NCBI RefSeq assembly: GCF_024521635.1
Contig: NW_026250407.1
Coordinates: 1,364,001 to 1,428,000 of the forward strand
From: Tricharina praecox
Lineage: Eukaryota
Reading direction: 5' to 3'
Length of the DNA: 64,000 bases
The position numbers were made by a program, and so were the translations under genes. The notes below the pieces were generated by a model that made no database searches, was not told the origin of the DNA, and saw only the letters and a list, made by a program, of their open reading frames with translations. Every line of letters starts with the position of its first letter. Within the stretch, counting starts at the first letter, position 1. Shown here piece by piece: positions 1 through 64,000 of this stretch.

Positions 1-466
1 CGAAGATTCACCTTACGCTCCGTAAGTTCCAGGCTCGAGCGAAGCTTTCCCACAGAGAGTCAAATTTAAAGCTCAACATAAACGCAGGTCAGTTCCCTCC
101 TGCCCCGCCTCCATCGCATACCATCGCATACACTCCGAGCATCGGCGACATGACGGCACGAACAGGCTCCCTGACAGATGGCTACGTATTCGCGGACCTA
201 CCTCTGGGCCTCATCAGCAGCGGCTGGGAGGATGTTTCACCAGAGGAAAGAGGAACGGCCGAAGAAGAGCAGGCCTTGGAGGAGTTGAAAAGCATCATGG
301 GCGGGACTGAGTTTCACGGTGTCGGTCAGTCGATAAGGGAGTTTGGGGTCTTTTCTGGGGTACGTTTGCTTCCGGGAAGAGCAGTGGTAACTAACCACAG
401 GAGAAAGGACTGACTGACTGGTTGGCAGAAGTGGGTGCGGAGCTTGGGTCGGGCGGCGTGGAGTGA
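1..466 (+). CDS. 3' part of a hypothetical protein (partial, runs off the left edge); exons <1-87, 166-359, 401-466
   Basis: The frame is open from base 3 (KIHLTLRKFQARAKLSHRESNLKLNINA). A GTCAGT..CAG intron (88-165) joins in phase to GSLTDGYVFADLPLGLISSGW. A GTACGT..CTAAC..CAG intron (360-400) joins to EKGLTDWLAEVGAELGSGGVE-TGA. No family recognised. Confidence 0.45.
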
Positions 467-2737
467 TTTGGCAAGTACCGGGGTGATAATACCAGATGTT
501 GCGGCGACTACACGGTGTGCGCGATGCTCGGGGATATAGGGTTGCGTGTCTGAGGGTGTCTGGGAGGCGCGGTGTCATGAGGACCTTGTTTTCTGTCATT
601 AATTGTATTCCAACGAGCTTTCAGATGACTTCAAAAGTGGCCGGACACGCCGCACTACCTACTCTAAGCAGTGGTGTGACGTCGTTCATAGAACAGGGTT
701 GATGTATGCCGTGACCTTCGTCGAAGTTCCAACTTGACGAGCCCACAGCAGGTACTCCTGCTACAGCACTCCACCCAACACCTCCACATCTCAGCCCTGA
801 TGACATCTTTCCTCCAACATTCACCTTCTGATACCCTTGGATCCGACACTTCCGAAGTCATCTAATACGCCAGCGGAGGCCTTTGCGGCGGTCGTACACA
901 GCAAGTTCAAGTTCAAATACAGACTTTCCGAATCGATTCCATCATCCGCCAAATACAGAGGATGTCCTCAACTAGACGCCTGATGGAGCGACAGCAGTAT
1001 ATGCCCTGGCCCTACCGCGATACCGAAGGGGCGTCCTATGAGCGAGTCTCGTGGTATGTAGGCATGCTGAGAACCCTCGAAGGTACACATGATGAAGATC
1101 AACGCGTGCACAGTGTGGATGGTGTGGGAGGTAAGTTTCTCGCGGTTTATTGAAGCGCGATCCGAGTTAGGAAGATCCTACCTAGGGCTTCTGATCAAAC
1201 AGCATTTCTCGGGCGAATTATTCCAGTCTCTTTTTCCAGGTGGAATACTTACGATTCACCTTGACTCCCGCAGTGCCGATCAGGAGGAGGTTGTTTGATC
1301 GTCCCGGACGGGGCGGGCGCTGGTCGAGGCCCTCCCACATTCCGGAACTTTTTTTCGCCCGCTTGCGCCGAATGCACGGGCCGGGCCGAAGCCAACGTCA
1401 GACGAGCTCCCCCGCATGCATGTATGTGTACGGCTAAGCAACTAGGGTTCCCCGCATAGATATCTGACCGGCAACTCTAGCTAGCCACCGGTCATCGGAT
1501 ATAAATATCTTTCCGAACCCTCAAGGAACGCGGAGCGCCCGCAGTAGATCGCGGTAAATACGCAGTATTCTGGGGAATGATCCGGACGCAGTGGTTGGAC
1601 CGGAAAGGTTCCGGGCACACCACCCCAAGTTAACAATTTGAGAAATTGCGTACTGTGGGACACAGCGGAAACGGCGGGCATGGTAGATGCACGAGCGGTG
1701 AAATTTCGCCGACCTAGCTAGACCAGATTTGGTGGGGTCAAACGTTCAGAGTGCTCTTGTTTATTTTGCCGGCGGTCTGTCTGTCTGTCTCATCGTCCAT
1801 CATCATTGTTTTCATCATTGCTTTCATCGTCTGTTTTCTTTGCCGGTTAGGTACTTGATTTGTCTAAGGGGTTGTCTGGTCGTTTCTTTAGTGTGCTCTC
1901 TTGCTATTGGGTCTCCTGAATTTTACAGGAGGTCTTTCTTCTTTCACGAATCATTTCTCTCTTCGTGACTTGTACTTGACTTTCTTCACCCTCGTCACAA
2001 CATATCTCTATCAAAGTCGGCTGAGGGCCCCTCCGGCTCTCGGTTATTCAATACCTATTGTCGACTGAGCCACAATACAAACAAAAAGTGTGGCGTGCTG
2101 TTGAATATCTGGGTTGCTGAATGGGTCTTCGGGGGAGATGAGAGTTTGCAGCTGCAGCTTTGGTAACCTAGCCTTGGAAAAGGGTTTCGGAGATCATATG
2201 AACATGAAGTCTGGGGGATTAGAACTAGGATTGAGAGTGCTATATCGGATTTCAAGCTTAAACTGGCAAGTTCATTTGATTTTGGAACAACATCGGCGGT
2301 TATTATACTCATGTGACATGGAAGACTACGCAGTAGTACTCGGTGAAAGAGTAAGTGGTGCCTCACCTTGCGCTTATAATTCCTAATGGCCGTGAGGTAT
2401 GACCTATCGGCTGTTCCTGGTACACTTCTCTAGGCTCGGTATGACACCTGAAGCAATTCCAGTCCATGAAGTCGATTGAAATGGAGGAAGGTGGTTGGAG
2501 GCTTGAAAACTGTGAGCATCCGCTGATCTGGGCAATATAAATTCATTGTTCATAGTCACATGTTATCCAAATGAGCCAAGCAAAGACTTGAGTTTATTCT
2601 ACACTCCAAGTAGGGTCCATCGTAGTTGTAAGCCCTGTTTTGCAGTGAAGCTTCTTGCTCCTTAAGAAAAAAAACAAAAGCCTCGAAAAATGGAAACTGT
2701 ATTTAAATAACCGCCTAAAAGCACCTAGCACCTCGGC

Positions 2738-2822
2738 GCTCGACTACCTGGCAGATTAGACTATCTGGCAAGCTCGACTACCTGGCAAGCTCGAATACCT
2801 AGCAAGCTCGACTACCTTGAAA
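2738..2822 (+). repeat. Tandem array of 5 x 17 bp (consensus GCTCGACTACCTGGCAA)
   Basis: Read directly: gctcgactacctggcag / attagactatctggcaa / gctcgactacctggcaa / gctcgaatacctagcaa / gctcgactaccttgaaa. Confidence 0.9.
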
Positions 2823-2854
2823 CCTCTCCCTTCATCTCTGTGCGTTCAACCACT

Positions 2855-4411
2855 ATGTTCGCCCGAATTCAACAGTTCTTTGCTTCCTGGAACGCGTCCT
2901 CCCCAGATGCCGTAACTCCTCACTATATTCCTTCTTTTGAACCGGGCCTCTTTACTATATGCATAAATGGTGCTCCGGTAGCCACGTATTCAAACAAAGA
3001 TTATGACTTCTCCTACTTCTCCGCCGGCTGTGACCCTCTCCATCTCGAGATTTCGGGCCTTTCCCCTATCGATGAAGCACTCGTCTCTCCGTTGAAACTC
3101 AACATCATACCAACGATCGCGGATGGCAAAGTCTCAGCCACTCTGCCAGGGCCGGGATACTACATCATCAAGATCGGCGCTTCCCGCCAGCTCGTCATCC
3201 TCGCCGACTCTCACCATCAGTCACCGGCATCAGGCGGTACGGGGATCTGGAATGTTCAAGACCACGGTGCCGCGTCCAACGGCACCTCGATTTCCGACAC
3301 CACCGCCGCATTCCAGTCATGTCTTGACGCCGCGTCCGATTCCTCCGACCCCAACGCCCTCGTATTTGTCCCTCCGGGTCTCTACGCAGTCGGAAACATC
3401 GTGCTGAAATCCAACTCGTCATTTTACCTCTCTCCCGGCGCAATACTTCGATTCAGTCCCGAGGAAAAAGACCAGTATAAAATACATTGGTACAAGAACT
3501 CGCAAGGACGGCGGCCGATAACATGGTGGATCTCGACCGCCTTTGGGTCCCGCAACATCCGGGTGTTCGGCCACGGAGTTCTCGACGGCAACGGTGTTGC
3601 CGCAGCCGCGGCCGGTATCGGGAACAACCTCCTCGTTCCCATCCAAACCGAAAATTTCTCATGCGAGGGAATCCTATTCCTGAACTCCGCGTCGTGGGCG
3701 TGCACGCCAATCATGGTCACCAACGGTACATTCCAGGACTGCAAGTTTATCAACCGATTCACTGAGACGGGCGAGAATGATGGGATTGATGTGATGCACT
3801 CGGAGAACATTGTCGTCCGCCACGCGATTGGAATCGGCCTGGATGATCCGTTCTCGACAAAGACATGGGGTAGGGAGAGCGATATCGCCGAATCCTGGCC
3901 GCTCCCGGACGATGGACTGCCGGGGCTGAGGGGCGTCACTTTCGACGATACCCTGAGCTGGACTATCTGCTTTGGTGTCAAGGTGGGCGCCGGGATGTGG
4001 TCGCCGCACGAGGATATTGTCTTTCGGAATGCGGTGGTCTACGATACGAGTATTGCCATTGGGATACATTTCCAGTCCGGATCCTCGCGTGTCAAGGGTG
4101 TCCTGTTTGAGGATATCGACGTGGAGAACGCCACATGGACAAACATGGATATCTCGACTTGGTGCGCTTTTATGGTTACGGGAGGTGATGCTGGCGAGGA
4201 GGATTATCCGATTCAAGATGTGGTGGTGAAGAATGTGCGAGTACGGATGGGTGGACGGAAGCATGCAGTTTTGGCGGGGCAGCAGGGAAGGGTTATTGAT
4301 CAGGTGGAGTTTAGGAACGTGGTCATGCCAGGAAGCATAGGGCAGGCGGACAGCTTGGAGGACATGCAGTTTGAAGACGTGATGTACGCCCAGAACATCA
4401 CCATCTCATAG
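2855..4411 (+). CDS. Pectin-lyase-fold (right-handed beta-helix) glycoside hydrolase, GH28-like; intronless, no obvious signal peptide
   Basis: 518-aa ORF from ATG 2855. It has the beta-helix cap motif NVQDHGA..DTTAAFQSCLD..VFVPPGLY..IVLKSN..L, then GHGVLDGNG, and the catalytic-type Asp motifs ENDGID and GLDD, as in inverting GH28/GH49-type enzymes. Confidence 0.75.
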   Translation: MFARIQQFFASWNASSPDAVTPHYIPSFEPGLFTICINGAPVATYSNKDYDFSYFSAGCDPLHLEISGLSPIDEALVSPLKLNIIPTIADGKVSATLPGPGYYIIKIGASRQLVILADSHHQSPASGGTGIWNVQDHGAASNGTSISDTTAAFQSCLDAASDSSDPNALVFVPPGLYAVGNIVLKSNSSFYLSPGAILRFSPEEKDQYKIHWYKNSQGRRPITWWISTAFGSRNIRVFGHGVLDGNGVAAAAAGIGNNLLVPIQTENFSCEGILFLNSASWACTPIMVTNGTFQDCKFINRFTETGENDGIDVMHSENIVVRHAIGIGLDDPFSTKTWGRESDIAESWPLPDDGLPGLRGVTFDDTLSWTICFGVKVGAGMWSPHEDIVFRNAVVYDTSIAIGIHFQSGSSRVKGVLFEDIDVENATWTNMDISTWCAFMVTGGDAGEEDYPIQDVVVKNVRVRMGGRKHAVLAGQQGRVIDQVEFRNVVMPGSIGQADSLEDMQFEDVMYAQNITIS

Positions 4412-4511
4412 CCTCATTATCTCATACCCTCACGAGTACAAGTAACACGCTGTGGAGCAAATTGTATGGGTCACTTGCGAAAAAAGAGGCCTCAACAGGC
4501 AAAAGAATGAA

Positions 4512-4592
4512 TGATTCAGCCGGGATTTGAACCCGGGTCGGGCGCAGAATGCTAGGTGGCAAGCGCCCATGATACCCCTACACTACTGAGTC
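4512..4592 (-). tRNA. tRNA-Gly(GCC) with a 10-nt intron (4547-4556); atypical acceptor stem, possibly a pseudo-tRNA
   Basis: Minus strand reads GACTCAG TA GTGTAGGGGTATCAT G GGCGC TT GCC A [cctagcattc] T GCGCC CGAC CCGGG TTCAAAT CCCGG CTGAATC A. A box and B box are intact and T-tracts follow downstream. There is a C3:A70 mismatch. Confidence 0.75.
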
Positions 4593-4593
4593 A
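4587..4593. promoter_or_regulatory. Gcn4/CpcA (AP-1-type) site TGAGTCA, about 270 bp upstream of ARG8
   Basis: Perfect TGA(C/G)TCA heptamer upstream of an arginine-biosynthesis gene, a class known to be under cross-pathway control. Confidence 0.45.
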
Positions 4594-4860
4594 TGTCTAC
4601 ATATGGTGTGGTACATTTGTTATATCTAGTACCCACTCAGCACAGCAAGATCTGATTGATGATGCAATTTCGAGTGCCTTAATTAATCTGGGTTACACAG
4701 AAAAAGTTCTCGCCGACTCACCGTCTCATCTCCGCGCCATTACATATTCCCGTTGACCCACTTTCCTCTCCTCCGCATCCGCCTCTCTTCTTTGCCTCCG
4801 CATAAGTTTTCGTTACGAGCTGCTGGTCAGAGTTCTTAAACTTTATCGCAATAGTCCACG

Positions 4861-6406
4861 ATGGCCGCCCTCCGCCTCGCATCCAAACGGGTTCTAACCT
4901 CAGCGGCGAAGCTCCAGCTTCGCTCGGTAGCGGCCACTAACAGCTCCCTCTTCGTTGCCCGCGCCGCATCGACCAGCAGTCTCCCTGCCGAAGCACGAGC
5001 CGAATTCGTCGTGCGTTCATTCTTCCCCCGGCCTACAATGCTACAATTGAAGTTGCCCCGAATAATGACGCCCGACACCAGAAAGAGGCCCGCCTTCCCA
5101 GCTTCGATCCCCCCGCCGACTCTCAGAGCGCTGCGCTCGTGAGCCAACACCTGCCGTACATGGTCGCAACCTACGCGCGGCCCCCGCAGGTCTTCGTCAA
5201 GGGCGATGGATGCTACCTCTACGATATCGAGAATCGACGATACATCGACTTCAACGCTGGTATCGCCGTCAACGCTCTCGGCCACAACGATGCGCACCTG
5301 TGCAACCTTATCTACGATCAGGCAAAGCAGCTGATTCACGTCAGTAACCTCTACCACAACCCTTGGACCGGCGCGCTGTCGCAGTTGTTGGTGGAGCGCA
5401 CGAAGGAAATGGGAGGGTTCCACAACGCTAGCAGGGCGTTCATTTGTAACTCTGGATCGGAGGCGAATGAGGCGGCTATCAAGTTTGCGAGGAAAGTTGG
5501 AAAGGCTGTCGGTGGTGAGAAGAAGGTGGGCATCGTCAGTTTCGAGAACTCCTTCCACGGACGTACAATGGGAAGTTTGAGTGCCACCCCGAACAAGAAG
5601 TACCAAGCACCCTTCGGACCCATGGTGCCCGGGTTCTCCTACGGCAAGTACAATGATGTTGAGGGCATCAATGCGTTGGTCACTGAAGAGACTTGTGGTG
5701 TTATTGTCGAGCCTATCCAGGGTGAGGGAGGTGTGTGGACTGGTAGCGAAGTGTTCTTGACCAAACTGAGGAAGAGGTGTACCGAAGTTGGTGCGGTGTT
5801 GATCTACGATGAGATTCAGGTATGGCCTCGCTAGTCTTTAACCTAAATATATCCTCATACTGATCGGTGGGGCAGTGCGGAGTCGGACGCACCGGAAAGC
5901 TGTGGGCCCACCAGTTCCTTCCTAAGGAAGCGCATCCCGACATCCTTACGATGGCCAAGGCCCTTGGCAACGGTTTCCCCATCGGCGCCACCATGGTGAA
6001 CGAGTGGGTGGCAGAGAAGATCGTTACCGGTGACCACGGAACCACCTTTGGAGGTAACCCGCTCGCCTCGCGTGTGGGTCACTACGTCTTTGAGCGTATC
6101 GCCAAGCCCGAGTTTCTTGCTGCTGTCGAGGAGAAGAGCAAGGTGTTCGTGAAACACCTCAATGTCCTCAAGGCGAAATACCCAGAGGTCATAACGGAGA
6201 TTCGAGGCAAGGGTTTGATCCTCGGAGCGCAGTTGGACCGGGATCCTACGGCGCTTATTAAGGAGTGCCGGGAGAGGGGCCTGCTCCTCATCACGGCTGG
6301 TACCAATGTGGTGAGGTTTGTCCCGCCGTTGGTGATTGAGGAAAGTGTCATAGAGGAGGGTATGCAGATTCTCGACGAGGCATTGGCGGCGTTTGTGAAG
6401 AAATAG
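4861..6406 (+). CDS. ARG8: Acetylornithine aminotransferase, mitochondrial; exons 4861-5010, 5082-5819, 5876-6406
   Basis: Arg/Ala/Ser-rich presequence. Class-III aminotransferase motifs DFNAGIAVNALGH, NSGSEANEAAIKFARK, FHGRTMG, EPIQGEGG, DEIQ|CGVGRTG, PDILTMAKALGNGFPIGA and HGTTFGGNPL. Both introns splice in phase. Confidence 0.95.
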
Positions 6407-6441
6407 AATGGAGGTTTGTGAAGAAATAGAATGGAGGTTTG
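6391..6441 (+). repeat. Perfect 23-bp tandem duplication spanning the ARG8 stop codon
   Basis: gtttgtgaagaaatagaatggag at 6391-6413 and 6414-6436, followed by gtttg. Confidence 0.95.
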
Positions 6442-7156
6442 GGCGTCGCATTTGGGTGTATCTCAGTACTTAGACCATAATTCTCGGAGGGGAACGGATA
6501 GAGGTAATGGGTACACGGGTTCCGCTACTATTCATACCGACAATATGCCACCCGTGAGAGACAGAGAGAACCGCAATTTATTTCGCATACAGCCTTATTA
6601 CCGTAGACTATGGCGAACCAAAACAACCAACTCTTCCTGCCCGCTCTAAAAGGGTCGAGATGGAAACTCCGCCCATACGCCACCCTTGTTTCTTTCTTTC
6701 TTTGTTTACTCGTTGCATTCGACCTTATTCTATAGTTCATGGCAGTTACAAACATACGCCATCCGTTACAGCAGGCCTGAGCATACGCAGGGCGTAACAG
6801 AGTGATGTCTCATGCGGAGCCATGCAGCCTGCAGACACCTCTGTATGTCCTGTTCCTGCATAATTTTTGTATGATCTGGCATTCGTCATTTACCCGGTTG
6901 CTCCTACAACGCGGCGTGGAGAAATTCTGCGTCACACATGTGGACGATCAAATCGAGGCTGGAAGAGACGACGCCAACTACGCCGCACTAATTTAGGTTA
7001 GCATAGCAGGCACGCGAAACACCATCCAGAGCAACCACACTCACTCCCGCAGTTGTCGTCCAAAGCCAGAGGAAACAAAAAGGAAACATCTTCATAACTC
7101 GACAAAACACCCCCAACTCGGCGGAAAGAACCTCACAGTACAATACTTGCCGTGGC

Positions 7157-9112
7157 ATGTCTCGCCGCCCTCAACCCCGCTCGTCGCCCGGCTTTGCGCC
7201 TCCGCCTCCCATCCCCGCAGCTGCTTCCCATGGCCGCTCTCCTTCGGCCTCGTCAACCTCCTCTACATCATCCATCGCTTCGGGCTCTCGTCAGGGGTTC
7301 ACGAATTTCAAGAACTCTTCTACGTCGACGATCAAGCTAGTTCCACCTACGACACCACGTTCCCCTTCACGATCCTCTGCAAACACAGTCGCGCCCCCGC
7401 TCTCCGCAGGCATCCATACCTCTCCACGGGCCGCAATGGCGCAGCAGCAGCAACAACAGCAGCAGCGATCGCAGCAAGGCCCTGGAAACTTCGGGCCCAC
7501 ACTGATGCATCCTTCCGTACCAACGCAACAGCGACAACAGCAGGAACAACAGCCGCCGCAGCAGCAAGCCGTCGCTGCGTACGCGATGCAGTCGTCGATG
7601 CGCAAACGTTCCGCCACCGAGCCATCTCCTACCTCGCCGCCGCTCTTGGGCTCGATCATGTCTGGCGCTGCTGCTTCAGCCATCTTTCATGCCACCGCCG
7701 CAATGAACATCCCGCACGCGATTCCACACCCCCCGCCTCCCCCGCCGTCGGAGCGCACGCTCCCATCACCGTCCACCAGCGCCCCCGCCGCGACCAAGAA
7801 GGAGGGAATGAAGAAGATCTTTTCTAAGCCTGGCAGGATCGGCACTCCCGGAATCGAGAAGACGCTGCGACCTCCGCCTAGCCCTAACAAGTTACCCCAG
7901 ATCTCGTCGCCAATCCCCCGGCTCGCCCCTGGGAATGACGAGAGCAGTCGCAGGCCGAGCTATTCGAGCGCGTACACTTCCAGCACGCTTGTTGCTGGTT
8001 CGGAAATCGCGTTTTCGGTTTCGCCGCCAACTACAATCATTGAACGTGGCTTCAGGGAGACTAAAGACGAGGTAAAGAAGGAAAAAGATCACCACCGAAC
8101 ACATTTCCTGCGCACCCGTCGCGACAAAGATCACGGCGCGTTCTCGTCGTCCAACTCCAACTCGAAAATGGCCGATGCTGCGGGAAGCCTATACTCCTTT
8201 ACCCCGTCGTCCCCGTCATCCACCGTCTTTGCTTCGTCGAAGGACCTCCAGAAGACCATATCCGGCATTGACATCACCTCGGCGTCGAAAACATCGAAAA
8301 CATTCAAAGCAGCTCTCGGTGGCGGCGGCATGTCATCCTACGAAGACTCCTTTCTCGCGCTAGACCTTGGACCTTCGGAAAACGCGTGGTCCACACTATG
8401 CGCGCGTGTGCTCCCCCTGTTCGACGGCGACCTCCTCCGTAACACCGTCGAAGACCTCAACAGACTTGTCGCTCTACACATCAAGCGCTGCGTTGACCGC
8501 CGCGAGCCGGTGCTCCTCATCAATGATGTCCGCATGCTACTGGAAACAGGCATGAGCTCGATTGAACCTCATCTGAACGAGCTGCCGGATGAGCGATTGC
8601 TTTCACGACTGGTTGAGATCTGGAGCCTTGTATTCCGGTACACGACCCCCTACCTCGAAGCGGTCCTGCTGCCGCTCCAGCAGGAGTTCAAAGGCTCGGG
8701 CTCGTTACTTACCCCCCGCGAAAGTCGCGAGTTCTTCGGCGTCGATGTTGCTGCCACCGCCGGCAGTCCCATGGGCCTCGATGTGCGCCGACTGATCATG
8801 ATTGCCATGCGCGACTGCATCGTTCTACCGGTCTACGAACGACTTAGGGTGTTGTTCTCACGGCTACAGTTGGACCTTTCGGGGAATCACGAAGATGGAA
8901 TGGAGGTTGTCGGCCGCATGCTGCAGTGCGTCAGTGTGCTTGCGGCGGCAGGCACCGGCGACGAGGCACAGGGAATGGTGGATGAACTGGGCAAACGGCT
9001 CAAGTGGAATTGGCTTTCTCGCGGACGCACAGGGCGCAATAGGAAGGGCTTTGTGGGTACCAAGATGAGGCCGGTGGGAGTGGGCGATGGTGGCTCGTTT
9101 GGCGTGTTGTAA
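7157..9112 (+). CDS. HbrB-domain protein (Bit61/Protor-like, TORC2-associated family); intronless
   Basis: 651-aa ORF with a disordered Ser/Pro/Gln N-terminus. The C-terminal domain AWSTLCARVLPLFDG..VEDLNRLV..LVEIWSLVF..PYLEAVLLPL..RDCIVLP..RMLQCVSVL..RGRTGRNRKGFVG matches the fungal HbrB family as I recall it. Confidence 0.8.
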   Translation: MSRRPQPRSSPGFAPPPPIPAAASHGRSPSASSTSSTSSIASGSRQGFTNFKNSSTSTIKLVPPTTPRSPSRSSANTVAPPLSAGIHTSPRAAMAQQQQQQQQRSQQGPGNFGPTLMHPSVPTQQRQQQEQQPPQQQAVAAYAMQSSMRKRSATEPSPTSPPLLGSIMSGAAASAIFHATAAMNIPHAIPHPPPPPPSERTLPSPSTSAPAATKKEGMKKIFSKPGRIGTPGIEKTLRPPPSPNKLPQISSPIPRLAPGNDESSRRPSYSSAYTSSTLVAGSEIAFSVSPPTTIIERGFRETKDEVKKEKDHHRTHFLRTRRDKDHGAFSSSNSNSKMADAAGSLYSFTPSSPSSTVFASSKDLQKTISGIDITSASKTSKTFKAALGGGGMSSYEDSFLALDLGPSENAWSTLCARVLPLFDGDLLRNTVEDLNRLVALHIKRCVDRREPVLLINDVRMLLETGMSSIEPHLNELPDERLLSRLVEIWSLVFRYTTPYLEAVLLPLQQEFKGSGSLLTPRESREFFGVDVAATAGSPMGLDVRRLIMIAMRDCIVLPVYERLRVLFSRLQLDLSGNHEDGMEVVGRMLQCVSVLAAAGTGDEAQGMVDELGKRLKWNWLSRGRTGRNRKGFVGTKMRPVGVGDGGSFGVL

Positions 9113-9948
9113 ATGTTGGGTTTCGGTGTTTGCTTGAACAGGCTGGCTGGATTGGAGTTTGGGGATTCGGCGCGCGATTCTTTTCGATGTTGCTTCAGAT
9201 GAGCAAGGGACCCATTTTATTGTACAATAGTTTTTCTTTGTTCCGTTCTTGTTACTTCTGTTGCTCTGGGGACACGATTTTCGCACCGACTGCGCGGGTT
9301 TTCTTTTGTATTATTACTACCTCACTTTGCTGTTGTCTTTTTCCTTGGGATTAGTATCTCTTTGGTCGTTGGGGCTTGTTTTCGGGGCTTTCTTTTGCGT
9401 CTTGCGAGTACGGTTCTTTTGGCTATGGCCAGGGGTGTTTGGTTTTCTTTTGTATTGCATTGCGTTCTGTTGGGGGGTAGTGATATGCTTTGCGTTGCTT
9501 GCTGGGCAATAAACTGATCTATATCTGATTTCATCGCCAAAACCCCAAAACGTGAAGGCTTTGAGCTCTTCACATGATATCACCATCTCGCCTAGCGGCA
9601 CTTGTTGGAGTTCTTCCAGGGTGGCTTGTGGCACAAAGCTAGGCTCGAAGAAAAAGTTTACGGTTTCGCCCCACCACACACCACACGCACGCACACACGC
9701 ACATTTAGCGACTGCTTCCTAGAATGTGTGAGCTTCGCTCCACCACCACCACCACCACGGTTTTCGCACATTGAATGTGCGCGTAGCAGGAAGAAGAAGT
9801 CAGTGCTCAACTACCTCCAACCTTCTTTGCCACTATCCTGTCTGTTCTGTCCGAGTCGTCGAAATCCTACCACCCGCACCCGCTCGTTCGCCTCCCCCAC
9901 CCCCCCCCCGCCCGCACCGTACCGTACCCTACTGTCACCCTCGGAAAA

Positions 9949-12610
9949 ATGGTGTCGTCTTCCGGACATCATCATCGCTCGACTACCAAGGCCTCAAATA
10001 AACCCTTCAAGTCCCGCCATGCGACCAAATCCTCCCTCAAGGCCAAGAGCAAGGGTTTGTTCCGCCCGCATTCCCGTCGTGTCCGCGTATGTGTTGACTT
10101 GTGGTGGCGACCCCCGTAGGAAAGGTAGACGACGCCTCGGCGCTCGCGCGCAAGAATCACCACCAACAGGTCACGACCAAGATCGAGCGGAGGAACAAGG
10201 CGCGCCAGCTCCAGATCATCAAGAAGAAGGACAATGACATCGATGCGCGGATATTCAAGGGCAAGGATGCCGCCCCCAGGGTCGTGGCGGTCGTGCCGCT
10301 GTGCGCCGATGTCACCGCTGCTACCACCGTCAGGGCGTTGTTGAAGAGTTTGGATGTTTGGGTAGAGGTACCGGAGGCGGGTGTGTTCACTACATGGTAT
10401 GTCGGCGGGTGGCAGGGGTGGTGGTACTGGCGATGGTGGCGTTGGACGAAGTTGCTGATGTGGGTGCCGTAGGGTGGACCGGTTTAAGCAACGGGTTCAG
10501 TGGATTGTATTGAAGCGGGAGATGCTGCCGATTCTCGATGGATGCAAGGCGGCGGACTTTGTGCTGATGGTGTTGTCAGCGAACGAGGAGGTGGATACCT
10601 TTGGCACACGGATCATCCGTGGGATTGAGGGCCAGGGAGTCTCCAATACACATACGGTTGTTCAACACCTAGAGAAGGTTGAACCCGCCAAGAGAAGACC
10701 CGACATTAAGAGATCCCTCACCACCTTCATCTCGCACTTCTTCCCAACGATCACCAAGGTCCACGAGTGCGAATCTTTGCAGGAGGGACCGAATCTCATG
10801 CGCACGCTGTGTACCTCGATGCCGAAGGGTGTGCACTGGAGGGATGATCGGTCGTATCTGGTAGCGGATGATATCCGGATCGAGGGTGACGATTTGGTGA
10901 TTGAAGGTGTGGTGAGAGGGAGAGGGTTGAAGGCGGATAGACTGGTTCACCTCCAGGGTTTTGGTGATTTCCAGATTGAAAAGGTATGCCAGCCTAGCCA
11001 TTCCTATTTGTGGGTTGCGGAAAGTTGATTGGTGGGGAAAACGTCAGATCTGCGCACAGCCGAGCCGCGTGCAAGAAGCGTCCGCCGACGAAATGGCGGT
11101 TGATGGCGCGGTGAACGGTGCCGGACTACGGATCCTCGAACTGCCAACCGAAGACCAGGACGACCTCAAGGAGTTGGCCCCCGAAGTAGAAGAGACGATG
11201 CGGGACATATCAGACAACATTTCGGAAGTCCCGTCCAACATGTCGGAATCCAGGAGAGGAGTCCTTCTCGACGACCACCATTATTTTGACGACGAGGAGA
11301 GCAGTGCGAACCGCGCTTACGAGATGCCTAAGAATGTTCCGTCGGGAACATCAAAGTACCAAGCCGCCTGGTTCATCGAAGGAGAGGATTACGGCTCGGA
11401 CGGCGAAGCGACCGAGGGCTCCGACACAGATATGGATGAGGACGACGACGAGGCTCGACCTGAGGATGGATTGGAGGGACTGGCTGGCCCATCGGGAACC
11501 ACGGTTGCTGGCTCTGTCTGGGGAGATGACGCCAAGAGCGAAATGTTTTTGGATCCTTCCCCGGAACAGGAATACGAGCAGATCCAGGCTTTCCGAAAGG
11601 ACCGCGACGTAGAGCTTGCGGAAGAGAGGGAGTTTCCAGACGAGATCGAGTTGGCGCCCAATGTTCTTGCGCGCGAGCGTCTTGCCAGATACAGAGGTCT
11701 TAAGAGCTTACGGACCAGCAAGTGGGAAACTGAGGAGGACCGACCATGGCAGCCTGAGGACTGGGACCGGCTCGCAAGGATTCAGGACTACCGGGGATCA
11801 AAGAATAGAGCCATCAATGAGGCTTTGGCAGGCGGTGTGGCACCAGGGACCAGAGTTATGGTCTACATCCGCAATGGTCCCCCAGAGGTTGCGGAATTGT
11901 TCAAATCCCATCCAGAGCGACCAATTGTTCTCTGGGGACTGTTGCGACATGAACACAAGCAAGCTGTTGTCAATGTTTCTATCATGGCGTCCACTGATTA
12001 CGAGGGCGAGCCCGTCAAGTCGAAGGACGAGCTGATACTTCAGATCGGCCCGCGCAGATTGCACGTTAATCCACTATTCTCTACCGCCGGCGGAACTGGT
12101 AAGAATAACGTCAGCAAGTTCGAGCGCTTTCTTTCTCCAGGCCAAGCCAGTGTTGCGACATTTGTCGGACCAGTGACATGGGGGAATGTTCCAGTGACAG
12201 CCTGGAAACGTGGAGACGGAGAAACTGACTGGGAGCTTGTCGGAATGGGAAGCTTCCTCAACGTGGACCGCGAGCGTGTGGTCGCCAAGAGAATCGTCCT
12301 CACCGGTCACCCTTACAAGATCCACAAGAGGCTTGTGACTGTGCGGTACATGTTCTTTAACCAGGGTAAGTCGGAAGTATTCCGAAGATCGTATTGGACA
12401 AAGGCTAACGCATCAACAGAGGACATTGCATGGTTCAAGGCGATACCGCTGTACACCCGTCGCGGCAGGAGTGGATTCATCAAGGAGAGCTTAGGTACAC
12501 ACGGTTACTTCAAGGCGACGTTCGATGGCCGCATCAATCCGCAAGATGCTGTCGCCATCAGCTTGTACAAGAGAGTGTTCCCGAGAGGCTCAACGGAATT
12601 TTCGGAGTAG
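9949..12610 (+). CDS. TSR1: Pre-40S ribosome biogenesis factor Tsr1 (Bms1-type G domain, AARP2CN, RIBIOP_C); exons 9949-10054, 10120-10396, 10473-10983, 11048-12365, 12420-12610
   Basis: N-terminus MVSSSGHHHRSTTKASNKPFKSRHATK, then FPDEIEL, ARERLARYRGLKSLRTS, KRIVLTGHPYKIHK and GFIKESLGTHGYFKATFD. Four GT-AG introns all splice in phase. Confidence 0.95.
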
Positions 12611-13274
12611 TGCTCTTGAAAACCTCACGGGGTGGAGCTTCTGGGGTTCTTTCTTTTCTGTCTTTTCGGTTCTGGGTTTACAATCGGTGTTCTGTTTTGG
12701 GATTCCCGGGTTTTTTTTCTCGTTTTTTTTTGTGTTTTTACCCTTTCCTTCGTGATGACATGCCTACCGGCTTAGATGTTGAAAAGTTGGTTTGTGATTG
12801 TACTGAATTTTGTATGGCCTATCATCCTCTGGAATATAGTCCCGTGCCACTACTCAACCGTGGCGATCAATGCAATGCATGGAGGATTTTGGCGGAGTTC
12901 GGATATACCTTTTTTTTAGTCTGGTTCTTAATAGGCGCGCAGGTACACCCTACTAGGGCAAGTGCTCGCCGATATCTCGTCCGGCGGCAGGACATCAATC
13001 TGCATCCGGGCGGCCAAGCCCCACAATTTAGCCATTGAGCTGCACATGCGCTGCATGGTGATGCGTTACTCCGCCTGCAGATAATTTTGTCCGGTCACAC
13101 GAATAAAGGCTTTTTTGAAGAAAACCGCTCGGTAAGTTAAGGTCTAGATTGTCAAATTTGCCGAATATCTGGGGGCTCTCAATGGTTATTCCCTATGTCC
13201 TGCTAGGTGTCTCAATGGCTATTCCCTGAGCCCTGCAGATGATTACTTTCTACCGTAGATACATCCGAATGCTC

Positions 13275-13360
13275 CCCTTCGGACCTCCTCCGGGCTGTCG
13301 TTGTATCTATGCAGAGCCCTTTCGGACCACCTCCGGGCTGTCATTGTATCTATGTAGAGC
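13275..13360 (+). repeat. Two 43-bp near-identical tandem copies in the GMC oxidoreductase promoter, each containing CGG-N7-CCG
   Basis: ttcggacctcctccgggctgtcgttgtatctatgcagagc (from 13278) versus ttcggaccacctccgggctgtcattgtatctatgtagagc (from 13321). Confidence 0.85.
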
Positions 13361-13440
13361 ATGGATATATACATGAAGCATTTAAGCCCGCGGCAGGCCC
13401 AGTATCTTCGTTCACCATCTTCACTTCGACATCTGTAAGC

Positions 13441-15246
13441 ATGCTGCTCCCTTCCAACCAAGCCCTCGCCTTCCTGGCTCACAGCTACGACTACCTCATC
13501 CTCGGCGGTGGAACAGCCGGGCTCACAGTCGCTACCCGTCTCGCCCTCTCCTCTCCCTCCCTCAAGATCGGAGTTCTTGAAGCCGGCCACTCGCAGCTCG
13601 ACAACCCCCTCGTGTCAGTCCCGGGCTATTATGGCTTTGGCTTGGGCACCGAACTCGACTACAACTTCACGACCACCCCGCAGACGCACGTCAACAACCG
13701 CAAAATCGGCATGGCGCGCGGCAAGATGCTCGGCGGCTCGTCCGGGCTGAACTACATGAACTGGAACCTCGCCTCGGCAGAGGAGTACGATTCGTGGGGC
13801 CACGGCTGGGGTTGGGGTGTCATCTCGAAGGCTGTGAGGGCTATTGAGGGATACTATCCGCCGGAATTGGAGGCGCAATTCGAGTTGCTGCCGAAACCGC
13901 CGGTGGTGGAGGGAGTGCATGGGACGAAGGGTCCGGTGCAAGCGGGATGGGCCAAGTGGTTCCCGAAGCCCACCGGGATGTTGCTGAAGTCCCTGCAGAG
14001 CTTTGGGATCGGGATTAATCCCGATGCTATGAGCGGAGATAACCTGGGCGGGTATTATTCACTCGGCTCGGTGACTAAGGATGGGGAGAGGAGTTATTCT
14101 GCGTCCGCGTATCTCGCGCCGAATATTGACAGGGAGAATTTGATCGTGCTCACCGGGGCCACAGTGGCGAAGGTATTGCTGAAGAACAAAGTGGCGGTGG
14201 GTGTGGAGTTTGTCGACGAAGCGGGAACTACGCATCAGGCCTTCCTGAAGAAGGGTGGGAAGAGTGAAGTGATCCTGTCTGCTGGATCCCTTCAGAGCCC
14301 GCAGATTCTGGAGCTCTCGGGGATCGGGAAGAAGAGTGTTCTGGAAGCTGCAGGAGTGCTTGCAATAGTCCAGAACGATCAAGTCGGAGAGAATTTGCAG
14401 GATCATATTTGTATTTCTACCCCCCGCTACGTATGGTGATTCACAGCTGACGGAGTAGTCTCACCTATAACATGGGAATTCACGGCCGACAACACGCCTA
14501 CGAGAGACCTTCTCAGAACCTCTCCCGCGTTCCTTGCCGCCGCACAGGAAGAATACAACGTCAATCGCAGCGGAATCCTAACAGGTACAACCATGACTTT
14601 TGCCATGCTCCCACTCGATACCTTCCTTGCGCCCGGGGAACTAGCAACCATCACCTCGCAAGCCCTCACCACAAACTCCACCATCGATCTATATGACACC
14701 TTTGTCCTCCCGCGGAACAACAGCGAGAGCAAGGTCGCCCAAATAGAGTACATTTTCGCCCCATTCAAGAGCAGCTCCCCAGCGCCATCCCCGGGGAAGA
14801 CGTATTTCACCATTCTTATTGCACTGATGCACCCTCTCTCCCGAGGGAGCGTTCACATCTCGTCCGCCTCAGCCTTTTCCCCGCCAGTAATCGATCCTCG
14901 CTTCTTCAGCGAGCTCGTCGACCGCGAAGTCCTGCTCGCGGGCGTCCGGTTCGCAGCCAAAGTCGCCGCGGCAGAACCACTCAAGAGCCAACTCCTCGGC
15001 CGCACCGATGAAGTCCCAGACGATCAGCTTTGGGAGGCGATTAAAACCTCCGCCGAGACCGTGAAGCACCCTGTCGGCACGTGTGCTATTGGTACCGTTG
15101 TGGATGGAAAATTGAGGGTCAAGGGCGTCAAGGGGCTGAGAGTCGTGGATGCTAGTGTTATCCCCCTACAGTTGTCAACCCATACGCAGGTGACGGTTTA
15201 TGCGATTGCGGAGCACGCGGTGAAGATTATTTTAGGCGCGAGGTAG
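13441..15246 (+). CDS. GMC oxidoreductase (AA3_2-like, His/His active site); exons 13441-14410, 14459-15246
   Basis: FAD-binding YDYLILGGGTAG, VLEAG, RGKMLGGSSGLN, EVILSAGSLQSPQILELSGIG, VGENLQDH, HPLSRGSVHI, KHPVGT and LRVVDASVIP..STHTQ. The 48-nt intron 14411-14458 restores the frame. No signal peptide. Confidence 0.93.
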
Positions 15247-15541
15247 AGGGAGAGAGAGGGAGAGAGGGTACCGGAAATTTTTATAGGCATTTAATATGAA
15301 TTATGTGTTGAATGTCTTTGTTTGCTTCGCCATATTGCGCCTGACAGCCTACAGGTACAGCGATGTCGAAATTAAGTAGACACCTAAAATCGCTTCCGTC
15401 GTTATACCCTTGTTTCGAGCCAGTTAGGTTGTTGTGTGCCTCCCACCCCGGGAGTCCCATATAATCAAGGGTAAACAACATCGTAAGGCTATTTTTGTGG
15501 CAGGGGCATTGGTTACATACTGGTTAGTACGAGACATCGAT

Positions 15542-15562
15542 CCCCCCCCCCCCCCCCCCCCC
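15542..15562. repeat. Homopolymer C21 (G21 on the minus strand)
   Basis: Read directly. Confidence 0.9.
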
Positions 15563-16439
15563 AAGGGAATTACACACAGGAAAGCCCTCCAAATTGGTTG
15601 ATGTTATGACGGGTCCTCTCCAGAGTATCCACCATCCCAAGACTTATGGATAGGTGATAGCACAATGAGCAGCATGTGGCTAGGATAGATAGAGAGGAAA
15701 TACTAATCTATTTTGCATACAGCCTGTACAGACTATGGTGAAAGCTCGGATAGATGAGCAGACGGATACTTCCGGGATTGGAGAAGCATCGAGTGTTGTT
15801 CAATGCATCATTCGATCATGTAATGTCACCTGGTATCTGTCCCGTCATTGGAGATCAAAACCACGCTCGATAGCAGCCTGAAGATCCAATTCTCTAGACG
15901 AAGCCCAATGGATGTGATGCTTCAGAGAGCTCAACGCTGAGGCGTCGCCGGCTGCCACTGGAGGTTGACTGTTCCAGCTTTTGGACGAGCTTGACATTCT
16001 CGCAGCATCTTTTTCTTTGATTTTGGGATGACCTAGCAGTGAAGATCCGAGCAGATCAAGCTTCAAATTCGGTCTTCCTATGGCCGAGGAAAAGCCATCG
16101 TCACCATATAATTCACCATGTAATTACGCTGCCCCCATCGCCCCATCGCCCCATCGCCTCATCGCCCCAAGCCGTCATCAATCGCTGTCTCGCCTCTTGC
16201 CCGAGTTTGCTGCTCACACGTCTCTGAATCGTTATGCCACTTCCGCTAGCGTGGTGAAGATTGTTTGCCACTTATGGCTCGCTGGCTAGTTTCTTGGGGT
16301 CGGCGAAGTGAGGTATAATCACAAACATCGACAACTTCCACGAAGCCATTGTTTCTCGTCTTCCCCAGCTTTGATCTTCCTCCTCCACTAGCTTCATTTC
16401 CTCAACGAGACAACAACTTCGTTCCTCCAACCTCTACCT

Positions 16440-16652
16440 TCTCCACTTCTCACTCTTCTCCCTCTTCTCCCTCTTCTCCCTCTTCTTCCTTCCCCACTCA
16501 CACTGTGATCGATCCAAACTTCGACCCTTTGACACACTCTTCTCGTGCTTCACACTCTTCTCGCTCTTCACACTCTTCTCGCTCTTCACACTCTTCCTCT
16601 TTTACCACTCACACTGACCGATCCCAACTACGACCCTTCTACACACTCCTCA
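16440..16652 (+). repeat. CT-rich low-complexity repeats in the putative 5' UTR (CACTCTTCTCGCTCTTCA units, TCTTCTCCC units, and a duplicated CACTCACACTG..GATCC..CGACCCTT..ACACACTC block)
   Basis: Read directly, immediately upstream of ATG 16696. Confidence 0.7.
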
Positions 16653-16695
16653 CATTTACTCTCTGCAAGTTACACGGTCTCAGTAGATCATCACG

Positions 16696-19108
16696 ATGAA
16701 GTCTTCCACCGGATCGCCCAGTGGTCTCAACCCTGCTGCTGCTCCCTTCGTTCCGAAGAGCGGTTCTTCCAGTCCTCTTAACGCTGCGGCTTCTCCTTCC
16801 GCTATGAAAGGTGATTCGCCCGATCGTCGCTCGACTGGTGGTTCGTCCGGTCGTTTCAACCCGACTGCTCGTCCCTTCGTTCCGGGAGGTGTTTCGCCGA
16901 ATTATTCGAACCCCGCTGGCCCCAATTATGTGCCTAGTGGTGGGCTCTCACAAGAACAACAGCAGCATGTTGGATACTACGATAGTAAGATTTCCGTGAC
17001 CTATCCCACATCGCCGAGTGATGTGCTGATGATCCTAGACCAGGTTTATGCTGATGGCAACCAGCCCTACGGCAACGCTTTAATTCCTGCTACCCTAGGT
17101 AAGATTTTTATGATTGACGTGTAGTTTGAGATGATGCTAATTACTGGGCATATTTAGAGAATAACGATCCTGCGTATTATGAGTGGTCGAGGGACGTCCT
17201 CTCCCAGCAGGGTGGTCTTGAGCAAACCGGAGTGTACTACCCACAGGCATACAACTACTCGAGCCAAATGTACGCCGCGCAGAACGAGCTTCCAATGGAT
17301 ATCAACATGGCGAATTCGTACGGTTCCGAGCTTCCAATGGATATCAACATGGCGAATTCGTACGGTATGGGACTCAGGGCGGTCGGTACTTCCCCCGACG
17401 GTGCTCCGGTCTACCTCGACAACCAGCTCCCGAGGAACGAAACGGTCTACTACGACCCAATGGGTCAGATCTACAAACTGAATTTGCCTCCCTATACTGG
17501 TTCCTTCCCGCAAGAGCAGTACGGCAATGGCTACACCAACATTGCTTCCTCTACTCATGATCAGCTCGCCAATTTTACCGATGCCACCTTTACCGACGGA
17601 CACCAGGAGAACTTCCAGACTATGGGTATGGGCGACATGGATGTAAGAATCTTTTCTCTCCGCTCATTGATGATTGGGGTTCCATGTGCTAACGAACACT
17701 TCTCAAGGTCAATGCCGGGACTCATGAGCTTGTCGAGAAGACCTATGCTAGTCACGACGACGCCTACAAGGTCAACAATGATTCTCACGACCTGATGAAC
17801 CGTCACTCGGAGAACATACTTCCGCAGAAGGACCAGAAGCAGCAAGCCATGCCTGTTACTGAGCAAATTCAGACGAAGACGCGAAAGCTGGCTGTGATAA
17901 AGAAGGATCCAATCAGCGAGGAGGAGATGACCTTCGGCGATATCCTAAATGAATACAAGGAACAGAAGATGAGGAAGAGGGCCAGAAAGACCGCAAAGAG
18001 GGGCAAAGGCAAAGCCCGGGCCGCCTCAGAGTCTTCGGATTCGGAGAGCTACGAACACCCGGCGGAGAAGGGAGACATCCTTGGCGATGACGGAGAACTG
18101 ATGCACCTCTACGAGGCTCCCGAAACCAACCTCATGTTCAGCGATGAGGAGAGATTGTACTTCACCGAGCTCATCGATGCTTACATGGCGGCGTACTCTA
18201 CCCCGATCCGCGAAGTAAACATGTCGCATCTCTTCAAAGCCTACCGTCACCTGAGGGCCAATCACCACCTCACAGAGGGGCCGGATCGGTCGAACGCGGA
18301 ACTGTTCGTCCTTTACCTTGCCGAGATCTCAGACAACCATACCGTTCTGTCCCTGGAATACGAGGCCTACTACGAGAAGGTCATGGGCCATCTCCCGGAT
18401 ACCATCCAGAAGAACCAGCGACGGTTGTTGTCGAAGAGTCACGAGGCTGCTCGTGACTGGGAGATCTACAACTCCCTGCTCTGGACCGACGCGGTCATCA
18501 ATATCGCCCAACACCCGGATCTCCGGAGGGAACTTGACGAGGAGGGGCGCCCGATGCTGGTCTTGTTCAAAGCCATCAACAGGTGCTACAAGGCAAGTGC
18601 GCGGCGGCTGGAGCCATTCTGGTGCTCCCCCTACCACTGGCGCCAGTCTCCCTTCAAGCCCAAGAAGCCGGAGGACACCTACGTGCGTCGGAGGGTCGCG
18701 GACAAGGGGGTGTTCGCGGACCCGGTGCTGGACATCCACCCAGACTCGGAGGACGAGCGCGACGGCGCAGCCCAGGAGATTCCCAAGAATCACAAGTTCG
18801 CTGGGTACTGGCCGTCGGAGGAAATTTTCCTCCGCGGCCTGCTCAAGCTGCACCTGGTGTTATATCCGGCCGCTCCCTTCGACTGGGACCGGATCACGGC
18901 CGCGTTCAACAAGGTGAACACCTTGCACGCGTGCCGTGGGATCTGGCGCTCGAAGATGGAGCTCCGCCACCACTTCAAGGTCCTCTACCCAGAGGCTTCG
19001 GCCCTGGCGAGGATCGGGATGTGGAAGGACATCCATCTTTGGGAGGAGCGGGCGCCAGATCCGTCCAGCACCAAGAGGGGCCGTAAACTCGGGGGTCGCC
19101 CTCGGTAG
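16696..19108 (+). CDS. Hypothetical protein (~744 aa) with N-terminal PAM2-like motifs and a C-terminal helical/Myb-like region; exons 16696-16984, 17039-17098, 17158-17642, 17708-19108
   Basis: Three GTAAG..AG introns join four ORF-track fragments in phase. Motifs LNPAAAPFVP and FNPTARPFVP, a duplicated ELPMDINMANSYG, a basic NLS-like KMRKRARKTAKRGKGK, and the terminus KRGRKLGGRPR. Confidence 0.8.
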
Positions 19109-19925
19109 AGCGCCCTCGCTTAGGTGAGGGTTGCCTTTCGGGGGTGGGGGGGTGGGAGGGGTGATGGGTGTCCGGTTGCGTGTTGCGTTTTTGGGGAAAT
19201 TTGAAATTTCCCCATAGAAGTAGGTAGCTATCACCAATGGATATCATCCCCAGAAATATCGTATCGTGCATCGTGATTCTTGATGTGTTTTTACAGTATT
19301 TGCCAGATTTTTTTCTTCTTTCTCGCGGATGACATGTAGTTAGTATCCAATTCTCTGAATTCTCCATATGTAGATATGTCCGTATCCCTGTATTCGGGGG
19401 ATTCACCGTCCATTCGATATCTATATTCTAGCCAATATATAATAGACCGTGCTTGTTGCCTTTGCCCCACCCCAGCCGTGCCGTGTCTTAACAGTTCGCA
19501 GCGCTGATCGCGAGTAGTGATGAGGATCTGGTAAGCGACAACTGCTGTGACGGCAATGATAGGTATTGATGGCGAGCTAAGTAGTGCCGCTACTGCCGCC
19601 GCTATCGCCTCATATAAGAGAGTTCTCCAGAGCCGGTGCGCAATCGCAATCGCGTAGCTGATCACCCTGGGCAAAGGCCGCCGGCGCCGATTGACAACTG
19701 CGCTCCGGATTCTACATCTACCTACGCAAGCTCTTGATGATAATCTGTTGAACTGGTATATAAGTCGTGTTTTGTGAGATGAAGATTCGGATTTTCCAAG
19801 TTTGGTATGAATTGGAGAATTGTTCGCTGAGGCGGTGACGGTATTTGGTGGGGCGTCCGCAAATTAGGACGTTCCAATTTTAAATTTCCATACTAAAGAC
19901 TAAGAAGGAAACTGCAACATAACCA

Positions 19926-20025
19926 GTCAACGTGGTGGAGTGGTTAACACGTTCGCCTGCTATTCCGAACCTGGAAAGCTCAGCGGATGCCTTCGGGCGC
20001 GCAAGTTCGAATCTTGTCGTTGACG
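19926..20025 (+). tRNA. tRNA-Ser(GCT) with a 19-nt intron (19963-19981)
   Basis: GTCAACG/CGTTGAC acceptor stem plus G73, D-loop GAGTGGTTAA, anticodon stem TTCGC/GCGGA with CT-GCT-A, long variable arm TGCCTTCGGGCGC, GTTCGAATC B box and a T7 terminator. Confidence 0.95.
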
Positions 20026-20058
20026 ATTTCTTTTTTCATTTTGTCCCGTTCATGTCCA

Positions 20059-21828
20059 CTACGAGCGTTTCGAGGATGCACCACCCCCGCTTACTCTCCC
20101 GACCCTTTTCCAGCACTCATCCAGAAGCTCTTCACACTCCTCCAAACGTGCTTGGACAATCCTAAGCGCACCAAGTTTATACTCACAGTCCCACGCCCGA
20201 CTGACCCCCATAACCCGATCGCCATTCAGCGCCCATAGCTCTTTCTGCAAGGTTCTCACCTCTTCTTCTTGTTCTAATTCTCGCACTTCCCCCCAGACGT
20301 CCTCCACTTCCCCAAGCCTCGGTGGAATGTAAGCGTCCAGCGGACTCCACGGCATCGGCGGGACGATTGAACGGTGCCGGTTTCCCTTCTTCCTTCGCTG
20401 CGGCCTGCGTCGTGAAAGCCGTAATAATAGGGCATATATCCGTGGTTGCAGCTTCATCACTCCTTCGTAAAGCTCCCACGTCTCTAGCTTCTTCCGCTGG
20501 TCGACGACGGCGACGTCCGCAATTGACGGATTGCTGCTGATAGTGGAGGCTTTGCTGGTGGATTTGGAGATAGAGGCGCGGACAGGAATGGGAATGGGTT
20601 CGAACTGTGGGTAGCGGGGAGAAACGAGGGGGGCGGCTTGCGGAGAGGTGGTAGGGGGGAGGGGGATGAGGGGCCAGGATGCTCTTCCTGAGGGTGGAGG
20701 GGGAGAATGACGGGAATCCTCGTATCTCTGCCCGGGGGACCATGATGTTGGACGGGGTGATCGATTCGACTGCAGAGTAGTCCCGCCAGACGGAAGTGTG
20801 GAAGGACGAGTGTCCGTTGAAATGGGTGAAGGTGAAGTCTGACTACATGAGGAAGTGGTCGGGCGAGTGCGAGTGGGTAATGATGGAGGTTCAGGTGAAG
20901 GTGGTGGCGAGGAAGGACCAAAAGTTGCCCCTCGCCGCGGACGGTAATCTTGGAGTGTCTGGCCATAGACTGTAGGGGGACGGGTTAGGGAGGTTTGGCT
21001 GGAGCTCGAGGAGGTAGTGCTCGAACGATAGTGAGAAGGTATGGACGGAGAATCAGATGGAGGAGGCGAGGGCCTCCTGCCAGAAGAAAAATGAGACGCA
21101 GACGAAGGGGTCTGCGGATAACACACCGGACTTGACCACCGAGAACTTATAGACGGAGAATCAGATGGAGGAGGCGAGGGCCTCCTGCCAGAAGAAAAAT
21201 GAGACGCAGGCGTAGGGGTAGGCGGAAAAGACGCCGGACGTGACCACCGACTGGTCGAGTGTGGAGAAGAATGTATGGACGGAGAAGTGGAAGGAGGAGG
21301 CAAGAGCCTCCTGCCAGAAGAAATATGAGACGCAGGCGAAGGGGTCTGCGGAAAACACACCAGACTTGACCACCGACTGGTCGGGCTTGGAAGAGAACGT
21401 ATGGGCGGAGGGGTAGGAGAAGGAGCCGAGGGCCTCCTTTCAGAAGGAAAACGTGACGCAGGCGAAGGGGTAGGCGGAATATACACCCGACTTGGCCACC
21501 GATTTGCCGTGCGTAAGGGTGCAGAGTTGAGAGGGGCGTCAAAAATAGGAACAAGTGGGAAGTGGCCACTGCCCGGCCTGGGGGTAGGTGATGGAAATAT
21601 CCTCTCAGAGCGTGAAGACGCCATCGAATCACCGGTCAAAAAGGTTGGACGACGCTCATCATGTGGACGTAGAGGAGTGGGAGTCGGAGGCGAAGAGGTA
21701 TACCATTCAAAGCCGTTTGCAGGCTTGGCCGGTGTGTTCTCATGATGACTCCCACGAGATGACCAAGTGGACAAATTGGAGCTTCCGGAAGACCGAGACG
21801 ATCTTTCAGATGGGGGTTTGGGATCCAT
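20059..21828 (-). CDS. Ser/Pro-rich hypothetical protein (589 aa) with four internal 36-42 aa repeats and a helical C-terminus
   Basis: Long ATG-initiated ORF. The repeats (SRWSSPVCYPQTPSSASHFSSGRRPSPPPSDSPSI-like) keep the frame. No family recognised. Confidence 0.6.
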   Translation of the reverse strand: MDPKPPSERSSRSSGSSNLSTWSSRGSHHENTPAKPANGFEWYTSSPPTPTPLRPHDERRPTFLTGDSMASSRSERIFPSPTPRPGSGHFPLVPIFDAPLNSAPLRTANRWPSRVYIPPTPSPASRFPSERRPSAPSPTPPPIRSLPSPTSRWSSLVCFPQTPSPASHISSGRRLLPPPSTSPSIHSSPHSTSRWSRPASFPPTPTPASHFSSGRRPSPPPSDSPSISSRWSSPVCYPQTPSSASHFSSGRRPSPPPSDSPSIPSHYRSSTTSSSSSQTSLTRPPTVYGQTLQDYRPRRGATFGPSSPPPSPEPPSLPTRTRPTTSSCSQTSPSPISTDTRPSTLPSGGTTLQSNRSPRPTSWSPGQRYEDSRHSPPPPSGRASWPLIPLPPTTSPQAAPLVSPRYPQFEPIPIPVRASISKSTSKASTISSNPSIADVAVVDQRKKLETWELYEGVMKLQPRIYALLLRLSRRRPQRRKKGNRHRSIVPPMPWSPLDAYIPPRLGEVEDVWGEVRELEQEEEVRTLQKELWALNGDRVMGVSRAWDCEYKLGALRIVQARLEECEELLDECWKRVGRVSGGGASSKRS

Positions 21829-22334
21829 GGTGACCGAAACTGAAGCTTACTGCGAAGGTACAAAAATGAAAGGTAGGAGACAGTTTTACACGATGGTTAA
21901 CCGCTCATGTTGATGGGTCAAGAGGACTCTAGAGTCTTATGTTTGTTATGGGAACTATGGATTTCTTTCTTTGTTCGTCTTGGGGGATATGGACGTTGGA
22001 TTCGCGGCCTTTCATTTAAAATCATCCAGTAGCCCGTGCGCGAACGAGTGCTCACATGTGAGTATGTACATGGACTTCCATCAAAGGGGCGCCGCGTCGG
22101 ACTGGTCGGTACCGGGGTTTTTACCTCGACTGGCCAGGGCGGACAGGAAACGGAGGTCGTGGGTTCGCCATAGTCTAGATAGGCTGCATGCGAAATAAAA
22201 CAGGAAGATATCTCTCACTTCCATCAAAGACCATCAGTATAAAGTCGGTATAAAATGTACGATACGCCTATTGAAATGCCATATGTAACCTGAAGCGCAC
22301 AACTCCAAAAAACAAACGCAATGTACAGAGGTAT

Positions 22335-25300
22335 TTAAACGAAAAGCCTTCCCAAAAACTTCAAACTCTTCCCGTGCGCCCTCTCCCGCCACGGCAATCC
22401 CCTACCCTCAATAGACCAAACGTCAACATCAAGCTCCTTAACCACCCTCCCGAAAACATGCGTTCTGGCAGCCACACAAGTGAGCTCCTCAACCATTTTT
22501 ACAAACTCCTCTCTCGCTTGTTCCTCTGTCCCCATCTCCCCGGGATACTCCGGTAACGACACAGGCCGTCTTCCGCCAGAGGTACCCGGGTCATTGATTG
22601 ACCATGTGCCATTGCCCCCGGACACCCACCTTGCTGCTAGGTAGGCGCGAAGCGTATCCTTGGCATGTTTCCTCCCCGCCTCGAAGGCAGAGTGGGGGCG
22701 ATCACTCATAGCGAGGACATCCAGCGGCCTCTGCGCTTCATCGTCATGTCGACGCGTCACCATTTTCCTCGCGTACGCTGCAAAGCGGATTAAGAAGTCG
22801 CTGCAGTCCTTAACTGTAGCCCGAAGAGATTCGTCGGCGTCTTCATAGAACCATGAAACCAGTGGGAGCGCATGTGTGAGCGCTTTGAGGAGTAGAAATA
22901 ATGTCCCGATGATGTGCCGAGTTGAAAAAGCATCATTGGTCGTCATTGACTGGCTTGCGGCGCGGCGCATGGAGTCGAGAACTGTGGCGAACATCGATAT
23001 TACGGATTGTATGCTGCCGTAGCTGGTGGAATCTATGTTAACCTTGAGGTTTTGGATCACCTGGCAGAGGGCCCTTAGAACTGGCACACCGAGGATCCAG
23101 CCGGCCGGATGTTCCAACGCGGTTTCAATATATGCGGGGAATATAGCATGCAAAAAGTATGCCCGCATTGTTGGCTTCGCCGTATCACCCAGTTCAAAAT
23201 CTTCCGAAAGTGCTGTCGACAGCTGAGTAACAAGGTTGTTTTGTTCGTGGCCAAGTGCCGCCCTTTCTCCCAGTGTTTGAAAGAAAGCATTGAGCTGCTT
23301 TTGTGTGCCGGGAAAAGAAAGCCCGAACACATATTTCTTCAACTGGCCAACGACGTAATTCGGATCCATAGCCGGCAGAGGGAACGCAGTGGAGTCGGTG
23401 AAGAACCTGTCGATCTCGACGATATCGGGAGCATATTGTAACAGGAGTTCGACTACTTTGTGAACGAAATCGACGTATTTCCCTGCCACTGTAGATGATT
23501 GAAGCGCCTGTCTTTGTCAATAAGAGTTCGATGCCGCTATGATGTAAATAACGTACCTCGAAGTTATCCCTCATTGCCTTCATCATTGCTCGCAACATCT
23601 CTGCATATTCCTGCTTCAGGGCTGTGGCTGCCCGACCAGAGGCTGCCTTGTAAGTTTCTCGCATATGTTCAAGAACACCTATTAAAGTCAGAGACATCCT
23701 CATCCGTCAGGCAGAGATGATAACCCACTTGATATCAGTGCCAGCCGGCGTGATCGAAATTCGGTTGGAGATATCTTGAACAACCCAGTAGTTGAGTCCT
23801 TTTCAAAGGGAGGATTCGACAGCAGAGGGTTTTCGGAGTCACAGTCCAGCAAAGTAGCAGTGAACTCATTCTGGAATTTCAACATTGATTCCCGCTCGAC
23901 TAACGACCGCATCCAGGAGCTAAGGATGCTGGACTTGTTGCTGTGATATATGTCGCTCTCCGAGCGTATGATCTTCGGTAGGAAATAAGCAGTGAATTTC
24001 CGCGTCTGTGCTGTATCGCGCAGCGAAGACCATGATTCGCGACTGTACTCCAAGTAGCCATCCCAGGTCTTAAGGCCATACTGTACCAAGAAACCTGCGG
24101 TGAGAGCCCATGTATCCACGATCTTCATGAGTAGAGTCTCCTCGGGCTGAATGTCTGCACCAAAGCAATTCGAAAGCATGCGGTGAAGGGGATCGTATGC
24201 AACGGTCAAGAAGTGCTACAATCATTAGCATGAGTACAGTAGATGGGATTCTGTAGACGAATCTCACCTCGGCTGCTTGCTTTGTTTCATCTTGCAAGAC
24301 AACTTCTTCGAAACCTGACCAATCCCCATAATCTTGACTGTCCTCGTCGCCACTCGCCACCACTGTCACGGGAGCATGCGATGACTCGGCTTTATCTGTA
24401 GGTTTACACGTCTTCAAGAAATGCTGCAAGAGGCCCAAAACCTCGAGTAACAACCTATTCGATAGACGAGTGTAGGAGTTGAGGATACTGGCAGTTGCCG
24501 CTAGAAGATATTAGTTTTCGGTTAAAAGAGACGGTGTAGCACGACATACCTGAAGTCAAGAGAGCCACTGCACCAGGGATATTTCCAGGAATGGTAGCCA
24601 GTTCGATACAAAGTGACTTGACTAAATCATTGAGGATTTCCTCCAGTTGCTTTTGATTTCGCCTGATATTCTCTTCCATATCTTCTTCTGATAGGTTACT
24701 ATCCTGATTTTCTCGCGCAACTCGGAACTGCCTCTCTGCCTCGCTTCTAACGAGCTGATGCTGTCCAAGCGTTTTGATCGTGAGGTCATCAAACCACTCC
24801 ATTAGTTGTTTCAAAGGCTTAAGGCTCTCTTCGCTATGGAGTTGAAACCTTATGAGATTCGTCCATGCCCTGACCGCCACGTTGCATGCTTGTCTATGAG
24901 ATGTCTCTGGATCCACAAGCAATCGAATGGCATCAAGCGGCGGTCTGCAATCCGGGGGTGCTGCCCAATGGAGCGCTTCCAGAAGATAATGGTGATTCTT
25001 GAGTGCATCCAGGTGCTCCAAATGCAAGGCCTCGTCTTTCGGATATTGTCTTCGGTGATTCGGCATGAGGCGGTACACCAAACCATTGATTTTCCGAGAA
25101 GTCGAAGTGGTTCTCATCCTCTGTAACCCAACTACTATCGTCTTCAGTAGTAAGTGGAAGCAGCAGTCAGAATCGTTCACTGTGATGGTAGGATTCTTGT
25201 CCAGGTTGAGCAAGAAATCGGGAGATCCCTTGTCCTGCTCGTTAGAGAGATTTGCAAGACCATTGCTAGCGAAAAACTCGAAGAGCACCGGAATGATAGA

Positions 25301-28300
25301 ATCGGGATTGATCCAACTCCACTTGGTGATCAAATGATAACACCGAGCGTAGATCACCCGGAGGTAATCGTTGATCATCGTAGAATGGCCTGCTTTGTTG
25401 GAATCATATATCCTCAACGGCCGACCCGCAAGAACCTTTACCAACGCCCAGTTGTCTTTGCCAGGATGGTGATCATCGATACGCCGACTAACTCCAAACT
25501 CGTCGAACTGGTGAAGGGGCAGCAGAGTGAACAAACTTCGCCAGAGTCGTTCGAAGTATCTAACGTCGACTGAGCTCTCGACTCTTTGCATATGCAATTC
25601 TTCATTCAAAATGTTCCAGAACGATATGCCCGCGACGCTGACATTGTCCAGAATATGAATTACCAGTACCCACAGCTCAACGATATAGTGATCGCTCGTG
25701 ATGCCTCGCTCGAACTGGATTCGTCGCCGCTGGTCCTCATAGCACGCCCGAATGCGATCAATCCCGCATCGAAGCAATCTGCTCAATAACTCTCGTCCAA
25801 TCTTCCGAAGAGTGTTGGCTAGCTCCAACTGCTCTTGCGTGTCCACGTCGTGTGAAAAGAGCCGAAAGATCTGGAATGCAATCACAAGGAGGAATGTATT
25901 GGCCTGGAGAACTAGTCGCGTATGGTCATGAGAACTCGCAGTCGTATCGGATGGACCCGAGACTGGCAATGAAAGTCTGGAACAGCAATTTTTGATGGAT
26001 TGTAGGAAGCGTTGAGCGAATGACACTGCATCGAGTGGATCATGGAAGGACAACGTTTTGTTGATGTACTTGACGACGTAGCAGTAAAATTCGTATGCTT
26101 GAGGCATAGACATTACGCCTGCTTCAGTCTCAACCATCACGTCGGCATCGGACCTACCCAATTGCTTCTCAGCAGCATCGCCGATCATTCCAAGCACCTT
26201 CTCGAATTCCGTTGCGACTGTATCATCGTAAATGCCCCAGTAAAGTGTCGTATCTCCAAAAAAGCAGCATTCTCGTTCACGAGGAGCGGATGTCCGAGGG
26301 CATTGTGTGTGCAGCGCCAGCGTCAAACACCCTTTCCCAATGAAGGTTGACGAATTAAATATTGTTCCATCCTTCAGAGATGCAGTATCGAAATTCAACG
26401 AATATTTCGAACCAAAAGGCAGCAGACCAGAGAGGCAATCTTTTACAACCTGGTCCTCAACAATCATTGGTTCAAACAGATCACCGTCATCCACAATCAG
26501 GTCTTGCGACGGCGGCTGTCGACGCTCAATGGTATCTGCATCGATCCGTCGAGGGGTGATCTTCTTGCGCCGTGGTGCTGGTCTGCGAGGAGCTGGACTT
26601 GGTTGAGCCGTGGGCGCGGAGGATGGCGGCGGGGTCTGTAGTGCCAGGGCATTTGCCTTCGCAAGCGACTGGCCGGCCTTGCGGACACTAGATGCCTGTA
26701 AGTCACGAGACGCCCGTTGTTGGGTCCGTTGCTGATGGATGTTCTGGATAACATTCTCAATTGCCAGCGATGTAGGGTGTTGTCTAGACGGTTGCCGTGT
26801 TGAAGGTACATCCCGCTCAAACTGAGCAAACTGCGGTGCGAACGCCGGGCGATGAGTGACATAGCCTTTTTGTGAAGAAACAACTGCAAGAGGTCGCACT
26901 GATCGAGGCTTGTTTGGTTGTGCCCGTCCTGACTGCGGCTGCTTTTGGAAATCGTGATGAAGAAGAGATGTTTGTCGGGGTTTGGCTGCGCGAGAAAATG
27001 TCGGAACCCGACGTTTGGGTTTCGGCTGTTGTTCGTCTTCAAACCTCGGAGGAGAGGCAAGTCTCCCTTGAGTAGGAAGTGGTGGACTGTCATGCCGAGG
27101 CGGTGGATCGCGCCTTCCGAAAGGCAATGTGCCTTCCCACCAGTTCCTCAGGACAGCTTGGACTTCCCTCGTATCTTCCGCGGTATCCAAAACGAAGAGC
27201 TTTCTCGCTGGACTCTGTCTCCCCTTGTCCTTCCGAGCGAGGGCGCTTCTCGCAGCCACTTTGAGAAACCTTGGTGTCGATCCATTCCCGGATTGTCGGA
27301 GGTGAGCGGCAGCGTCAACAACACTGAGTTTAGGTCCAGATGGGTTTCTTGGGTTCCGCTTTCTTAGGGCCGTAGAACCTTGACGTCTCGGACCTTGGCC
27401 AGTAGCGGTTCGACCATGTCCGGTGGTGCCTGCTTTGCGTCTCGACTTGGTAGCAGTCGCTTCGCGTCTCCTTGCGGGCAAGCCATAATCTATCCGATTA
27501 TCCTCAGGAATATCGCCGTCGTCGTCAATAAGAACGATCTGCCTTTGATGACCCGATGAAGTCGGCTGTTTGGCTTGCCGCTTCTTCACAGGCCCAGATG
27601 CAAACAGTACCATATCGTCACTGGAATCGCTGCCGCCGGCATCGTCCAGAAACGAATCCTGTATTGGCTCCCGAGGTCTACTGGATATTTTCGCTCTTGC
27701 AATACCAGGACGCCGTTCATCTGGCGGTAGAGAAATCACTGTTTTCTCGGGCCTTCGAGATTCGGGCTTCGATCCTTCGGTGAACCTAATATAAGAGGCC
27801 GGTAGGACCCCACGCGTCCCTCGTTTCTTGAACCATTTCACCGTCTTCCCACCGCCCCCCTTCTCCTGGCTAGAGTCCTCAGCAGCTAAATCACTCTCCG
27901 AGCCGCCAGTGTTCTGACTGCCAAGTGAGTCTCTGCGACGCCGAGAAGATTCATTGGAGGATATCGAAATGGCTCGGCTCCTGGGATTCCCCACAGCTGC
28001 CGGGGGCTTCGGTGTTGCATCCAGGTCTGAATCTGAAGAAAAATCATAGCGAAGCAACGCGGCCATCTCGTCCTTGGTCATTCTCGGTTCTGATATTACA
28101 GCGGGTGATGGAAGCGCAGTATTTGAGGTACGCCGTCGCAGTGGCGGTCTACTTGGTGGGGACGGGGAATCACGGAAATTGGGGAGATCATATATTTCAG
28201 CTTCCGAAGTTCGTGTGAGCGACGGGCGGCCCTGATTTGTCCTTGACGGGCCTGAGGCCGAGGAATTCAAATTAGAGGGCTTCCGTCCATACGTATGTTG

Positions 28301-29581
28301 AATTTTACGCCTCTTAGAGCCATCCTTGGAAACCTGCCTGATATGTTGAGGTTCTGGGCGGCGTACAGCATCTGCAAACTCATTTCGTACTCCACCATCG
28401 ACCGAAGACCCTTTTGTACGTGGTTCCTTCGGAGGGCGGGCCTCTGGCGATGGAGGTGCAACATATTCCGTGTCTTGCGAATCCTTGTCCCCCCCAGTAG
28501 TCCCCCGCGGCGATTCTTCCTGTCGTATCCGAATCGGCTGTACCCCCTTTGCTTTCATCTGCTGCTTGTATCTGGCATCTTCCAGTATGTATGGATGTAC
28601 CTGGATCGGCTTCCTCTGGCGTAAACTCCGCTGGAAAAACGGTGACGTCTCTTCTATCGCGGGCGCCGTAGAGAGGATCGGAGAGCTTGGTAACAGCGTC
28701 CCATTGTTTACGACCACCTGGAAGCCATTTATCGGTGGAGGAGGACCCAACCGGGATGCTGGGTGTATAGATGAAGGTGGAGTAACGGTTCGGATGGGTG
28801 ATGGAGGAACCGACGACAGAGGGGAGGATGTAGCCGACGATGGTTCTACCGGAGTGGCGTGAGGGATCTGGGGAGGAGTAGTATGTCGGGCTACATGCGA
28901 AGGCTTGGGCACTCGTGGAGGAGTACTTTGAGATCGCAGTTGCGGTTCACCGGTAATAGGGTCCGGAGAGCTGAACCGGTTGCTGTCGTCAGCCGTTCGG
29001 TTCGGAGTTCGAGTTCGAGTTCGTTGACCAACATTGAAATTCTATCACAATTAATTCCACACCTAGGAGGCCTACGCAGGCTGCACGCATACCTGTAACC
29101 CCGCAACTCTACCGTCGCCGTCTTCATCGATCCGTTGATTTGTAGCCGCATTATCCGTATGTGTAACTGCAGGATTTTCTGTAGGAATCCCCTGGGCGGC
29201 ACCACTGGGCTTTTCGGCAACCAACATGACCTCGTCCATATCCATTGATTCATCATCCGGGACATAACCCCTCTTCTCCTCCCCGCGCTTGGCAAGCCCA
29301 ATGGGTCGGTCCGTCCCAACATCCTTCTCCTGTGCAACACCAGGGTCCACAATCTCATCGTCCGGCACTGGTAAGGCTGGCAGAGCATCCGAGGTCGGTT
29401 TTCCGTCGAGTTTCTGTATGTCGCCACATTCGCGCAGAACTTCGGGTCGTCCGGGTTCGGGTGACGCGACGGGATTTTCTTGCTGCGTAGGCAATCGCAC
29501 TTCTTCCTGCGTCTCCAATTCTTCTTCCGAGTCCTCTCCGTCCGAAGCAGGAACGTAACCGCGTTCTTTCCAGGTCGTCAT
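22335..29581 (-). CDS. MMS22: Mus7/MMS22-family DNA repair protein; six exons (introns at approx. 29042-29092, 24502-24550, 24218-24267, 23681-23728, 23509-23556)
   Basis: N-terminus MTTWKERGYVPASDGE, RSLRQRKPIQVHPYILE, GVLPASY, a helical domain with DCCFHLLLK..RLMPNHRRQYPKDE..LDALKNHH, and C-terminal YVDFVHKVVELL..EIDRFF..FPLPAMDPNYVV. I traced the splice junctions in phase. Confidence 0.88.
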
Positions 29582-29662
29582 TCCACAACGTCGTGGGGGA
29601 TGTTCGGTGTTCGGCTATTGGACGTTGAAGGACGGAGAGAAAGTGCAGAACAGACCAGGAAG

Positions 29663-29698
29663 ACGCGACGCGCGCTAGAACGCGTGTGAGCCCGCGAA
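29663..29698. promoter_or_regulatory. Cluster of MCB/SCB-like cell-cycle boxes (ACGCGA, ACGCGC, ACGCGT, CGCGAA) upstream of MMS22
   Basis: Four CGCG-core sites within 36 bp, 80-120 bp upstream of the ATG of a replication-repair gene. Confidence 0.6.
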
Positions 29699-31359
29699 CC
29701 CTAGCAGATTTCGAATTACTCACCATAGCAATCTAAAATACTCACAACTGTGTTTTTCAACTCAAAAACAAGGTTAAACTTCGACGTTGTGGGTCTACTA
29801 GGCCTCACTCTAATATTCATACATTTTGAAGAGGCTTGTGATGAATAATGGACTCAATTGATCTCGTCTCGAGTAGTCGGACATGCAGGTGATAAATTCA
29901 TCTGTATGTGTTGCAGAAAATGAACTCACTGTCTCGATTGATCTGACTGCAGCTGTACTGGTAGTGGTGGCTACCATCGCGGTCGCCGTGGCCTCGCACG
30001 TCTAGATAGTACTCGTCACCGAATCAATTTTTCTCATATTCAAAACAAGTAACGTTTGCTACAGTAAGATATATGTATCCATTACTGCCAAACGGGTGCA
30101 TCTCCCGATACGCCTAGATACATATTCAGGTACATCGCCCACACTCCCCCATCACTCGGCGTCTAGCCGTCTAGTGAAGCGGATCCCAAGAGCCGAGTCT
30201 CGCCCCGGACTACTCCAGCTTGATCCATTCAGAGGGGCTCTGGCCATTCTCTTGCTGGGATATACATCTCCAGTGGAAGGCACAGAGCATGGGTGCTCCG
30301 GTTCGGTTCCAGTTTTATCACTGAGAAAGCCGCACAAATGCGAGCTCAGACATTCGATCAAGAGTGCTATGTATGTGATATAAATGGACAGTAGTGGTCG
30401 CCGGTTCTGTAAATTATAGTAACTAGAGTTCCGTGCTTTTCCCCCTTCCTTTCCTTTCTTTAAAGTTTCTTCCGAAATCGCATGTAGCCTATCCACCTAG
30501 ACCATAGTGATGTTCACAGCATCTTCTGCTGACCGGGTCAATTCTTTTCTTGTTTTGTTTACTCATAATTGCATTCGACCTGAATACCTAGATCGTGGCG
30601 AACACGTACACCGTTGACCGAGCCAGTTCGTTGCAAGTTCCGTCCTCGGCAGGAAATATCGGACCGAACGAGTGAAAACCAGTGATCAGGCCGTGCGCAA
30701 GCCCCAAATCCCCGCGGATCCGGCCGGCCGGCACAGTGGCAGCCGAAGCGTGGAGTGTGGGGCGGAAACGCGCCCCGCCACCTGATCGCGCCAGGCCGCT
30801 TACAGCCAGCTCCGTCCGAGATCTGTCGTCATACCGGCACCGTTACACGGGCGCATCTGCAGGGTCCAGGACTTCGGAACTCCGCCCTGGCGTCACCGTC
30901 ACCGATCTTGGGATTGGGCATGTGATAGCTACTAGTATTGGGCGCTTTCACATGCTGTCAGACAGACATTCACGAACAATGCCCTCCACCCCCCACACAT
31001 GCCACCTACACGCATCACGAGCATCACAAGCCCTTGTAAATGCGGGATAGTGAGATTGGAGGAGTTGGGCTACCTATATGAAGTGAATGATCCCTTCCTA
31101 CCCTACATGTACCGCGCCTGGTACTCTCTACCTGGCCAATGCCCCACGTCGGCCGTACTGTACTTGTCAGATTTCGCCCGAACAAATATGATACTACCGC
31201 TGGTAATATAGCGCTTTACCGCCAATTCTAACCTCTTGTTTCCCCTATTCTCTTCCACCCTCCAAACCATAGACACTCGCGGTCCATCTCACAGAAACGG
31301 ACTTCTCCTGCTCTCTCTCTTGGCTATCCTGCCGACCCCCACTAGAATTATAATCCATC

Positions 31360-33448
31360 ATGATCGGCAAGCCACCACTCCCGCCTCACAGGTGCCATAC
31401 TAATAAGTCACAGACCACGTCCTGGGGCGTCCCTCCCTCCAATTCCGCAAATACCAAGTCCTCGCCGTCCTGCTATTCTGGTCACTCTACCTGCTCCGCG
31501 GCAACCCCCACGGGCCGCCCATACTATTGCTCCGACACCTCTCTAAAATCATGTCCAAGCGCCTAACACCGTTCCAAACCGTCACACTCACGTTGCTGTA
31601 CCTCTATGTCACGCGGAATTTTGCCAAGTTGCTCAACTTGGAGAGTCCGGAGCCGTTGGCGAATCTGTACACGAGGAGCTACTTCCGAGCTACGTGGGTG
31701 ATGACGGCGCTGGATGCCGGCTTTTGGACGGCCATGAGGATTCGCCGGAAGTGGTTGAGGGATGCCTGCTCCATGGTGTTTAGTGTGTATTACTTGTTTG
31801 CCGCCGAGAGGGCGGATGAGAAGGTGTGTTTTTGTGCGCCAGGAGGCGGAGAGATGGGAGAGGTAATACTAATGGCGGACAGGTGCGCCGAGTCAGAGCA
31901 ACGATAACAGTCGACCACCTCCGCGTCTCCTGGGAGAAACCGATGACGCCATATCTGCGCTTTCTCAGCAATTTGCTGCACCCACCACACAATAAGTTCG
32001 CCCCTCGTCCCCTGCGCATTCCCCGCCCAAAGGAGTCCGTCTATTCGGTCCCGGTGGACGCATGGCTTTACTACGAAGGAACACGGGAACAGCTTCGTTC
32101 CTGCAAAAAAGTAATCCTAGACTTCCCCGGTGGCGGGTTCGTAGCTATGTCGCCTCGCCATCACGACGACAAGCTGCTCACATGGGCCCGGCTGTGTCCG
32201 GGTGTGCCGGTGATCTCCATCGATTACAAGAAGGCACCCGAGTACCCGTATCCGTACGCGCTCAATGAATGCTACGACGCCTACCACTCCATCATCACCA
32301 CGCGTGGACGGTGCGTCGGGCTGAGCGGGGACGTAATTCCCAAGATCGCGTTGACTGGTGACTCCGCTGGCGGGAACTTCACAGCTGCGACCGTACTGAT
32401 GATCCTCAACGCCGCGTCAACGTCGAGTACTGGCTACCTGATGGAGGCAGGGTGGAAGGGGCTCCCGCTGCCCGAGGGCGTGATCCTGATCTATCCCAGC
32501 CTGGACCTCAACATGTCCTCGTGGATGTCCGACGAGCAATTGAAGCTAATCCGGCAGCGGAGCACCATGGACACGAACCGGAACGTCGTCCGCAAAAAAA
32601 GCGAGTACTACGAGAAAGCGTCCGGGACGTCGCGGCACCCGTCCCCGCACCCCTCCCCGCCCTCGCTGCAGACAGCAGCAGCAGCAACAGCAGCAGAGTA
32701 CTCAACGCGCCTCGCAATGACCAGCCGCCTCTCGTACTTCAACGACCGTATCCTGACGCCGGAGATGATGCGCGCAATGGTGATCCTATATATCGGCCCG
32801 CACCGCCCGGACTTTCAAACGGACTTCTTCCTATCTCCCATCGTCGCGCCAGAATCACTACTCGCGCGCTTCCCACCAGTCTACTTCCTGACGGGCGAGC
32901 GCGACCCGCTCGTCGACGACACGCTGATCTTCGCAGGGCGCATCCGCGCCGCAAAGCAAGCTGCACGGCAGCACCGCCGCAACCTCGGCCTGAAGCCGAC
33001 GGCACAAACCGAGCGCGGCGACGCCGTCGAGGTCTCGCTGATCCAGGGCATCTCCCATGGCTTCTTGCAGATGGCCGCGCTGTTCCCGCAGGCGAGAAGG
33101 GAGCTGAGGAAGTGCGCCGTCTGGCTGAATCGTATACTTGAGGACGTTCCCGGCGAGGAGGCGAAGCTCGACGTCGAGTCCGATGAGGAGCATCCGGGCC
33201 TCGCAGGGTATATTACGACGTACACGTCCGATGAGGATCGCCCGTTGGAGATTGGTGGGGGATTGGGCGGCGTGAAGGTCGAGGGGAAGGGCAGGGGCAG
33301 GAATAGGAATAAGAGGCTGCCTAGGGGACGCGGTAAGAGGAGGGGGAGTGTCGTCAGCCTGGGCAGTGAGGATGATCTGATGGGCAGGAGAATGCAGGGG
33401 CTCACGAATGGGCTGGCAGGTGAGCCGGCTGTGGACGGTGACCTGTAG
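31360..33448 (+). CDS. Hormone-sensitive-lipase-family alpha/beta hydrolase (Abhydrolase_3) with N-terminal hydrophobic segments; exons 31360-31366, 31414-31823, 31883-33448
   Basis: Spliced N-terminus MIDHVLGRPS (needs a GC-AG first intron), DFPGGGF oxyanion motif, IDYKKAPEYPYP, GDSAGG nucleophile, GERDPLVDD and ISHGF. Confidence 0.88.
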
Positions 33449-34150
33449 TATTGTTGGAAAGGTGAGGCTGGAGGTTGCTTTATAGGTAGATAGGTTTTGC
33501 GTTTTGAGCTTTGCGTTTTGCTTGGGCGTGGGGGTTTTGATGGTTCGGTTTCAGCGCAAATATTGGGGTCTTCGCTAGATGTTACAACCACGATGGGAAT
33601 GGTGAGATGTAGGATAATTTTCCACTACTCTAGATGTGGAGTGACGATGACTGGTGCCCGTGTACCTACCAAGTACCTACTGTGATTCCGGCTTCATCAC
33701 TTGCCAGAGGAGAGCGAAGCTTCATCTGGTTCATCCGGTTCAGTTGCACAATCGCCCCTCAGAGAATACCCAAATCAGAGAAACGCCGAAGCAAAGCATC
33801 ATGTACATACGACTTGCATGCAGCATTTCTTACGTACCCTCCCCGGAAAAATAGTGTGTAGAGTACCTACACGAAGGAAAGTCGGATCACAAGCACATGC
33901 ACATGCACAAGTGCACCAACCGCGGAAAAAAATTCTTCCGGCGCCGCACCCACCGCAGTATGTAACCCCACCACCGCCTACATACCGCCGCCAAGTCTCG
34001 CGTCCGCATCTCTCCTCCACCACAACCACGACCACGACCACCACCCTCGCCCCTCCCCCGGCCACCACGATCCACCCTCGCCTCCCGCAATTACTAACTG
34101 CTACCGCACCCTCACACACCCTCTAAACCCACCGAAGACGAACAACCACA

Positions 34151-34496
34151 ATGCGCGGCGCCGCCTTCCCCGTCGGCCTAGCGATACTCTTCGGCGTGAT
34201 GAACGGCGTGTACATCTTTAAGCCGATGCTGATCGAGGCGCGGTTGGCGCGGTTGCAGGAAGCGTAAGCCGCCTCGTCCCCCGCTTCCCTTCTGACCCTT
34301 CTGTGGTATGGGATGGTCGGGGGTGTACTGGGAGATCTGGGGGTGGGGTAGTGGGCTAAGGTGGTCACGCAGGGGCGAGGATGTTAATGCCATTGGCACC
34401 GAGAAACGGAAGGAGGAGGAGGTCAAGCTACATAACGCAAAGGCGCGGATCGAGGCTGCTGAGGGACGGGGGAAGGAGGAGGAGAAGAAGGCGTAG
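34151..34496 (+). CDS. PIGBOS1-like single-pass membrane microprotein, 78 aa; exons 34151-34263, 34373-34496
   Basis: Good start context (CACA ATG) and a GTAAGC..GCTAAG..CAG intron. Product: MRGAAFPVGLAILFGVMNGVYIFKPMLIEARLARLQEAGEDVNAIGTEKRKEEEVKLHNAKARIEAAEGRGKEEEKKA. Confidence 0.75.
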
Positions 34497-34628
34497 TGTG
34501 GGGAGAGGGTGTACGGGAGGTTTTGTTAACAGCGCTTTCGCTTCAATTCTAGTAGTTCAGATATTAAACCCCCCACTGGTACGTACACATGTATTCCCAA
34601 CATATGGAGAGGAGACGGCAGCTCTATG

Positions 34629-36499
34629 CTATACATTCAAGTCTCCGTCCACACATCCATTCCCGTGCTTGGGGGTTTGAGTCCCCTCAATGTTCACGAC
34701 TTCGTCCTTGTCCTCGTCCTTGTCGTCCACACGTTCATTCCCGTGCTCGAGGGGTTGAGTTCCCTCAACGTTCACTGCTTCGTCCTCGTCTTCGTCCTCG
34801 TTCTTGTCGTCGACAGTCGCCGCTTCACCGTCATCAGGTGGTGGTGGTGACGCCTGCTTCTTCGATTTGCGCTTATTCTTCTTCTTTTTGGACGACCCCT
34901 CGGTGGCGGTGATGGTAGCTTCGGCAGGCGCCTTCGTCTCTGGCGTGGTGGTGGAGGGAATCGGGAGTTCATCGGACTTGTCTACCTCCGTCTTCACCTC
35001 CACCTCCTCCTTCACTTCCACCTCCACTTTCTCCTTCACTTCCACGAACCCGCGCTTGTTCTTCTTCTTCTTCTTCTTTTTTTTCGACGACTCCTCGGTA
35101 GCGGGGATGGTATCTTCGGCAGGGGCCTTCGTCTCCAGCGTGGTGGTGGAGGGAATCGGCAGTTCATCGGACATCTCCGTCTCCGTCTCCACCTCCACTT
35201 GCTCCTTCACTTCCACCTCCACAAACCCGCGCTTGCTCTTCTTCTTCTTCTTCTTCTTCTTTTTGGAAGACTCCTCGGTGGCGGTGGTGGTGATGGTAGC
35301 TTCAGCAGGCGCCTTCGTCTCTGGCGTGGTGGTGGAGGAGGGAACCGGCAGTTCATCCGACATCTCCGTCTCCGTCTCCGTCTCCACCTTCACTTTCACC
35401 TTCTGCCTCACCTCGACCTCGACAAACCCATCATCGAAGACCCTTTCATGACACCATTCCCTCAGCTTCCTGATCCTTTCCGCTCTCCTGCCAACATAGC
35501 GCACACAGCCCATGACAACCAAGATATCCCTGAAAGCGTCGCCCTCCAAACACATCATCCTCATGACCAACGTAATCGGCACGAGCATGACGTATATGGC
35601 CCCGATTTCGATCCGCGTCAGGCCGTCGGCGTTGAGCTGCAGCAGTGCTTGCATGTGTGCCGCATACAGGTTCATCTTTGCTTTCGTGAAGGACGTGGCG
35701 AGCGACCGCCAGAGTGCGCAGCCGATGCGGAGAGCTTTGTGGATGGTAGGGGTGCGACGCACGCGGCTTATGAAGGTGGCGCAGAGCGGGTGGAGGTGCG
35801 AGATCGCGAGGGATATGGACTTGGTGAAGTGTACGTATTCTTCGGAGAGCGTGGTGAGGCTGGTGAGCAGGTTGTGGTAGGTCGTGTACAGGTGCGGGTG
35901 CGTTTGCTGGGCGGCGGAGAACTGTACCGTCCACGATTGTAGCGTCTTCAGGAGCGATGACGGTGTGCGGAAGGCGGGGACCAAGTGGCGGATGAGAGCA
36001 CTATGCTCTGTATCAGCAAACTCCGGAGGAAACAGCAGCAAAATAAGCAGAAGCATTTCATACCCCAGCTCCTCGTCACTGTACACAATCACGCGAGCCA
36101 ACTCGTCCGTCGGCGGATCCTGCACCTTCTCACAGAAGCTCTGGTACTCATCGATGTACGAATCGGCCAGCATAGTGAGCACGTCGATACTCATCGTCAT
36201 CTCTGCCGTCTACCACTCTCCCACATCAGATCAGCTGCTCACTCTCCCATACACCATTCACCATTCACACGGACGCGGGCGAGACAGAGAAAGAGAGGGG
36301 GACAAACCTGCTCTTCGACGATCGCCATCCCCTTGCTAAGCTTCTTCTTGACCTTCGTCGTCATGGATTCGCTGTTCTCTAGGGCCTCCGACATCTCCGC
36401 CGTGGCGAGAAAACACGCAGTTAGACGCTCGCTGATGGTGATCCCCGGGAGCTCGAAAACATCCACGACGTTGAGGTCTTCGAAGTTGACTTCGTCCAT
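34629..36499 (-). CDS. Hypothetical protein with a helical N-terminal domain and C-terminal tandem repeats containing poly-Lys tracts; exons 36499-36308, 36209-34629
   Basis: MDEVNFEDLNVV exon plus a GTTTGT..CTGAT..TAG intron joins in phase 0 to the 523-aa ORF. Three copies of a ~55-65 aa unit ending SSKKKKK, then two acidic repeats. Confidence 0.7.
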
Positions 36500-37388
36500 G
36501 TTTGCTTGCTTGCGGAGGAGAGAGAGTGAGTGAAAGCGAGAGATAGAGATAGAGAGAGCGAGGGATGCTGGGATGAAAGTGAAGATTGTGTGTGTGTCGC
36601 TGGTTCTGCGGGGACGGGAAGCTGCAGTCGGTGTTATTGCAGTGGGTGGGAGGGTGGGTGGTCGTTGTTGGAAGGGGGAGGAAGCAGCGTGCTTCATCAA
36701 GAGTGGTTCGAAGTAGCTACCGCCCACGCAGCAAACCAAACTGGACGAGTGAGTGATGTCCCACAAAAAAAAGAACAGCCTATATCTGGAAAGTATAGTC
36801 GGATCGTGTATGGGAAAGGAGAGCGGTACTACGTATCGGATATCCAGTTCATCATCTACCTACCCGGGGGTGGGCACATGAGGAAACGTGGAGCGGACGG
36901 GAACGAAGGCAAGCCACAGCTGCAAGCAAACATCGAAGCCCATCACCCAGTCCTCGCAGCCATACGGCGACGCCTCACGTCGCTGTGGCGTACACCGGTT
37001 CAGCCACTCAGCCCTACGGCCAGCAGACCTCGCCTCGTGCTCCATCGCCCCACCCACACAAGACACCCATCCACATCCACCCACCCACCTCCTTCTTCTG
37101 GGGATGGATAGAAGAAGCAGCAGCTCATCTACACGGAACACCTACCGCAGCCTAAACAAGCGAGCCAATCGCCGAATTTGCCAAAGAAGGAAATTTCCGA
37201 CGTCATCTGGTGGTCGCGGTGGATGTGAAAGATTATAAATTCCCAGTATCAAAGACCATATCCCCACTACACACAAGAATGTACAAGAAACAGAAAAGAA
37301 AGAAACGTAGTGCAAAAGGACATATCCCACCCAGGTCGTGAACTCGTGAACATCGTACGTAGCACTTTTGTGATTGAGAAGGAAACGA

Positions 37389-37896
37389 TCAGAAGGTAGC
37401 GGTGCCGCTCCCACTGCTCTCGTCGTAGTCCTCCTCGTGCACGATCCTGAGCGTCTCCTCGATGAGCAGGAGATCGTGCTCTATCATCTCTGCCCAATTC
37501 TGGATATCACCGATCTCCTACCATGATCATCAGCCTGCGTTCCCATGGCTAGAAATCAACATTGGGAACATACCTTCAGCTTCCCCCTGGCGCCATCCGC
37601 CATTCCGCTCCACTGCTTGGTCGTCTTCGCCAGCTGCGTAGTCTTATTCCGCAGACTCTTGGATTGGTTATCCAACGCGGCGGCGTTAGAGTGGATGGTA
37701 GTCATGCGCTCCCGCAGCTCGAGATCAACCGTCGAGCCGAGTGTGTGCAGCTCACGCGTGAGGGCGCCACGGGCTTCATCTACGCGGGGGGTTAGCGGGA
37801 CGAAGGAACTAATTCTGCGGGGACGGACGGACCAGCACGCTTGTAGCGGTCCTTGCGAAGGAGCTGGTCGTCTTTGATGAGTCTTGCAGTGGCCAT
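37389..37896 (-). CDS. BLOC1S1: BLOC-1/BORC subunit 1 (BLOS1/GCN5L1 family), 132 aa; exons 37896-37833, 37779-37574, 37517-37389
   Basis: Coiled coil IHSNAAALDNQSKSLRNKTTQLAKTTKQW..KLK|EIGDIQNWAEMIEHDL matches the GCN5L1 signature LKEIGDxxNWA. Introns are in phase. Confidence 0.88.
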
Positions 37897-40800
37897 TGGA
37901 GCTTAAAGTGGGGTGTGTATAAAAGATGTTAAGTGATGTGGAAGTGGGAGTGTAGTAAGAGTATAAGAGTATAAGGGGTTCTGTCTGTTCGATAAAGAAG
38001 TGGATGTCGAGCTTGCTGCTGTCTTCAGAGCAGGATTCCGTCCTTGATATAGCAAAAGAGCGATCCTCCTCGTATCCCCCTTCCCCTCCCTTCCTCCCTT
38101 CCTCTTCCCCCGCACACTTCACACTCAATGCCCCTCCTCTCTTCCCACCTCCTCCTGGATGGAATTGTTTCCTTTGCACACCTCCCCTCCCTCCCCTCAC
38201 ACCCTCTCCTAGCTATCCCCTTGTCGAGGCCACAGTCGTCCGGACCAAACAAAAGACGACACGACAGCAAGAGAGTGTATCTCGAATGCACCGGCGGGGG
38301 GCAGGAGAGGAGTCAATCTTGCAAAACGCGTTGAGGAGGTGCGTAAGTAGCGGACTATCGCTCCGCGATGGGCGATTGAGCAAGCAGGCTTCAAGCGGGG
38401 ACGCGCAGCTGAGAAGGTGTGATGTGATGCGCTGGCAGCCTGAGGGGGGAGGAGATGGGATGTGCAAGACGAGACGAGGCGAGGCGATGAGGAAGAAGGT
38501 TGGTGGCACCGCGGGCGGGCGCGGACGTGATGCTGTGTATGTAGGCCGCTTACTAGGTATGTAGCTGGGCGTGGGAATGCCGGCGTGCGGAACTGCGGGG
38601 CGTGACTTGGGCGACGATGTACGTGCTAGTTTAGCCCGCGTCGGTAACTCTAGTTAAGTTAGCTGCCATACAAGTCCCGTAACTCACCGCAAGCCATCAA
38701 GCAAGCAATAGTGCTCGAAACCGGAAGCTCTCTAGCAACGCCATCATCGTCAGCGATCAATTGAGCTGTGAGCAAGTGGTGGGTGTGGTGAAAAGTCTGA
38801 AGAGAGGGGGGCAGAATTGACGATGGCAGAGCCGGGAACGCGATGTGCACTGCGCGAATTCCACACGCACGGCGGCGTCGACGGCAAAGTACGTACAGGA
38901 AAGTTACACCTCCTTCCTCCCTCCGTTTTCGTGGACTTCTCTGATTCGACGTCCTTGCAGGATGGATGTATGCACGATACGTTGTCAAAAAAAACCCACC
39001 CCCTCCACCCCCGTTCTTCGGGAAGGGGACCGTAAGATGTATGTACGCTGAGCTCATCTCCCGCAGGGCGCGCACCCTCGTCGACCCGATCTGCCGGGTG
39101 AACGAAGCCACACCAAGTGGCGGTGCCGAAGGCTGTGACCAATGATGGCGATAAATCTTCACATATGTAGCAGAGAAACTAGAGTATCATATAGATGAGC
39201 ATCTGGATACCGTAAAACCGCTAGGTACCCCCGCTGTTTTTTGCTTTTTTTTTCGCGCACAACGGTCGGATGGTCGTTCGAATAGGAAGTAAAAGATAAA
39301 ATGTAGCTTATGTGCATGATACCGGTGCCCGATACCCACAGAAACAGCCCGATTAGTCCGCAGTGCTTGTCCGTGGAGCAGCCAGTCCTTCTATAAGTTC
39401 TACCCTCATGAAGAAGACGACCATGGCAGTCGCCCATCCCGTAGTTACCACGCTGAGAGGGTTGCCTTTTCTTTTACATACTTGATTATATTTTACAGTC
39501 AGCTAGTTCCGGAAGTTGTAGCCAGTTACCGTATTTTACCCAGTTGAAACGCAACGGTTGAGGCGCTCCATGGCTCCCGAAAGCACTGTTGCACGGCGCG
39601 GACAATCACCCATCAAACCAACCGCGGCCCGCAATAAAGACAGTACGTTTTCGGATCTTTGTCTCCATCTTAGTATCTTACCTGTCACGTCACGGTAGTT
39701 TTCCACCAGGAAAAGGTAGCGGCCGTACATATGTAAATTCTCCGCTACCAGCCTACCAATCAAATCGGACAGAACCGGCAGACACGCCAGCTCGCCGATG
39801 ATAGATACCGTAGTGTCATCCAACGCTTATGTACAGGTGCGTTGCGTGCGGAGTGCCAGGCGGCTGCCGCTCATCTGAATGCATTGGTCGGCGAAAGATG
39901 TCTGTACATACTTGGACAGGTCGCGGATAGTTACCTCCTAGGAGCACGTTTTAGCTTACGGCTCTCTTTCCGAGATGTGTACATAGTGTGGCTGGTTGAG
40001 TTTCGCTCTCTGTTGTATCTTGAAGAGTTCTGCGATGACTTGGGGGCACACGAACAACGACTTACATATATCCTTATGGCATCGTACTTGAGCAGATCTC
40101 ACAGGTTGAAGGGAGAACGACGACCATGGTTGTATTTTCCGTGGCGGTGCGGTTGATTGCGCCGTTCCAGAGCCCTTGTAGGCATCGGCACCATACATAA
40201 CCCCTTCAACATACTACGGCAAGTACTCCATCTCATGTAAAGACTGGAACATGCAGATCTCTGCTCAAGCTAGCAATTCTGGGACCGGGACGAACAGCGG
40301 AATGTATCGACCGGGTTCCTGGGCCCCAGTGGCAGCTGTGGGGAGGGGGATTGCCGTGGTATTGGGAATTTGGGTCCGCGAATGATGGTACTTACCAAGT
40401 AGTGACATACGTAGGGTTTGGCCGCTGGCAGCCTGGCAGGTGCGTTAGCCACGTATAAAGATAGTACACATCGCGTGGCAGGCATTTGAATTCTGGACTC
40501 TGGAGGATGTTGGGCGGTTGGACGGTTGGAGACTGGAGACTGGAGTGCAGTCATACCCCCGTGTGTCGAACACTAGATATCCTGGTGTGGCGGTGTGGCG
40601 GTGTTGGGCAGTGGCTAGAGTACCGTTGAGAACTTCACCCTTGGCACCGAGTCATCGAGTCATCGAGAGATCTAGATTCCACAGAGGACCGGCTTCTGTA
40701 TGTAACTACCGTACTATGTAGAGTACATACCAGGTACCTGGTATGTAGATCGCCCGCTGGATTCTAAATTGTGGCTGTGTAGGGCATGCGCCATTTGCAT

Positions 40801-41220
40801 CTGGGGAGCATCATCTCTACTGTGGCTAACCAACTCCCACTCGCACATGTCAAGTCTCGACTCTCGAAACATCCCAACAGATCGTGAGTCGTGCCGCATA
40901 CCTGCGCGCACCGACCATTCGAGGCACTTCCGGCTCGCTGTCGCCAATCATGTCGCAGGCAAAAGCAATCCGCGCCACTGTGCACCGCCACGAACCCCAC
41001 GAACCCCACGAACCCCATGACGTAGCAGCGCAACCCTGCCCGTAGGCTCTCGCCGCGCAGCGCAAACATATGTAAATATGTAGTTGCATCCGCCTTCCTT
41101 CAGTATTCACCTCCTCGTTCCCCACACTCCCCACACCGCATCCATCTAGCCTCCATTCAAACTCAAACCTAAAACCCAAACTGCAACACCCCCCCTTCAA
41201 AAACCACACCTACAACCACA

Positions 41221-41499
41221 ATGCCGATCCCCCTCTTCACCTCCGAAAAGCCGTCGACCTCCGAAACCGCCAACTCTCCAGAAGAGCACAGTCCTCCTCA
41301 GCAGCAGCAGCCGTCAGCACAGTCCAGCAGCGCGGCGTCTCCGCACTTCCGCGCAGCACAGGACGAGCTTGCGCGTACCCACGCCCGTAGGATGAGCATT
41401 GAGCGCCGCGAGCAGACGGTAGACGAGCGTGCCGCCGCCGATAAGCTCTATGAAGAGAGGATTGAGGAGGAGTATGCAAAGCGCGAGGGGGGGGCTTAG
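41221..41499 (+). CDS. Small conserved fungal protein (92 aa) ending YEERIEEEYAKREGGA
   Basis: CACA ATG context after a pyrimidine/CA-rich leader. I recall this C-terminal motif from an uncharacterised ascomycete small-protein family. Confidence 0.7.
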   Translation: MPIPLFTSEKPSTSETANSPEEHSPPQQQQPSAQSSSAASPHFRAAQDELARTHARRMSIERREQTVDERAAADKLYEERIEEEYAKREGGA

Positions 41500-41696
41500 G
41501 AAACTTCGAGGATGGGAGGGGTGAGGGGTGCGGGTGGGGGTGGGGGTGGGGTGGGGTGGGGTAGGGGGTAGAGAACGGGGGAGGCTTTGTAATTTTGTGA
41601 TACGACAACGCGATGATGAATGATATTGAGCGGTGTGCACTGCACCACCAACACCATAGTTGCTGCGACACTGCGTGCGTGATGTAATTTGGAGCC

Positions 41697-41748
41697 ACTC
41701 TGGACTCTGGCACTCTGGACTCCGGCACTCTGGAGTCTGGAGTCTGGG
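41697..41748 (+). repeat. Degenerate 7-8 bp repeat (ACTCTGG/AGTCTGG)
   Basis: actctggactctggcactctggactccggcactctggagtctggagtctggg. Confidence 0.75.
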
Positions 41749-42284
41749 GTGTGGAGAGTGTCTCCTCTCCCCGAACCCCTCGGGCCCCCGCATTCGTGTA
41801 ACATGTAACACCCGGAGCTCTTCCCCACAATCCACTAGAGTAATAGTGTGTTCCCACCTCCCCCCCCCCCAGCTCCCAACACTTCTTTCCCTCCTAGATA
41901 CCTTGACTCAACGGAAACGGGCCATGGACCACAAAACTGTGAGATATCCCATCCAATCGTCTCAAAGTTCAAACACCAGCTCTGGACTCACTCTGTTTCT
42001 TTCCGCCTTGAGACGTTTTGCAAGTCTACACACGGGGAAAGGTATTTATCCTGGGTTTACTTGGAAACGGCAGCTGCTAACTCCGAGCAGTGGCGCCCAC
42101 TACATACCCGTTAGCGGAGGCGTAGGTCTTCGCCGTCGACAGTCGACCACCGACCACCGACCACCGAGTCCGACCCCGACCGCGACCCGTCGGAGGCGGT
42201 CCTCGAGGAAATATTGGCCTTTGCAGCCACCTGTGTTCGATGCGCCAGAATAGGTACCTACGATGGCATAAATTCCAGCGCCGA

Positions 42285-42380
42285 TTCGCGCGAGCTCTGT
42301 TTCGCGCGAGCTCTGTTTCGCGCGAGCTCTGTTTCGCGCGAGCTCTGTTTCGCGCGAGCTCTGTTTCACGCGCGCTCTCT
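42285..42380 (+). repeat. Minisatellite: 5 perfect plus 1 degenerate copies of 16 bp TTCGCGCGAGCTCTGT
   Basis: Units start at 42285, 42301, 42317, 42333, 42349 and 42365. Confidence 0.95.
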
Positions 42381-43419
42381 GCTTTCTTGGGTTGCGTTGT
42401 TCGCACATAACACCAAGTTCCAACGATTCCAGCAGCGAGACCCAGCTTCCAGACATGTGCGAAATCCCGAGAACAGAGACCAGAGTACCTACTCTACCTA
42501 CCTCCATGGGGCGACCTCCCATCCCACCTCTTTCCAGCCGAAGCCTGCTCGTCCTTCATGCCAACAACCACACGAGCGCCGGTCCAAACTTCAAGCTCCA
42601 ACTCTCCGTGTCAACTAGCCAACTAGCCGAATCCATTTGTGGAAACTGCATCCGTCGGATACCCACCATCTTAGTAGTTAGCATGTGCTCGGTAGTGGCG
42701 AAGCTATTCGCCATTCGGCTCACTCGGCTCCGTGGTCTCGGATCTCGAATCATATGTTTGCACTCGGTGTTGATCGCCCTGCGCCGAATTGCGGAGGCCG
42801 TGCGGGGTTGGTCGTGCGGGGGCTATTCCGAGTTCCGCGTTCCGCGTTCCGTGTTGTCCACCCGCCCGCCTGGAGGCTGCGGATTGCGCTCGATGGACGT
42901 CTCTCCCGTGCTGCACGAAACCGTCTAAACGAGCCTGCTTTTCACAGGGTCCTGATATGGATTCAATCTTATGAAGAGAGGAGAGGTACGTTGTATTGCC
43001 CACTATGATAGCAAAACATGATACACCCAGACACCGGAAACATGCAACCCAAAGAAATCCAACACAAGAGAAGAGAAGAGAAGGAAAAGAACAAAAAAAA
43101 CCAACACCGAAACCAAAACAGAGACAAAAACAGAAAAAAGGAGACCCAAATAATAACCCCATATGTATGCAACCTTGCTAACTAATGCTCTTTTTTTTCA
43201 CTTCGTTCTTCTAACTCTATTTTCCAAACGACAGACGGGCGTGACTGCTCTGGCGGTTCAATGCCGAAGTCGATGCCGCGAGACGTGGAGTGCTGGCCTT
43301 CCGCTCCAGTCCAGATCTTCGCATTGCCTCGACGGCGGGGCTCGAGAGTCGCGCGATGCTGGATTTGCGGTCGAGGCCGGGACTGGCCTTGATGGCATCG
43401 AGTGCAGACTAAGCTGGAA

Positions 43420-44549
43420 TCAGTTCCTGATCGACCACATGTGGGGAACAGCGGCACATACCTTTGCGGACAACCCGGTTCCAGTCCTCCGAGCGCTTGA
43501 TGGTGGTGGCGGCATAGACGCCATGCCCATGACCGACGGCGCTCGCCTCATCTTCGATTGCGGCGTCGAGGGCACGGATGATGTGGACGATGCCGAAGAT
43601 GTGGAGTATGTGGAGGATGCGGAGGGCGTGCAGGGCGTCGCAGCACGTGGCGGGGGTGCGGCCATGACCGGTCTTGCCTTTGCCTTCAAGGCGATGGGAG
43701 CGTCCTCCTTCTGCGGTGCGGTGGCCAAGGCCGGCTTCCGCATCGTCTTCATCACCTTGCGGGAAACATCGATGACGAAATCGCCGCCCTCGGCCATCAG
43801 CGCGATCATACTGGGACAGTCCAGGCGCTCGAAGTTGAAGGCGGCGAAAGAGCTGATCACACGACGTAGACTCTCCTGAACCTCACGTCAGCACGGAGTC
43901 ACTCACTCGGGAGATGGACGTCAGAACATACCTCGCGGGTGGCATGCCCGCTCGTGTGCCTGTACACGAATCGTGCGAGGTCGACAAAGTTGTCGGCCGC
44001 GACGGAACACCGCTCAAGCCATCGGATCTGGTCGAGCAATGATGCCAACTGGTGGATACACACGACCACCAACTGGGAAGTAGCCGTGGCCTGGGCAAGC
44101 GCATACAGACGGGCATGGGCCATAAACGCCTCGCCGTAATCCATCGAATCCGAATCATTCATCTGGATCGTTGGAGTAGGGTTCGGCGTGTTATCGCCCT
44201 CACCAGAGAGGACACTAGACGGCGGGCTGGGGGTAGCGGGCGGGCTCGCGGGCATCGACGAACCCCGCGGCCGGCGGGTATCTGACCTCAACTGCCGCAT
44301 CGAGGCGGGCTTGGGCTCGGGCACAGAGTACTCGCGGGTATACTGCCACTGCACATATCGGTCGACGGTGGCCTCGTCCCAGCGCGTCCAGTCGATGGTG
44401 TGGTCGTCCTTCTTCGCATCGATCAGGCGGCGGAGGGCATCGGAGTTTGCGCACAGCAGTCCGCTGTGGATCGGAAACTCCTTTCGGGAGGGGCCTGCGG
44501 AGATGGTGTACATGGCCGTGGACAGGAACTTGCTCGGATTGTATGGCAT
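43420..44549 (-). CDS. BTB/POZ-domain protein; exons 44549-43932, 43875-43420
   Basis: Fungal BTB pattern YTISAGPSRKEFPIHSGLLCANSDALRRL..WDEATVDRYVQWQYTREY, then HARLYALAQ..L and ESLRRVISSFAA..LMAEGGDFVIDV. A GTATGT..CTGAC..CAG intron lies in phase 0. Confidence 0.85.
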
Positions 44550-46265
44550 CTGGGAGGATGCTGGGGGTGGTGGCGAAGACGTTGGTTATGAAGGATCGAT
44601 GGACGAGTGGGGCGGATGGGCGGATAACTAACTATCGATGGGCGGGCGGGCGAGCGAGCGAGGATAAGGACGAGACAGGGAATGAGACAGGGGAGGAGGA
44701 GGGGGTGTGTTATCCGAACTTTGCGCTTCGCATAGATAGTGCTGGTTCCAACTTCTTTCGTCTCCGGCGGCGGTGGGCGGTGGTGGCGAGGAAATCGGGC
44801 TTTATACACACAACACTCTATCGACTCTATCGACTCCCTTCTTACTCTATATACTCCACATACACACGCACGACGCACGCACGCACGACGCACACTCACA
44901 CGACACGCAGAACAGGAAAGCAAGTAAGCAAGCACAGATTGAAATTGAAATTGAATGCGTGTTCCTGGCTGACTCGTACTGTTTGGCCTGGTAACCGTTG
45001 CTTGCTTCTGTGGGTGGGTACTTTATGTGCTTGTCTTATGTATGACGGTCGCGAAATTCCGCAGGCCGCAGGCTGTTGCTGCGGTGTGTGTGTTGTCCAA
45101 TTCGGAGCTAAGCTAACTAAACCACCTACGGGCGCGCATGGAAAAAAAAGTTCAGTTCCTTCTTCCTGGTCGGTCGGTCGCATGCACGATAACGCACGAA
45201 TCGCAGTCCGTGAATCGTCAAAATCAACGCGACATCTCTTTTTTCTTTCTCGGGCACACTCGCTCGCACATGTTTTATCGCTCACCATCCACACACCGGC
45301 ATGGAATCTGGAAACTTTGCAACGACGACAAAGACTGCGGGTGATATCGTAAGAGAAGCATCGAGATCATCATGGGGAAGTGGAGGAGGAGGATGGAGGG
45401 AGGAGGGGTGGGGGGGATGGTTTGCTTTTGGCTTTGGGCTTGGAGGGGAAGGGAGGCCGGGGATGTACCGTACTAGCAACCCCACCGCCTGGCCGCCTCC
45501 GCTCCCCGCTAGAGTCCCCACTCTAGGTACCTAGGCTCTCCAGAGTCCAAGCTATGTACCTACCCCTCACCCACATGGCTCGGTCCTCTCTTCTCCACGA
45601 AGTCTGAACTTGTTCTTCTCGTGCGTCTAACCAGAAGGCTCCAATAGCCATAGTGCTTCAAGCGCAAACCTCTCATTCTCACTCACTCCCGCTGTCTGTC
45701 GGGTTGTCTGGTGGTCTGGCTGCCGGTCGGTTGTTTAATCCCGCTTGCTGATGGCTGATGAACGCCGTGCTGGGTCCACGTCAAACACGTCAAACACGGG
45801 CCATGTGTTCGCGTCGTGTGTGTATAGTACCTATGTGCTCTACATACACACATACCTAGATGGATGACGATGTTTCACCCGGTACAGCTGTATATAATGT
45901 CTGTATGTAGAGTGGGTAGAGCACATGAGGATAAAGTACTCTTTACTTTTTTACCGTGACAGAGCAGGTACTCTAGAGTGCTCGAGAGTGCTCGAGGGTG
46001 CTCCCCGGGAAAGCGAAAAGGAAAGAGGAAAAGGAAAGGAAAGAAGCAAAGAAGCAAAGAAAAACGAAAAAGAAAGAGAAAGGAAAAAGGAAAGAATAGG
46101 GACGAACTTTCTTGAGTGAGAGGGGGTTTGCACACCGCGGACGTCCACGTCGATCGGGATTTCCACTCTGGCTGAGGGCTCGTTTTTAGATAGAGTGGGG
46201 ATATACACACAGTAGAAAAACTCCCCTACCGTACTCTATGTAACCGCCTGCGCCTGCGCCATGGA

Positions 46266-46310
46266 TGGGAGCTGTGGGAGAGCTGTGGGAGAGCTGTGGG
46301 AGAGCTGTGG
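46266..46310 (+). repeat. Tandem 12-bp repeat GGGAGAGCTGT-type, about 4 copies
   Basis: tgggagctgtgggagagctgtgggagagctgtgggagagctgtgg. Confidence 0.8.
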
Positions 46311-47131
46311 AAGGGAGTGCCGACACGCAGGTAATACCGGCCATCGAGATGGTCTGCCTGCTTGCTTCTACCCTACCTACTCTACCCACGGTGCAACAAC
46401 GGACGGAGTAGGAATCCCTTTCGCTTGGCCCCCACTTACCAAGGTTACCTGCGACCGACTATATACCACTACGCTACCACTCACATCAGGAATCCCGGGT
46501 TGGATCTGAGATTCTGAAGATTCTGAAAAAACGGTTGATCCGGCGCTGCTGAGCCGGCCAATCATGACAGCGCGCGGCGAACCGGTATCCTCCATGCGGA
46601 ATCCTTCCCCCACCGGTAATATCTCTGTATGTATGCTGCTCTACATACATACCGTACATATCTCAGCTCGAAGAAAGAGGCGAGCCAACGAGCCAGCGAG
46701 CCAGCGAGAGCTACCTATGCTACATAAAGCTATGTCTTCCTGTATGTAAGTAGAGCTAGAGATGCGTGCGTGGGCGATTGGGCAAATGCACTGGGCAGTG
46801 GAGAAATGCACGAACCACCCCACAATCCACAAAGATGCACTGTGCACATGCGGGGATCGGGTGCAGACTATTTCATTGACTGTCACTCGAGACGTCTGGA
46901 TAACTGCCTATGGATGTAACAACTGCCGCTGCCAACGTCCGGCCGGCTGCCGGACGCACGCAGGCATGCGGCTTATCCCCTCCCCCTCTCCTCCCCTCCT
47001 ACGGGCCCCCCACTGAACAACTGAAGAAAAAAAAGCAACCGAGCGGACATGACAAACAAACAAACGTCCGTCTCCCTCATCCCCCTCATCCCCCTCATCA
47101 GGAAGCGGTTCCCCATCCTACCTGCCTGGTA

Positions 47132-49313
47132 TTACAAAACATATCTAAACGTCCTTGCGGTATCACCCACGTCCGCATCGTCGTCGTCGGGATCGACCCC
47201 AGCGGCGCCCATCTCCCGCAGCGCGTTTTCGCGGCGGATGCCGAGCATGTACGCGGTCGCCGCCACGATCGTGAGCACCACGAAGCCGATCGCCACCGAG
47301 TAGCCTGTCGTGTACTCCGGCGCATCTGCGGGCACGAATAGGAACGCTGCGATTACGCCGCCGAGGTTGCCGAGTGATATCTGTAGGATGGATTCGGTCG
47401 TTAGTGCGGGCGCGGGGGGGGAGCGGGGGGAGGAGGGGACTGGAGGGGGGAAGTTACTTGGAAGGCGCTGCCGATCGCCCGTCGGGTGTGGCCCGCGAGG
47501 TTGGTCTGGAAGTAGCATATCGCTATTGGCATTGCGGCGCCGGCGCCTGGGGGACACGCCGAGTCAGTCTATGTATGTACTAACTACACGGGCGGGGAGG
47601 GAGGGAACAGGTGACACCTTGAAACGCGATGAACAGTGCCGCATACTGCAGGTTCTGATTACCGTGGGTAGTCATCAACATGGCGAACCCGGCCAGCGTG
47701 AGCAAACAGCCGCCCAGAATGAAAGTGTAGCGGTGCTTCGTGTAGTCGCTAGCCCATGCTACCACCATCGCCAGCACGAACGATGACATTGCGATGGGAA
47801 CCGTTCGCAGCTGCGACTCGATCGGGCTGTAGTTCCAGCCAACGAGGAGCGTGGGCGCGAAGTACGCTGTGTATCGTTGTCACTGGTCAGTTACCGATCC
47901 TCCCATTAGAGTACCGGTACATAGGGACACAGGAGGCGGAGCCAAACCGTAGCCGTAGGCCGACACGGCAAAGCCCAGGTACAACAGGGCGCCGAGGATG
48001 AACTTTTATGCTGTATGTCAGCCACTACATACTTCCTCACACCTTTTTCCCTCCTACGGTGGACGGCGGCACACCTTGTAGTCCTGATACAGCATCTTCA
48101 GATCCTTCAGTCGTATCGGGTTCTTGCGACTCGCCTTCCCGACATCCTCGTGCAGCCTGGCGCGGACCCACTCCTTCTCCTCGGGGCGGAGCCACGTGAC
48201 GTCTTCGGGGAAATCGGGGATCGTGAAGTATCCCAGCGCGGCCACGGCGCAGGTCATTGCGCCTTCCTGTTTCTCGTCAGCCAGCCATACATACAATGTT
48301 ATTGGGGAACCCACAAGGATAAAGATCCAGCGCCACGCGCGCTTCCCGCCATACCCGTCCATCTTCCCGATCGCACCGGCCAGCAGCCCGCCAAACGCCA
48401 TCGCCAGCGTCGTGCTGATGAAGAAGAACGTGAAGCGCTTTTGCGATTCCGTGCGCTTGTACCACATGGATACTTGAGAGCCGTCAGCGCCGGATGAAAG
48501 GGGGGCGGGGGGAGCATGTACAGAGATAGAAACAGCCTCTGCGAGCAAGCGGATATGTAGATATCTACGGTCAGTGAAATCCGGAGGGACAAACACGGAC
48601 GAATGGACGGACGGATAAACGCTTACGGGAATAGTCCAGTCTCGAAGAGTCCCTGATTCGATTCGGTATTCGCATCAGCCTCAGCCGCAGGCTATCACAA
48701 ACTTGAAGGAGAAGACTCAAGAGGAGATATGTACATACCAAGAAGAAGCGGGTGGCCAGCAGTCCCGCATAGTTGGTCACGAAGCCTTGCAGCAACGTAG
48801 TAACGCCGAAACCGAGGACACAGAAGCTCAAGTAGCGGTGCGGCATGGATTTCTGGAGCTGTTGCGGCGGTCAGTGACTCTCCGACGACACTCCCGACTC
48901 CTGAGGCGGGGGAGCAGAGCGAGTGGCTTCCACCAAGATGTTTGACGGAATCTGCACGACTGGTCAGTTACCTAATCACATACTTGGTATCTAATGAGAA
49001 GGCTGTGGACTGTAGTTACCTCAAACAGAATGTACGGGATGAAAAAGATCATGAGCGCAGTGTTATACTGCGTGCCCTTCAACCGCAGCTCCTCCTTGAT
49101 CCCGAACACCGCGGCATTGCCGATGTTGACCCGGTCCAGAAATGAGAACAGGTAGACGAACGACAAGATCGGGAGGATGTGCAGGTCGATTCGGAACAGG
49201 AGACGGCGGTTGGGGATGACGGTGGACGAGGATGTGGGCGTGCAGGAGGTGGCGAGGTCCCGGAGGGAAGCTGCGACTGGGGCTTCGATTTCTTTATCGG
49301 TAGTGGTAGACAT
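47132..49313 (-). CDS. MFS transporter, allantoate/nicotinate permease (ACS/Dal5-Tna1) family; about 11 exons including three microexons
   Basis: RIDLHILP..FLDRVNIGNA, FFIPYILFE|IPSNIL, RFFL|GLFETGLFP|GCFYLLSMWYKR, GGLLAGAIGKMDG..WRWIFIL|EG, PDFPE and GHTRRAIGSAFQ|ISLGNLGG..FRYVL. Confidence 0.88.
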
Positions 49314-50430
49314 CGTGATAAGTATAACGGACTGAAGACTCTTCCTGCCCCTTCGTTACGAGCTGCAAAGTGTTGGTTGTTGGTTTTCTTTCTCGCTCGG
49401 GGGAGATGAGTAGACTCGCAAAGATTCATTCACCGCAGCAGCTATGTATCTATCCCTCCGTCATCCGGACGAGGACTGTTGACTTATATGTACATATACC
49501 TACATCCATACATAGCTGCACCCATCCGAACGGACAGAGGCAGAGGCAGGGACAGAAGCAGGGACAGTACAGCCTCGAGCCATTCCCTCCGGAACCTAAA
49601 TAGAAGGTCAACGGCGTATCGCGGAACTTAAACACTGTTCGGGGAGTTTCGCCGCTGACTGAATTTATGGGTCTCAGCCCAGACGTTCCCCAAGAACTAC
49701 CTGAGTACCTATTGGCTGTCACGTTGGCATGCTCCGAGTGGCGGGGCTGGAGAGGAATGCGAGCATCCTACAAAGTATGTAAGAATAAAGAGCTACGGCA
49801 TAATCGTTTCATATCAGCATTGAACTGTGCAACGTTTCAGCAGCTTCATGCGCCTGTGATGGTCCGGGAGACACCTGATAACTATACGGCACATTTATGG
49901 GTAGGTATCTCCGAGTTACTGACTCCCGGAGAATTTTGCAGTCTTACAACCTGCCTATGCCTCGTCTTTTTACTGCTTCTTCGAGATTTTTATACCTAGA
50001 TACTTTATCTATAGTAGAGACGTTTAGGATCCACCGTTCTTCATCTTTAAAAAGCCGATGGCGGTCAGTCCATCGCTGTTGGATAATAGCTCTCGATGCG
50101 GTGGGACGGTGGGATCCGTGATCTCGCGTGATTTGCTGGGAACTCACAGTGCCAGCGTAAGCTGCGTAACCACACTCAAGGGACAAATGACGTAACCAGA
50201 CAATGAGTGCCGCCAGTCTGTTCGAACTTCGGACCTGACCCACAAGAGTGTAACAACTCATCTCGGCGATATCTCTCTGTTTTTCTATCAGATCATCTAG
50301 AGTACCATACGCATTCGACTGCCATAAGTCCTCTGTATCGGCGACATGAATACTTCGAATGCAATTGTAATAAGCTCCTCGCTATCCAACACCTAACTCC
50401 TAATCCAATCGCCAAAGAACAATACAGTGA

Positions 50431-51204
50431 TTATTTCTCATGTTTGGGGTGGTGTCTATGCCCTGACTTCGACCTCTTCCGACGAGACCGCCGCTCAGTA
50501 TCACCGTGTTCCCGTGACGGCGACCGGGATCGTCCCCGTCTGCGATGTCGCTGGTGTTCCCGCACCTCATCCGCATCCCCAGGTGGTGACCGAGACCTAC
50601 TCCTCCTGCGGTGGCGCTTACTATCCTTTGTTCTGCGGCTCCGACTGCGACTCCGACTGCGACTTCTGTCCTCCTTCTTCTCCGCACCCTTCTTCCTCTC
50701 CCTTTCCCTAGCCCTCCCCAGCTTATCCCGACACCCCCCACAGAGCCTCACCTTAACCAGCGCCTCCTTCTGCTCTGCATCCTCCTTATACGCAAACAGC
50801 ACCTCCTGCTCGTCCCTAGCGTGCCTACCACACTCCAGCTCCGCACACGTATCCGTGCCCTTCCCCGCCTTAACCTCGTCCTCGGTGCGCCAGCGCATGG
50901 CGACCATTCCCTCGCGCCATCGCGACAGCGACATCAGCACGAATTCCTTGTAGAGCTTCTTGTCGTATGCCGCCACGAGAGCGCTCTCATAGGATGCGTC
51001 GGTGACGGGCGTGGAGAGGAAGCGGTGGTGCGAGAGAAGGATGTCGCGTTCCGTCCGCTGCGGCGGGGGAGGCAACGGCGGGTTGGAGTACAGTGTGGTT
51101 TGCGCGGTCGCGTGGGAGAGGTGCCGCGCGTACGCGGAGGTCGGCGCGAGGGATTGCCGGAAAGCGCTGGACTGCGGCGGTGGAGGTGGCGGTGGAGGTG
51201 GCAT
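50431..51204 (-). CDS. FRA10AC1: FRA10AC1-like spliceosome-associated protein; intronless
   Basis: TERDILLSHHRFL, YDKKLYKEF..LSRWREGMVAMRWRTEDEVKAGKG..C..C, FAYKE..ALVKVRLCxxC and an RS-rich tail. Confidence 0.9.
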   Translation of the reverse strand: MPPPPPPPPPQSSAFRQSLAPTSAYARHLSHATAQTTLYSNPPLPPPPQRTERDILLSHHRFLSTPVTDASYESALVAAYDKKLYKEFVLMSLSRWREGMVAMRWRTEDEVKAGKGTDTCAELECGRHARDEQEVLFAYKEDAEQKEALVKVRLCGGCRDKLGRARERERKKGAEKKEDRSRSRSRSRSRRTKDSKRHRRRSRSRSPPGDADEVREHQRHRRRGRSRSPSREHGDTERRSRRKRSKSGHRHHPKHEK

Positions 51205-54077
51205 CGCGGCGCTCGTTGGAACTTGGGGTGCAGCTTCAGCCTGAGGGGAGCGTTCGGGGAAACAGTAATGGCTGCATACGGGAAGAGTCGGGGTTCGAAC
51301 TAACTACGAGTGTACCCTAACTACCAGTGAGATCACGTGGTAGCACAGCAGGTGTACAGTACTCACCATGGCTCTCACTCAAAATCTCCCGGTATCGGAC
51401 CATTTCCTGAATATCGTGCGGGTTGATGAAGCAGGCTTACCCGGGCGCATAGCAATTGGCTGAACGGATGTCTGATATTCAACATTTATCCACTTCACGA
51501 CAATTGTGGAGTAAATATCATCGTAGTGATTGATCCGGCGTTACGTACATGCCGGTACCCTCAAGCTCCATCATCACGGCGACAATAGCAACAATTTGCC
51601 CTGTATGACATACAAAACATAACATAACGCACAGCACGCAACTTGACTACATTAGCCCTCGGCGGCATGTTAATTCTTCAGAAGTCGCCTTTTGGAGGAT
51701 GCAGCTTTTGTCTGGAGGTGTACATACGGTACCAACGCATTGGAGCCATAGTATCAAGTAACGAACCTGCTGATCTTCACTTCTCGGCCGTGTAAGCCCG
51801 AGTAAGTGCAGCCGCAACTGTAAATCCCCAGATTTCCCCTCCATCCGCCAACACGCGAGCAACATTAACCCACCACGGCAAGCAGTACCTACCTAAGTAG
51901 CTTTCATCCCGTGCTTATCTTCAAGTAGGTATCGCCGGATCGAATACCTCCAGCATCAACATACACACAATTGACGATCTATGGATATAAGCGGTAGGGT
52001 CTAAGTTCTAAGATCCCGCCATTGGATTCGGAAAATGAGGGTTCTGTGCAGTCTCGGGGGGAAGAGAGGAACACAAGGGCAACGATGGAGTGTTTTTTTC
52101 CTTACATGGAGGTTCGCGGAGTAAACAAAGCAATACCCATGAGGTCCTGCCGATAGTACCTATGAGATTAAATGTCGACTACTTACGCTTATTCCACTGG
52201 CAAAGGCGAAGAATATGTATTTAGGTGGACAAAGACCTTCACGCTTGCGCCTGCAATCTGTGCGAAGACTATCGGATGTCTCAGTTCTCCCAATCGAGCC
52301 TCACCGGCAGTCTCATCACCACCTTCCCCGAGCATTCAAACAGAACCTGGCTATCATTCGCCGAAGAGAAGAGTCGGGAGTCCGGCAAATCACCTGGTTA
52401 AATTTGCACCCGAGTGCTGTTATATAACTAATCGTCTTTTCTAACCTGACCTAACCAGCTGCGTACATAAGCACACTGACTGGGCCGCAACATAACTCCA
52501 TTTACATAGGCCTGGAACCGTCACACCTACCTACTACTAGTGAGTGGATATTTGTTGCCATGGTCTATGTAGTGGATTCGTGCGCGTCGGAGGTGTGACC
52601 TTACCTACGATTACTCTACTTTCCCGAGGCTGGCTTGAGAGTTGAGACAGCTGCTCTTTCTAGTTTTGTTTGTGGATTATTCATCTAGCATACCACAGTT
52701 GTTCCGCAGTGTCATGAATTTTTCCGCTCCGTGTTACTGTGTATGTAATATTGTGCAATAGGTATGCCCGCTCTTGCAGTATCTGGAAGAGTTGGCCCTG
52801 TATTTCGCACAACCATGACCGCCGGTCGCCGCCATAAGAACAGGTCTGGGTGAAAACTTCTATCATACTCTGTCATGGTATTGATGGTATCTAGAGTAGA
52901 AGCTTAACCATTACCCCTTGTATTTCATGGTACATTATGTACCTTGTATATGGAAGGTTTTCTCTATTTGGACGTCGGGAGTCAAGACAGGGTCCACTAG
53001 GCATCACTCTTACCAGGTACTAATCACTCGGACAAGCTTTTGCGCACTGGGAATTCGGCATGACGCGTAGGCACCACCACCACCGGACTGTAGGCATGTA
53101 TGTAGATATATACCTACAGTCCTACTTTCAGTGCTGTAATCCAGTTCTGCCATATATTTTCTGGTGAAAGAGGGGACGGGCTTGAAGTAGGTACCGTAGT
53201 AGTTGACCAAGTAATTTTCATGCGCCGGTATGCACTTAGGTATGTACGAAAACATTGCTTCCGGCGAGAATATGTACAAACCCACTCATTGTCGCCGTCT
53301 TCCACCGGTCCACTGTCACTCACCGCTGTCGGTCACCACCCTGCTGTGCCAGCAGTTACTTCACGGCCATGCAATGCAAGCAGGACCTGAGTAGGGTGGA
53401 ACTGGACACTGTGCGATACAGCCATGATCTACCTAGTAACTATGGTCGAATGCCATTATGATTAAAAAAACCCATGCAAAACCCACGGTGAAACATAACC
53501 ACACAACGAGTAGTGAAATGGCTCTGTATTCTTCCTACATGTTGGTAGCAGCTCAAGCCGCATGCGCAGGATGAAAGGATGCGGTTAGACAAAATCATTA
53601 CTAGTAATGTAAGCATCGTTGACAAGTAGTGCCCGGATGACCGCAGAGGCGCCTACGCGGAGACAGTAATCAGTAATCGGTAATAGTTGTCCCCCTGCCA
53701 GAAGAAGGTTGCCGTACATGGAAAATCACTAGGTAGACGACTCTAAGCCTGCCTGCCCCACCCTTCACCTTGAAATGTGTGGCAGAACAGATTATTGTGG
53801 AGAAGTGTGGCAATGTAGACGTATTCCGAAAAGAACGAAATACATCCGGCACGCTCAAGAAATTGGTCACGGACATCTTATGTTCTTTCCCCTAACAAAT
53901 AGTTCATACATATCTAACTACGACCAATGAGTGTGTACATAAAACCCAAATCCAACCGCACTGCAACAGCTTTCTCCTCCCTCATGTTTCCTTCCTGCAC
54001 CACTTAAACCATATACATATCCTTCATCATAGAATAGCCCATCCTATAGTATAGTAGACCACCAGCCGCCCTACTCC

Positions 54078-54413
54078 CTAGACGTTGTAGTAGCACCTGA
54101 TGCTCTGGATTCTCTGGTTGGCGGCCGTGCATCCCCAGGTCTGACCACCATTGACTCCGGCACTCTGGAACTGCTGGGAGCACGCCGAGTCGGAGAAGTA
54201 GGAGCAAGTGGTGGCGCGCGAGCCGCTGCGGGTGAGGCCAGCCGCAATGGCACCGCCAAAGTTCGAGATGCACCCGGTGTCCCCGCTGAAGCCGGTGCGC
54301 TGGCTCTTCGCGTCGCACTTGCAGTTGGCGCAGTCGTACAGGTACATATCGCCCGCGACGGCGACCGCGACAAGGCTCAAGGCAGTGATGAGGATGTTGG
54401 TGATGGCGACCAT
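54078..54413 (-). CDS. Small secreted cysteine-rich protein (111 aa, 8 Cys), effector/antimicrobial-like
   Basis: Signal peptide MVAITNILITALSLVAVAVA|G, strongly GC3-biased codons within an otherwise non-coding region, and an upstream TATAAAA (minus strand, ~54643-54649). Confidence 0.85.
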   Translation of the reverse strand: MVAITNILITALSLVAVAVAGDMYLYDCANCKCDAKSQRTGFSGDTGCISNFGGAIAAGLTRSGSRATTCSYFSDSACSQQFQSAGVNGGQTWGCTAANQRIQSIRCYYNV

Positions 54414-54777
54414 GGTTGCGAGTGTGGTGTTGGGGGGATTGGGTGGGTGGTTGTGAGTTGGTGGTGGTGGTAATGGTGGTGGTGATGAATTGTGATGTGT
54501 GGAGGATCGATATTGAAGTGCGAAGTCTGGGAAGGGTCAGGGACGAGTACTTGAAGAAGTTTGAGAGGAACTTGCTGTTTGATGGTTGTCTGTGAGGAAG
54601 CTGGCTGATGATGATGGAGCTTTGAGGGAGAAGCCATTGACCTTTTATATCGGTTTCTTCGCCCACAGCCGCCCTGTCTGCCTGAATACCTAGGCGTACG
54701 GCACAGTTATCCCGGAAGAGCAGCGGAGTAAAGTTGTCCCTGAGCATCGGAGGAACACACTTGATATGGAAACCGGC

Positions 54778-55030
54778 AATTGGGAAGTTCGGCTGGTGAA
54801 GTGCGCACTTCGAATGTTGATGACCGGGAGTCCGAATGGGGGTTGGTGGGTACCGCAGTGGCGAAGTGGAGGTTTCTGTGACCGTCACCAGCTGGCATCT
54901 GGACTCCAGAGGTTGAAATTTAGCGTGCTAAATGGTATCAAAAACAATTGCTTCCCCTGGCCTGTTGTTGTAGGTACTCATAGAGGCTCCGCTACCGAAG
55001 TGCGCACTTCACCAGCAGAAACTCCCTATT
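54778..55030. mobile_element. Putative MITE-like element, ~253 bp with ~35-bp imperfect terminal inverted repeats
   Basis: Left arm aattgggaagttcggctggtgaagtgcgcacttcg. Right arm, reverse-complemented, is aatagggagtttctgctggtgaagtgcgcacttcg. The inner 21 bp match perfectly. No convincing ORF inside and no clear TSD. Confidence 0.5.
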
Positions 55031-55046
55031 AAACACATCGGCAAGC

Positions 55047-55122
55047 GTCTAGAATGCCATAATTTTCGGCCCGGTAGTCTAAAATGCCATACTTGTCTCG
55101 GGAAACAGTCTAGAATGCCATA
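55047..55122 (+). repeat. Three copies of GTCTARAATGCCATA at 30-31 bp period
   Basis: Copies at 55047-55061, 55077-55091 and 55108-55122. Confidence 0.85.
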
Positions 55123-57098
55123 CCTAGTTTCTTTGGCAGTAGCATTTTGTGGGGTATGTACCTACATAATGTAGGTCACCGGATAGTCGGCACCACCTCT
55201 ATGTAAAATCAATAGCAGCCGACCGAGACAATGAATCAATTACCTAGTGTTCACTATTTTAACATATGTAGGTACAACTGGAAGTTGACGGACGTCATCG
55301 CAAGTGGTTCGGTTGTGACCACAGTATTACCCGTTGTCTGGAACATCTCCCGGCCCGCCGACTACTTGCGGCCACCATCCATACGTAGGCCCTTGTATTT
55401 TCTCATCTTTTCTGACTCGCCTCTCCTCCTTATGTAGGCCGGCCGTCAGTAGGCCTAAATAGTGGAGGGTGGTTGGCACTGGGCATCCCGCCCCCGGAGT
55501 ATCTGAAGATACTACTCTAGATGTCAACCAGATGCATATCCCTTGAGTAGGTAGGTAGGTCCACCTATATATGGTTGTCCTGAACAGGTCTTTCATACAG
55601 ATGAAAAACCAAGAACCACTGAAGTCACGAGAAGAGCCGGTATACCTATACAGAGATTGCGACCAGCAGTCAGGTCGGTCGGAAACCAAAGAGTGCGAAA
55701 CATTCTCATTCGGCTCGTATACATTTTCCTAAAAATGCCGGACTAGGGAGGTAAACGGCGTGCCTTCGGAATCCATTTGTCTATATGTATGATAATGAGG
55801 AAAATGCATACTCCCATCTCCCACCAGGGTGGAGAATACCCGCAGGCTGCAGTGACGCCACCTGATGAAAGATATTACTGGTATGCATACCTACTAGTCA
55901 CTGATTACTCAACGGCATCGTGATCCCTCCATAACTAGAGTCATCCTGCCAAGGTGGTGGCCTGAGTACCTAAATGCTTACTTTTGATCTCGGATATTTG
56001 ATTGCTGGAACTTGTTATTCGCTTAGCCTGGAGCCTGGTACCTATTATTGGATGACTGCCTAGCTAGACGACTCGCGTGCCGACTGTTGCCTGTTGCCTG
56101 TTAGTATGTAGGAGGACATTATATTGAATGAATACCTGGACTATGTCAAACACAGAGGCAGGTACATACATAGCAGGCTGCAGCACGGGCCGGCCCGCTC
56201 TATATAGAGTATATACCACGATTCATTTATATAGTGTTGGCCAACCGGTCACTGGGTCTGCGCCTTCGGTTACGACCATTATACTACTATGTATTGCGCG
56301 TTCCCAACTGGTATTCCAGACGCAAATTACAGCATTAACTATTGGGCTTTCCAGGCTAAGGCTACTATATCGTAGGCTGCAACCTACTAGTAGCGTAGCC
56401 CGTCCGCCCAAACGCCTTTGAAGTTTGGGGGCCGTGTCAGCGCATCCTGCCTTCGCTGGGCGGACTATCTACTGAGGAGCCGACTGCCGGTCTTTCGTGT
56501 TCTTGACTTTACATCACCACCGTTACCGAAAACATATCGGGAGATTTATCCCCTACATGTCTGTCCGTGCGGTTGTAAATCTGTTGCAGTGCATGAAGTT
56601 GGACAAACCCGAACCGGTGCAGATATCATAGGTAGGTTGGCAATGAGTGATATCAAAAGCATTCGGGTGGATTCCGGGGAGCAACTGTGTAAGTTACTGG
56701 AAACCTCCCTGCCATAAGGATGTAATGTAGCCCCCAATACCTACCAGTAAAGCTGCAGTCACAGTCAGATAAGTGAGACAGTGAGTTCGTTTTCTACAAC
56801 ACGTACATTGTACAGATGGTTTTATCACCTACCTACATACATGTCCGACTGGGTACTGGAGGTGCCTTTATCAACCACAAACACCAGACATCACAATCAT
56901 ATCATCATGTTGTACTAGTACAGCTCCTTGTGCAGCTTTTGCAGCTTGTACTTATCATTCATAGTTACCAACAGCGATGCTCTCGAAAGTTGAAACCACA
57001 TAAATCTGCTAAGTAGACTGTATACCGAGTGACACGCCGTGAGTGTATCCACTCGCGTCAACTCTTCACATTCGCATGCCGCATGTGGAATAAATTGA

Positions 57099-57101
<3 letters not shown>

Positions 57102-57150
<49 letters not shown>
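57102..57150. repeat. (TC)24 microsatellite
   Basis: Read directly. Confidence 0.95.
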
Positions 57151-57152
<2 letters not shown>

Positions 57153-57533
57153 ACAATTCGCAGCTTGAATATGTATACTTTATACCAGCCCTTTGTGCCA
57201 GCCTTCGAGCCCGCCTCGAGTCCACCTCGAGCTATCCCTCCATACCTCCATTCCTCCACCACTCAAACAATCAAACAATCAAAAAGCAAGAAAAGAAAAG
57301 GAAAGCTAAACAAGCAGTTAAAGCAATAGCCAGAGGAAGAGGTATCAATGAGCAGACAAACTAAGCTTATAGGGCAAAAGCAACAGAAGAGGTATCGAGT
57401 AAGAGTAACTAAGAGTAAGAAAAAAATACACCGCATTACAACGCCAACGTCAACGCCACCGCAACCGCTCCACTCAGCAATCGCCACTCAAAACACTCCT
57501 CTCTCAAAACACCAGCGAAAAGCACTCCCAAAC

Positions 57534-59859
57534 CTACGGATCAATAACGAACCCTGGCCTCCCCCTCCCCTCCCTCCCATCCCTCAAAGTCCCAAACTTC
57601 ATCCCGCCCCTCCACGTCACTTCGCCACTTCCTCCCCCACCCGCTCCCCCAACCCCTCCGCCACTCCCCCCTCCCCCAGCAGCCGTCAACCTCAACTCCG
57701 CCACCGAAGTCTTGACAGTTCTCGGATCCTTATTCCCGAGAATAATCGGGACGGTGACCTCTAGGTCTTCAGCTTTGAGGCTGCTAGTGCTAGTGCCGGT
57801 GCTGTACCAGCGGCTGCTGGCCGCTTCGGCGCTCAGCATTGGCACTGTGATCTGCACGACGTGTTGGACGCGGAATAACAGCGCCGCTGGGTCGCGGGGG
57901 TCGCGGGAGTCCGGTGATGTGGAGGTGGGCGTGGGCGTGATGGACGGGAGCGGACATTTTTCTTTGCCTTTGCCTTTGCCCTTGTCCCTGGTGGTTGCGG
58001 GGGTGAGGAAGGGGCTGTTATCGGTGCTGTTATCGGCGGTGGTAGTAGTGGTAGAGTGTGGATCACCGAGCGGCAGTGTAGCGGTGGGGAGCAACGAGTC
58101 GGAGATGAAAGTGCGAAACGGCGGGAGGGTGACCGTCATGCTCTTAATCATCTCTAGTCCGCCGGCTAGCCCCGTGTCCCGCTCCGAAAGCTTCATCTCC
58201 TGCGCCTGCTGGATCGGGTGCACCTCGTTAGGATGCAGCAAAAACTTCTTGCCGGTCAGGACGCGGAGCTGTTCCTTGCCCACGACGATCATGTGTACCG
58301 GGTCCCGGCCGGCCTCTTCGTCGTCGTCATCGTCGGCGTCGATTTCCTGCGTGGGTGCGTCCCCCTCAATGGCGAGTGAGCGTGTTTCGATCACTCGTGC
58401 GCCCAGGCCTTTTGGTATGGGCACGCCGCTGCGGATTTGTAGAGTAAGCTTCATGACGATGTTATCGCCGGGGAGGAAGCGGCTGGCGGGCATTTCCACG
58501 GTGAGTTTGGCAATGGTATTTTCGGCCTCATCGGTGACACGAGTCGACCTCTCGATAGCGGACGACAGCGCCGCCGGGTGCGGACGGTCAATCAACGGAG
58601 TGCTACTACTCGACGGCGAGCCCGGCAGGTCCGCGGTCGTGAGCGTAAGTTTCGGTCCACGCATCTTAGGTGTGGTTTGTCCACTGGCCCCACTGGTACC
58701 GCTGACACCACTCCCGAGCCCCGGTGTCCCCGGAGGAAAAATTGTGTGCGCGCTCAACCGCGACTCCCGTTTCCCCGAGCCATTCTCAGAGTGTCTCTTG
58801 CGCATGCTCGGTTTTCTCGAGACCAGCGGTGTTTCGAGCGACGAGTCCACATAGGGAATGAACGAGATCCGCAGCGGCTTCGTTCGGTACTCCATTATCT
58901 CCGTGTTGTGGCTGAACGGCAGCGTCTCCCGCGAGTCGGGCCGGTCGTCGACTGCCAGCTTGGCCTGGAAACTGTACGAGATCAATGGGTGCTCCGACGT
59001 CGGTGGCAGGTTGACGGGCGGGAATTCAAACGCGAAGAGGAAGCTTCTCAGTCCCTCCTGAATCAGATCTGCCCCGCACCATCATCAGCGCCCCACACCC
59101 CCTACACCCCCTCCGCCCTCACTCACCTCCAGAAAACACATCCAAGCGCTCACTCAAAAAGCTCACAAACGATCCCTCGACCTCGGTCACGCCCGCGAAC
59201 GCGACAGTAACGGTGATCCCCTTGAGCGGCTTCTTGACCCTGAAGCTAACAGCGCCATTAAAGACACTGACGGGCCCAAACACGGACTTCCCAGCGCGCC
59301 CACCCAGCTCCTCAACCCTAAAATCCTGAATCCTGACATCCTTCCCGAGCCCGCGCCGGATCCTGTTCCCGGAAACAACCTTGGCCGCTACCGCCTGCCA
59401 CGTCGACGCTGGCTTCCGCCCCGCTACCATGTCCAGCTCCGGGATCGGGTACGCCCGCCGCCGGTGAAGAAGTGGCACGCTGGGCTTGCGCTGCAGCTGC
59501 TGTCCCTGTTCCTCCTGCTGTCCCTCCTCCTCGTCCTCTGGTAGCTCCTCACCCTCTGCCTCTACCACAGCCTCCTCAGCCTCCTGCGGTGATGACCCCG
59601 AGCTCCTGAGCGCGCAGCAAAACGCGCCGTCGAGGTTGTAGACAGGGATTGCGGGGAGGTCCTGTAGCGACTCGATCTTGAGCGGCGCTGTGTGCTCGTC
59701 GAAGTCGTCGTCGGCGGTGGTGAGGTAGATCGAGGGCGGCGGGGAGTACGGTGATGGTGCGCGCGCGCGGAAACAGTTGAATAGGCGCAGTGGAGACTTG
59801 AGTGTGTTAGCGGTTCGATTTTTCCAGTGTTTCCAGTGTTTGGTTGGCGGGTCGAGCAT
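57534..59859 (-). CDS. Arrestin-like protein (N and C arrestin folds with long insertions); exons 59859-59127, 59068-57534
   Basis: VFGPVSVFNGAVSFRVKKPLKGITVTVAFAG, then across a GTGAGT..CAG intron FLFAFEFPPVNLPPT..ISYSFQAKL..ISFIPYV, LTVEMPASRFLPGDNI, and LFRVQHVVQITVP..EVTVPIILGN. Confidence 0.72.
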
Positions 59860-60530
59860 TCTGTGTGAGAAAGAGAGGAGGTGAGTGATAGAGAGGGGGA
59901 ATGAAAAGTCTTCCTCACTGGTGAGCGCGAGAATGTAGTTGCTGTGGTTGTAGCTGTAGATAGCTGTAGCTGTAGCAGCTGTCGTTGTTTAGCTGTCGTT
60001 GTTTGGCAGTCTACCGTAGTCAGTTAGTTACCGTAGCAGCAGCCAGTGGTCGACAAACAAAACAAGCGTCACGCAACCCAACAACGCAACGCAACCGGCG
60101 CGAGGAACGGCCGGGGGTCCCATTAGACTATTTATCTTCCAAAACCTAGCCTCATCTCCCCCTCGTCCCCCGCCCCATCCGTCACCTTGATGGGCACTGG
60201 GCAGGGCAGGGCAGCAGGACGATCGCAGGAACAAGCATTCCTTCGCGCTGAGCCAAGGAGAGGAAACGCCCCAAAAACTAAATGATTGCCATCTTGATTG
60301 ATTGATTGAGGCCATGCACCTACATCCTTGTCTGGAGTAATCCCTACCCTACATACAGCACTTGGCGGCGGGGCTGTAGAGTTGGTGAATCGTGATGGTG
60401 ATGGGAGATGGGGGCGCAGTAGCAGCTATGTACGAGTGGATAGATATTCAAGGTATGTAGAGTACATGCACAAAGCAATGGGAATAGACGAGGGATAACT
60501 GGGAGGGCTCACTGGGCGAAACTACTCTAC

Positions 60531-61075
60531 CTACCCTGGAGGAAAAAGCAATAGGTATCTGGACTCTGGTGATGATTTTCCGTGGTTAGTACTTATCTAC
60601 CTCATATAATCTTTGGGATCGGCGCCACACTGACAGTTTGAGGGTTTGACGAGACGCAAAATCGTCAAAATCGTCAACATGGGTTCTCTCTCTCTTCAGG
60701 CAGAGATGTATAAAGCACTACCTAGAACAAAAAGGATTGGACGGGGCCGTTTTGCACCAAAAATGGGCATTTCCAAGTTTGCATGAAAATGGAAATGGGC
60801 ATTTTGGGTGTAGAACTGGCCCTGAACAATCCTTTTTGTCGTGGTGGTTTACTTACTTACACAAAGGAATGGGAATGGACGAGAGAGGATCTGAGAGGAA
60901 CTATCTAGAAGGAAAAAGCAACATCTGATGATTTTCCGCGGTCACTGTGGTTGGTTGGGTAACAAGTAACCAATCTTTAGAATAAATGGGTCGCGAGGTT
61001 CGAGTTTGACGAGATGCAACATCGTCAACATCGTCAACACGGGCTCTGGCTCTCTATCCAGGCAAAGATACGTGA
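60531..61075 (+). repeat. Degenerate direct duplication, two ~175-bp copies about 370 bp apart
   Basis: Both copies share ggaaaaagcaa..tgatgattttccg..gtttgacgaga(c/t)gcaa(a/c)atcgtcaa(a/c)atcgtcaaca..ggg..ctct..caggca.agat (60531-60710 and 60901-61072). Confidence 0.75.
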
Positions 61076-61180
61076 GATCAACGCCATATTATTCCCCTCC
61101 ACGTACGTACATATTATCTAAGCACACACACCCTATGCATAATAATAGCCATAAACATCTCGTCGATTTCAAAAAAAAAA

Positions 61181-61226
61181 ACAGTCCATACAGTCCATAC
61201 AGTCCATACAGTCCATACAGCCCGTA
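61181..61226 (+). repeat. 9-bp tandem repeat (ACAGTCCAT) x4-5
   Basis: Read directly. Confidence 0.85.
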
Positions 61227-61512
61227 AACCATACCACCATAGAAATCAAACCCCCAGACTGAATGCACAATGCACAATGAACAATAACAAGAAGAAAAAC
61301 ACACCCCTCATCTCATTTATGTAGAGTAGTAGAGTACCGTAGTTCGAAATAGCATCCCACAGGAGCATCAGATCGAAGTCCCAGTAAAAGGTCAAGGAAA
61401 AGCAACAGGAAAGAGAAGAAAAAATAGCAAATAACACCCACAACCCAAGTAAGTACTCCAAACTCCCCCCCTCCCGCCCGTCGTCATGATCCAGTAGGTA
61501 CCTAGTTCTTCC

Positions 61513-62571
61513 CTACCGAATCCCCAAATACTTCCTAACCCTTCCACTCATGCTCTTGACGCCGCCCTCGTCCTGACCGTGTGCCGCTCCCCTGGTGCCG
61601 CCTCCATTATTGCTATTACTACCGACCTTAACCCGTCCCGTCGTGATCCCGGGCTCAGCAGGCGTCGGTTTCGGCGGCCACAAATCATCACTCTTCCAGC
61701 CGGTGACCAGGGCATCAATCATCTTGGCAAGATTGATAGGCACGGGCAGCTCGCCACTGCGTACAACACAGCGCTGATAGATATCGGGATACGCGTTGGG
61801 GGTGACGAGTTTGGCAAGTGGATTATCGGCGAACAGGCTCTTGCCCACCGGTACCCAGCCCTCGGAATCCGCGCCCGTCCACTGATCGCGCCTGCGCAGC
61901 CAGATCCGCAGCCCGGGATTCTCGCGCATCAGCTCGCGCTCGTGCCGGCGCCGCGCCTTGTGCGGCGCCACGCTCTTGGGCGAGTCCCACTTGAATGCGC
62001 TAGAACTTGGCGGCGCCGCGGGGATCTCGTAGTCGCTGTCGTCGGTGCGCTGCAGCCACACGCCCTCGCGGCGGTGATCGCGGCGCCGCCGTTTCCGCCT
62101 GTTCCTGCGAGCGGCGGGGGGCGGCGGCGGCGGCGTCGCTGCCCGCCTGTAGGATAGCGCTCGCTGCGGCACCCCCGTGCGTGCCCCGAACGAGCCCCCC
62201 ACACCACCTCCTCCGCGCTTCTTCTTCGTCGGCGTGTCGTCGAGGTCGTCGTCGTCGTCAGAACTGCTGTCGCTCTCCTCCGTCGAAGAGTTCCAGTCGT
62301 CGTCCCACGAGTCTTCGGCCTCCACCTCGTCGTCCTGGTTGCTGGGATCGACCTCGCCGGGCGCCGCGGGACGCCATGCCCCCAGTACGCCTGAGCGGCT
62401 GAAGGTGCTGGCCGAGGAGGCGGAGGACAACGTGCGGCTGGGGATAGAAGCGGGGGGCGGTGGACGTGGCGGCGTGTATGTCCAGTCGTTCCGGACCTGG
62501 GCGAGCTGCTCCTTCACCAGGCGGATTGCGTCGGCTTTTTGCTGCCGTGTGAGGGTTTCGGAGGTGGACAT
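61513..62571 (-). CDS. Gag1-like clamp (DUF4050) domain protein; intronless
   Basis: ENPGLRIWLRRRDQWTGA..YPDIYQRCV..LPVPINLAKMIDALVTGWKSDDLWPP matches the family as I recall it. The start is taken at MSTSETLTR (ACC ATG context). Confidence 0.8.
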   Translation of the reverse strand: MSTSETLTRQQKADAIRLVKEQLAQVRNDWTYTPPRPPPPASIPSRTLSSASSASTFSRSGVLGAWRPAAPGEVDPSNQDDEVEAEDSWDDDWNSSTEESDSSSDDDDDLDDTPTKKKRGGGGVGGSFGARTGVPQRALSYRRAATPPPPPPAARRNRRKRRRRDHRREGVWLQRTDDSDYEIPAAPPSSSAFKWDSPKSVAPHKARRRHERELMRENPGLRIWLRRRDQWTGADSEGWVPVGKSLFADNPLAKLVTPNAYPDIYQRCVVRSGELPVPINLAKMIDALVTGWKSDDLWPPKPTPAEPGITTGRVKVGSNSNNGGGTRGAAHGQDEGGVKSMSGRVRKYLGIR

Positions 62572-63675
62572 GGTGGAGGTTGTGGGGGTGCGTGTGCGGT
62601 GTCGTATGCGTGTGCGTGAGCGGGTGTCGTGTGTATGTGGGCGGGGGGAGAGGTGAGGAGAGGAGAGGACGGGAGGACGGGAGAGAGGACAAGACAAGGC
62701 GGAAGGAAGGAAGAGGGAGGTGTCAGGTAGAAGGGTCTGGGGAAGGGTTCATTCAGGGAGAGTAAGTAAAAGAGAGTGGAGTGAGCGGGGGAGTGGGAGT
62801 GCGAGCTTGAAAGGGTAGTTGGGCTGTCACTTGATCGTGGCTGGGTGGGATGAATGGCCAGGTCACCGGCCACCGCCACCTTATCCGTCCGATAGATACT
62901 CTACGCTAGTCCAGGTTGAGAAAAAACGTTCCGGAGCCGCAGGTCCGCGTCATGTCGCAAACTCACCCCGCAAGTTGCAACTCAAACACCATGGTCCAGC
63001 GACCAGCCATTTGGATTCCCGATCTCGCCCACGGCCTATGCAAATGAGCACCCACCGTTTTCTTCCCCGCAATTGAAATCAAATTAAATCACAGATCTTG
63101 GAACATCATCAACGTCAACAACAATTGATCTGAACAGATCCGATTCACCTACACGCTTCCTCCCTACCTATCCTATCCTTCCAAGTTCCCTCCTTCGTTC
63201 CCCATAACTATCACACTAATACAAAAAGCATGTATCCAATAATTGATCCTCCCTCATTGTACATATTGTACAAGACTTACATGTAAGGTAAAGTAAAGGT
63301 AAAGTAAAGGTATCATAAACGTCCTCCCGACAACCACAACAACGACAACAACGACACCACAAGACAAAAAATCTGAATGGGAATGAGAGAAGAGTACGAA
63401 TACAATAGAACCAAATGTGATTTCCAAACCAGAAAACAGTTCTCGAGAGAGACAGCGTGGGGGGTGGGTGGAAAGAAAAAATACACAACCAACCAAATCA
63501 AAACTCCGTAAAAAAAAAAGAACGCTGGCTTTTCAATGAGAAGAGAAAGCAAAGCAAAGCACCAGAACCAGGGAGAGAGAGAGAGAACCCGAAACATTAG
63601 GAGGAGAAGGAAGCCAACCAACCACCTATACACACTATGCTGCATGAAAAATAAACCACAAAACGAACATCTAAC

Positions 63676-64000
63676 TTAAGCTCCGACCTCAACCTCGCCA
63701 TTTCCCTTGCCATCCTTCGACTCGGTATGACTCCAAGTTTCCACCTTGGCCCATTCTCCGACCTTCCCGATGCCTCTCTTAGAAGGAGGCAATTCGCCCC
63801 ACCGACGGACCCACTCTCTCTCATCGAGGCGTCGCTTCTTGCTGCCACCACCACGGCTCTCGGCAGCGCCGGCTTCCGCCCATTGCATGTCCCAGATGGA
63901 ATAGGACATGCCATCGTGGATTGTCTTCCAGCTTCTGCTCTTGAGTGCATAGCGTACCGAACCCGAGTACCGCTCCAAGGTAGGAAGGATCAACAGGTTG
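63676..64000 (-). CDS. C-terminal end of a protein running off the right edge; family not recognised
   Basis: Open to the window edge with a Trp-rich, protein-like sequence NLLILPTLERYSGSVRYALKSRSWKTIHDGMSYSIWD..REWVRRWGELPPS..GEWAKVETW, followed by a T-rich 3' UTR on the minus strand. Confidence 0.7.
   Translation of the reverse strand, partial: NLLILPTLERYSGSVRYALKSRSWKTIHDGMSYSIWDMQWAEAGAAESRGGGSKKRRLDEREWVRRWGELPPSKRGIGKVGEWAKVETWSHTESKDGKGNGEVEVGA

Follow-up and report, generated by a model that had tools for sequence, protein, structure and literature searches.

The stretch of Tricharina praecox DNA analysed here, a 64-kb window of 64,000 nucleotides, carries on its forward strand a spliced two-exon gene that encodes a membrane microprotein of 78 aa and that, according to a genome search, occupies one locus in this fungus. 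The joined exons give a CDS of 237 nt with no internal stops, and without splicing the frame from 34151 closes after 38 aa. In coordinates of the window, the gene is organised as follows:

34002..34150, + strand: 5' leader, spanned by spliced contigs that start at 34002 in one run and at 34009 in the other (contig ends, not taken as transcription start); without upstream ATG
34151..34263, + strand: exon 1 CDS, 113 nt, encoding residues 1-37 and two bases of codon 38, and carrying the entire match to Pfam family PF23670
34163..34219, + strand: predicted single transmembrane helix, residues 5-23, presumably of the signal-anchor type (Kyte-Doolittle profile and a low-confidence AlphaFold2 helix over residues 5-37)
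34181..34237, + strand: conserved core A11-x3-G15-x3-G19-x3-F23-x-P25-x2-I28-E29 of the orthologue alignment, the spacing of which recurs in yeast Ecm19
34264..34372, + strand: intron, 109 nt, GT-AG, phase 2, with donor GTAAGC, acceptor CAG and a branch-like GCTAAG at 34355-34360
34373..34496, + strand: exon 2 CDS and stop, encoding a charged, probably helical tail, moderately conserved in residues 39-58 and variable at its end; no match in a Pfam scan
34497..34953, + strand: downstream stretch, continuous with the spliced CDS on one contig; either 3' UTR or merged with the transcript of the convergent gene

The ATG at 34151 is the only one from 34002 onward and stands in the context ACCACA-ATG-C, with A at -3. 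A splice-like pattern alone proves little here, since the 64-kb window holds 30 formal two-exon candidates of 60-100 aa. The microprotein gene is lifted above chance by junction contigs from two studies and by a reading frame that orthologues preserve over the junction. Contigs from two of the four runs join 34263 to 34373 over a GT..AG gap of 109, these runs being typed 'RNA?', i.e., presumed RNA and not so recorded; the other two runs gave no contigs over the window. Thus, the two-exon structure put forward in an earlier note on this DNA, which had named the junction 34263/34373 as a point to be checked, holds at both exons. An unspliced product of 38 aa as the main form is ruled out by the junction contigs and the conserved exon 2. 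The intergenic bins 33556-33939 are uncovered in both junction-bearing runs; read depth was not used for ranking expression. The GC3 of the microprotein CDS is 0.81, and that of three adjacent ORFs is 0.76, 0.75 and 0.50.

The gene had also been described as absent from the ORF track, and it is indeed missing from the plain ORF list, where exon 2 falls within a 62-aa ORF (34308-34496), but the identical 78-aa protein is already present in NCBI, RefSeq and UniRef (KAI5856052.1, XP_051342270.1) as a T. praecox hypothetical protein. PF23670 is already precomputed for this database copy and fungal PF23670 clusters exist, so that the picture of a hidden and largely unannotated system is not supported. 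Uncharacterised but already annotated in databases, the gene adds an ordinary member to a known Pfam family.

Downstream of the gene lies a convergent ORF of 523 aa (34629-36200, - strand), which contains three lysine-run repeats and shows no Pfam match below E 2.8. The contig of the spliced gene extends to 34953, across the final 325 bases of this ORF, which points to overlapping 3' ends or to a merged assembly. Moreover, at 34872-35200 a contig of 407 nt, present in both junction-bearing runs, steps back 329 bases with few differences, which repeats within the convergent ORF, or a variant copy, would explain. On the other side, the window holds a Mus7/MMS22 gene (PF09462; 24455-29581, - strand) and an alpha/beta-hydrolase gene of the hormone-sensitive-lipase-like kind (PF07859; 31551-33448, + strand), to which an upstream exon at 31551 probably belongs; no link between these two neighbours and the microprotein was seen.

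Family membership, protein layout and conservation

Exon 1 matches the Pfam family PF23670 (PIGBOS1-like) with 42.9 bits and E 5.5e-11, residues 1-34 falling on positions 1-36 of the 54-position model, and the full-length protein scores 42.2 bits against a curated cut-off of 27 bits. The match begins at model position 1 and stops at 36-40 of 54, leaving positions 41-54 unmatched. On this profile evidence, the T. praecox protein, encoded by one gene copy, belongs to the PIGBOS1 family, which supports, at the level of the family, the resemblance to PIGBOS1 seen in the earlier note. The membership of fungi is already implicit in the databases, since the PF23670 clusters of the ESM Atlas comprise, besides one of 59 members in which Chordata are commonest, one of 143 members (commonest Basidiomycota) and one of 73 (commonest Ascomycota). 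The step from the T. praecox protein to human PIGBOS1 itself would be carried by the Pfam model and by this chordate cluster.

In its predicted layout the protein likewise follows PIGBOS1: it is small, crosses the membrane once, near the N-terminus, and continues into a polar C-terminal tail. A lone hydrophobic stretch covering residues 5-23 (Kyte-Doolittle 19-mer 1.87) comes before a tail rich in E and K, in line with the single N-terminal helix and charged tail described in the earlier note. One basic residue precedes this moderately hydrophobic helix, and A11, G15 and G19 share one of its faces, a helical wheel placing them within 80 degrees. The AlphaFold2 model is weak (pLDDT 62.6, pTM 0.27, two helices), and a homodimer prediction for residues 1-45, with a score of 0.04 vs. 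a mark of 0.32, gave no verdict.

Single-sequence homologue searches returned the query alone (1 of 44 candidates; 1 of 21). With phmmer, six relatives were found among 1.84 billion representatives, all six at or above the PF23670 cut-off, and a profile search retained 14 proteins among 5407 candidates, 11 of which carry PF23670. Four of the seven relatives new to the profile search pass the cut-off and the other three are partial calls; the cut-off is reached by all nine other full-length relatives. The named relatives belong to Trichophaea, Sphaerosporella, Rhizina and two Pyronema species, presumably all Pezizales. The phmmer and profile searches contained no yeast or animal sequence, the named relatives all being cup fungi. 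None of the 150 pattern matches from a metagenome scan with the alignment of the orthologues was confirmed, a PDB sequence search gave three matches (E 0.14-1.3), none credible, and the structure matches in the Atlas were generic helices.

Four of the 14 proteins (P0007, P0013, P0015 and P0016) were excluded from the alignment as partial or mis-spliced calls, and in the ten sequences that compose it the residues P7, A11, F14, G15, N18, G19, F23 and P25 are invariant. Over eight orthologues, identity to the query amounts to 65% in residues 1-30 and 56% in residues 31-38, decreasing to 36% in 39-58, 17% in 59-71 and 20% in 72-78, where the last seven residues, lying outside the Pfam match, share 0-3 identities with the query. 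This distribution, high in residues 1-38 and low in the tail, indicates that the G-x3-G-x3-F-x-P signature is real and that the tail resemblance is not. Thus, the earlier reading of a GxxxGVYIFxP signature in common with PIGBOS1 stands in that part, while the proposed likeness of the C-terminal tails fails, since the Pfam match ends well before them. Homology of the tail motif to PIGBOS1 was therefore rejected, the resemblance of this variable C-terminus being incidental. Regarding the excluded proteins, gene calling apparently went wrong in P0007, P0013 and P0016 near an intron located at the Gly19 codon, a position at which the T. praecox gene has none, and P0015 resembles a lone exon 2 from a close relative. 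Mis-annotation is probably frequent among intron-split members of the PF23670 family.

Comparison with yeast Ecm19 and animal PIGBOS

In the ESM Atlas, the third-ranked match was a cluster named 'Protein ECM19' (0.89, 176 shared features), which was used as a lead only. A second query with residues 1-40, in which PF23670 clusters were skipped, did not contain it; this may mean that a member of the cluster carries PF23670, or merely reflect the changed query. The yeast gene was located by published checking primers, both of which, together with a 112-codon ORF, occur in two of 30 loci, one of them being ECM19_YEAST. When the fungal alignment was compared with Ecm19, hhalign gave a probability of 77.6% and P 1.9e-5 over 24 columns, and an N-terminal HMM of the fungal orthologues scored 13.1 bits (P 3.3e-6) on the 81-aa form of Ecm19, the match covering 22-24 mostly transmembrane columns and corresponding to E about 0.02 when scaled to a proteome of 6000 proteins. 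This score was reached by none of 5000 shuffles (maximum 8.0) and by none of 5000 segment-preserving shuffles (maximum 9.5), and the Ecm19 frame was the top non-self match among 2911 six-frame segments, 362 of which have a transmembrane-like window. In the reverse direction, Ecm19 1-57 as query placed all ten family members above 2817 decoys and scored 30.4 with hhalign, where none of 150 hydrophobic decoys exceeded 16.1, although the ten members are not independent and the decoys are not real mitochondrial anchors. On the negative side, PF23670 found no match in any of the six S. cerevisiae Ecm19 forms scanned, and genome-wide searches of T. praecox with Ecm19 as query did not recover the microprotein gene.

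Read from Met32, Ecm19 is like the T. praecox protein in having 81 aa, an N-terminal helix (8-26) and five of the eight invariant columns (A11, G15, G19, F23 and P25) at identical spacing. The number of matches to a strict motif is descriptive, because this motif was drawn up with both sequences in view. Ecm19 differs in its less hydrophobic helix (1.48 vs. 1.87) and in its tail, which is proline-rich instead of E/K-rich. Moreover, ECM19 (YLR390W) is intronless, unlike the two-exon gene of T. praecox, its flanking ORFs are unlike the neighbours in the T. praecox window, and it is annotated with 31 additional N-terminal residues. In this 112-aa annotation (L005 1556-1894), those residues precede Met32, and the form of 78-81 aa that appears in several records fits the family layout; the true start of Ecm19 may be Met32. 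Considering the alignment and profile scores, homology of Ecm19 to the PF23670 fungal family appears likely, and Ecm19 probably has its counterpart among filamentous fungi in the T. praecox protein. That Ecm19 and PIGBOS1 are orthologues with a shared role is a proposal for which the balance is even.

The accessible text of the 2025 Ecm19 study reports that Ecm19-GFP is mitochondrial, that loss of the protein aggravates hyperfusion in mdv1 or caf4 mutants and that it cooperates with Mdv1/Caf4 in fission (PMC12642899). Single deletion of ecm19 leaves respiratory growth, ATP, membrane potential and basal morphology normal; the same text gives no known mammalian orthologue and does not mention PIGBOS (PMC12642899). 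Ecm19 is also found, in the data of PMC4889329, among the cargo of mitochondria-derived compartments, which take up mainly outer-membrane proteins, with its sub-mitochondrial location listed as unknown.

Human PIGBOS, as presented in the available sections of the founding paper, is a 54-aa signal-anchor protein with a cytosolic C-terminus, placed in the mitochondrial outer membrane by protease protection and split-GFP, which oligomerises, is not a tether and binds CLCC1 via residues 30-36, directly after the helix (PMC6814811). These sections state that PIGBOS lacks both paralogues and homologues (PMC6814811). It resembles the T. praecox protein in being small and in having one N-terminal helix (7-29 in human, 5-23 in T. 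praecox) and a polar tail; the Pfam family is shared by name, the two having been compared via the Pfam model only. Compared with this model, the T. praecox protein (78 aa) has a longer E/K-rich tail, encoded by the second exon. In human, a single exon holds the CDS, which runs antisense to PIGB (PMC6814811), whereas the T. praecox CDS is split by an intron. Linkage to PIGB as in human, a matter of gene context and not a criterion for the protein family, was rejected: no PIGB-family gene (PF03901) lies on the microprotein contig, all seven matches in the genome being on other contigs. Two of these matches, C42:33536-34480 and C67:11590-12534, have identical scores and lengths, which would fit a recent duplication or a redundant assembly. 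Drosophila PIGBOS (CG34310, 129 aa) belongs to the family according to the accessible part of PMC12740097; its first transmembrane segment is conserved, an extension is specific to its lineage, and a second transmembrane domain is predicted in it (PMC12740097), unlike in the T. praecox protein, which has one.

Possible functions of the microprotein

By analogy with these proteins, the T. praecox product is best explained as a signal-anchored microprotein of the mitochondrial outer membrane that would tune mitochondrial shape or contacts, a reading given about an even chance. Going by what is known of yeast Ecm19 and human PIGBOS1, its helix would both direct the protein to the outer membrane and hold it there, the N-terminus lying inside and the charged tail facing the cytosol. 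The face formed by A11, G15 and G19 would pack on another helix, either its own copy or that of a partner, while the conserved juxtamembrane helix (about residues 24-38) would offer a cytosolic binding surface, followed by a charged and variable tail. What these proteins most likely share would be a dispensable part in adjusting the shape and contacts of mitochondria during stress, through fission or clustering, and the ER-stress/CLCC1 output is better taken as a function described in animals. This reading is ranked first because mitochondrial shape under stress is the common thread in fly, where PIGBOS self-associates and is needed for mitochondria to clump according to the accessible text (PMC12740097), and in yeast. 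It is followed, in decreasing order, by a role in respiratory-chain assembly, by convergence or some other role, and by regulation of the unfolded protein response (UPR) through CLCC1/Brl1.

Under an assembly role, which is unlikely, the microprotein would be a mitochondrial protein with one membrane pass that resides in the inner membrane or touches it and helps to assemble complexes III/IV, as UQCC3/Cbp4, PET117 or SMIM20 do. After PF23670 and ECM19, the next Atlas neighbours are clusters of UQCC3, CBP4, SMIM20 and PET117, which are assembly factors, and of DUF4516, but their scores of 0.76-0.79 are below 0.8, a level that shuffled proteins attain a third of the time. Human PIGBOS1-FLAG co-purified HIGD2A (the Rcf1 orthologue) and subunits of complexes III and IV, as stated in the available text of PMC8664129; this co-purification points to the inner membrane and, thus, against the outer-membrane reading. 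PIGBOS has also been implicated in Ca2+ transfer and its loss impairs respiration, according to a preprint whose accessible portion mentions neither yeast, fungi nor conservation (bioRxiv 10.64898/2026.01.08.697870). Nevertheless, the ecm19 deletion leaves respiratory growth, ATP and membrane potential normal (PMC12642899), and the protease protection and split-GFP results locate human PIGBOS in the outer membrane (PMC6814811). Convergence is rather improbable. It would accept the PF23670 membership while tracing the resemblance to Ecm19 (and perhaps also that to human PIGBOS1) to independently acquired glycine-rich transmembrane helices in a protein with a lineage-specific, possibly non-mitochondrial membrane role. 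The similarities are indeed short and largely transmembrane, Ecm19 has no PF23670 match and the homologue searches named no genus beyond a handful of cup fungi. However, the PF23670 score exceeds the curated cut-off by 16 bits and the match begins at model position 1, the Ecm19 score is never attained by shuffles in which the transmembrane composition is retained, and PF23670 clusters occur in Ascomycota, Basidiomycota and Chordata.

The explanation closest to the earlier note, i.e., a conserved factor at ER-mitochondria contacts that adjusts the UPR and whose fungal partner would be the CLCC1 homologue Brl1/Brr6, is ranked last and looks quite improbable. The accessible text of PMC13061601 presents CLCC1 as a structural and functional homologue of yeast Brl1/Brr6, without mention of PIGBOS. 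T. praecox has a single Brr6/Brl1-family gene (PF10104, 126 bits, contig C18, L002 769-1956). In addition, the CLCC1-binding residues 30-36 of human PIGBOS would match the conserved juxtamembrane region of the fungal protein (56% over 31-38), a correspondence read from model positions. Against it, the homology of CLCC1 to Brl1 is confined to the membrane MFH domain (PMC13061601), the available text of the Ecm19 paper reports effects on fission and redox and not on the UPR (PMC12642899), and the microprotein contig lacks a PIGB-family gene. A genome search for the CLCC1 family (PF05934) was empty, with a control equally silent, so that no absence is implied. The UPR and ER-contact role that had been transferred from the human protein is not supported here, and other roles stand beside it in the literature: co-purification with complexes III/IV in human (PMC8664129) and mitochondrial clumping in fly (PMC12740097).

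Under the outer-membrane reading, human PIGBOS1, fly CG34310, the T. praecox protein and Ecm19 would be members of one ancient opisthokont outer-membrane family controlling mitochondrial shape and contacts, in which case budding yeast already holds a genetic model for PIGBOS1. The value of the T. praecox protein is that of a bridge between human PIGBOS1 and yeast Ecm19, since the former was published without homologues (PMC6814811) and the latter without a mammalian orthologue (PMC12642899), as far as the accessible texts go. In the open literature searched (most subscription journals and bioRxiv supplements lie outside this scope), no paper was found that names PIGBOS and Ecm19 together, no title among the papers pairing PIGBOS with yeast or fungi deals with a fungal homologue, and the available portions of PMC7066179 and 10.64898/2026.08.29.748005 contain nothing on such homologues. 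Within this scope, the probable connection between PIGBOS1 and Ecm19 appears to be new. Three roles have been assigned to PIGBOS, namely UPR and Ca2+ regulation via CLCC1, mitochondrial clumping and association with complexes III/IV, and they would become separable by cheap yeast genetics if Ecm19 is the yeast member. The homology of CLCC1 to Brl1/Brr6 also turns an ancestral link of PIGBOS/Ecm19 with Brl1, joining mitochondria to the ER or nuclear envelope, into a testable hypothesis, albeit a very doubtful one. Budding yeast has two Brr6/Brl1 paralogues, as compared with the single gene of T. praecox.
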